A DNA stretch of 28,061 nucleotides from positions 1-28,061 of the forward strand of contig JAULVA010000247.1 in the NCBI GenBank assembly GCA_032111275.1, in the 5' to 3' direction. This document shows, in pieces, positions 1 to 28,061 of the stretch (its first letter is position 1; each line of letters opens with the position of its first letter). The notes under the pieces are model-generated. The model did not search any database and had not been told where the DNA came from. It saw only the letters and a list, made by a program, of their open reading frames with translations. A program made the translations under genes and the position numbers. The stretch is from Bdellovibrionota bacterium (GTDB lineage Bacteria; Bdellovibrionota_C; UBA2361; OMII01).

Positions 1-72
1 GGGGCTCCCGAAGAAATTCGGGGCTAAAAAACCACAATCTCGCGTCTCCGCAACCAAAATAGCCTTCACACC

Positions 73-103
73 TATGCAAAACAACGCGAACGCGTTGTTT
101 TGC
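73..103. repeat. Palindromic element, copy A (13-bp perfect stem, 2-nt centre)
   Basis: GCAAAACAACGCG-AA-CGCGTTGTTTTGC at 76-103; 73-101 matches 21342-21370 at 27/29 nt. Confidence 0.8.
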
Positions 104-150
104 CTCGCTTCCCTAGGGTGATGCCCACACGGCTCGTGAGGCAGGTGGAC

Positions 151-166
151 AAATTGTTCACAATTT
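151..166. promoter_or_regulatory. Candidate operator palindrome
   Basis: AAATTGT-TC-ACAATTT, perfect 7-bp arms in an AT-rich patch about 105 nt upstream of the 272 ATG; regulator unknown. Confidence 0.35.
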
Positions 167-271
167 AATAACACACGGTACCTCGCCCCTCGAACCTCCC
201 ATATCACTCTTGAATACAGCGAACGGTTGTCGCCTGGCACATATCCGTTCGCCACTACATGGGAGTTATCT

Positions 272-844
272 ATGCGAATTTCTGCTATTCTTCTCCTAGC
301 GACGATACTGGCTACTCAGGTTACAAGCCAACCGGCGATGGCTCAAGCACAACCTGGAGAGCCTACTTATAGCATCGAGATGAGACTGGCGGGCGCTTGC
401 GTCCGATTTTTTGCAAGATCGAGGATCAATTTTGGTAGCAGTCCTCTTGGCAACTTGCCGGTAAGTCCAATCTTCCCCGATACTGGTTTTGATGGGTCGC
501 GGAACAGAACCTGCACCGTTACCCTCCGGTATACGGACAAAAAAACCTCTAAACCGCTTGCGGGCGTTCCAGTACAAATGAACCGGATTGTATCCGTAAC
601 TTCAGCCGAGTGGAATACGAAGACACTTAGGAAGATAAAAACTGATCGGAACGGCGAGGCGCGCTTCAGTCTTGCGTGGGATTACAACACGTGCGGCGTG
701 GAATTTTTGACTCTAGCCGAAACAGCCCAAACAGGAACCCAACCAATCATTCTTTACACAACCCGAGGATTTATGCAGTTCGAGCAGTGTCAGGAGATGT
801 TCTTCGGCCACGGGGTCACTATCAAAGACTATTTATGCAAATAA
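272..844 (+). CDS. Secreted hypothetical protein (190 aa), beta-rich, Big-1/prealbumin-like motif
   Basis: ATG272 follows GGGAG (261-265); signal-peptide-like MRISAILLLATILATQVTSQPAMAQ; KTDRNGEARF resembles the TDxNGxAxF motif of Ig/prealbumin-like domains; 5 Cys. ORF-track start 227 looks too far upstream. Confidence 0.65.
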   Translation: MRISAILLLATILATQVTSQPAMAQAQPGEPTYSIEMRLAGACVRFFARSRINFGSSPLGNLPVSPIFPDTGFDGSRNRTCTVTLRYTDKKTSKPLAGVPVQMNRIVSVTSAEWNTKTLRKIKTDRNGEARFSLAWDYNTCGVEFLTLAETAQTGTQPIILYTTRGFMQFEQCQEMFFGHGVTIKDYLCK

Positions 845-855
845 ACAAAACTCGT

Positions 856-1020
856 GATACGGCCAGGAGTCGGGCCCTACCGTATGCTCCGATACCGTCT
901 AACGAAATGTTCGCGCATTGATTGGTAGGGCCCGCGTCCTCGCGGGCCGTATCGCATCGCCTATCGATGAAGCGTTGACACCTCCAGCCGTCATGCGGCC
1001 CGCCAGGAGTCGGGCCCTAC
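856..1020. repeat. Cluster of three GTAG-family REP-like palindromes (-/+/-), BIME/REPIN-like
   Basis: 856-880 (-), 925-953 (+, GTAG-GGCCCGCG-TCCT-CGCGGGCC, perfect 8-bp stem) and 995-1020 (-). Copies 1 and 3 share 20 identical nt (GCCAGGAGTCGGGCCCTACC). Lies between convergent genes. Confidence 0.8.
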
Positions 1021-1865
1021 CCCACGGATTCTGGACACAGCGCCGACAACGGCGATCCATAGGTAACTTTAACCCGTGTTCCCGCGTTTGAAGTGTCGAA
1101 TGGACGGTTCTCGAAGACGAGCACAACGGTTGAGCCCATCTTAAACGTGCCGATCTTCTCGCCGCGAGCTACGGAAATAGTCGGCGAATGATCCAGTGTT
1201 TGCTGACGATGTGTCCGCCATGGCGCGCGATTGGACTCAATCGGCGCGTACGAGAGCGCGATGCGCCCAACGTTCGTAGCGCCAACCATCACCACAGCCA
1301 CCATTCCGTTTGGGGTGTCAATGAATGAGATGACCCGCTCGTTGACGACAAAGAGTCCATCAACCGCCGATATAGCCCAATCGTTCACGGGCCACAACTT
1401 TCCGGGAACGTGCACTGAGCGAACGATCGTTCCATCAACGGGACTGAAGATATGGTGGGCGTCCTGGGGCGAGAGGTAGAAGTTCCAGACCTGCCCATTC
1501 GCGAACCTGGCGGCGAGCGGGTCATTCCCCAACAACGCGGCTATTGAGTAGTTTCGCCCCTTCACGAGTGTCGCGTCACCAACCGTTGAAACATCCTGTG
1601 CGGAGCGGAGGGTTCCATCAACGGGGCTCACCACACCCTCGCCCACAGGCCGAACCTCTGGACGAAGATCTCGTGTAAAAAAAGATCCTATTGAGGAGAA
1701 CGTCTCAAGTGGCCGGGTCGCGAGCGAGGTATCAATCTGGTATGCCCGAGCGAACCAGCGCACCAAGATCGTTGAAAACGGCTTGGGGAGCGGGAGGTTC
1801 GCCATCGTACCCACGAACCAACTGAGGTAGGACTTCGGAATATAGGAGATCCACTGCATATACAA
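1017..1865 (-). CDS. psd: Phosphatidylserine decarboxylase proenzyme
   Basis: FFTRDLRP, SPVDG, FYLSPQDAHH, NERV, MVGATNVGRI and the autocleavage motif FKMG/STVVL. Confidence 0.95.
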   Translation of the reverse strand: MYMQWISYIPKSYLSWFVGTMANLPLPKPFSTILVRWFARAYQIDTSLATRPLETFSSIGSFFTRDLRPEVRPVGEGVVSPVDGTLRSAQDVSTVGDATLVKGRNYSIAALLGNDPLAARFANGQVWNFYLSPQDAHHIFSPVDGTIVRSVHVPGKLWPVNDWAISAVDGLFVVNERVISFIDTPNGMVAVVMVGATNVGRIALSYAPIESNRAPWRTHRQQTLDHSPTISVARGEKIGTFKMGSTVVLVFENRPFDTSNAGTRVKVTYGSPLSALCPESVG

Positions 1866-1898
1866 ACCTATGGCAACCGCAACGTCGTTGGAGGGTTG

Positions 1899-2918
1899 TT
1901 ACGCCGATTGAACCTTCGCGGCCGATTGTCCCCGAAGGGAGCGAATCAAGTTCTCCACCGCCGCGGAGCCCTGTCGCACGACGCTCTCATAGGTTCGGCT
2001 TCCCACGTGCGGCGTGAGGTGAACGTTGTGCAATCCTAAAAGAGGATTATCGAGCTGCACCGGCTCTGGATCAAGCACATCCGCGCCGTATCCAGCGACC
2101 TGACCACTCTTCACAGCGTCGGCCATCGCGCGCTGATCGATCAGCGCGCCACGACTGACGTTAACGATGTACACACCACGTCGGCACATCGCCAGTCTGC
2201 GACGATTGAGGAAGTATTGGTTATCTTTGGTTAAGCTCATGTGCACCGAGAGGAAATCGCAGTGCGGAAAGATGTCCTCATCTCGTGGCGCTCGCTGAAT
2301 AGTTGGGGGATATTCCGCGAAGATAGGGTCAGCGAATACCTTTGAGACATGCTCAAGAAACTGAGAGTGCTGAGCTGACCACGATGTGTTGAACACGCGA
2401 ACGTTCATACCGAAGGCCATCGCTCGCTTAGCGACCTCCTTCCCCACTCGACCGAATCCAAGGATACCTAACGTCTTACCCGCAAGCTCGCGACCGGTTT
2501 GACGGCGCCACTCTCCCCTGTGTACGAGAGCATTCTGCTCAGGGATGTAGCGGGTGAGACTGAGAAGGAGTCCGAAGGTGAGTTCAGTAACGGTCGTATG
2601 ATTAACGCCAGGAGTGTTAGTTACCTTGATGCCCAGCTTCTCGGCTTCAGCGAGGTCTATCTTATCGAGCCCTACACCGTACTTACTGATCACCTTCGCC
2701 CGTGGCGCGGCGGCCTTAAGCACCTTCCCGTTGAAGTCATCCTCACCACAGAGGAAGGCATCGAACTTATTGCCGTCACCGATGTACGAAAGGAGCTGAT
2801 CCTCATTAAGAGGTCCACGAGCTTTGATGACCTCCCAACCGGTGTCTTGTAGTTTACGGACGTGATCGCCAGGGGTATCGATGAAGCTTGAGGTCGAGAC
2901 CAGAACTGAATAGGTCAT
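1899..2918 (-). CDS. D-2-hydroxyacid dehydrogenase, SerA (phosphoglycerate dehydrogenase)-like, no ACT domain
   Basis: KYGVGLDKID, NTPGVN, Rossmann GILGFGRVG, NVSRG, DVLDPEP, TPHVGS; 339 aa; 33 nt upstream of psd and co-oriented. Substrate cannot be fixed from sequence. Confidence 0.85.
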   Translation of the reverse strand: MTYSVLVSTSSFIDTPGDHVRKLQDTGWEVIKARGPLNEDQLLSYIGDGNKFDAFLCGEDDFNGKVLKAAAPRAKVISKYGVGLDKIDLAEAEKLGIKVTNTPGVNHTTVTELTFGLLLSLTRYIPEQNALVHRGEWRRQTGRELAGKTLGILGFGRVGKEVAKRAMAFGMNVRVFNTSWSAQHSQFLEHVSKVFADPIFAEYPPTIQRAPRDEDIFPHCDFLSVHMSLTKDNQYFLNRRRLAMCRRGVYIVNVSRGALIDQRAMADAVKSGQVAGYGADVLDPEPVQLDNPLLGLHNVHLTPHVGSRTYESVVRQGSAAVENLIRSLRGQSAAKVQSA

Positions 2919-3119
2919 GAACGCTACCTTACGTTGGCGGCCCCATCAGTGGACCACTGCAGGTGGAGGGTATGGCCATTCGATAGCCCCCCCGACCATC
3001 CTAGAGACGCTAGCAGAGCCCCCTGCGGGGATCAAGTGAAAGGGATTCACCTGAAAGTGTGCCTTTACGGTCCGACGCATTCGAACTACGATCGAATAGC
3101 TCAGCCCGGAGAATCATTC

Positions 3120-4220
3120 ATGAAATTTTCAGCGACTACAGTTGTTCTTGTTCTTACCACGGTGTGCGACCTCTCCGCGTCCGCCCAGACGCAACCGACC
3201 CCACCCGCTCGGCCGAGTCCGCAGAAAAACACTAATCTTTCAAACGCCGTCGGCCTCAATGAGCTCAAAATCGAGATGGCGGAATCTCGGTTAAAACTCG
3301 GGAAGAGCCCGAAGGTTGTTAGCGATCTCGCAAGCGCCCTGGAAGAGTACCTAACAACAACCTGCATGGAGAAGCTTCCGCGAACCCTTTCCTACGCTGG
3401 TAATCCTACAGACCCGGTCTGCCTTGAGCGCCTACGGCGACTACTTGAGATCAATCCAGGCAATCCCGTCGCAATCTGTGTACGAGATGGCATAACGGCG
3501 CCAACCTGCGTGGAAGCCTCCAAGAATCAGACGGTATCTGTTGTGTACGAGAACTCGACTGCGGAGGAGGTGGATCCCGTTCTCAAGGCGGGGATATCCG
3601 CAGCGACACATGAACGAATTGGCAAAGTGGAGGAGTCGCTCAAAGCGATAAACGTCAAATACCAGGAGGCCGAGACACCCGAGGAGAAGCGAACGCTCGT
3701 CAACGATGCCACAACCCTGTACGATCAGATTCTGCACATGGCGTGTAAGGTCTCAGCAGTCGCCCTCATCACGGGAAACAACGGCGACACATTCGACGAG
3801 CCCCAGGAATTAGCGCAAACGAGAGCTCGCCTCCTTCAGATTCCCCCAGCCATCCGGGGCGACTACCAACGCGAAATGGTAGCCAAGATAGAAAAGGAAC
3901 TCAGCGATCCGAAAGCCTCCCCGGAGAGACAATCGCGCCTTAAAGAGCTGCTTGAGGTTATCAAGGATCCGACCAGCCTCTCCTCGGCTCAGATAGCCAC
4001 ACTCAAACGGGTGCGATTTATCCTCAACACGTGCTCTGAAAAGCTAGAGATAGCGCGCCAGATCGCTCCGGATCTTCCAAGTGTGACCTGCTATCGTGAA
4101 GGTTGGTACACCCCACAATGTGTGTACGCGATGAAGAAGTGGCGAATGCAAAAACAGCAGGAAGGAGCCACTATGACGGGAACCCCACCCCCGAAATCGT
4201 CAATGATTTCGACTTTTTAG
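3120..4220 (+). CDS. Secreted helical Cys-rich hypothetical protein (366 aa) with duplicated 33-aa three-Cys motif
   Basis: ATG3120 with GGAG at 3108-3111; signal-peptide-like MKFSATTVVLVLTTVCDLSASAQ; repeats at 3420-3518 and 4032-4130. ORF-track start 2934 is unlikely. Confidence 0.75.
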   Translation: MKFSATTVVLVLTTVCDLSASAQTQPTPPARPSPQKNTNLSNAVGLNELKIEMAESRLKLGKSPKVVSDLASALEEYLTTTCMEKLPRTLSYAGNPTDPVCLERLRRLLEINPGNPVAICVRDGITAPTCVEASKNQTVSVVYENSTAEEVDPVLKAGISAATHERIGKVEESLKAINVKYQEAETPEEKRTLVNDATTLYDQILHMACKVSAVALITGNNGDTFDEPQELAQTRARLLQIPPAIRGDYQREMVAKIEKELSDPKASPERQSRLKELLEVIKDPTSLSSAQIATLKRVRFILNTCSEKLEIARQIAPDLPSVTCYREGWYTPQCVYAMKKWRMQKQQEGATMTGTPPPKSSMISTF

Positions 4221-4379
4221 GCCGTCAGTCCGGGAATCCGATCGGCGCGCCTCTCCTGCCAGCCGCGAGCCTCATCCCCCACATGGGAGATTCCGCTTTC
4301 GACACATTCCCACACCGGGCAACTTTTTGCGGGAATACCCGATACCCCTTCTCGAACGAAAGACTATCGAGGAGGCACT

Positions 4380-4757
4380 ATGCGACGAGGAACACGATAC
4401 CAAAACGGGGGATTTACCCTAATAGAGCTCCTCGTCGTCATGGGCATCGTGAGCGCGCTCATCGCGGTCGCCCTGCCTCGATACAGCGATTATCGGGCCC
4501 ACAGCTTTGACTCGCGCGCCGAGATCGACCTCCGTTCGGTAGCCATGGCGGAGGAGGCCTATTTCCTTGAGAAGGAGGAATACTTGAGCTGCGCCAACGA
4601 CACTTGCGCGCAGTTGCCAGGGATTCAAAGGCTCTCACCCGGGGTAACACTGAACGTGACGGCTTCCAAAAACGGCTTTACTGGCACCTCATCCCACCCC
4701 AAAGGATCAGGGAAAACATTTACGTGGGATTCGATCCAAGGCGGCTTAGTGAACTAA
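4380..4757 (+). CDS. Type IVa pilin-like protein (11-aa leader, 114-aa mature)
   Basis: Basic leader, G/FTLIELLVV prepilin cleavage site with Glu5, Pro22, CANDTC pair; GGAGG SD directly upstream. Confidence 0.92.
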   Translation: MRRGTRYQNGGFTLIELLVVMGIVSALIAVALPRYSDYRAHSFDSRAEIDLRSVAMAEEAYFLEKEEYLSCANDTCAQLPGIQRLSPGVTLNVTASKNGFTGTSSHPKGSGKTFTWDSIQGGLVN

Positions 4758-4774
4758 CGCCGCTCCAAAATAGA

Positions 4775-5791
4775 TTACGCGACCTTTTTGCTCTCGCCGA
4801 AGGTTTTCCTCATCGCCTCAGCGATGGAACACGAGGGAGCGTATCCAAGGTCCTGTCTGGCGCGAGAGATGTTGAAGTAATGGTGGGTGGACATCTCCGA
4901 AACTAAGAATCGGGTCAGAAGCGGTTTAATGTGAAGCCCCACCAACGAAAGAGCCTTTGCGACAACCTCCATCACCGCGCCGATCACGCTCGCGAGACCC
5001 TTCGATATCGCCTTTTGTACGGGCGGAAGGTGATGAGCGGCCAAGACCTCGTCGATCCAGCCCCACATCTTAACGGGATCCCCCTGACTGATGAAGTACG
5101 CATTCCCACCAACGACCTCTGGTGAGTTCTCCAGAGCTTTCATCGCCAAGATATGCGCGTTAACACAGTCATCGATGAAGGTCAGATCAACAAGATTTTC
5201 GCCAGCTCCGATACGAGTCAGCCGTCCCACCCTTGCCCGCTCAACGATGGTGGGGATGAGATTAGTATCATTCGACCCCCAAATGAGATGCGGTCGGAGC
5301 GCTACTGTCCGCAGCGTGCCATTTCGATCAGATGAAAGAACCTCTTGTTCCGCTTGTGCCTTCGTCTGAGGATAAAAAGCGTGGTAGTGCTCCGGATACG
5401 GAATCGACTCATCCACGTTGACAAGATCTGAACCTGTGTGAATAACGCTCGGAGAGCTTGTGAATACCAGGTTCTTGACGCCAGCTCGCTGGCAGGCGGA
5501 GAGGATATTTCGCGTCCCGAGCACATTTGTCTCATAGAACCCCTGATAATCGCCCCACATGTCGACCTTTGCGGCCGTATGAAAAACCCCGTCGATTCCC
5601 GCAAACAATTCGACCCAACTATCGAGGTTGGAACCGATATCAACCTGTCTGGTATGAACTCCAGCCGCCTCAAGGTCCGGATACTTCCCGCGTGACAAAC
5701 TGAGAACGGAATGACCTTGCCGCCTCAGCTCCTTACAGAGAGCCTTACCAACAAATCCACCACCGCCTGTGACGAGGTATCGCTTTGACAT
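4775..5791 (-). CDS. oleD: 2-alkyl-3-oxoalkanoate reductase (extended SDR, 3-beta-HSD-like)
   Basis: TGGGGFVG, HTAAKVDMWG, FTSSPSV, YPQTK (YxxxK), RPHLIWG; last gene of the oleA-oleBC block. Confidence 0.88.
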   Translation of the reverse strand: MSKRYLVTGGGGFVGKALCKELRRQGHSVLSLSRGKYPDLEAAGVHTRQVDIGSNLDSWVELFAGIDGVFHTAAKVDMWGDYQGFYETNVLGTRNILSACQRAGVKNLVFTSSPSVIHTGSDLVNVDESIPYPEHYHAFYPQTKAQAEQEVLSSDRNGTLRTVALRPHLIWGSNDTNLIPTIVERARVGRLTRIGAGENLVDLTFIDDCVNAHILAMKALENSPEVVGGNAYFISQGDPVKMWGWIDEVLAAHHLPPVQKAISKGLASVIGAVMEVVAKALSLVGLHIKPLLTRFLVSEMSTHHYFNISRARQDLGYAPSCSIAEAMRKTFGESKKVA

Positions 5792-5797
5792 ATACAG

Positions 5798-8410
5798 TTA
5801 CGCCGCTCGTTGCGCCTGAAGAACCTTATCCGCCCAATCTCCCAAACGATCCCGGAATATCTTTGCGTTATGCCGCGGATCCACGGGGAACGATTTGTGA
5901 AAGAAGAAATGCGTAATGCCCTGTGTGAGTGGTGAAGCGGCAGCGCACGCTCGGAGCTCTTGAAGGAAGGTCTCCCTTTCCTTCTCATCCTCAGGCCAAA
6001 ATTGCGGGAACGGCTCAACGACGATAGCGGGCTCGCGATAGCCCTTAATACCGACGAGCGCGGAGCGACGCACCTTTGGCATAGCGTTGAAGAGCTCCTC
6101 CAAGGGAACGCTGTGATACGTTCCATGATCGGTATAAATGGAGTGGGCCTTACGACCGCAGTAGTAGAGGTATCCCTCACCGTCGAGGTACCCTACATCA
6201 CCCATGCGGTGCCAGAAGTTCTCGCCGTCAAGGATCTTTCCCGCCTTGTTGGCGTCAGGGCGGTGAAGATACTCCGGACTAACACCCTGGCCTTGAACGA
6301 TAACTTCGCCAATGTCACCCGCGGTAAGTAACTCGCACTCCTCAATAGAACGGATAGGATCGTTCGTAGGTCGGATAACTCGGACAGAAACTCCGCGAAC
6401 CGGTCGACCAACCGGAGTGCCCTTCTCTCCTGAGACAGCAGCGACCCACGGATGGGTTGAAAGCTCTGTAGCCGTGATATAGGTGACGGGAAGAGCCTCC
6501 GTCGCTCCGTACGGAGTCGACGCTTCACCGTTCGGGATAGAGCGTTTTACGAGCGCAAGGGTTGAGGCTGGCACGGAAGCGCCCGCCATAAACACCCGCT
6601 TAATCGAAGGCAACGTCGTCCCCACACGCAGCGTGTATTCGGCTATCTTGTGCCACAACGTGGGAGATCCGAACGAGGACTCGATACCGAGATCGCTCAC
6701 AAGCTTCACTACCTGAGCTGGGTCAAGCGCGAGCGGTTTACCCGCCGGCATAGTCGGGAACACGCTTGCGACTCCGAGACCGATATTGAAGAGCGAGAAG
6801 ACCGGCAGTAACGTAAGATCTCGCACGCCCCCCTCCTGACCGAGGACGTCGCGAATCACCCGAAGCTGCTCAGCGAGCATGGCGTTCGTGTAGATGACAC
6901 CCTTCGGGGTTCCGGTAGCGCCTGACGTGAAAGCGATAAGCGCGCAATCCTCGGCTTTAAGACGATCATCCTTTCGTAGGATCGGGAGGGGAACCGGACT
7001 CACTGGGGCGTTAGCGAAACGCTTGAAGTAGCCCAAGGAGTGTCCCCGCGTAAACGCCCACTCAGAGGCCGTAACGTGGAACTTGATGCGGTGGAAGAGC
7101 GACCGCTTTAAGAGCCGCAAGAGGTGCGCTCGAGGCGATCCGATAAAGGCGTCAGGGTTCGCGTCCTGGATACACCGGGAGAGTCGCTCAAGCCCCATTC
7201 CCGGATCGAGGAACACCGGCGTTGCCCCTCGTCCCATGACCGCTACGCTGAGAGCGAGAAAATCCGTTCCAGGCGAGACGAGCATAAGCACCCGATCACC
7301 AGGAACGAGACCGAGATCTCCAAGTCCTCGTTGGTACTGATTGATGAGCTTCGCGAGATCACCGTACGTCGTATGCGCATAGTGAAGCGCGCTCCCATTG
7401 ATCGGATCTCGCACCCATCGGGGAGTAATCACCGCCGAAAGATTAGGCGCGGCCTCCGCGATTCGCATCACCTGATCGTAGATCACATGAACGCTCCCCT
7501 GCTCCCTTCCTTCGACGTTCGCTACAGGCTCAGTCTTGGCGGCCTCTCCCGATGGACGAGAGAGGAATTCCTTGATCGCGGGGATGGCGACCTTTGGAGC
7601 GTCATCCAGCACAAGGTGTGAGGCATCCGGAATTTCAAGCAACTCCGCCTTGGGGAAATGAGCCGCGACCTTGCTTAACATCTCGCGGTGGAAACAGGGG
7701 TCCTGAAGTCCCCACACGATCTTGACCGGCTTTTCCGCGACCTTTGGAAGGCCAGCGGCGATGTCGACCATCTGCTGGTAGGTCGGATGCGAGGCGTCAA
7801 ACGGAATGTCCTCAACGAAATCCCAGATCGCGTCTCGACGCTGTCGAGTCGTGTATGGGGCGCGGTAGCCGTCTTTGACCTCGGGGGTAAGCTTGGTGTG
7901 CGCGCCCATGCCCGTGGCCGTCGTCAACCGAACGAAGGTGTCCGTATGGCGGGTGAATAATTTACCGACAACCGGTGTCGCGGCGAGCTTAATGAAACCG
8001 GGAAGCGCTTCGGTCTCGGTCAGCGTTGTATTGAGGTAGACGATTCTATCGACCTTATCTAGCCGCCTGAGCATAAACCCAGTGCCGAGAGGTCCACCCC
8101 AATCATGCATCACGACTGAGAACCGATCGATGCCAAGGGTGTCAACGAACTCCTCAAGTTGATTGATGCGGTCTATCGCCTTGAATTTCTTCCCCGGCGT
8201 TCGGTCTGACAATCCGCACCCAAGAAAATCGGGAGCGATAACTCGGAAGGAGTCGCGAAGCTCGCGAATGAGGTTACGATAGAAGTAACACCACGTAGGG
8301 TTGCCGTGGAAACAGAGAACGACCGGGCCGCCGCCCTCATCAACGTAGTGCATCTTGTGCCCAGCTACGGTCACAAAACGCGATTGAAATGGCAGCACCT
8401 GAACTGACAC
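5798..8410 (-). CDS. oleBC: Fused OleB (beta-lactone decarboxylase, haloalkane-dehalogenase fold) and OleC (beta-lactone synthetase, AMP-forming)
   Basis: N-terminal ~285 aa: HGNPTW, HDWGG nucleophile elbow, WGLQDPCF, ASHLVLDDAP. C-terminal: FTSGATGTPKG, PYGATE, HRMGDVG, PVDPRHNAKI. GTG start with GAGGAG SD. Confidence 0.9.
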   Translation of the reverse strand: MSVQVLPFQSRFVTVAGHKMHYVDEGGGPVVLCFHGNPTWCYFYRNLIRELRDSFRVIAPDFLGCGLSDRTPGKKFKAIDRINQLEEFVDTLGIDRFSVVMHDWGGPLGTGFMLRRLDKVDRIVYLNTTLTETEALPGFIKLAATPVVGKLFTRHTDTFVRLTTATGMGAHTKLTPEVKDGYRAPYTTRQRRDAIWDFVEDIPFDASHPTYQQMVDIAAGLPKVAEKPVKIVWGLQDPCFHREMLSKVAAHFPKAELLEIPDASHLVLDDAPKVAIPAIKEFLSRPSGEAAKTEPVANVEGREQGSVHVIYDQVMRIAEAAPNLSAVITPRWVRDPINGSALHYAHTTYGDLAKLINQYQRGLGDLGLVPGDRVLMLVSPGTDFLALSVAVMGRGATPVFLDPGMGLERLSRCIQDANPDAFIGSPRAHLLRLLKRSLFHRIKFHVTASEWAFTRGHSLGYFKRFANAPVSPVPLPILRKDDRLKAEDCALIAFTSGATGTPKGVIYTNAMLAEQLRVIRDVLGQEGGVRDLTLLPVFSLFNIGLGVASVFPTMPAGKPLALDPAQVVKLVSDLGIESSFGSPTLWHKIAEYTLRVGTTLPSIKRVFMAGASVPASTLALVKRSIPNGEASTPYGATEALPVTYITATELSTHPWVAAVSGEKGTPVGRPVRGVSVRVIRPTNDPIRSIEECELLTAGDIGEVIVQGQGVSPEYLHRPDANKAGKILDGENFWHRMGDVGYLDGEGYLYYCGRKAHSIYTDHGTYHSVPLEELFNAMPKVRRSALVGIKGYREPAIVVEPFPQFWPEDEKERETFLQELRACAAASPLTQGITHFFFHKSFPVDPRHNAKIFRDRLGDWADKVLQAQRAA

Positions 8411-8414
8411 CAGC

Positions 8415-8443
8415 TACTCCTCGTAAGAACGTACTCCTCGTAC
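8415..8443 (-). promoter_or_regulatory. Tandem GAGGA-loop mini-hairpins, CsrA/RsmA-site-like; second overlaps the oleBC SD
   Basis: mRNA reads GUAC-GAGGA-GUAC (8443-8431) then UAC-GAGGA-GUA (8425-8415); an 11-nt exact repeat with 17-nt period. Confidence 0.5.
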
Positions 8444-8505
8444 AAACACTTGGTACAAGCGATTATACGCCAGCCTGCGCGGCTCGATGTACCGCGCGGC
8501 TCGAT

Positions 8506-9567
8506 TTACCACTGTATACCGAGGAAGAGAGAATTGAGTCCTGAGCCGAATCCGGTCATCATGATCTTGTCTCCCTTCTTAATCCCCTTCTGCTCAATTC
8601 CGATAGCCGTCGCCGTCGGGCATGCCGCTGACACGAGATTTCCACGATTCTGGTAGATGGTGAACTCCTTGGTGTGGTCGAGACCAAGGGTGTTGTAGAA
8701 GGCCTCGTTTACCTGTCGACCAACCTGATGGCAGAAGATGTGATCCACATCATCCCGAGTCCACTCAAGGGCCTCAGACGCGTCCTTCCATGTACGCTGA
8801 CCGAGAACGGCGGCCGCGGCGATGAGCTTCGAAGACTCCGTCTCCATGACCGGACCGAGCGGAGGTCCATCAACCAAATGATAATCGGTGTTGCCTACGC
8901 ACAGATCACAGTGCTCAGTAGCTGAGCGAGTCGCGCCACCAAGGATCTTGTGTCCTGTCTTTGAGATGCTCTCATGCGTGAGAACATACGCCACAGCGCC
9001 GGAACCGATTGTGAAAGTTGGAAGTAAGCGAAGGAGCTTATCGCGGGGGAGATCTTTCCCCTCAAGGATATTCCTGAAGGCGTTGTCGAGAATGACGCGA
9101 GTGTGTTCAGCGGAGACAACTACTCCCGCCTTAACGATACCTGACTCGATCAACTGGCCAAGAAAATAGAGACCATCCATGAAACCGAGGCACGCGTTAC
9201 TGATATCGAGCGCGATACCATCCTCTGGAAGAGCGAGATTTCGGTGGATAAGGCATCCTGTCGCTGGCTCGAAGAAGTCACGAGTAACGGAGCAGCTGAA
9301 GAGCGCTCGAATATCCTTGTCAGCGAGACCGGAATTATCGATCGCCTGACGCACAACCTGAGTACCGAGACCGCTCGGTCGCTCACTGGCATCCCACAAT
9401 CTACGGGAGCTGATTCCTGTGAGGCGCTCAAGGGTTCCAAAAGGGATACCGAGTTGTTGGTATACGCCGCTAAGCTTGTCTTCGATCTCGGCGGAGCTTA
9501 CCTCAGTCGGAGGGGTTGAGATTGCGTAAGACTCTAAACAAACGTGCTTGAAACGAAATGCGACCAT
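8506..9567 (-). CDS. oleA: OleA, acyl-CoA:acyl-CoA alkyltransferase (FabH/thiolase fold)
   Basis: LERLTGI, FFEPATG (OleA catalytic Glu position), SNACLGF (Cys), HQVG (His), GNLVSA (Asn), GFGSGLN; first gene of the cluster. Confidence 0.92.
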   Translation of the reverse strand: MVAFRFKHVCLESYAISTPPTEVSSAEIEDKLSGVYQQLGIPFGTLERLTGISSRRLWDASERPSGLGTQVVRQAIDNSGLADKDIRALFSCSVTRDFFEPATGCLIHRNLALPEDGIALDISNACLGFMDGLYFLGQLIESGIVKAGVVVSAEHTRVILDNAFRNILEGKDLPRDKLLRLLPTFTIGSGAVAYVLTHESISKTGHKILGGATRSATEHCDLCVGNTDYHLVDGPPLGPVMETESSKLIAAAAVLGQRTWKDASEALEWTRDDVDHIFCHQVGRQVNEAFYNTLGLDHTKEFTIYQNRGNLVSAACPTATAIGIEQKGIKKGDKIMMTGFGSGLNSLFLGIQW

Positions 9568-9603
9568 AAGCGAAATTTAATCCCCGCGGAACGACCGATA
9601 AAA

Positions 9604-9690
9604 GTGTTGCAGGAGTATCACATTCAGCGGCTAGGAACAAATAGTTGGACCGGCAATCCGGGAGGCGGAGGACGACCTGAAGGAGAGACG
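9604..9690 (+). ncRNA. Candidate GGA-rich small RNA (Csr/Rsm-sponge-like), divergent from oleA
   Basis: Seven GGA triplets in 9612-9684, several in predicted short hairpin loops; ACCGATAA (sigma28 -10-like) at 9594-9601. No expression evidence and no clear 3' end. Confidence 0.25.
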
Positions 9691-9858
9691 CCCCTCTACC
9701 CTCTGCGCAGAACTCAATCGAGTCAGAGAGCGAAGATATTCAGTGTGTTAGCTAATCCCTGGTAAAGTTTTCTGGCATTTCAACATCTTGCGTCCCTGCC
9801 GCGGCTAAGGCCATCGATGGTAAGGGCCAGAAAGCGTCGGAGGGAGACCGATAGGTAT

Positions 9859-9895
9859 AAAAAAAGCCCTCGACCCACATCAGTAGGTCGAGGGC
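9859..9895 (-). terminator. Rho-independent terminator of the mini-flagellin gene
   Basis: Perfect 10-bp stem GCCCTCGACC/GGTCGAGGGC (9866-9895) followed on the minus strand by T7 (9859-9865), 15 nt after the stop. Confidence 0.85.
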
Positions 9896-9910
9896 GTTGT
9901 CTCAGGTACG

Positions 9911-10360
9911 CTAGGACCTCAGGAGGCGTTCCACGGTCGTGAGGTTCAGCATCTCAGCTGGAGCCTCCCGAGCCGATAGGTCATTATCGACGATTCTCCG
10001 CTGCAACTCCTCCGCCAGCCGCGCGGCTGCGTCCACATCTCTCACCGAGGTAGCCGAGGCGCCGATATTGGCCTCTTGAACCTCTTTGGACACTTCAGCA
10101 AGAGAATTGAGCGCAAACGTCGATTTCGAATTGTCATCAACAGCATCTTGTAGTCTGGCAAGTCTGGGATTATCCGCGGAGCGCCCCTGAGGGGAGCTAT
10201 TGGTTACCTGGACCTGATTAAAGATACTGCCCCTCGATGACCCCATCGAGGACCGTTTGCCGGGTGAATCAGCGCTCGAACTCGCTGCCGTCATAGAGGA
10301 AAGCCTCTTGAACGCGGGCGAGCGGCGAGACGCGGAAGGGTCAAAGTCATAATTACCCAT
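9911..10360 (-). CDS. Flagellin-derived mini-protein (149 aa): C-terminal D0-like helix plus degenerate N-terminal motif
   Basis: ANIGASATSVRDVD...RRI...AxA...VERLLR is in register with the flagellin C-terminus (ENLxAAESRIRDVD...I...AQA...LLR); KRLSSMTAASSSADSP resembles ERLSSGxRINSAADD. Has an SD and its own terminator. Confidence 0.6.
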   Translation of the reverse strand: MGNYDFDPSASRRSPAFKRLSSMTAASSSADSPGKRSSMGSSRGSIFNQVQVTNSSPQGRSADNPRLARLQDAVDDNSKSTFALNSLAEVSKEVQEANIGASATSVRDVDAAARLAEELQRRIVDNDLSAREAPAEMLNLTTVERLLRS

Positions 10361-10406
10361 GATACAACCTCACTGTCACAGTGATCGGATGAGCAGAATT
10401 ACTCAC
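10353..10406 (-). CDS. Candidate 17-aa upstream ORF MSNSAHPITVTVRLYHG overlapping the mini-flagellin start
   Basis: AGGAGGTGA (10420-10412) 5 nt before GTG; its TAA lies within codons 2-3 of the 10360 ORF. Confidence 0.3.
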   Translation of the reverse strand: MSNSAHPITVTVRLYHG

Positions 10407-10518
10407 GCCTTTCACCTCCTACTGTAGATTAAATGAACTCTCGTGCACTGCGCGGCACAACGAACTACCTCCGAAGACCTCGGCACGGGAGCTTATTCAA
10501 CGCATGACTACATTCCTA

Positions 10519-10716
10519 CCTGCCTGGCAGGGTGGTGAAAAAAGATTTCCTCCTGCGCATCTTGATAGTTTGACTGCAACTTCGTTGGAGATATCGAAAA
10601 AATCCTAAACGTATCCCAGAGGATACGTCTCCGGTTTTTTCGCCATCTCCGCCTCGTTTCGTCTAAACTCTCAAAATGCTCGCGACGGACCCTGTTTTCA
10701 CCACCCTGCTAGGCAG
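10519..10716. mobile_element. ~198-bp imperfect palindrome, MITE-like (ERIC/Correia-type architecture)
   Basis: Terminal IR 10521-10541 vs 10695-10715 (20/21); inner IR 10587-10616 vs 10621-10650 (23/30) around a CAGA loop; intervening arms also align; TA on both flanks (10517-18, 10717-18); no ORF. Confidence 0.6.
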
Positions 10717-10742
10717 TATCGGCGCGATATCTGGTTACTGAA
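10716..10742 (-). promoter_or_regulatory. Sigma28 (FliA)-like promoter pointing towards the mini-flagellin gene
   Basis: TTCAGTAA-N11-GCCGATAC vs consensus TAAAGTTT-N11-GCCGATAA (-10 matches 7/8, -35 only 4/8). Confidence 0.45.
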
Positions 10743-10829
10743 TGTTTCGAAGCTAACCCGGCTCAGAAAAAAACATGCCGGCCCTCATTTTTTCCCGTTG
10801 AGGACAAAAAACCACCTAAACACATGAAA

Positions 10830-11461
10830 CTACTGCCGCAACAATTGAAGATGCGGAACCCCCAGCCCCCCAACCATGAGACGGGTATTATTCACCATAT
10901 CCGCGTATAGCCCTCGGCTCGTCATCAGGTCCGGGTGACTCCCCGACTCGGCGATCCGCCCCCCTTGGAGTACGAAGATCTGGTCGCAATCCGCGACCGA
11001 TGAGACCTTATGCGTCACCAGAATAATAGTGCGATCCTTTCGTAATCACTGATTACTCGGTACATAGTGTCGCCCTGAGCTTTATCTCGATGCCACGGGA
11101 CACCAAGAGCCTGCAGATGCTCGAAGACGCTAGCGCGCAGCCGACGGGTACCACGATACTTAATGATAGCGCTCAGTATCCCTCGACACATGAACACTAC
11201 CTCCTGAAGCACTTTGATCAGCAACCCTCCGATCGCGATCGTTACAACCTGCTCCATCCGAGACTCTCCAGTTAGCGAAAAGATCGCTTGAGCCGGAAGG
11301 CTAATCTTTGGCGTCGGAGCTAACACCGCGTCGATCAGGATAGCGAGGGGCCATGCTCCGCAGAGGTTGAGCAGCACCGACAATCCAATCAGAGCTAACA
11401 AGAGAACCATCAGGTAAACTTCAGTTCGAAAAAACGAGATAGCTCGAATGATCATGGTCAT
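10830..11461 (-). pseudogene. ABC exporter (MsbA-like TMD-NBD fusion) with large internal deletion and frameshift
   Basis: First ~139 codons are TMD (WPLAILID...LRASVFEHLQAL...GDTMYRVISD). At ~11045 the sequence continues in another frame as LRKDRTIILVTHKVSSVADCDQIFVLQGGRIAESGSHPDLMTSRGLYA (NBD tail from the H-loop). Walker A, signature and Walker B are absent. Confidence 0.9.
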
Positions 11462-11672
11462 GACGCGCCCTATGTAAACCTACATCGCTCCGTCAACACG
11501 AAGCTAAAACCCTCAAGAGACCAGCAACCCACCGGCGGCGACAGCACCTCTATGATCGCCCTTAGTCTCCGCATCTCTGGGCGCAAACTGTAAGGAGCGC
11601 TTCGAACGATGTAAAGCAAGCCCATGCGCGAAAAGAGGAGTCTTCTGTTTTCAATTCGCGCGAAATTCCAGT

Positions 11673-11714
11673 GACAGATATCAACCGACAGATATCAACT
11701 GACAGATCTCATAC
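11673..11714. repeat. Three tandem 14-bp repeats in a divergent intergenic region
   Basis: GACAGATATCAACC / GACAGATATCAACT / GACAGATCTCATAC; near-palindrome AATTCGCGCGAAATT at 11653-11667. Confidence 0.75.
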
Positions 11715-11846
11715 GAGCAGGAAGCCCTCATACCCTATTCTTCTAACCCTTAAGGCGCACGACCGCTCGGTATGCCAGCGAATGTTGTAACGAGCGCTGT
11801 GTATCTCATCCCTCGTGGCAGTAACCTCCGAATTGACAATCACACT

Positions 11847-12929
11847 ATGACCCGACCTCCCTACAACATCAGCGAAGAGCGCCCCGCTCGAGTGGCGATT
11901 TTGCGCGCGCTCAAGTTAGGAGATCTGCTGTGCTTCATTCCGGCGGTGCGAGCTCTGAAAGCGGCATCACCTGATTCCTCGGTTACCTTGATCGGTCTGC
12001 CATGGGCGCGCCCCTTCGCCCGGAGGTTCTCGATGTATTTCGATGACTTCATTGAATTTCCCGGCTGGCCGGGAGTTCCGGAACGCCCAATTGATTACCC
12101 GCGCATCCCGCAATTTCTCGCGTCGGCTCAACGAGCTCCTTTTGACCTCGCGCTTCAGTGCCATGGGAGCGGATCCCATGTAAATGATATCGTCACCCTT
12201 CTTCATGCCAAACATTCCGCGGGGTTTCATCAGCCATCGGACGGTATCACTAACCTGGATAGCTGGATCCCCTATCCAGCATACCAACCGGAGATCTGGA
12301 GGTGGCTCGACCTCGTGTGTCACCTCGGCGGATCGTTCGCTGGCGACCACCTCGAATTTCCATTATCGGAGGAGGATTTCGATGATCTCGCCCCGATCCT
12401 TCCACGCGGGATCCTCGACCGTCCCTACATCATCGCGCACATCGGCGCCACAACCCGTCGCGACCAACTTTGGGGCGTTCATAACTTCGCGAAGGTTGCC
12501 CGGCACCTGTACCACAAAGGATATGAGATTATTTTGACCGGCACACAAGAGGAGCAGGACCTCGTCCGAACGCTCAAAGAGATGTGCGAGATACCTGCCA
12601 TCAGTGTCTGTGGTCAAACATCTCTCGGAAGTCTCGGTGCGCTCACACGAAACGCCTCATTACTCATATCTCACGATACCGGCGTCGCTCACCTCGCGGT
12701 GGCGGTCGACACCCCAAGCGTGATCATCCATAACCGCTCGCAGACACTGGGCTGGCCCCCGTTGAACAGGATTCGTCACCGCTTCCTGTCCAGCTTCGAG
12801 CCGTTGCGACCAGCGATAGTCATCGAGGAGATCGAGGAGCTCCTCTCCTGGAGATACTCACGACCAAAGCCCCCCGTCTCCTCGTCCGCGACCATCGACT
12901 CGTTTCCCAACTCGCAGGAAATGCTATGA
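11847..12929 (+). CDS. Glycosyltransferase family 9 (ADP-heptose:LPS heptosyltransferase-like)
   Basis: RALKLGDLLC, FDLALQCHGSG, AHIGA, LTGTQEE, GQTSLGSLGAL, SHDTGVAHLAVAVDTPSV. Start 11847 preferred over 11772; stop overlaps the next ATG (ATGA). Confidence 0.9.
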   Translation: MTRPPYNISEERPARVAILRALKLGDLLCFIPAVRALKAASPDSSVTLIGLPWARPFARRFSMYFDDFIEFPGWPGVPERPIDYPRIPQFLASAQRAPFDLALQCHGSGSHVNDIVTLLHAKHSAGFHQPSDGITNLDSWIPYPAYQPEIWRWLDLVCHLGGSFAGDHLEFPLSEEDFDDLAPILPRGILDRPYIIAHIGATTRRDQLWGVHNFAKVARHLYHKGYEIILTGTQEEQDLVRTLKEMCEIPAISVCGQTSLGSLGALTRNASLLISHDTGVAHLAVAVDTPSVIIHNRSQTLGWPPLNRIRHRFLSSFEPLRPAIVIEEIEELLSWRYSRPKPPVSSSATIDSFPNSQEML

Positions 12930-13424
12930 GACGCCTTAAGATATTCACGTGGCACATTCACGGTAGCTACCTGTACTATCTGTCCCAACTCGATCACGAT
13001 ATTTTCATCCCGATAACGTCAGACCGCTCTCTCGGTTACTATCGATCGAGAGGCGGTCCTAAGTCCCGAGCAACGGAACGGTCCTCAGATTTACATCGAG
13101 CACGACCCGCCGCGTGAAAGCCCAACCGATACTTGCCACATCGTGGATGATCCGAATGTGCTACTCGTTCATGTCACTCCATTTAATGAGCTGATGTGGA
13201 ATAATAATCAAACTTCCACTCACGTGATTGAGCACGGGGTGCTCGTTCCGCCGCATATTCGCTACACCGGAGATCTCTCGCGCGCGTGCGTCGTGATTAA
13301 CAATCTCCGTGCCAGGGGGCGCCGGCTCGGACTCGATATCTATCAAGAAGCCAAGGGGATATTTCCCATAGATCTTGTTGGCATGTGCTGGGATCAGGTC
13401 GATGGGATCGGAGAGCGGTCCCAT
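12926..13424 (+). pseudogene. GT4-type glycosyltransferase, internally deleted and 3'-truncated
   Basis: MRRLKIFTWHIHGSYLYYLSQ...LGY ends at ~13040; frame +1 continues IDREAVLSPEQR...YIEHDPPRESPTDTCHIVDDPNVLLVHVTPFNELMW...HGVLVP...RRLGLD...DLVGM...GIGERSH to ~13424. The donor-binding E-x7-E half is missing. Confidence 0.8.
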
Positions 13425-13530
13425 TACGATCGAGGAGACACTCGCTAAAAGGGCGGACGCTATCATAGCCGAGTGTCCGCAAGATCGAGAGGATCTGATC
13501 GCGCTCTACAACGCCGACCCAAGTCGGGTA
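13423..13530 (+). pseudogene. 36-codon internal fragment of a second GT4 (MshA-like)
   Basis: ITIEETLAKRADAIIAECPQDREDLIALYNADPSRV, the mid-protein segment of MshA-like GT4s; no start or end of its own. Confidence 0.7.
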
Positions 13531-13531
13531 G

Positions 13532-13858
13532 GATTGCTATTTCTGCCCTCATCGAAGTGACGCAACGGTACCAAACTATCGGGTTACCTGTGATTGCCGA
13601 AAGCCCAACCCAGGAATGTTCATCACCGCAGCTCGTCAACACCAGATCACGCTGCGTGACTCATGGATGATCGGGGATATCTTGGACGATATTGAAGCGG
13701 GGAACCGCGCAGGTTGTCGCGCCATCCTTCTCGATAACGGCAATGAGACCGAGTGGCGGGTTGATAGCGCGGAGCGAACACCCGATTTCACCGTTGCCTC
13801 AATTAACGAGGCGTGTCGTATCGTGGTCGAGGCACGTTACGCCAGAGAGGTCCAATGA
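13532..13858 (+). pseudogene. C-terminal half of a GmhB-like HAD-IIIA phosphatase
   Basis: DCYFCPH...TCDCRKPNPGM...SWMIGDILDDIEAGNRAGC; in-frame TAG at 13529-31; the N-terminal DxD nucleophile motif is absent. Confidence 0.88.
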
Positions 13859-14949
13859 GTTGGGATACCGCTCGCGACGTCCTCTGTGTGAGGCTAGACC
13901 AGATGGGTGACGTGTTGATGACGACCCCTGCCCTTCGAGCCGTTCGAGGATCGCGTTGCCGCCGAGTTACCCTCCTCACCTCATCCGCCGGTGCCGTTGT
14001 GGCGCGCCACATTCCCGAGGTGTCGGATATTATCGTCTACGATCCCCCCAGGATGAAGCACTCCTTCCATCGCCCCGATGCGCGTGAGGACCTCGCCATC
14101 ATCGAGACACTTCGGGCCCGCCGATTCGACGCCGGGATTATTTTCAACGTCTTCTCGCAAAGCCCCCTCTCCGCGGCATTACTCCTCTACCTGGCGGAGA
14201 TACCCCTTCGCCTCGCGCTGTCACGAGAGAATGCTTATGCGCTGCTCACTGATTGGATCCCCGACACCGAAGCCGCCAACGGAATACGGCACGAGGTAAG
14301 ACGGCAACTCGACCTCGTGAGAGTTGTCGGGTGGGAACATTCGGATGAGAGACTCTCGTTCACTATCCCGGTTGGAGTATCGCAACGCGTGACCTCCCTC
14401 ATTCAGAGCCTCGGCTTACGATCCTCATGGATGGTCGTGCATCCCGGAGCTTCGGCGTCATCACGACGCTACCCGCCATATCTGTTCGCCAAAGCGCTTC
14501 GCATCATTCTCAAAAGCGGCTGGCAGGTCATCTTCACCGGTAGCCTTGAGGAGGTTCCCCTGATCGAAGAGATTCGCGCGGCACTCCCACCAGAAACCAT
14601 ATCGCTGGCCGGAAAGCTCTCACTACCCGAACTAGCCGCTCTTATCGACCAAGCGCCACTTCTGCTCACCAACAACACCGGGCCCAGCCACATCACGGCT
14701 GCGGTCGGAACTCCGGTCGTTACGTTGTATGCCTTAACCAACCCCCAACATACGCCGTGGCAGGTCCCATCTATCGTACTCTCGCACGATGTCCCGTGCC
14801 GCAATTGCCTTAAGAGCGTGTACCCCGAGGGACACAACCATTGCCTCACCCTCATTGAGCCTCGTGATGTCGCTCAGGCATGTATTCACCTTTTTGATGC
14901 GACAACCAAATCGTTATACGGGGGGCACTATGCTTACACTGGGGATTAA
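13855..14949 (+). CDS. Glycosyltransferase family 9 (WaaF-like)
   Basis: VRLDQMGDVLMTTPALRA, VHPGASASSRRYP, LAGKLSLPELAAL, TNNTGPSHITAAVGTPVV; ATG13855 overlaps the GmhB-remnant stop. Confidence 0.9.
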   Translation: MSWDTARDVLCVRLDQMGDVLMTTPALRAVRGSRCRRVTLLTSSAGAVVARHIPEVSDIIVYDPPRMKHSFHRPDAREDLAIIETLRARRFDAGIIFNVFSQSPLSAALLLYLAEIPLRLALSRENAYALLTDWIPDTEAANGIRHEVRRQLDLVRVVGWEHSDERLSFTIPVGVSQRVTSLIQSLGLRSSWMVVHPGASASSRRYPPYLFAKALRIILKSGWQVIFTGSLEEVPLIEEIRAALPPETISLAGKLSLPELAALIDQAPLLLTNNTGPSHITAAVGTPVVTLYALTNPQHTPWQVPSIVLSHDVPCRNCLKSVYPEGHNHCLTLIEPRDVAQACIHLFDATTKSLYGGHYAYTGD

Positions 14950-15169
14950 CGCGGCATTTCATGACTCGTCCGCCGCGCTCTTACGAGATGGCGTGTTGAC
15001 AGCCGCGGCTGAAGAGGTGGCGACGCTGCTCGAGCAAGATGAGGTTATCGGGTGGATGCAGGGAAGAATGGAGTGCGGCCCTCGCGCTCTCGGAGCTCGT
15101 TCAATTCTCGCCTCTCCGCTTGACGAGCTCGTCATCGGGAGATTTGTGATTGAGAAACAACGCACATGA
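14930..15169 (+). pseudogene. Carbamoyltransferase (NodU/CmcH family) reduced to 79 aa by two in-frame deletions
   Basis: MLTLGINAAFHDSSAALLRDGVLTAAAEE | VATLLEQDEVIGWMQGRMECGPRALGARSILASP | LDELVIGRFVIEKQRT: the N-terminus, the GRxExGPRALG block and the extreme C-terminus joined in one frame. Confidence 0.92.
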
Positions 15170-16152
15170 ACTCTCCATCGGGTATCTCCGTTGTAATTCC
15201 CACCTATAAGAGGAACAGCCTCCTGATCCGCTGTTTGCAGGCGCTTGAGGAGCAGAGTTATCCGGCGGAACAGGTCGAGGTCATTGTGTGTGACGACGCA
15301 CCTGCGGAGTCGACGCGGATGCTCGTCGAGTGCATGGCGAGTCTCGTGCCCTACACGCTACGATATCTAGCGGTACCTGATTCGCAGGGCCCAGCGGCCG
15401 CGCGCAACAGAGGATGGGAGTCGGCCCAGCATGAATTCATCGCCTTCACTGATGACGATACGATTCCCGAACCGGATTGGCTCGCCGAGGGGGCACAAGC
15501 TTTACACCGCGCCTTTGCCGTAGCTGGACGGGTGATAGTCCCGCTGCCCTCGATACCAACTGATTATGAGAGGAACGAGGCGGGGTTACAGCGAAGCGAA
15601 TTCGTTACGGCCAATTGCTTCGTCCGACGTTCAACATTGCGAACGTTGAACGGTTTTGACGAGCGATTTGCGGCCGCATGGCGAGAGGATAGTGATCTTC
15701 ACTTCCGCCTGCTATCTCTACCCAATTCGAACGGCCTCCAAAATGTTATCCGGTGCGAATCGGCTCGAGTTCGTCATCCCGTCCGACCCGCCAGGTGGGG
15801 AATAAGCCTCTCGCAACAGAGGAAGAGCGCATTTAACGCGCTTCTTCGCGCTAAACATCCCTCTCTTTTTCGACAACGCATAGAGCCCGGGCCTCCACTC
15901 AACTACTACCTTGCCTCACTTTCCCTTGGGCTTACGCTCCTTGGGTCCTGCGCGCATCAGGTAGAGACCGCGATGGTAGCTGGGGGACTGTGGGCCGCGG
16001 TCACGACCGGATTCTGTAGGCGAAGATTGAGAGGAACTTCACGCAGCCCCTCTCATCTCTTGGAGATGGCGGTTACCTCGATGCTCATTCCCCCAATCGC
16101 CATTTTTTGGCGATTGGTCGGCGCGTGGCGATACAAAGTTTTTTATCTGTAG
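15166..16152 (+). CDS. Glycosyltransferase family 2 with C-terminal membrane segment
   Basis: SVVIPTYKR, VIVCDD, GPAAARNRG, FTDDD, GFDERF, EDSDL; appears full length (328 aa). Confidence 0.92.
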   Translation: MNSPSGISVVIPTYKRNSLLIRCLQALEEQSYPAEQVEVIVCDDAPAESTRMLVECMASLVPYTLRYLAVPDSQGPAAARNRGWESAQHEFIAFTDDDTIPEPDWLAEGAQALHRAFAVAGRVIVPLPSIPTDYERNEAGLQRSEFVTANCFVRRSTLRTLNGFDERFAAAWREDSDLHFRLLSLPNSNGLQNVIRCESARVRHPVRPARWGISLSQQRKSAFNALLRAKHPSLFRQRIEPGPPLNYYLASLSLGLTLLGSCAHQVETAMVAGGLWAAVTTGFCRRRLRGTSRSPSHLLEMAVTSMLIPPIAIFWRLVGAWRYKVFYL

Positions 16153-16197
16153 GAAGCGTGATGTCTCGTTGCCTCGTCGGTCATTACCACTATCCGA

Positions 16198-16271
16198 GTA
16201 GGTCGGCCGGAGCCCACCGACCGGGAGCTAAGCGAAACACGCCCTCACTGCAGTCAAACGCCGCAACCTAC
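16198..16271. repeat. Degenerate inverted pair of GTAG-led hairpins (second REP-like class)
   Basis: GTAG-GTCGG...CCGACC (+, 16198-16222) and GTAG-GTTGCGG...CTGCAG (-, 16271-16248) at the right edge of the glycan island; short stems. Confidence 0.35.
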
Positions 16272-16328
16272 TGGATTTACTATGCAACAGGTTAAATTGC
16301 GAATCCCACCTCAGAGAATGGAGTTTAT

Positions 16329-19300
16329 GTGAGTGCCGACTTAAAAGCTCAGGGGTATACTCAAGGAACGAGCGCGACTCGAGACTTATCTACTCAGTCG
16401 ACCACCAACCCTTCGCCGTTATTTCTGAACTACTCCATGACCGGACACACATCCCAACCACTATCAGCCGATCTCATTGACACCCTTTCAGCCCTCCTAT
16501 CAAAGGAGGATCTGGATATTTTATCGCTTGTATCCGATCCTCTGCGACCAACAGAGCGCTTCTCTTTAGAGGGTTACGTCAAGGCGCTCTTCGCTCGAGC
16601 CTCCTCCGATTTTGTCCGATCACAAAGCCCCCAAGACGTCCACCGAATCGTATCGGGCAGCCTTCGAGCGATTGGATCTATCGGCTCCCAACCCGACCGC
16701 ATAGTTTTGAACTTCTCACTTGCGGAAACCGCGGGTGCTCTCTTCATCGCCCTTGACGATCACCCTTTTATCATCAGCTCCATCGCTGAAACTCTCTCCG
16801 ACGCTGATATACGAGTGGACGCCTTTCTCCATCCGATAGTGCTCTTTAAGGGCGCGCCAATCGCCTCGTCGTTTATCGAGGTACACAACGCCTCTATCGA
16901 TAGGACTCCTCCGATCCTGCCGCGACTCAGAGAGATGCTGCGTACTCTGACCCGGGTTGGTGGTGACTTCGCCGCGATGAAGGCTCTTGTCTCGGAAACT
17001 CGGGGAAAATTACAGACAAAGACATTGCTGAGTAACTGTGGTGACCTTCCCGCCGCTGAGGTATCGCAATTCCTTGAGTGGCTTAACGATGGTTGCTTTT
17101 TCTTTCTCGGAGCTGGCACAGGAACTCTTGAGAAGGGTTTAGAGAACACATCCCTTCGCGGTATCTGGCACGCGGGCAACTCTTACACGTCCGATCTCGC
17201 AACCGAGGTAAACGAGGACGTCGAGGTAATGCAGCAGCATGAACTCAATATCTCGATTCGAAAGCTCCGACTGACCTCGCGGATCCATCGACATGCGACC
17301 CTTCTGCACGTTCTGGCGCGCCCCACCAAATCTTCCCCCTTCATCGCCTCATTCATCGGATATCTTACCTCAAAGGCGTGGGCTCATGAGGCGCAGGATA
17401 TACCCATCCTCCGCAAGAAGGTCGTGTCGATCCTTCAGAAAGAGAGCGTCATTCCGAACTCCCACGACTATAAGTATATAGTGGAGGTCATCGATAACAT
17501 GCCGACAGACGAGGCGTTAGCGACTTCGACCAGCAATCTGGTCGAGCTTTCTCGACTCGCCCTCGGCGTTTTCAGTCAAGAAGAGACGCGCAGTGTTACG
17601 ACCGTTGACGAGTTCGGGCGCAGGGCCTTCACGGCGATCGTGCTTCCTCCGGAGCGGTATAGCACAGCGATTCAATCGAACATTCAAACCTTTTTAGAGG
17701 CGACATTCCAAGCTGAGCCGTGGTCAAGCGAGATCCATATAGACTCAAGCAAAAAGCGTCAGTTCAGAGTTTACATCAGCACACCACTTCCAACCGGTCG
17801 CGGCCCTATCTTCATTCCAGACACACTCGCTAACCTGATCAACGCGGCCACACTTCCCTGGGACGAGAAACTCCGTCTCGCCACTGAATCCCTCGACCTT
17901 CCCTTCAACGCAGACGGAATCTTTCCGGAAGACTATAAAGCCGCGACCGATATCTCAGAGGCTTCGCACGACCTCCGAGTACTCTCGACGGTTAATGAAG
18001 CGGATCCGATTGCGGTCTCCCTCTTCACGCCGGATGGAATAGGCGCTTCCCTTCTCTCGATCTTTTCACGCGGTAAGGAGCTGTCGATAAGTCTGGCTAC
18101 CCCGGTTCTTGAGAATATTGGACTAGAGGTCTTAAGTGCCTACTCATATGAGTGCTCCGGGCCCTCGGCAACCACCCACCTTCTGAAACTCTCGGTTCGA
18201 CCTTATGATGGGGAGCCGCTCTCAGCGGAGACCTTTAATAGAGCCGTTGCCCCTGGAGTGGCCAAGGTTCTCCAGGGAGAAGCTCCGAACGATACCCTCA
18301 ATTCCCTGCTACGCAAGGCGCCCCTCTCAATCAAACAGATAGGTCTCCTGCGTGGATACTGCGCGCTATTATGGCAGGTTCATAAGGTCTCTACCAAACG
18401 AACGATGTGGGAGTCTCTCGCTGGGGCTCCATCCGTCGCGACCCAACTCTGTCGAATATTCGACTGGAAGTTCAACCCGACGCACGACATGACTCTTGAG
18501 GAGCGAGCGCGACGAGCTTCACTCGAGGAGTCCTTGTTAATCGAGCAACTGCGACAGGTCCCCGACATTACCCAAGACCGGGTGCTCCGAGCGCTCCTCT
18601 CCCTCATGCGAAGCTCAGTAAGGACAAACTTCTATACCAATACTGACACCCTCTCGATTAAACTTCGCTCGCAGGAGATTGAATTCATGCCGCATCCGCG
18701 GCCGTTGTTTGAGATCTTCGTTTTCTCGCCACGAATCGAGGGCACGCATCTTCGAAGCGCGAGGGTCGGCCGCGGTGGCATTCGATGGAGCGAGCGAGTC
18801 GATGATTATCGTTCCGAAGTGCTCGGCCTGATGAAAACCCAGAGGGTCAAAAACGTCATTATCGTCCCAAGTGGAGCTAAAGGTGGCTTCATCGTGAAGA
18901 ACGTTCATCGACAAGGAGAGGCGGTTGGGAAAGCTGTTGAGCAGGCCTATCGTGAATACATCACCGCGTTGCTCAGTTTAGCCGACTCAAAGAGCGATGA
19001 GACAGTAATTCATCCCGCGGGGCTCGTTATTCATGATGAGCCGGATCCGTACTTCGTTGTCGCTGCCGATAAGGGAACGGCGACCTTCAGCGACATCGCT
19101 AATTCCATCGCCCAGAAAGACTTCAACTTCTGGCTCGGTGACGCGTTCGCGTCAGGCGGTTCAGCCGGATATGACCACAAGAAGTACGGAATCACCGCGA
19201 AGGGCGGATGGGAATGCGTCCTGCGGCACTTCCGTGACCTCGGCATAAATTACGAAACCGAGCCATTCTCAGTGATCGGAATCGGAGATATGTCGGGGGA

Positions 19301-21170
19301 TGTATTCGGCAACGCTCTCCTTTTGAATCCAAATATGGCGCTGGTGGCCGCCTTTAACCATAAGCACATCTTCATCGACCCGAAACCGAACCTCGCTCAA
19401 GCGCTTGATGAGCGGATGAGGCTCTTTACTACCCCCCGCTCTCAATGGTCGGATTTTTCACCATCGATTATCTCCCACGGAGGCGGCGTCTTTCATCGCT
19501 TCGACAAAGATATAACGCTCAACGAGCACATAAGGGAAGCGCTCTCCATTCCAGGAGACGTTCCGAACGTAGTCGACGGAGAGCGCCTCGTATCACTCGT
19601 ACTCCAAGCTCAGATCGACCTGCTGTGGAATGGCGGTATCGGCACCTATGTGAAATCTCGTGGCGAGTCTCACGTCGATGTAAACGATGGTACGAATGAC
19701 GGCGTCCGGATTAACGCTGATGAACTTCGGGCTCGGGTGGTCGGCGAAGGTGGAAAGCTGGGCTTTACGCAGAGAGCTCGCATCGAATACGCCCTCAAGG
19801 GAGGTCGCATTAACACGGACGCGATCGACAACTCCGGTGGTGTGGACCTCTCAGACCATGAGGTAAATCTCAAGCTCCTTTTCTCGCCAATGGTGTCGAG
19901 AGGTTCTCTGAGCTTAGAGCAACGGAATCAGCTGCTCAAGGCGATCGCTTCAGATGTCGTGGAATCGGTCCTCCAACATAATCGTGACCAGGCGTTAACA
20001 CTCACAGTCTCTCATCTCCGCTCCACGACGACGATGGAGCAGTACCGTTATCTGATACGAGACATGCACCGTCGAGGCTTCCTCGATCGCAATCGAGACG
20101 CTCTACCGGATGAAGCCGAGCTTGATGAACGCGCCTCATCAAAGAGTGGCCTGACCCGACCGGAGTTGGCTGTGTGCAGCGCGGCGGTGAAGATGTGGAT
20201 TAAAGAGGAGATACGCTCCTCGAACCTTCTCAAAGACCAGAGTCTTGAACGCTTTGTTCTCTCCTACTTCCCAGCCAAGGTAAGGGAGGATTTCCGCTCT
20301 GAGGTAACATCACATCCCCTGCGCGCTGATATCATCGCGAGCGAGCTTATCAGCGCGATAGTGCCCGTCGTTGGGATCTCGTTCATCCACGCCGTTGTCT
20401 CGATGAACGGAACAACGGTAGCCACCGCGATGAAGTGCATTTTGGCCGCGGATACCATCCTAGGTGGCGAAACCCTCAGGGCGCACCTTAGAGCGCTCGA
20501 TACCCCCGCCCAGTGTCCGCACTTTACAAGGCTATGGCTCGATATGGGTATCGCCATCCGAGAGGCGGCGAACTGGCTTCTCGCCACCCACGGATCGACT
20601 CACTCTCTTGAGGAGATGGTGAGCCTTTACGCGGATCAATTTAAAACCCTCTCCACCCACAGCGCGCTCGTGTTCACGGGGAAGGAATTTTCCCGATTTG
20701 AGCGACGAGTCTCCGAATATCGATCGCTGGAGGCACCGATGGCCGCGGCTAACCTCTTAGCCCTCTATCGGCGTATCCTTCCACTCTTGGAGATGTTGTG
20801 GTCAGCTCGTCAATTCTCATCCGACGTGAAGGTGGTAGCGAGCGCCTACTCTCAGATCCTTGAGGACCTCCGAGTAAACGAACTCTTCAAATTTGAGAAT
20901 CTGGTAGAGACCTCGAGTAAGTGGGAACAGGAGTTGGTCGCGGGATCCTACCAAGAGATACGACGTAGCGTTTCCCTGATCACTGGGCAGATAGTCACCC
21001 AGGGAATCTCACGGCCTGAGGAGATCCAGGAAGCCCTCTCACGAGCCACCGGTTATGAGGCGATACGGTCCACTATGATGGATGTTGAGGAGCTCTTGCG
21101 ACAGAAACGCCCATTTCAGGTGGCGGTTCTACCGGTTATCACCCGGCAGTTGAGGATGCTCAAGGTGTAG
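16329..21170 (+). CDS. gdhB: Large NAD-specific glutamate dehydrogenase (~1600 aa)
   Basis: RGGIRWSER, EVLGLMKTQRVKN, GAKGGF, VAADKGTATFSDIAN, GYDHKKYGITAKG, GIGDMSGDVFGN, WNGGIGTY, NTDAIDNSGGVDLSDHEVNLK. Start could be GTG16329 or a later ATG. Confidence 0.95.
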   Translation: MSADLKAQGYTQGTSATRDLSTQSTTNPSPLFLNYSMTGHTSQPLSADLIDTLSALLSKEDLDILSLVSDPLRPTERFSLEGYVKALFARASSDFVRSQSPQDVHRIVSGSLRAIGSIGSQPDRIVLNFSLAETAGALFIALDDHPFIISSIAETLSDADIRVDAFLHPIVLFKGAPIASSFIEVHNASIDRTPPILPRLREMLRTLTRVGGDFAAMKALVSETRGKLQTKTLLSNCGDLPAAEVSQFLEWLNDGCFFFLGAGTGTLEKGLENTSLRGIWHAGNSYTSDLATEVNEDVEVMQQHELNISIRKLRLTSRIHRHATLLHVLARPTKSSPFIASFIGYLTSKAWAHEAQDIPILRKKVVSILQKESVIPNSHDYKYIVEVIDNMPTDEALATSTSNLVELSRLALGVFSQEETRSVTTVDEFGRRAFTAIVLPPERYSTAIQSNIQTFLEATFQAEPWSSEIHIDSSKKRQFRVYISTPLPTGRGPIFIPDTLANLINAATLPWDEKLRLATESLDLPFNADGIFPEDYKAATDISEASHDLRVLSTVNEADPIAVSLFTPDGIGASLLSIFSRGKELSISLATPVLENIGLEVLSAYSYECSGPSATTHLLKLSVRPYDGEPLSAETFNRAVAPGVAKVLQGEAPNDTLNSLLRKAPLSIKQIGLLRGYCALLWQVHKVSTKRTMWESLAGAPSVATQLCRIFDWKFNPTHDMTLEERARRASLEESLLIEQLRQVPDITQDRVLRALLSLMRSSVRTNFYTNTDTLSIKLRSQEIEFMPHPRPLFEIFVFSPRIEGTHLRSARVGRGGIRWSERVDDYRSEVLGLMKTQRVKNVIIVPSGAKGGFIVKNVHRQGEAVGKAVEQAYREYITALLSLADSKSDETVIHPAGLVIHDEPDPYFVVAADKGTATFSDIANSIAQKDFNFWLGDAFASGGSAGYDHKKYGITAKGGWECVLRHFRDLGINYETEPFSVIGIGDMSGDVFGNALLLNPNMALVAAFNHKHIFIDPKPNLAQALDERMRLFTTPRSQWSDFSPSIISHGGGVFHRFDKDITLNEHIREALSIPGDVPNVVDGERLVSLVLQAQIDLLWNGGIGTYVKSRGESHVDVNDGTNDGVRINADELRARVVGEGGKLGFTQRARIEYALKGGRINTDAIDNSGGVDLSDHEVNLKLLFSPMVSRGSLSLEQRNQLLKAIASDVVESVLQHNRDQALTLTVSHLRSTTTMEQYRYLIRDMHRRGFLDRNRDALPDEAELDERASSKSGLTRPELAVCSAAVKMWIKEEIRSSNLLKDQSLERFVLSYFPAKVREDFRSEVTSHPLRADIIASELISAIVPVVGISFIHAVVSMNGTTVATAMKCILAADTILGGETLRAHLRALDTPAQCPHFTRLWLDMGIAIREAANWLLATHGSTHSLEEMVSLYADQFKTLSTHSALVFTGKEFSRFERRVSEYRSLEAPMAAANLLALYRRILPLLEMLWSARQFSSDVKVVASAYSQILEDLRVNELFKFENLVETSSKWEQELVAGSYQEIRRSVSLITGQIVTQGISRPEEIQEALSRATGYEAIRSTMMDVEELLRQKRPFQVAVLPVITRQLRMLKV

Positions 21171-21204
21171 GGACAAAGGGAGAGGAGGCAAAACCCCGCT
21201 ATCG

Positions 21205-21348
21205 CGTGCTTTTGCTAGGTAGCGGTGTTACTGCTCGGAAGTCGATCGAGAGCAGCTGGAGGAGCGGGGAGTTCGTCTTCTGACTCAGAAGAAAAAGCCA
21301 ATTGGTGGCGAACTGTCGGAAGCCGAACGAGAGCGCAGTCGTATGCTA
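21205..21348 (+). mobile_element. IS5-like DDE transposase remnant (~48 codons, in-frame stop)
   Basis: AFAR*RCYCSEVDREQLEERGVRLLTQKKKPIGGELSEAERERSRML resembles the segment between the second Asp (ADxGY) and the catalytic Glu (RxxVE) of IS5-type transposases; not on the ORF track. Confidence 0.6.
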
Positions 21349-21370
21349 AACAACGCGAGCGCGTTGTTTT
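21342..21370. repeat. Palindromic element, copy B; may double as a bidirectional terminator
   Basis: AAACAACGCG-AG-CGCGTTGTTT, 27/29 identical to 73-101; between convergent gdhB and the GT4-TPR gene. Confidence 0.8.
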
Positions 21371-21424
21371 TACCCCGTCTCCAAAGGGGTCCAGACTAAG
21401 ACTACAGGGACGAGCGGCCAACCA

Positions 21425-24400
21425 CTATTGCCGAACTATCATGTCAGCGGGCTTCTCTCCACGAATGATATCCCGAAGCTCAAGAGCTCGACTGTGCTGC
21501 GGTTCGAAGATGAGGATCTTCTCAACCTCAGACTTCGCCTGTTCAACCTTACCTTGGGCGAAAAGTATTCCAGCGAATGAATAGAGCATCTCGAGGTTCG
21601 CGGGATGAAGTTCAAGGTAGGAGTTGATGGCTTTTTCGATCTCCGAGTATCGCTTCATCGGGTACCCTAACTGGAGAACTCCAAGGAGCGCTCTCTTGTT
21701 TTCAGGGTTGGAGGCGACAGCCTGTTGAAAGAGTTCGAACGCCTTATCCTCACTCTTGTTGACCATCGCGCAGAGACCAAGCCCCGCGAGACCGACATCG
21801 TACTTCGGTTCGATAGCGACCGCCGTAGTGAAGTACTCCTGAGCGACGATCCAATCTTGTCGCTCAGCCGCGAGAGCGCCCTTACCGCAGAGAGCTCGCA
21901 CGTTTCGTGGGTTCCCTCGAAGCACTCGGTCATACACCTCCGCCGCTACCTCAAGCTCTCCATCCATAACGTGGAACTCAGCTTCGATGCAGTCGAACCG
22001 CTCTCGCTGAGCCTCAGTGAGACCCGGAGTACGACGAACGTGCTCAAGCGCTTCCCGCGCCTGCTCGGGCTTCCCAGCGCGTTTAAGATCCTCAGCCTCA
22101 TTCATCTTACCTTCGACGAGGGTGATCATATCAGCGGCCATCTCGTCACGCTGCTGGAAGTACTCAGCCGCGCGATCATCACTCCTCTCATTTGAGGTCT
22201 CAACTGCGTCCGACGTTGGGGCGTGCGCCGATACCTGGCTTGGTACCTGACGGCCAATCATCTCTCGCAGCTCAAGAGCCGCCTCATGGTTAGGACACTC
22301 GGCGATAACTCGCGCGAGCTCACCGCTGGCCGCGGACCAAAGCCCTTGCTTGTACAGAACCCCCGCGAGACAGAATCGAATTGAGGTGTCCTGAGGCTTA
22401 ACCGAGAGATATCGACGCAGAGCGCTCTCAGCTCGATTGAAAGCGCCGAGCTGATAGGCGCTCTCAAGGAGTTGGTGAAGAGCCACCAAGTGGTCCGGAA
22501 CTTGAGCCAGAACGCGCTCGAAGATAGGCATCGCCTCACCGGTGCGTCCGGAGACAGCGACACACATTCCAAGACCCGTAAGGAGGTTCGGATCTTGAGG
22601 GCTCAGCTCCAACGCTCGCTCGAACAAGCTCACCGCCTCCTCATTTCGGCCCTGGGCCAAACACACCGCGCCGCGAGCTTTAAGCACTCGAGACGAAGTC
22701 GCGTCAGCGACCTCCGCTTCTCGAAGCAAGATTTCAGCCCGCTCGTAATCACCCTCACGGGCAGCGATCTCTCCCTGCTCTATCAGGGTCTCTACATGTT
22801 TCGTATCAACGCTCATATCGTAGCATCCTCCAATTGGTGTAACGTGTGGGACTTGACCAACCTCGGCCTGGGTTCCCTTAATCATTCCTTCGTAAGCCGA
22901 AACTGTCTTCTCCACCGCTTTATCCCACGTAAAACTCTTAGCCATCTCTACAAGCCCCTCCTTAACGGGCGCATAGAAGGCGGCCGTGATGGCCGCGTTA
23001 ATCGAATCGGGATCCCAAGGCTGGCAGTAGAAGGCCTTCGTACTAACGTAGTCCTCCGTCGTGCCCGTCCCCGTTACAACGATATTTTTTCCATGCGCTG
23101 CTGCCTCAAGAGACACCAAGCCTGGTAGCTCATACCAACTCGGAAGCGCGTGAATACGACATGCCGCGTACGCCGATGACAACATCTCAGGAGTGACCCG
23201 ATCCAAGATGATCGTGCGACCCTTGCGCTTAAACGTTCGTACGGCGCTATCGTATTCAGGCTGATATGAGAAACCTCCACCCGCGAGAACTACCGTTACC
23301 TCGGAATCCTCAAGGGCTTTCAGTAACATCAGCTGATTTTTCCGGGTCTCAATTCTGCCCACGCAGAGCACGAAGTCCCTGACTCCATACTCCCGCTCAA
23401 ACAGCTCTGGACCGACCATGCGGCCGATCTCGTGACCAAGCGGAACCTCTACAATCCGGCTCGCCATCGGAAAATCTCTGGAAATCGCGGTGGTTTCTCC
23501 CACCCCATTCGTAAACAGCGCGGCCGCATGCTCAACGAGCCAATCCACCGTAAACCGCTCTGCGGGAACAACGGTGCCAAGATCAACGTTGAGCGATGCC
23601 CACCATCGTGGGTCTTGACCATGATCGACATATTCAAGAAGTTTTAACGCCACCACGTGTGATTGATGATGGAAGCTGGGGAGATCCTCGTACAGAGTCG
23701 TCACAACGAAGGGAACACCGGCGCTCTTTGCTCTCTTAGCTAACTCAGTTGTCAGCTCAGCCGTGGCGAAATTGAAAAGGTGTACCAGATCATAGTTAGC
23801 CGGATCCTCGGTACCCGCCACATCTACAGTGACGTTGATCCCTCGCTCTGCAAGCCCCTGGCTAAGGCGCTCAACGACAACCGTATCTCCTCCACGTTCC
23901 AGGAAGGTATTGGGACGATTCTGCATCAGAACCCGCATGGCACCGCATAATGTCGGCGTAGTTCCAACCGCGGAGATCGAATCCGCGAGAGCCGCAACAA
24001 CGCCGGCGCCATAGGTCGGTCGTTCCTTCACCGAGGCAAAGAGTCCCTCATATATATCTTTAATTCGACGAGCTATTCGGGGCCAGGAGTTCTCCTCAGC
24101 GTACGCGCGGGCGTTTCGGCGAATCTGCTCACGCAGACCCGAATCCCGCAGGAGAATCTCCGCCGAAAGCCCCGGCGGATATCCACCCGTCATGTGCCAC
24201 ACGGCGTCCCCGAACGCCATCATCGGTGGAGCGAGGGAACTCATGACGACCGCTCCCGCGCCCACGGCGAGGGAGCATGCTCCAGACGCCTCGAAGTAGT
24301 CGGAGCGATAGTTCATAATCACCAGATCGGAGGCCGCGAGATATTCCCCTACTTCCGCGTCGCTTACATAACGCGACACAAAGGTAATGCTCGCGTCGAG

Positions 24401-25195
24401 CTTGTGATCGTGAACGAAATCCTTGAGAGCTTTAAGATAGGTAGCGCTGGCCTGCTGGTCATCGCGAGCCTCGCCTATAATAATTCCGTGAGCTGGAATT
24501 GCCTGGGCGCGTAGGTGCGATACCGCTTCGATAACGGCTTCAACGCCTTTATGCGGTTGAATAAAGCCAAAGCTTGTGAGGACATGCCCTTGATGATTAA
24601 TGCCAAGTTTCGCGCGAAGCGACTCCCTAGATTGATCGGCTACGTCTTCTTGGATCTGTATACCGTGAGGAACAACGACGACCGTCTCCGGCCGGGCACC
24701 ATTAGCGATCGCCTCAAGTCTAACCTCGCGAGAGTGAACGAGCACTCGATCCACCATCGCGAAGAGCGCCTCATGCTGAGGTATTTTCGTGAAGAGCTGA
24801 TGAACGTGCGCCACAATCTTGATTCCCGTCCCTCTCAACCGCGAGAGGAGCTCAGAGAAGGAGGGCTGCTCAAAAAATGTTGAGTGGCAATTGATATGAA
24901 GGACATCAAGTCGGGCTTTCCGTATTTCGGCATCGAGTCGCGCGTAGTCATGCGAGGATTCTCTTGTGACTCGGCTCCAGCAACGGGTTACAAACCATTC
25001 ATCGTGACCAACGACATCGCAATTATCTTCAGCGAAGACCGCCACCACATCACACGCGAGGTGAGGAATAAAAAACTTCGCGTACGTAGCGAGACCACAC
25101 GCCTGATTCCAAGGCGTAATAAAACCCACCCTCAAAGGTGTAACGCCCGTGTCACGAGCGTGAGGTGGTTGGTGTGGTCTCAGCATTCCTGTCAT
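21425..25195 (-). CDS. Tandem GT4-GT4 glycosyltransferase with C-terminal TPR repeats (~1256 aa)
   Basis: Domain 1: CGLATY, FGFIQPHKGVE, YFEASGA. Domain 2: GGDTVVV, VGRIETRKNQL, YELPGLVSLEAAAHG. Then TPR helices (EEAVSLFERALELSPQDPNLLTGLGMC etc.). ATG25195 follows a purine-rich SD. Confidence 0.88.
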   Translation of the reverse strand: MTGMLRPHQPPHARDTGVTPLRVGFITPWNQACGLATYAKFFIPHLACDVVAVFAEDNCDVVGHDEWFVTRCWSRVTRESSHDYARLDAEIRKARLDVLHINCHSTFFEQPSFSELLSRLRGTGIKIVAHVHQLFTKIPQHEALFAMVDRVLVHSREVRLEAIANGARPETVVVVPHGIQIQEDVADQSRESLRAKLGINHQGHVLTSFGFIQPHKGVEAVIEAVSHLRAQAIPAHGIIIGEARDDQQASATYLKALKDFVHDHKLDASITFVSRYVSDAEVGEYLAASDLVIMNYRSDYFEASGACSLAVGAGAVVMSSLAPPMMAFGDAVWHMTGGYPPGLSAEILLRDSGLREQIRRNARAYAEENSWPRIARRIKDIYEGLFASVKERPTYGAGVVAALADSISAVGTTPTLCGAMRVLMQNRPNTFLERGGDTVVVERLSQGLAERGINVTVDVAGTEDPANYDLVHLFNFATAELTTELAKRAKSAGVPFVVTTLYEDLPSFHHQSHVVALKLLEYVDHGQDPRWWASLNVDLGTVVPAERFTVDWLVEHAAALFTNGVGETTAISRDFPMASRIVEVPLGHEIGRMVGPELFEREYGVRDFVLCVGRIETRKNQLMLLKALEDSEVTVVLAGGGFSYQPEYDSAVRTFKRKGRTIILDRVTPEMLSSAYAACRIHALPSWYELPGLVSLEAAAHGKNIVVTGTGTTEDYVSTKAFYCQPWDPDSINAAITAAFYAPVKEGLVEMAKSFTWDKAVEKTVSAYEGMIKGTQAEVGQVPHVTPIGGCYDMSVDTKHVETLIEQGEIAAREGDYERAEILLREAEVADATSSRVLKARGAVCLAQGRNEEAVSLFERALELSPQDPNLLTGLGMCVAVSGRTGEAMPIFERVLAQVPDHLVALHQLLESAYQLGAFNRAESALRRYLSVKPQDTSIRFCLAGVLYKQGLWSAASGELARVIAECPNHEAALELREMIGRQVPSQVSAHAPTSDAVETSNERSDDRAAEYFQQRDEMAADMITLVEGKMNEAEDLKRAGKPEQAREALEHVRRTPGLTEAQRERFDCIEAEFHVMDGELEVAAEVYDRVLRGNPRNVRALCGKGALAAERQDWIVAQEYFTTAVAIEPKYDVGLAGLGLCAMVNKSEDKAFELFQQAVASNPENKRALLGVLQLGYPMKRYSEIEKAINSYLELHPANLEMLYSFAGILFAQGKVEQAKSEVEKILIFEPQHSRALELRDIIRGEKPADMIVRQ

Positions 25196-25498
25196 CGTAC
25201 TTAATCCTTTCCCTTCCTTTGGGAAGCAGATGTTACGATGCAGGCATCTGGCCGGACGCCTCAAACATATTTACGGGTACTCGTTTTGGCCCGGGAGCGT
25301 CCCAGCTCCCCGGCGACGAAGGAAGCCAGCTATCCCAAGCCATCGGCGGCAGGCGAGTAATTACAGGGCCTTACGTCGCCCATTCGTGATAGAAGCGGGG
25401 AACGACCAACGACAAACGTTGTCTACATGAACATGACATAAGGTCTCGCCACCAAGCGACATAGGCACATTCGAATGGAACTCTACGGGTCCGACCGG

Positions 25499-26110
25499 TT
25501 ACATAGCCGGTGCGGGGGACTGTACGTCTCGTGCGGCTCGACGGCACACGTCCTCGAGCTTATCGAGCCTTGGCTCAAGCTCTTTCTCTAGGCTCTCTCC
25601 CAGGGCCCACCATGACTGATAGAGCTGCTGTTGGCAGATCTTCTTGCACGTATCAGAGATCTCTTGCACCTGCGGTGTTATATCAAGCTTGGACCGCTGC
25701 GGTGTTGGCACGAGCTGCAAGAGCGTCCCGTACCACTCGAAAAAGGCGCGTAGGGTATCGACAGCGCTCTTTAGGCGCTGATTACCCGTCATCATATCTC
25801 CATCTTGGAATCCCTTGCGAGCGTCGCGAAATTCAAAGAAGCATGAGCGAACAACACGCGAAGCGTCTTGAATACGATCCGCTACATACGCCTCGGGAAA
25901 ACCGGTTTGAACATCCAGCACCTCTCCACGGAGCTGCGCGGTATTCTGAGACCACTCCTCATCCGAAAGCTCTCGACCATCGATGAGAATACTCGTCATC
26001 ATGTGCTCGGGGTCGATTGAGACCTTCAGGAGTTCTATCAAATCGACGAACCGAGGAACCGAGGCGCAATTGATATCCGTGTATTCACCATTAATACGAA
26101 CGCGCATCAT
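25499..26110 (-). CDS. Hypothetical protein (203 aa), ThiS/ubiquitin-like N-terminus plus helical bundle
   Basis: ATG26110 follows AGGGG; MMRVRINGE start and ILIDGREL; amphipathic helices C-terminally. Fold assignment is inference. Confidence 0.7.
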   Translation of the reverse strand: MMRVRINGEYTDINCASVPRFVDLIELLKVSIDPEHMMTSILIDGRELSDEEWSQNTAQLRGEVLDVQTGFPEAYVADRIQDASRVVRSCFFEFRDARKGFQDGDMMTGNQRLKSAVDTLRAFFEWYGTLLQLVPTPQRSKLDITPQVQEISDTCKKICQQQLYQSWWALGESLEKELEPRLDKLEDVCRRAARDVQSPAPAM

Positions 26111-26315
26111 ATGATCCCCTTTTAATCGAATAGAAACAGAAGCTCTTGTTTCCCCAAAACAAACGAGTGAGGTATCGAGATTCACCTCAACGCTCGCGTT
26201 CCCCGCCGTATCAAGCACTTACATATAGCGCTCTCAAAAAATCCGCGGCGAAAGCCCGACTTTGGAAAGCGCTATTGATTCGCGGATGCGAATCAAAACA
26301 ACAACCTATAGTGAT

Positions 26316-27998
26316 TTACGGCAAAAGCCTTGCCAGTTTTACTGGCACGGACTTTTGCGAATCACTATAGTAAGCCGCGAACTTCTGGCACCGTCGCTCA
26401 AGATCTTGGTAAATGCTCTTCATTTGAGATGCCAGTTCCAGAGGATCGGATCCCTGCAAATTTTCCTTTGCAAATACAAACATCCTCGTCAGAGCCCCAA
26501 GAGGCCCGTAGGTGAGTCCTAATTGCTCAATCAGGCGATCCAACTCCGAGATCTCCTGATTTATCTGCTTGAATTGCGCCGCTAGTGTCGCGTCATCACG
26601 TACGTAGGTGGTGAGGTTATCCATCAGTCGCTGCCCTCGCTCAGCGCATCCTCGCACTTCCGATAATCCTTGAAGATCGTCGTCAATCACCACCAGAGTA
26701 TTCGGCTTCCGTGGAGCCTCTACCTCAAGTCCGCCGATATCATCTAGCCACAGCTTTCGGTACGCGTTGCGGTACCGTAGGTACGGATCGCTCGATCGTC
26801 CATTTATCGGAGTCAGATCACAAAAACCTAGTGAGTCAAACTCCGAACGGTACACGATGACCTGTCTGGGATCCGCGAGATCCGTAGAGACCTCTCGAAC
26901 ATCCTCTTTCACTCGAGCGATCGCGAGATGAGCCACCAGCTCAGGCGTGATCATGTCGTGACACTCGGGCTTGCTGCACGATTTGTTCGGATTACATGGT
27001 CCGCACCCGATTACGGGCTGAAGCACGATATTTCCCTCACTGTAAGGTCCCGTCTCGAAACCGAACGCGGACGCCAGAAACATGGAGACTACCGGGGTAC
27101 CAACCGCGACGGAGATGTGCATCGGTCCCGTATCTCCCGTTACCAACACATCACACATGCTGAGCATCGCGGCGAGTTGAGGAACTGAGGTTCTCCCCGC
27201 GACGGAGATAACGTTGGGCGACGCGCATCCTTCCACTATCGGATCAATAATCGTTCGTTCTTTGGGGGCACCGGTCAGCACCACTCGAGCGTTATGCTTT
27301 TCGACCAAGATCTTAATCATGCGAATGAAACGGGCCGGACTCCACTGTCTCTTCTCCTGACTCGCTCCAGCTTGTACGCCGATGAGCGGTCCGGTGTTGG
27401 TAAAGGCCGCTTGGTCAATAAGCTGTTGGCAGTACGAAGACTCTTCGGGATTGACATTTACCAACAGCTTTCGTGGATGGGTATCAACATCGGCTGACGC
27501 TCGAAACACATCCACAAGATTGAGTGAATTGTACTGCCGGTTCTGATGAAACACCGAGGTCGCGAAGAGACGGGCCCACTCACTTTCGATTACTCGGTAT
27601 CCCTCCTCATCCGCGGTCCATCCACCGTTACGTTTAATGCCGATTAAACTGAGGAGTAGCGCGGTATACGCGGACGACGACATGTTCAGGCAATAATCGA
27701 AATTCTGCGATCGAAGATACTCCACCGTCTTCGAGACATACTCATAGGCGTCATTTATGCCGTCCTTCTCTCGGGCTAATGACCGCACTACGAAACCAAG
27801 ATCGATGCCGATAATCTCGTCAATATTCGGAATAATATGACAGACATCCTCAAACTGCTTCTCCACGAGTACCGTGATATGGCAGCCGGGATTCTCAGCC
27901 CTAATTCCCGCGATAGTTGGGGTAGCCTGAAGCATGTCGCCCAGACGGGTTATGTTCACGAGTAGCACGCGATTCTTAGTCGGAAAGCGCTTCTTCAT
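26316..27998 (-). CDS. Glycosyltransferase family 9 with ~190-aa C-terminal helical extension
   Basis: NITRLGDMLQATP, GVQAGASQEKRQW, AGRTSVPQLAAML, TGDTGPMHISVAVGTPVV, CGPC; 560 aa versus ~360 aa for the other two GT9s in this window. Confidence 0.88.
   Translation of the reverse strand: MKKRFPTKNRVLLVNITRLGDMLQATPTIAGIRAENPGCHITVLVEKQFEDVCHIIPNIDEIIGIDLGFVVRSLAREKDGINDAYEYVSKTVEYLRSQNFDYCLNMSSSAYTALLLSLIGIKRNGGWTADEEGYRVIESEWARLFATSVFHQNRQYNSLNLVDVFRASADVDTHPRKLLVNVNPEESSYCQQLIDQAAFTNTGPLIGVQAGASQEKRQWSPARFIRMIKILVEKHNARVVLTGAPKERTIIDPIVEGCASPNVISVAGRTSVPQLAAMLSMCDVLVTGDTGPMHISVAVGTPVVSMFLASAFGFETGPYSEGNIVLQPVIGCGPCNPNKSCSKPECHDMITPELVAHLAIARVKEDVREVSTDLADPRQVIVYRSEFDSLGFCDLTPINGRSSDPYLRYRNAYRKLWLDDIGGLEVEAPRKPNTLVVIDDDLQGLSEVRGCAERGQRLMDNLTTYVRDDATLAAQFKQINQEISELDRLIEQLGLTYGPLGALTRMFVFAKENLQGSDPLELASQMKSIYQDLERRCQKFAAYYSDSQKSVPVKLARLLP
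26321..26335 (-). promoter_or_regulatory. Sigma54 -24/-12 element upstream of the 203-aa gene
   Basis: TGGCAAGGCTTTTGC, exact GG-N10-GC spacing, ~210 nt upstream of ATG26110, inside the last codons of the GT9 gene; one arm of an inverted repeat. Confidence 0.55.
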
Positions 27999-28061
27999 AC
28001 CCCTACTTCCTCACTCCTGAATCCTCAGAACGCATGCGGACGATCTGACTCTTTACATGAT

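Follow-up and report, generated by a model that had tools for sequence, protein, structure and literature searches.

Within the 28,061-nt stretch of contig JAULVA010000247.1 that we analyzed (the window), which comes from a Bdellovibrionota bacterium, a 149-codon open reading frame (ORF) with an ATG start codon appears to encode a flagellin derivative with a regulatory task. We favor, with a rough probability of 0.55, the reading that its product is a nonpolymerizing regulatory mini-flagellin that sequesters FliW, because the parts of flagellin that serve in the cytoplasm are kept and those that serve in the filament are lost; put in terms of needs, the protein retains what flagellin requires in the cytoplasm and has shed what the filament requires. 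Within the flagellin superfamily, it would represent a member stripped of all outer domains, of the N-terminal D0 helix, and of most of D1, in which three parts persist: (i) the motifs F-K-R-L-S-S and I-F-N-Q-V, (ii) the last part of the C-terminal D1 helix, with N98 and V-R-D-V-D-A, and (iii) a D0-like C-terminus, V-E-R-L-L-R. In the mechanism that we propose, a single-gene transcript would run from a σ28-like promoter to the gene's own terminator, and the translated protein, incapable of building a filament, would hold FliW through its two N-terminal motifs and the helix around N98. Sequestration of FliW would leave CsrA free to repress the translation of flagellin mRNA, possibly including the mini-flagellin mRNA itself; FliS would probably deliver the protein to the export gate by way of the D0-like tail; and secretion would release FliW, as does that of real flagellin in Bacillus subtilis. 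We infer the σ28 and CsrA control, the FliS binding, the export, and the regulatory outcome. A first-pass annotation, made from the sequence, had already suggested titration of FliW; this suggestion gained computational support, and none of our results overturned it.

The ORF is a genuine gene, conserved and present in RNA libraries, and it lies where the first-pass annotation had placed it, on the minus strand at 9911-10360 (Table 1). A word-indexed search returned 28 homologs with 49-89% identity, none of them carrying a Pfam domain or a name, and the complete ones all measured 147-150 aa; when cluster representatives were searched exhaustively with HMMER, the family reached down to ∼31% identity, with complete members of 124-150 aa. 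Of the 34 genomes examined from this genus, 31 gave a full-length match to the family profile, and the homolog records that bear an organism name come from freshwater metagenome-assembled genomes (MAGs) of Bdellovibrionota or a "delta proteobacterium." Pairwise dN/dS values against seven homologs ranged from 0.16 to 0.33. The mini-flagellin is a conserved protein under purifying selection. It is no pseudogene, since its complete homologs span 124-150 aa and no full-length flagellin was found among them by single-sequence search; the first-pass annotation, which had called for a survey of homolog length and neighborhood, had allowed for the opposite outcome, namely that full-length homologs would expose the ORF as a simple pseudogene. 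That the ORF is spurious, or is what remains of a decaying flagellin gene, might be argued from the shortness of the protein, its lack of a Pfam match, and the miniature inverted-repeat element (MITE) within its leader, but length and motifs are kept across the genus and beyond, the dN/dS values are low, the promoter and the ribosome-binding block are conserved, and RNA contigs cover the gene, one of them nearly identical to this very allele. We assign this explanation a minute probability and regard gene decay as effectively excluded. Other families of the phylum include further short forms, of 101-181 aa, some of which have an even clearer flagellin-like ending (L-x-A-Q-A-N-Q ... L-L), and the short form of one family sits directly downstream of a flagellin/FlgL-like gene.

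Table 1. Positions of the mini-flagellin gene, its control elements, and the segments of its product, in window coordinates
Feature	Position	Strand	Basis or remark
σ28-like promoter, T-T-C-A-G-T-A-A, 11 nt, G-C-C-G-A-T-A-C	10716..10742	-	Kept upstream of most genus homologs
MITE-like nested palindrome, 185 nt, lineage-specific	10524..10708	.	Inverted repeats; between the -10 box and the leader
Leader 5'-end block, G-C-A-G-G-T-A-G-G-A-A-T-G-T-A-G; candidate CsrA site and approximate mRNA 5' end	10508..10523	-	Conserved in homologous loci, immediately behind the -10 box
Mid-leader GGA block, C-A-G-T-A-G-G-A-G-G-T-G-A-A; candidate CsrA site	10411..10424	-	Related leaders
Ribosome-binding block, G-A-C-A-G-T-G-A-G-G-T-T-G-T-A-T-C	10361..10377	-	Conserved leaders
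Mini-flagellin CDS (P0001; 149 aa, stop codon included)	9911..10360	-	ORF and translation, homologs, dN/dS, RNA contigs
RLSS-type N-terminal motif A-F-K-R-L-S-S-M, residues 16-23; predicted FliW contact 1	10292..10315	-	F17, R19, and L20 invariant in close homologs; predicted interface
S-I-F-N-Q-V-Q-V-T, residues 45-53, in the disordered half; predicted FliW contact 2	10202..10228	-	F47, Q49, and V50 invariant in close homologs; predicted interface
Single long helix, residues 65-148, by profile evidence homologous to the flagellin C-terminal D1/D0 helix	9917..10168	-	AlphaFold2, HMM matches, hhalign through long forms
Helix segment predicted on FliW, residues 87-119, including N98 (codon 10067-10069) and V-R-D-V-D-A-A	10004..10102	-	Interface list, lowest-error pairs
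D0-like C-terminal segment, residues 120-149, ending V-E-R-L-L-R-S; candidate FliS/FlhA docking part	9914..10003	-	Conservation; outside the FliW interface
Intrinsic terminator of the mini-flagellin gene	9856..9895	-	13-bp stem (9895-9866), 9 GC pairs, then T7

The gene stands alone. A GC-rich hairpin of 13 bp with seven T behind it follows directly after the stop codon, and none of the flanking genes is flagellar, so that the separate terminator and the location away from flagellar genes noted at first pass both hold. In Rfam, the terminator hairpin matched only NsiR1, below threshold, which we take as chance. Downstream of the mini-flagellin gene lie a FabH/OleA-like gene with an AMP-binding/hydrolase fusion and an epimerase gene; upstream are transporter fragments and, farther out, a large glutamate dehydrogenase gene. 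Synteny with the glutamate dehydrogenase gene and the ole-like cluster is kept in close relatives only, and in most lineages the mini-flagellin gene is unlinked to flagellar genes; the neighborhood says nothing in support of a function.

Across homologous loci, the promoter element recurs as T-T/A-C-A-G-C/T-A-A, 11 nt, and G-C-C-G-A-T-A-G/C within otherwise diverged DNA, and at some of these loci the first -10 position is G, A, or T (G/A/T-C-C-G-A-T-A). Set against a σ28 reference with a G-C-C-G-A-T-A-A-type -10 and a T-A-A-A-type -35, the -10 part bears what looks like the σ28 hallmark, and the promoter itself can be called σ28-like, short of proof; its -35 part, T-T-C-A-G, is atypical and differs from that of the σ28-like promoter of one flagellin gene here (T-A-A-G-G-T-T-T). 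A loose σ28-like pattern applied genome-wide was uninformative, none of the 20 downstream ORFs checked in Pfam being flagellar.

Three blocks of the leader are conserved. The first, at its 5' end, reads G-C-A-G-G-T-A-G-G-A-A-T-G-T-G-G in homologous loci and A-T-A-C-A-A-G-G-A-T-G-T in locus L029, and an RNA contig from a relative lacking the MITE ends at 10508. The second appears in related leaders as A-G-G-A-C/G-G-T-G, conserved 60-70 nt before the ATG. Judging from their motif, both of these GGA blocks are putative CsrA sites, for which leader folding yielded no hairpin-loop context. The third, the ribosome-binding block, shows little or no variation among the 21 distinct leaders of the genus, including those whose proteins share only ∼31% identity, and carries G-A-G-G rather than GGA. 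Base pairing between the 5'-end block and the ribosome-binding block, which RNAalifold proposed, was considered and rejected, because in 20 leaders the duplex energies did not surpass those of shuffles (z from -0.5 to +0.9). The promoter stands ∼360 nt from the ATG because a 185-nt MITE has been inserted 8-9 nt downstream of the -10 box. This element is missing from all of the homologous loci aligned, and the DNA contig of a relative joins 10523 directly to 10709; at least four other copies, with 85-92% identity, are present in the genome. The MITE holds a terminator-like hairpin in the sense orientation, and the RNA contig of this allele still reaches into the element, to 10661.

That contig, of 763 nt and from a freshwater metatranscriptome, covers 9899-10661 with a single mismatch to this allele, and contigs of a close relative in two estuary metatranscriptomes from another study cover 9898-10508 and 9892-10405. 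None of the three RNA contigs covers the flanks (9560-9888 and beyond 10688), which is an absence of cover and does not prove the flanks silent. In both studies the RNA contigs end at 9892-9899, near the terminator, whereas a DNA contig of the estuary study continues past this point and spans the entire stretch, which we take as a weak hint. The pattern fits a monocistronic transcript that starts shortly after the promoter-like element and stops at the terminator, with the proviso that contigs do not fix transcript ends and that RNA libraries may hold DNA. These RNA libraries also contain, at higher depth, a second type of homolog, seen through its conserved 5' end.

Taken as a whole, the protein fails the tests that define a flagellin: it has no Pfam match at threshold and no N-terminal helical arm. 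Among Pfam families, including Flagellin_N (PF00669) and Flagellin_C (PF00700), none matched at E ≤ 10, and NCBIfam gave no direct match. Likewise, 18 family members had no Flagellin_C match in Pfam, and a more distant short relative, L053, reached 18.9 bits to Flagellin_C, where the cut-off is 23. A direct hhalign comparison of the close-homolog alignment with three flagellins of the same genome fell in the expected register without being significant (P of 0.31), and a profile search of PDB sequences reached flagellin only at an E value of 6.4. Three other lines were positive. First, an HMM of the helix, run unfiltered against 22,116 six-frame ORFs of the genome, had flagellins as its top two non-self matches (E values of 0.0043 and 0.028), with N98 aligned on the Asn of the flagellin motif E-N-x-x-A-A-E-S-x-[VI]-R-D-x-D and with the alignment extending to the A-Q-A-N region. 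Second, the family profile, applied to 124 genomes of the phylum, also matched 265-275-aa "long forms" of sister families. In hhalign, five of these long forms matched residues 61-142 of the mini family (Prob 96.6%, E value of 5.8e-10) and were themselves colinear with the genome's true flagellins over nearly their full length (Prob 93.8%, E value of 1.8e-7); two long forms exceed the Pfam cut-off for Flagellin_N. An AlphaFold2 model of a 265-aa long form had a pLDDT of 48.7 and was left unused. Third, the best matches in a language-model feature search were short clusters bearing Flagellin_C (0.93 and 0.91), and 35 of 100 matches shared the set. From these three lines, the 84-residue C-terminal helix is, on profile evidence, homologous to flagellin D1-C/D0-C through an intermediate family. 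The flagellin similarity claimed at first pass therefore stands, significant by way of the intermediate family, with the Pfam check on Flagellin_N and Flagellin_C negative.

With the family alignment supplied, AlphaFold2 predicted residues 1-64 to be disordered and residues 65-148 to form one continuous helix, with a pLDDT above 90 over most of its length. Because the model is a lone helix, a Foldseek search of the PDB gave nothing useful. The disordered half contains two short, strongly conserved motifs, F17-x-R19-L20-x-S22 and I46-F47-N48-Q49-V50, and F-K-R-L-S-S is all that recalls the RLSSG segment of flagellin in residues 1-64. The degenerate N-terminal motif described at first pass is accordingly present as F17-K-R-L-S-S22, with the spacing of the S.AD.P that follows it off by one residue. 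The conserved block of the helix opens with N98 and continues as A-S-x-x-S-V-x-[DE]-V-x-A-A-x-x-L-A-E. Only six columns of the diverse family alignment are invariant, N98 among them, and N98 is the sole polar residue that is invariant across the family. Farther along, I123, V124, A130, A133, A135, L138, V143, and R145-S149 are conserved in residues 120-149, and close homologs share an invariant C-terminal V-x-R-L-L-R-S. This segment keeps the hydrophobic register of flagellin D0-C and its terminal V-x-x-L-L-R, and it is more polar than flagellin D0. The C-terminal register read at first pass was exact in each of its positions: N98 lies nine residues before R107-D-V-D, I123 is D110+13, A133 and A135 are D110+23 and D110+25, and the chain ends in LLR-S.

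The genome, a MAG that is 77% complete, holds the partners that the main reading calls for. In keeping with the first-pass proposal to look for them, we found six proteins bearing Flagellin_C, a FliW (109.8 bits) with csrA directly upstream, a second csrA elsewhere, fliS, and fliA. Since FliW is near-universal in the phylum sample (108 of 124 genomes), its co-occurrence with the mini-flagellin is uninformative. In the alignments, N98 falls on N239 of the genome's own flagellin, and N239 in turn corresponds to position 255 of the 304-aa chains 5wjt and 6gow when the alignment is anchored at the C-terminal end, on the assumption that the last 48 residues are gapless. FliW binding depends on a conserved Asn, namely N255 in B. 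subtilis Hag, N237 in Treponema pallidum FlaB, and N287 in Borrelia burgdorferi FlaB, and an N287A mutation abolished FliW binding in B. burgdorferi (PMC12327847). In B. subtilis, moreover, hydrogen-deuterium exchange (HDX) showed that FliW protects three stretches of flagellin (11-34, 50-72, and 240-260), and for FliW to bind, the first 72 residues are enough (PMC6070490).

Complex prediction with the genome's FliW and the full-length mini-flagellin gave a score of 0.85 in all three runs, where the best of three controls scored 0.01; the two controls with the mini-flagellin replaced and the one with FliW replaced all stayed at 0.00-0.01. This score is the model's own confidence and no measurement. 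A mark of 0.85 was reached by 58 of 80 solved complexes and by 2 of 110 mismatched pairs, a calibration that is rough here since the protein's own family alignment was supplied. The three runs agreed in at least 74% of contacts, with a partner pLDDT of 60-62. The confident predicted interface on the mini-flagellin comprises residues 16-23, 45-53, and 87-119, and N98 is predicted to contact FliW at residues 36-39, 67, 103, and 116. The predicted contacts coincide with three conserved motifs, two of which lie inside an otherwise disordered region; as the predictor had received the family alignment, this overlap is not independent evidence. In the model, the three contacts parallel the HDX footprints of FliW on B. 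subtilis flagellin, and the F-K-R-L-S-S motif parallels the RLSSG segment inside footprint 11-34 (PMC6070490). A solved FliW-flagellin complex was also sought in the structure archive, where none of the FliW entries 2aj7, 5dmb, 5dmd, 5jak, and 9p4g recurred among the 60 flagellin entries listed. Binding of FliW by the mini-flagellin, with both N-terminal motifs and the helix around N98 as its contacts, is thus computationally supported, as is the contact through the conserved Asn that had been proposed at first pass.

An alternative is a flagellin descendant that now works without FliW, on which view the FliW model would be a false positive arising from ancestral features. Such a protein might be a coiled-coil regulator or adaptor that only sequesters FliS, is anti-sigma-like, or has a nonflagellar role. 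A long single helix could pair with many partners, the complex test can also pass close relatives of true partners, and the lack of linkage to flagellar genes in most lineages sits well with this explanation, but every replaced-partner control stayed near zero, and the one polar residue that the family holds invariant is the FliW-critical Asn. Its anti-sigma-like version also has to contend with a canonical FlgM gene elsewhere in the genome, next to flgN, and with the absence of FlgM similarity in the mini-flagellin. We consider a FliW-independent role unlikely, though credible.

FlgM resembles the mini-flagellin in its small size, in its disordered N-terminal and helical C-terminal halves, and, putatively, in being the product of a late flagellar gene; it is exported by the flagellar apparatus. 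FlgM identity was rejected for the mini-flagellin, which has no PF04316 match and bears the signature of flagellin; the canonical FlgM adjoins FlgN on contig C241, and two further ORFs with a FlgM domain are present in the genome.

A FliW-binding mini-flagellin might stay in the cytoplasm as a decoy or be exported as a flux sensor. In Salmonella FliC, the export signal overlaps the N-terminal segment that corresponds to the conserved one here. In Hag, almost no filaments formed once residues equivalent to those of the tail were mutated (V299D, L300E, and R304E), an effect that the authors attributed to faulty secretion, and flagellin D0-C wraps around FliS (PMC6070490). By analogy, the conserved D0-like tail may bind FliS and bring the protein to the export gate, and because this tail is conserved, we lean slightly toward an exported protein rather than a cytoplasmic decoy. 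Export could even be its main purpose: the protein might act outside the cytoplasm as a minor axial, junction, cap-associated, or sheath-associated component, or as a secreted peptide, with FliW and FliS only handling it and with no regulatory role. In favor of such a substrate are the flagellin-like C-terminus V-x-R-L-L-R, the Hag equivalents of which are needed for the filament and, per the authors, for secretion (PMC6070490), a disordered N-terminal half typical of flagellar type III substrates, an apparently late-type promoter, and RNA contigs of homologs at high depth. However, the protein lacks the N-terminal D0 helix with which it would enter the axial coiled coil, and the most conserved residues of its disordered half sit in the predicted FliW interface and form no separate module. 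We regard a purely exported role as distinctly improbable. The FliW-sequestering reading admits a more elaborate form, in which a "sentinel" flagellin, the fourth component of the FliW-CsrA switch, would load FliW and FliS, leave the cell once the apparatus is competent for export, and report secretion flux to CsrA while adding nothing to the filament; we offer this form tentatively, as a possibility that we would not yet bet on.

The nearest known system is the Hag-FliW-CsrA switch of B. subtilis, which is also found in Campylobacter, Borrelia, Treponema, and Clostridioides. Hag and the mini-flagellin have in common the homologous C-terminal D1/D0 helix, the FliW-critical Asn, the R-D-x-D-x-A block, and an RLSS-type N-terminal segment, and the setting is Hag-like as well, with fliW, csrA, and fliS in the genome, GGA motifs in the leader, and an apparently late-type promoter. 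They differ in length (149 aa, as compared with ∼270-500 aa for flagellin), and since the N-terminal D0 helix and most of D1 are lost, the mini-flagellin should not polymerize. Unlike Hag, it also falls below the Pfam flagellin thresholds and has a gene of its own in a genome that also encodes at least four ordinary flagellins. A division of labor among flagellin paralogs is known from Caulobacter crescentus, which has one regulatory (FljJ) and five structural flagellin paralogs (PMC7591256). FljJ is the nearest concept, a flagellin-family protein that mainly regulates flagellin synthesis instead of building the filament, as we propose for the mini-flagellin. FljJ is a full-length flagellin and works with FlbT and FlaF; the mini-flagellin, in contrast, is drastically truncated and has FliW as its predicted partner. 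Neither FlbT (PF07378, E ≤ 0.1) nor FlaG had a match in the genome, which at 77% completeness does not prove FlbT absent.

In the known circuit, flagellin is both the building block and the signal that titrates FliW off CsrA. If our reading is true, a nonstructural flagellin derivative uncouples signaling from building and adds a tunable buffer or sensor to a circuit that is found in many phyla; the natural deletion, moreover, narrows the flagellin segments predicted to hold FliW down to a minimal set. A literature search found no paper on a FliW-binding short or mini-flagellin, and the protein is likely a further, hitherto undescribed participant in the switch by which flagellin synthesis is kept in step with flagellum assembly. 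YvzB of B. subtilis, described as "a smaller homolog of Hag" and not required for flagellar assembly (PMC4793158, PMC8929632), is, like the mini-flagellin, short, homologous to flagellin, and accompanied by FliW and CsrA in its organism; its lineage is unrelated, the literature that we found reports no function for it, and we liken the two by description only. Short clusters with Flagellin_C as their only domain also occur in Bacillota in the ESM Atlas.

Divergent flagellin-like proteins of 261-275 aa, encoded in five genomes of the phylum sample (loci L046-L050; genomes G068, G067, G049, G061, and G114), form a family that is a bridge between the mini-flagellins and the true flagellins, and the mini-flagellins may have descended from it. 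These proteins begin with M-D-V-K-D-V and lack the canonical N-terminal D0 sequence, and two of them pass the Pfam Flagellin_N cut-off. An AF2 model of one family member was poor (pLDDT 48.7). Other families of the phylum contain more short forms (loci L051-L061), which are 101-181 aa long and end in N..A..S.V-R-D/N-V-E ... A-Q-A-N-Q ... L-L; at L051 and L060, a flagellin/FlgL-like gene precedes the short-form gene by ∼190 nt, and at L052, L054, L055, and L059 the short-form gene adjoins a J-domain membrane protein.

The leader of the mini-flagellin gene in the window carries a MITE-like nested palindrome, of which at least four further copies, at 85-92% identity, are present in the same genome, and a DNA contig of a relative holds the empty-site allele. 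By comparison, the insertion point falls beyond the -10 box rather than within it; 8-9 nt separate the sigma28-like -10 box from the insertion downstream of it. On the other side of the gene, the GGA-dense segment gave no match at E≤1 in an Rfam search. Synteny between the mini-flagellin and the genes farther downstream is confined to close relatives (loci L012 and L013 compared), and L012 contains an additional 85-aa ORF between them, which is absent from the window.

Features around the mini-flagellin gene (window coordinates)
Feature	Position	Strand	Detail
MITE-like nested palindrome	10524-10708		185 nt; arms 10520-10571 / 10665-10716
Terminator-like hairpin	10630-10607	-	inside MITE-like palindrome
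GGA-dense segment	9594-9690	+	between mini-flagellin terminator and oleA-like gene
FabH/OleA-like, hydrolase/AMP-binding fusion, and epimerase genes	4775-9567	-	downstream of mini-flagellin

The flagellin genes of the same genome appear to differ in the sigma factors that they use. In L001, the first flagellin (ATG at 898) is preceded, ∼130 nt upstream, by a sigma54-like box (T-G-G-C-A-A, 5 nt, T-T-G-C-T), and the flagellin on contig C306 probably has one too (L004:2600-2640, minus strand); the L002 flagellin (ATG at 913) has a sigma28-like box (T-A-A-G-G-T-T-T, 11 nt, G-C-C-G-T-A-A-G) ∼270 nt upstream. Three ORFs, on contigs C241, C21, and C186 (L020-L022), pass the FlgM Pfam cut-off; one is canonical, adjoining FlgN, a FlgJ-like gene, and FlgI, and the other two stand alone. 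Directly upstream of FliW, on contig C335, lies a CsrA gene (L008:959-1417, plus strand), whose 152-aa product is about twice the usual CsrA length and has a long C-terminal extension with two CxxC pairs (C-E-R-C ... C-S-S-C).

Follow-up and report, generated by a model that had tools for sequence, protein, structure and literature searches.

A half-eroded accessory glycan island in an uncultured Bdellovibrionota bacterium: six large deletions and three intact glycosyltransferase genes

The window analysed here is positions 1 to 28,061 of contig JAULVA010000247.1 from assembly GCA_032111275.1, the metagenome-assembled genome (MAG) of a Bdellovibrionota bacterium. It contains the remains of a surface-glycan gene cluster that is approximately 10 kb long when complete and of which 47% has been removed. 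The intact island is carried by Logan contig L028, which is approximately 97% identical to the window in nucleotide sequence and has the same gene order: a divergent MsbA-like ABC exporter, then GT9a, GT4a, GT4b, GmhB, GT9b, a NodU-type carbamoyltransferase, and GT2. A second near-identical intact contig, Logan L023, has approximately 93% nucleotide identity, and in both contigs the flanking genes match those of the window. An intact reference operon is also present in a congener, genome G002 (locus L022). Eight genes are thus found in the intact relatives, versus three intact genes and a set of fragments in the window:

10833..11047, - strand: residual C-terminus (aa 542-612 of 612) of the MsbA-like ABC exporter (tblastn, 98.6% identity to L028)
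11048..11461, - strand: N-terminal remnant of the ABC exporter, aa 1-139, the first part of the transmembrane domain (partial Pfam ABC_membrane; tblastn, 96% to L028)
11462..11771: retained intergenic (promoter) region from which the ABC exporter and GT9a diverge; collinear with L028 in a gap-free 97.3% block (11045-13041)
11772..12929, + strand: GT9a, intact family-9 glycosyltransferase (heptosyltransferase-like) of 385 aa (Pfam PF01075); the L028 gene is equally long, with no gaps
12926..13041, + strand: N-terminal remnant of GT4a, aa 1-39 (tblastn, 100% to L028 GT4a); its start still overlaps the GT9a stop
13042..13424, + strand: middle remnant of GT4a, aa 77-204 (tblastn, 97% identity)
13425..13529, + strand: remnant of GT4b, aa 152-187 of 441, 105 nt (tblastn)
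13530..13858, + strand: C-terminal remnant of a GmhB-like HAD-IIIA phosphatase, aa 85-192 (Pfam Hydrolase_like; tblastn, 97%)
13855..14949, + strand: GT9b, second family-9 glycosyltransferase, intact (Pfam PF01075; 98% aa identity to P0121)
14930..15169, + strand: carbamoyltransferase minigene of 79 aa, in frame (Pfam Carbam_trans_C, positions 1-36 only)
15166..16152, + strand: GT2 glycosyltransferase, intact, 328 aa (Pfam PF00535), collinear with L028 without gaps

Of the ABC exporter (612 aa), 210 aa survive in the window, of GT4a (336 aa) 167, of GT4b (441 aa) 36, of GmhB (192 aa) 108, and of the carbamoyltransferase (575 aa) 79. The C-terminal exporter remnant is out of frame with the N-terminal piece. 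The stop codon of the GmhB remnant still overlaps the ATG of GT9b, which encodes 364 aa from this ATG or 378 aa from a GTG at 13813. With full-length orthologues in L028, L023, and G002, and local copies that are without essential domains, the island appears to be a pseudogenised, eroded gene cluster. Paralogues of GmhB (C117) and of the carbamoyltransferase (C132) are present elsewhere in the genome.

Alignment to the intact relatives L028, L023, and G002 gave breakpoints and microhomologies, and the full-length homologues do contain the lost segments. Compared with L028, the window has six deletions, which remove 4654 nt in total. Their junctions were located by BLAST and inspection:

d1, 11047|11048: 1207 nt lost within the ABC exporter; 3-nt ATC microhomology
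d2, 13041|13042: 113 nt lost within GT4a, with a frameshift; 1-nt microhomology
d3, 13424|13425: 834 nt lost, the GT4a C-terminus and the GT4b N-terminus; 1-nt microhomology
d4, 13529|13530: 1012 nt lost, the GT4b C-terminus and the GmhB N-terminus; 0 nt microhomology
d5, 15015|15016: 1119 nt lost from the carbamoyltransferase, between AEE|AEE codons; 5-10 nt homology
d6, 15120|15121: 369 nt lost from the carbamoyltransferase, between SPL|SPL codons; 2-8 nt homology

The original prediction had placed junctions at ~11045, ~13040, ~13424, ~13531, ~15013, and ~15116, all no more than 5 nt from the alignment breakpoints, and it was right that several kb are missing and that GT9a, GT9b, and GT2 are full length, all three being collinear with L028. 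It had also proposed decay by piecewise large deletions and not by point mutations, and this too holds, as the remnants (~1.8 kb) are free of small indels and, in their original frames, of stop codons. The retained pieces are all collinear and in their original orientation, without filler DNA. Four of the deletions are of similar size, 0.83-1.2 kb, and three are multiples of 3 nt. Independently of L028, contigs from estuary runs X1 and X4 have an extra 1204, 112, 1012, and ~1585 nt at the matching places, the 1012 letters at d4 being seen in the X1 contig. The lost segments were not found elsewhere in the 77%-complete MAG. Just past the 3' end of the ABC exporter is a 185-nt palindromic MITE-like repeat (10524..10708), which is lineage-specific and separate from the deletions; it is absent from L028, L023, and the X1/X4 contigs and has dozens of copies in the genus.

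Is the island a stable component of these genomes? In L193, a relative of approximately 90% identity, the whole island is absent and the boundaries are clean, and in G002 it sits at a locus other than that of the window. It is present in only 2 of the 35 species of the genus. Its absence from L193 and its different location in G002 indicate that the island is accessory, mobile, and acquired, which agrees with the earlier view of it as acquired DNA. The window locus is an intermediate between the intact allele of its closest relatives and the island-free allele of a slightly more distant one. A nucleotide search of 40 relatives matched the MITE only, because the operon is too diverged at that level; the G002 operon came from a protein search. 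Searched with GT9b, genome contigs and JGI metagenome contigs yielded no near relative, only 48-60% homologues from many phyla. None of the island proteins passes the NCBIfam equivalog cut-offs tested (heptosyltransferase I/II, GmhB, MsbA): scores versus cut-offs, in bits, are 121.7 versus 134.6 for TIGR02195, 69.5 versus 185.3 for TIGR02193, 376 versus 602 for MsbA, and 130 versus 178 for GmhB, with only domain-level HAD-IIIA models passing. Other, conserved GT9 genes of the genus are found in 35 of 35 genomes and the island in 2 of 35 species, and the island is therefore a second, accessory system.

On the window lineage, synonymous and nonsynonymous changes number 22:20 in the remnants versus 70:22 in the flanking genes (Fisher p=0.009); on the L028 lineage, the corresponding segments have 17:5. 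The test for relaxed constraint on the remnants gave a pN/pS of 0.23 versus 0.12, a modest effect driven in part by a substitution cluster at d5. Since the remnant pN/pS is only 0.23, the relaxation of constraint is recent.

This MAG contig is the sole known record of the deleted form, and the MAG is fragmented (392 contigs, 77% complete, 4.6% contamination; rpoB was not found in it). Does the contig correspond to a real DNA molecule, or does the organism have the intact island? Read-level support is limited to d5, where public run X5 yields a unitig of 151 nt (made of 31-mers with two or more occurrences) that is 100% identical to 14878-15028; it extends only 13 nt past the junction and also matches the adjacent lineage-specific substitutions. 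A loose end at 13808 in X5, considered as a variant, was rejected as a fold-back of the unitig. No run in the index contains the deleted form as a whole, the best share, 0.42, being the intact strain. For the 165-nt stretch spanning d3 and d4, a run search gave two runs with 4 of 13 words, which are word matches only. Exact-protein look-ups of products peculiar to the window (minigene, ABC fragment, GT2, GT9a, OleA, and a 149-aa protein) found no independent assembly of the strain. An assembly or binning artefact would fit this lack of a second public record, the state of the MAG, and the tendency of glycan islands to vary among strains and assemble poorly. However, De Bruijn assemblers cannot produce a join with 0-10 nt of homology unless it is present in the reads, and the X5 unitig reproduces d5 and its neighbouring lineage-specific changes exactly. 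The deletions are also confined to the island: genes of 1613, 1279, and 870 aa on the same contig are whole, and the ~17 kb of flanks and intact genes have no coding indels. Finally, the remnants have a lineage-specific nonsynonymous excess. We consider an artefact unlikely. Across the whole MAG, an ORF-gap scan gave an ordinary ~10% of sequence outside ORFs, a measure too crude to detect other eroded loci.

How were the deletions made? Repeated breakage and short-homology joining had been suggested. Appreciable homology is present at only two of the six junctions, d5 and d6, and the other four have 0-3 nt. Joining of the Ku/LigD type is not supported, because Ku (PF02735) was found in 0 of 35 genus genomes, 23 of them of high quality, while a Bacillus subtilis control was positive. 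Attack by nucleases on the acquired DNA, through restriction-modification or CRISPR self-targeting followed by end joining, would agree with the accessory, acquired nature of the island and with the four junctions of 0-3 nt. The 12 deletion endpoints share no motif, however, and no k-mer is enriched among them, which leaves restriction without support. CRISPR is likewise unsupported, since nothing resembling a spacer against the lost DNA was found in the 77%-complete MAG. That Ku was not found also counts against nuclease attack, and 12 simultaneous breaks would be unlikely to rejoin in the original order and orientation. We regard this explanation as highly improbable.

The two carbamoyltransferase deletions are both in frame. 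From a 575-aa NodU/CmcH-type enzyme they leave three pieces in order (aa 1-29, aa ~401-434, and the C-terminal 16 aa) in a minigene that keeps its overlap with the GT9b 3' end and its ATGA overlap with GT2; with the frame and both overlaps kept, ribosomes could still pass on to GT2. A comparable in-frame mini-carbamoyltransferase, which joins aa 1-30 to aa 398-452 and is independently derived, lies directly upstream of an intact GT2 in an unrelated metagenome contig of 42% GC. One further feature lies at d5:

14994..15041, + strand: substitution cluster of the window lineage, 13 in 48 nt, centred on d5, polarised with L023 as outgroup and partly covered by the exact X5 unitig

No donor for this cluster was found in the genome.

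Most or all of the deletions could have arisen at once if, during a single episode of replication or repair, the template was switched forward several times (MMBIR/FoSTeS-like copy choice); this would leave short copied pieces, here of 105, 105, and 383 nt, between jumps. The collinear pieces in original orientation without filler DNA, the microhomology of 0-10 nt, the like sizes of four deletions, and the mutation cluster at d5 all fit such an event. So do the lack of small indels and the low remnant pN/pS, which leave little time for six separate events, and the 8-mers common to endpoints of different deletions (4 pairs versus 1.25 expected, P=0.037). This last signal is, however, marginal and post hoc. 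Break-induced synthesis is known to give only substitution densities far below 13 in 48 nt, and the cluster is at one junction only. A single random burst would be unlikely to leave three genes untouched and to preserve the reading frame of the carbamoyltransferase on both occasions, and we know of no multi-jump deletion of this type described in bacteria. We think a single complex event improbable. It is rather improbable too that the six deletions are the footprint of a multi-jump template-switching episode with a hypermutated or homeologous patch at one junction, and/or that the mini-carbamoyltransferase is a short ORF that selection has favoured repeatedly because it maintains the supply of ribosomes to GT2.

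If six deletions of these sizes were placed at random, all three spared genes would escape with p~0.01, or ~3e-4 when the deletions are also required not to overlap. Selective sparing of GT9a, GT9b, and GT2, as first proposed, is suggested by this placement; the substitution patterns do not bear it out, pN/pS on the window lineage being 0.29 in the three spared genes versus 0.23 in the remnants. In GT9b there are 2 synonymous and 7 nonsynonymous changes on the window lineage versus 6 and 0 on the L028 lineage. Could the losses themselves have been adaptive? Selection, for example by phage or grazers, might have favoured loss of the GT4 sugars, the carbamoyl group, and the dedicated exporter, with GT9a, GT9b, and GT2 still making a simplified glycan by way of the housekeeping GmhB and MsbA. 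The non-random sparing would be explained in this way, as would the in-frame d5 and d6 with their retained overlaps to GT9b and GT2, and the GmhB and carbamoyltransferase paralogues and the parallel minigene in the 42%-GC contig point in the same direction. Against this, the spared genes are no more constrained than the remnants, and GT9b has its nonsynonymous excess. In addition, the GT4a frameshift ends translation ~740 nt before GT9b and so breaks the chain of translational coupling, and with its dedicated exporter dead the pathway may have no outlet. Adaptive pruning is a tentative possibility, which we do not favour.

We favour, with a probability of roughly 0.6, the recent, lineage-specific erosion of a dispensable, horizontally mobile heptose-glycan island of ~10 kb by stepwise illegitimate deletion. 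The comparisons above establish the deletions, their end points, their recency, and the accessory nature of the island. When the island had ceased to be needed, it would have lost 47% of its length to six or more separate illegitimate deletions independent of RecA. Four of these would be end-joining or slippage events with 0-3 nt of homology, and two lie between 8-10-nt imperfect direct repeats encoding AEE and SPL. The events were probably sequential, with joining by Ku-independent alternative end joining or replication slippage. GT9a, GT9b, and GT2 are left whole by the deletions that persisted, and those in the carbamoyltransferase maintain the frame and both gene overlaps, such that ribosomes could still reach GT2; selection or translational coupling may lie behind the sparing. 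Several observations weigh against erosion of this kind. Five of the six junctions are seen in the MAG contig only, and six deletions of 113-1207 nt without a small indel make an unusual spectrum. The d5 cluster and the shared endpoint 8-mers (P=0.037) are not expected from independent events, and neither the pN/pS of the spared genes (0.29 versus 0.23) nor the GT9b changes (7 nonsynonymous, 2 synonymous) indicate that what was spared is more constrained.

Inactivated glycan clusters are known from other bacteria. The O-antigen cluster of the pathogen Yersinia pestis is inactivated by comparison with Y. pseudotuberculosis, mainly through frameshifts and small lesions. As in the window, one lineage has a multi-gene glycan operon reduced to successive pseudogenes and its close relatives have the intact operon; unlike in Y. 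pestis, the lesions here are deletions of kilobase scale, three genes have stayed whole, and the bacterium is uncultured and environmental. Aquatic bacteria have strain-variable glycosylation islands ('metagenomic islands'), linked to phage predation. The island resembles these in being accessory and polymorphic for presence and absence (intact in L028 and L023, absent from L193), but the window has an eroded intermediate allele and not a whole-island replacement. LPS inner-core clusters, such as that of Pseudomonas aeruginosa, contain heptosyltransferases, GmhB, MsbA, and a heptose carbamoyltransferase. The two GT9 genes, GT4 genes, GmhB, NodU-type carbamoyltransferase, and MsbA-like exporter of the island are similar, although its proteins fall below the equivalog cut-offs for WaaC/WaaF-type systems and it is accessory (2/35 species).

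Kuo and Ochman (PMC2817411 and PMC2916853) described deletion-biased erosion of bacterial pseudogenes, and young pseudogenes are cleared faster than neutrality predicts (PMC2916853). Bacterial pseudogenes are deletion-biased also in the study of Danneels et al. (PMC6054270), in which microhomology-flanked deletions are attributed to Ku-independent alternative end joining, most deletions are ≤15 nt, and a 3n bias is reported. The island is alike in that dead genes have been removed by deletions and not by point mutations, in the microhomology at some of its junctions, and in its three of six deletions that are multiples of 3 nt, which fits the 3n bias. It differs in that the events are all large (113-1207 nt) with no small indel, and all fall, within a short time (pN/pS 0.23), in a single 10-kb island of a bacterium that is free-living and estuarine.

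The locus offers a clear snapshot of ordinary gene decay and reveals no new mechanism. With it, a single accessory surface-glycan island has an allelic series of a kind rarely available from uncultured bacteria in the wild: intact (97% and 93%), half-eroded (the window), and absent (~90%). The series shows the speed and the type of lesion with which such an island is dismantled, by deletions of kilobase scale whose junctions have little or no homology, in a genus in which Ku was not found, and overlap-preserving deletions appear to be those that survive. It can be used in calibrating deletion spectra and in reading fragmented glycan clusters in MAGs.

The window covers nucleotides 1 to 28,061 of contig C247, which is 30,878 nt long and belongs to a fragmented MAG (3.09 Mb in 392 contigs, 77% complete, 4.6% contamination). 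A run index search found its closest public DNA in estuary and aquatic metagenomes. Six-frame translation and Pfam show the remains of a glycan locus:

10830-11045, minus strand, ABC ATPase tail
11015-11479, minus strand, start of the ABC transmembrane domain, adjoining the ATPase tail
11772-12929, plus strand, GT9a, intact
12926-13858, plus strand, short frame-hopping pieces with GT4 and HAD-phosphatase signatures
13813/13855-14949, plus strand, GT9b, a second intact GT9
after GT9b, plus strand, 79-aa ORF with a single Pfam match, to the first 36 positions of Carbam_trans_C
15166-16152, plus strand, GT2, intact

A protein search of the genus identified one congener (G002) with a GT9b homologue, 55% identical. 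Its contig L022 carries the complete operon: a divergent ABC exporter (623 aa), an upstream GT9 (359 aa), a GT4-like protein (334 aa), a GT4 (442 aa), GmhB (192 aa), a downstream GT9 (378 aa), a carbamoyltransferase (577 aa) and a GT2 (326 aa). When these proteins were compared with the window by tblastn, every junction proposed in the original prediction was recovered. Two Logan contigs from public runs, L028 (~97% identical to the window) and L023 (~93%), have the island intact and share the window's flanks, namely the ole cluster, a 149-aa protein and a large NAD-glutamate dehydrogenase. Alignment of the window with L028 gave the breakpoints and microhomologies.

Deletions in the window relative to L028 (size; location; window junction; microhomology; effect)
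d1; 1207 nt; within the ABC exporter; 11047/48; 3 nt (ATC); frameshift
d2; 113 nt; within GT4a; 13041/42; 1 nt; frameshift
d3; 834 nt; GT4a C-terminus and GT4b N-terminus; 13424/25; 1 nt; different-frame genes joined
d4; 1012 nt; GT4b C-terminus and GmhB N-terminus; 13529/30; none; different-frame genes joined
d5; 1119 nt; carbamoyltransferase aa 30-400; 15015/16; GAAGA, or 10 nt with 1 mismatch (AEE encoded at both ends); in frame
d6; 369 nt; carbamoyltransferase aa ~435-559; 15120/21; CT, or 8 nt with 1 mismatch (SPL encoded at both ends); in frame

Together 4654 nt have been lost. Independently, contigs from estuary runs X1 and X4 have an extra 1204, 112, 1012 and ~1585 nt at the matching places. 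The lost segments have no copy elsewhere in the 77%-complete MAG.

Are these deletions real, or are they products of assembly? The deleted form as a whole is in no indexed run (the best word share, 0.42, is the value expected from a 97% relative), and exact-protein look-ups of the window products found no second assembly of the strain. We nevertheless consider an artefact unlikely. K-mer assemblers cannot invent joins with 0-10 nt of homology, and the deletions are limited to the island, with genes of 1613, 1279 and 870 aa on the same contig intact and gap-free against L028. The island remnants also show an excess of nonsynonymous changes on the window lineage. In addition, run X5, which belongs to another study than X1, contains low-depth unitigs that match the window at 100% identity. 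A 151-nt unitig among them spans 14878-15028, reaches 13 nt past the d5 junction and includes substitutions specific to the window; these lie left of the junction, in a stretch with >10 differences from the intact allele. Since this unitig is exact across d5, reads carrying d5 exist; among the six junctions, d5 alone has read-level confirmation. The observation of six deletions in the window sequence is confirmed.

Among close relatives the locus has three kinds of allele: intact, eroded and absent. In the MAG contig L193 (GCA_027486155.1, JAIXPR010000134.1), from a ~90% identical relative, the whole 10.1-kb island is absent (window 10523-16234), and the 149-aa gene is joined directly to NAD-glutamate dehydrogenase, ~480 nt apart. 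The absent segment runs from just past the ABC stop to ~80 nt past the GT2 stop, with ~70-115 nt in its place. The operon has different neighbours in G002 and occurs in 2 of 35 species of the genus, all 35 of which have other GT9 genes. This absence, relocation and patchy occurrence indicate an accessory, mobile heptose-glycan island. GT9b homologues at 48-60% identity are spread over many phyla, and none of the eight island proteins reached NCBIfam equivalog cut-offs. The window differs from its relatives at two further sites. A 185-nt palindromic MITE-like element (window 10524-10708; dozens of copies genus-wide at 85-93% identity) sits ~48 nt inside the flank common to the window and L193, and the 97% and 93% relatives have a single A at its site. 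At window 3043-3053, between the genes for a 2-hydroxyacid dehydrogenase and a 428-aa secreted protein, the 93% relative (L192) has 1337 extra nt that encode a 297-aa Methyltransf_21 protein.

On the window lineage the remnants have 22 synonymous to 20 nonsynonymous changes, versus 70:22 in flanking genes (p=0.009); the same segments have 17:5 on the L028 lineage. Remnant pN/pS is 0.23 on the window lineage; the L028 lineage gives 0.12 and the flanks 0.10. Aligned to L028, the remnants contain no small indels and no stop codons in their original frames; with a pN/pS of 0.23, this places the loss of constraint in roughly the last tenth of the branch (synonymous divergence ~3.7%). For such a period, six kilobase-scale deletions amount to a high rate. 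In published pseudogene spectra deletions of <=15 nt dominate, and 43% of these lie between 2-11-nt microhomologies, attributed to alternative end joining (PMC6054270). Loss of young pseudogenes is reported to outpace the neutral expectation (PMC2916853).

The general reading, that acquired DNA was deleted piece by piece, stands; the specific causes suggested find no support. Ku/LigD joining had been proposed; a search of 35 genomes from the genus (23 high quality; control positive) found no Ku, making canonical NHEJ unlikely. Restriction or CRISPR attack is unsupported, as the 12 endpoints have no common motif and the 77%-complete MAG contains nothing resembling a spacer against the lost DNA. 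d5 and d6 have the appearance of typical deletions between short direct repeats. At d1-d4 the homology is 0-3 nt, a pattern like that left by alternative end joining or another illegitimate joining process. A single template-switch event with several jumps seems improbable. It would fit a cluster of 13 window-lineage substitutions in 48 nt (14994-15041), centred on d5, which includes four dinucleotide (adjacent-pair) changes, is partly confirmed by a public unitig and has no donor found in the genome. It would also fit the exact 8-mers ACGGAACT, CGATCGAG, AGAGCGGT and TTCCATGC, found within 20 nt of endpoints of different deletions (4 pairs vs 1.25 expected, P=0.037; L028 endpoints 7342/7724/8559, 7724/11161 and 8663/12385, window junctions d2-d6). 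Independent events leave both the cluster and the shared 8-mers unexplained.

Selective sparing of genes, also predicted, is suggestive only: selection is plausible, not demonstrated. If six deletions of these sizes fell at random, GT9a, GT9b and GT2 would all be missed with p~0.01 (~3e-4 when the deletions may not overlap). d5 and d6 are both in frame (chance 1 in 9), and the carbamoyltransferase minigene keeps a 20-nt overlap with GT9b and an ATGA overlap with GT2, consistent with preserved translational coupling. Three observations speak against selection. The spared genes are not more constrained than the remnants on the window lineage (pN/pS 0.29 vs 0.23). Because of the GT4a frameshift, translation stops ~740 nt upstream of GT9b. 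In GT9b itself (13855-14949), the window lineage shows 7 nonsynonymous to 2 synonymous changes and the L028 lineage 0 to 6 (p=0.007, post hoc); selection on GT9b may have weakened once the coupling chain upstream was broken.

When the 79-aa minigene was used as query, a single further short protein of this architecture came up, P0124 (104 aa), on two JGI metagenome contigs of 42% GC (L190:2865-3436 and L191:628-1292) beside a CotH/Por-secretion-tail gene. P0124 is an in-frame fusion of aa 1-30 and aa 398-452 of a NodU/CmcH carbamoyltransferase; ~12 nt past its stop, a complete GT2 begins. This is an independent event in an unrelated organism, with end points nearly as in the window, which could mean either that deletions recur at a hotspot or that the minigene is under selection. 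The collapsed island shows, at good resolution, a process that is already known.
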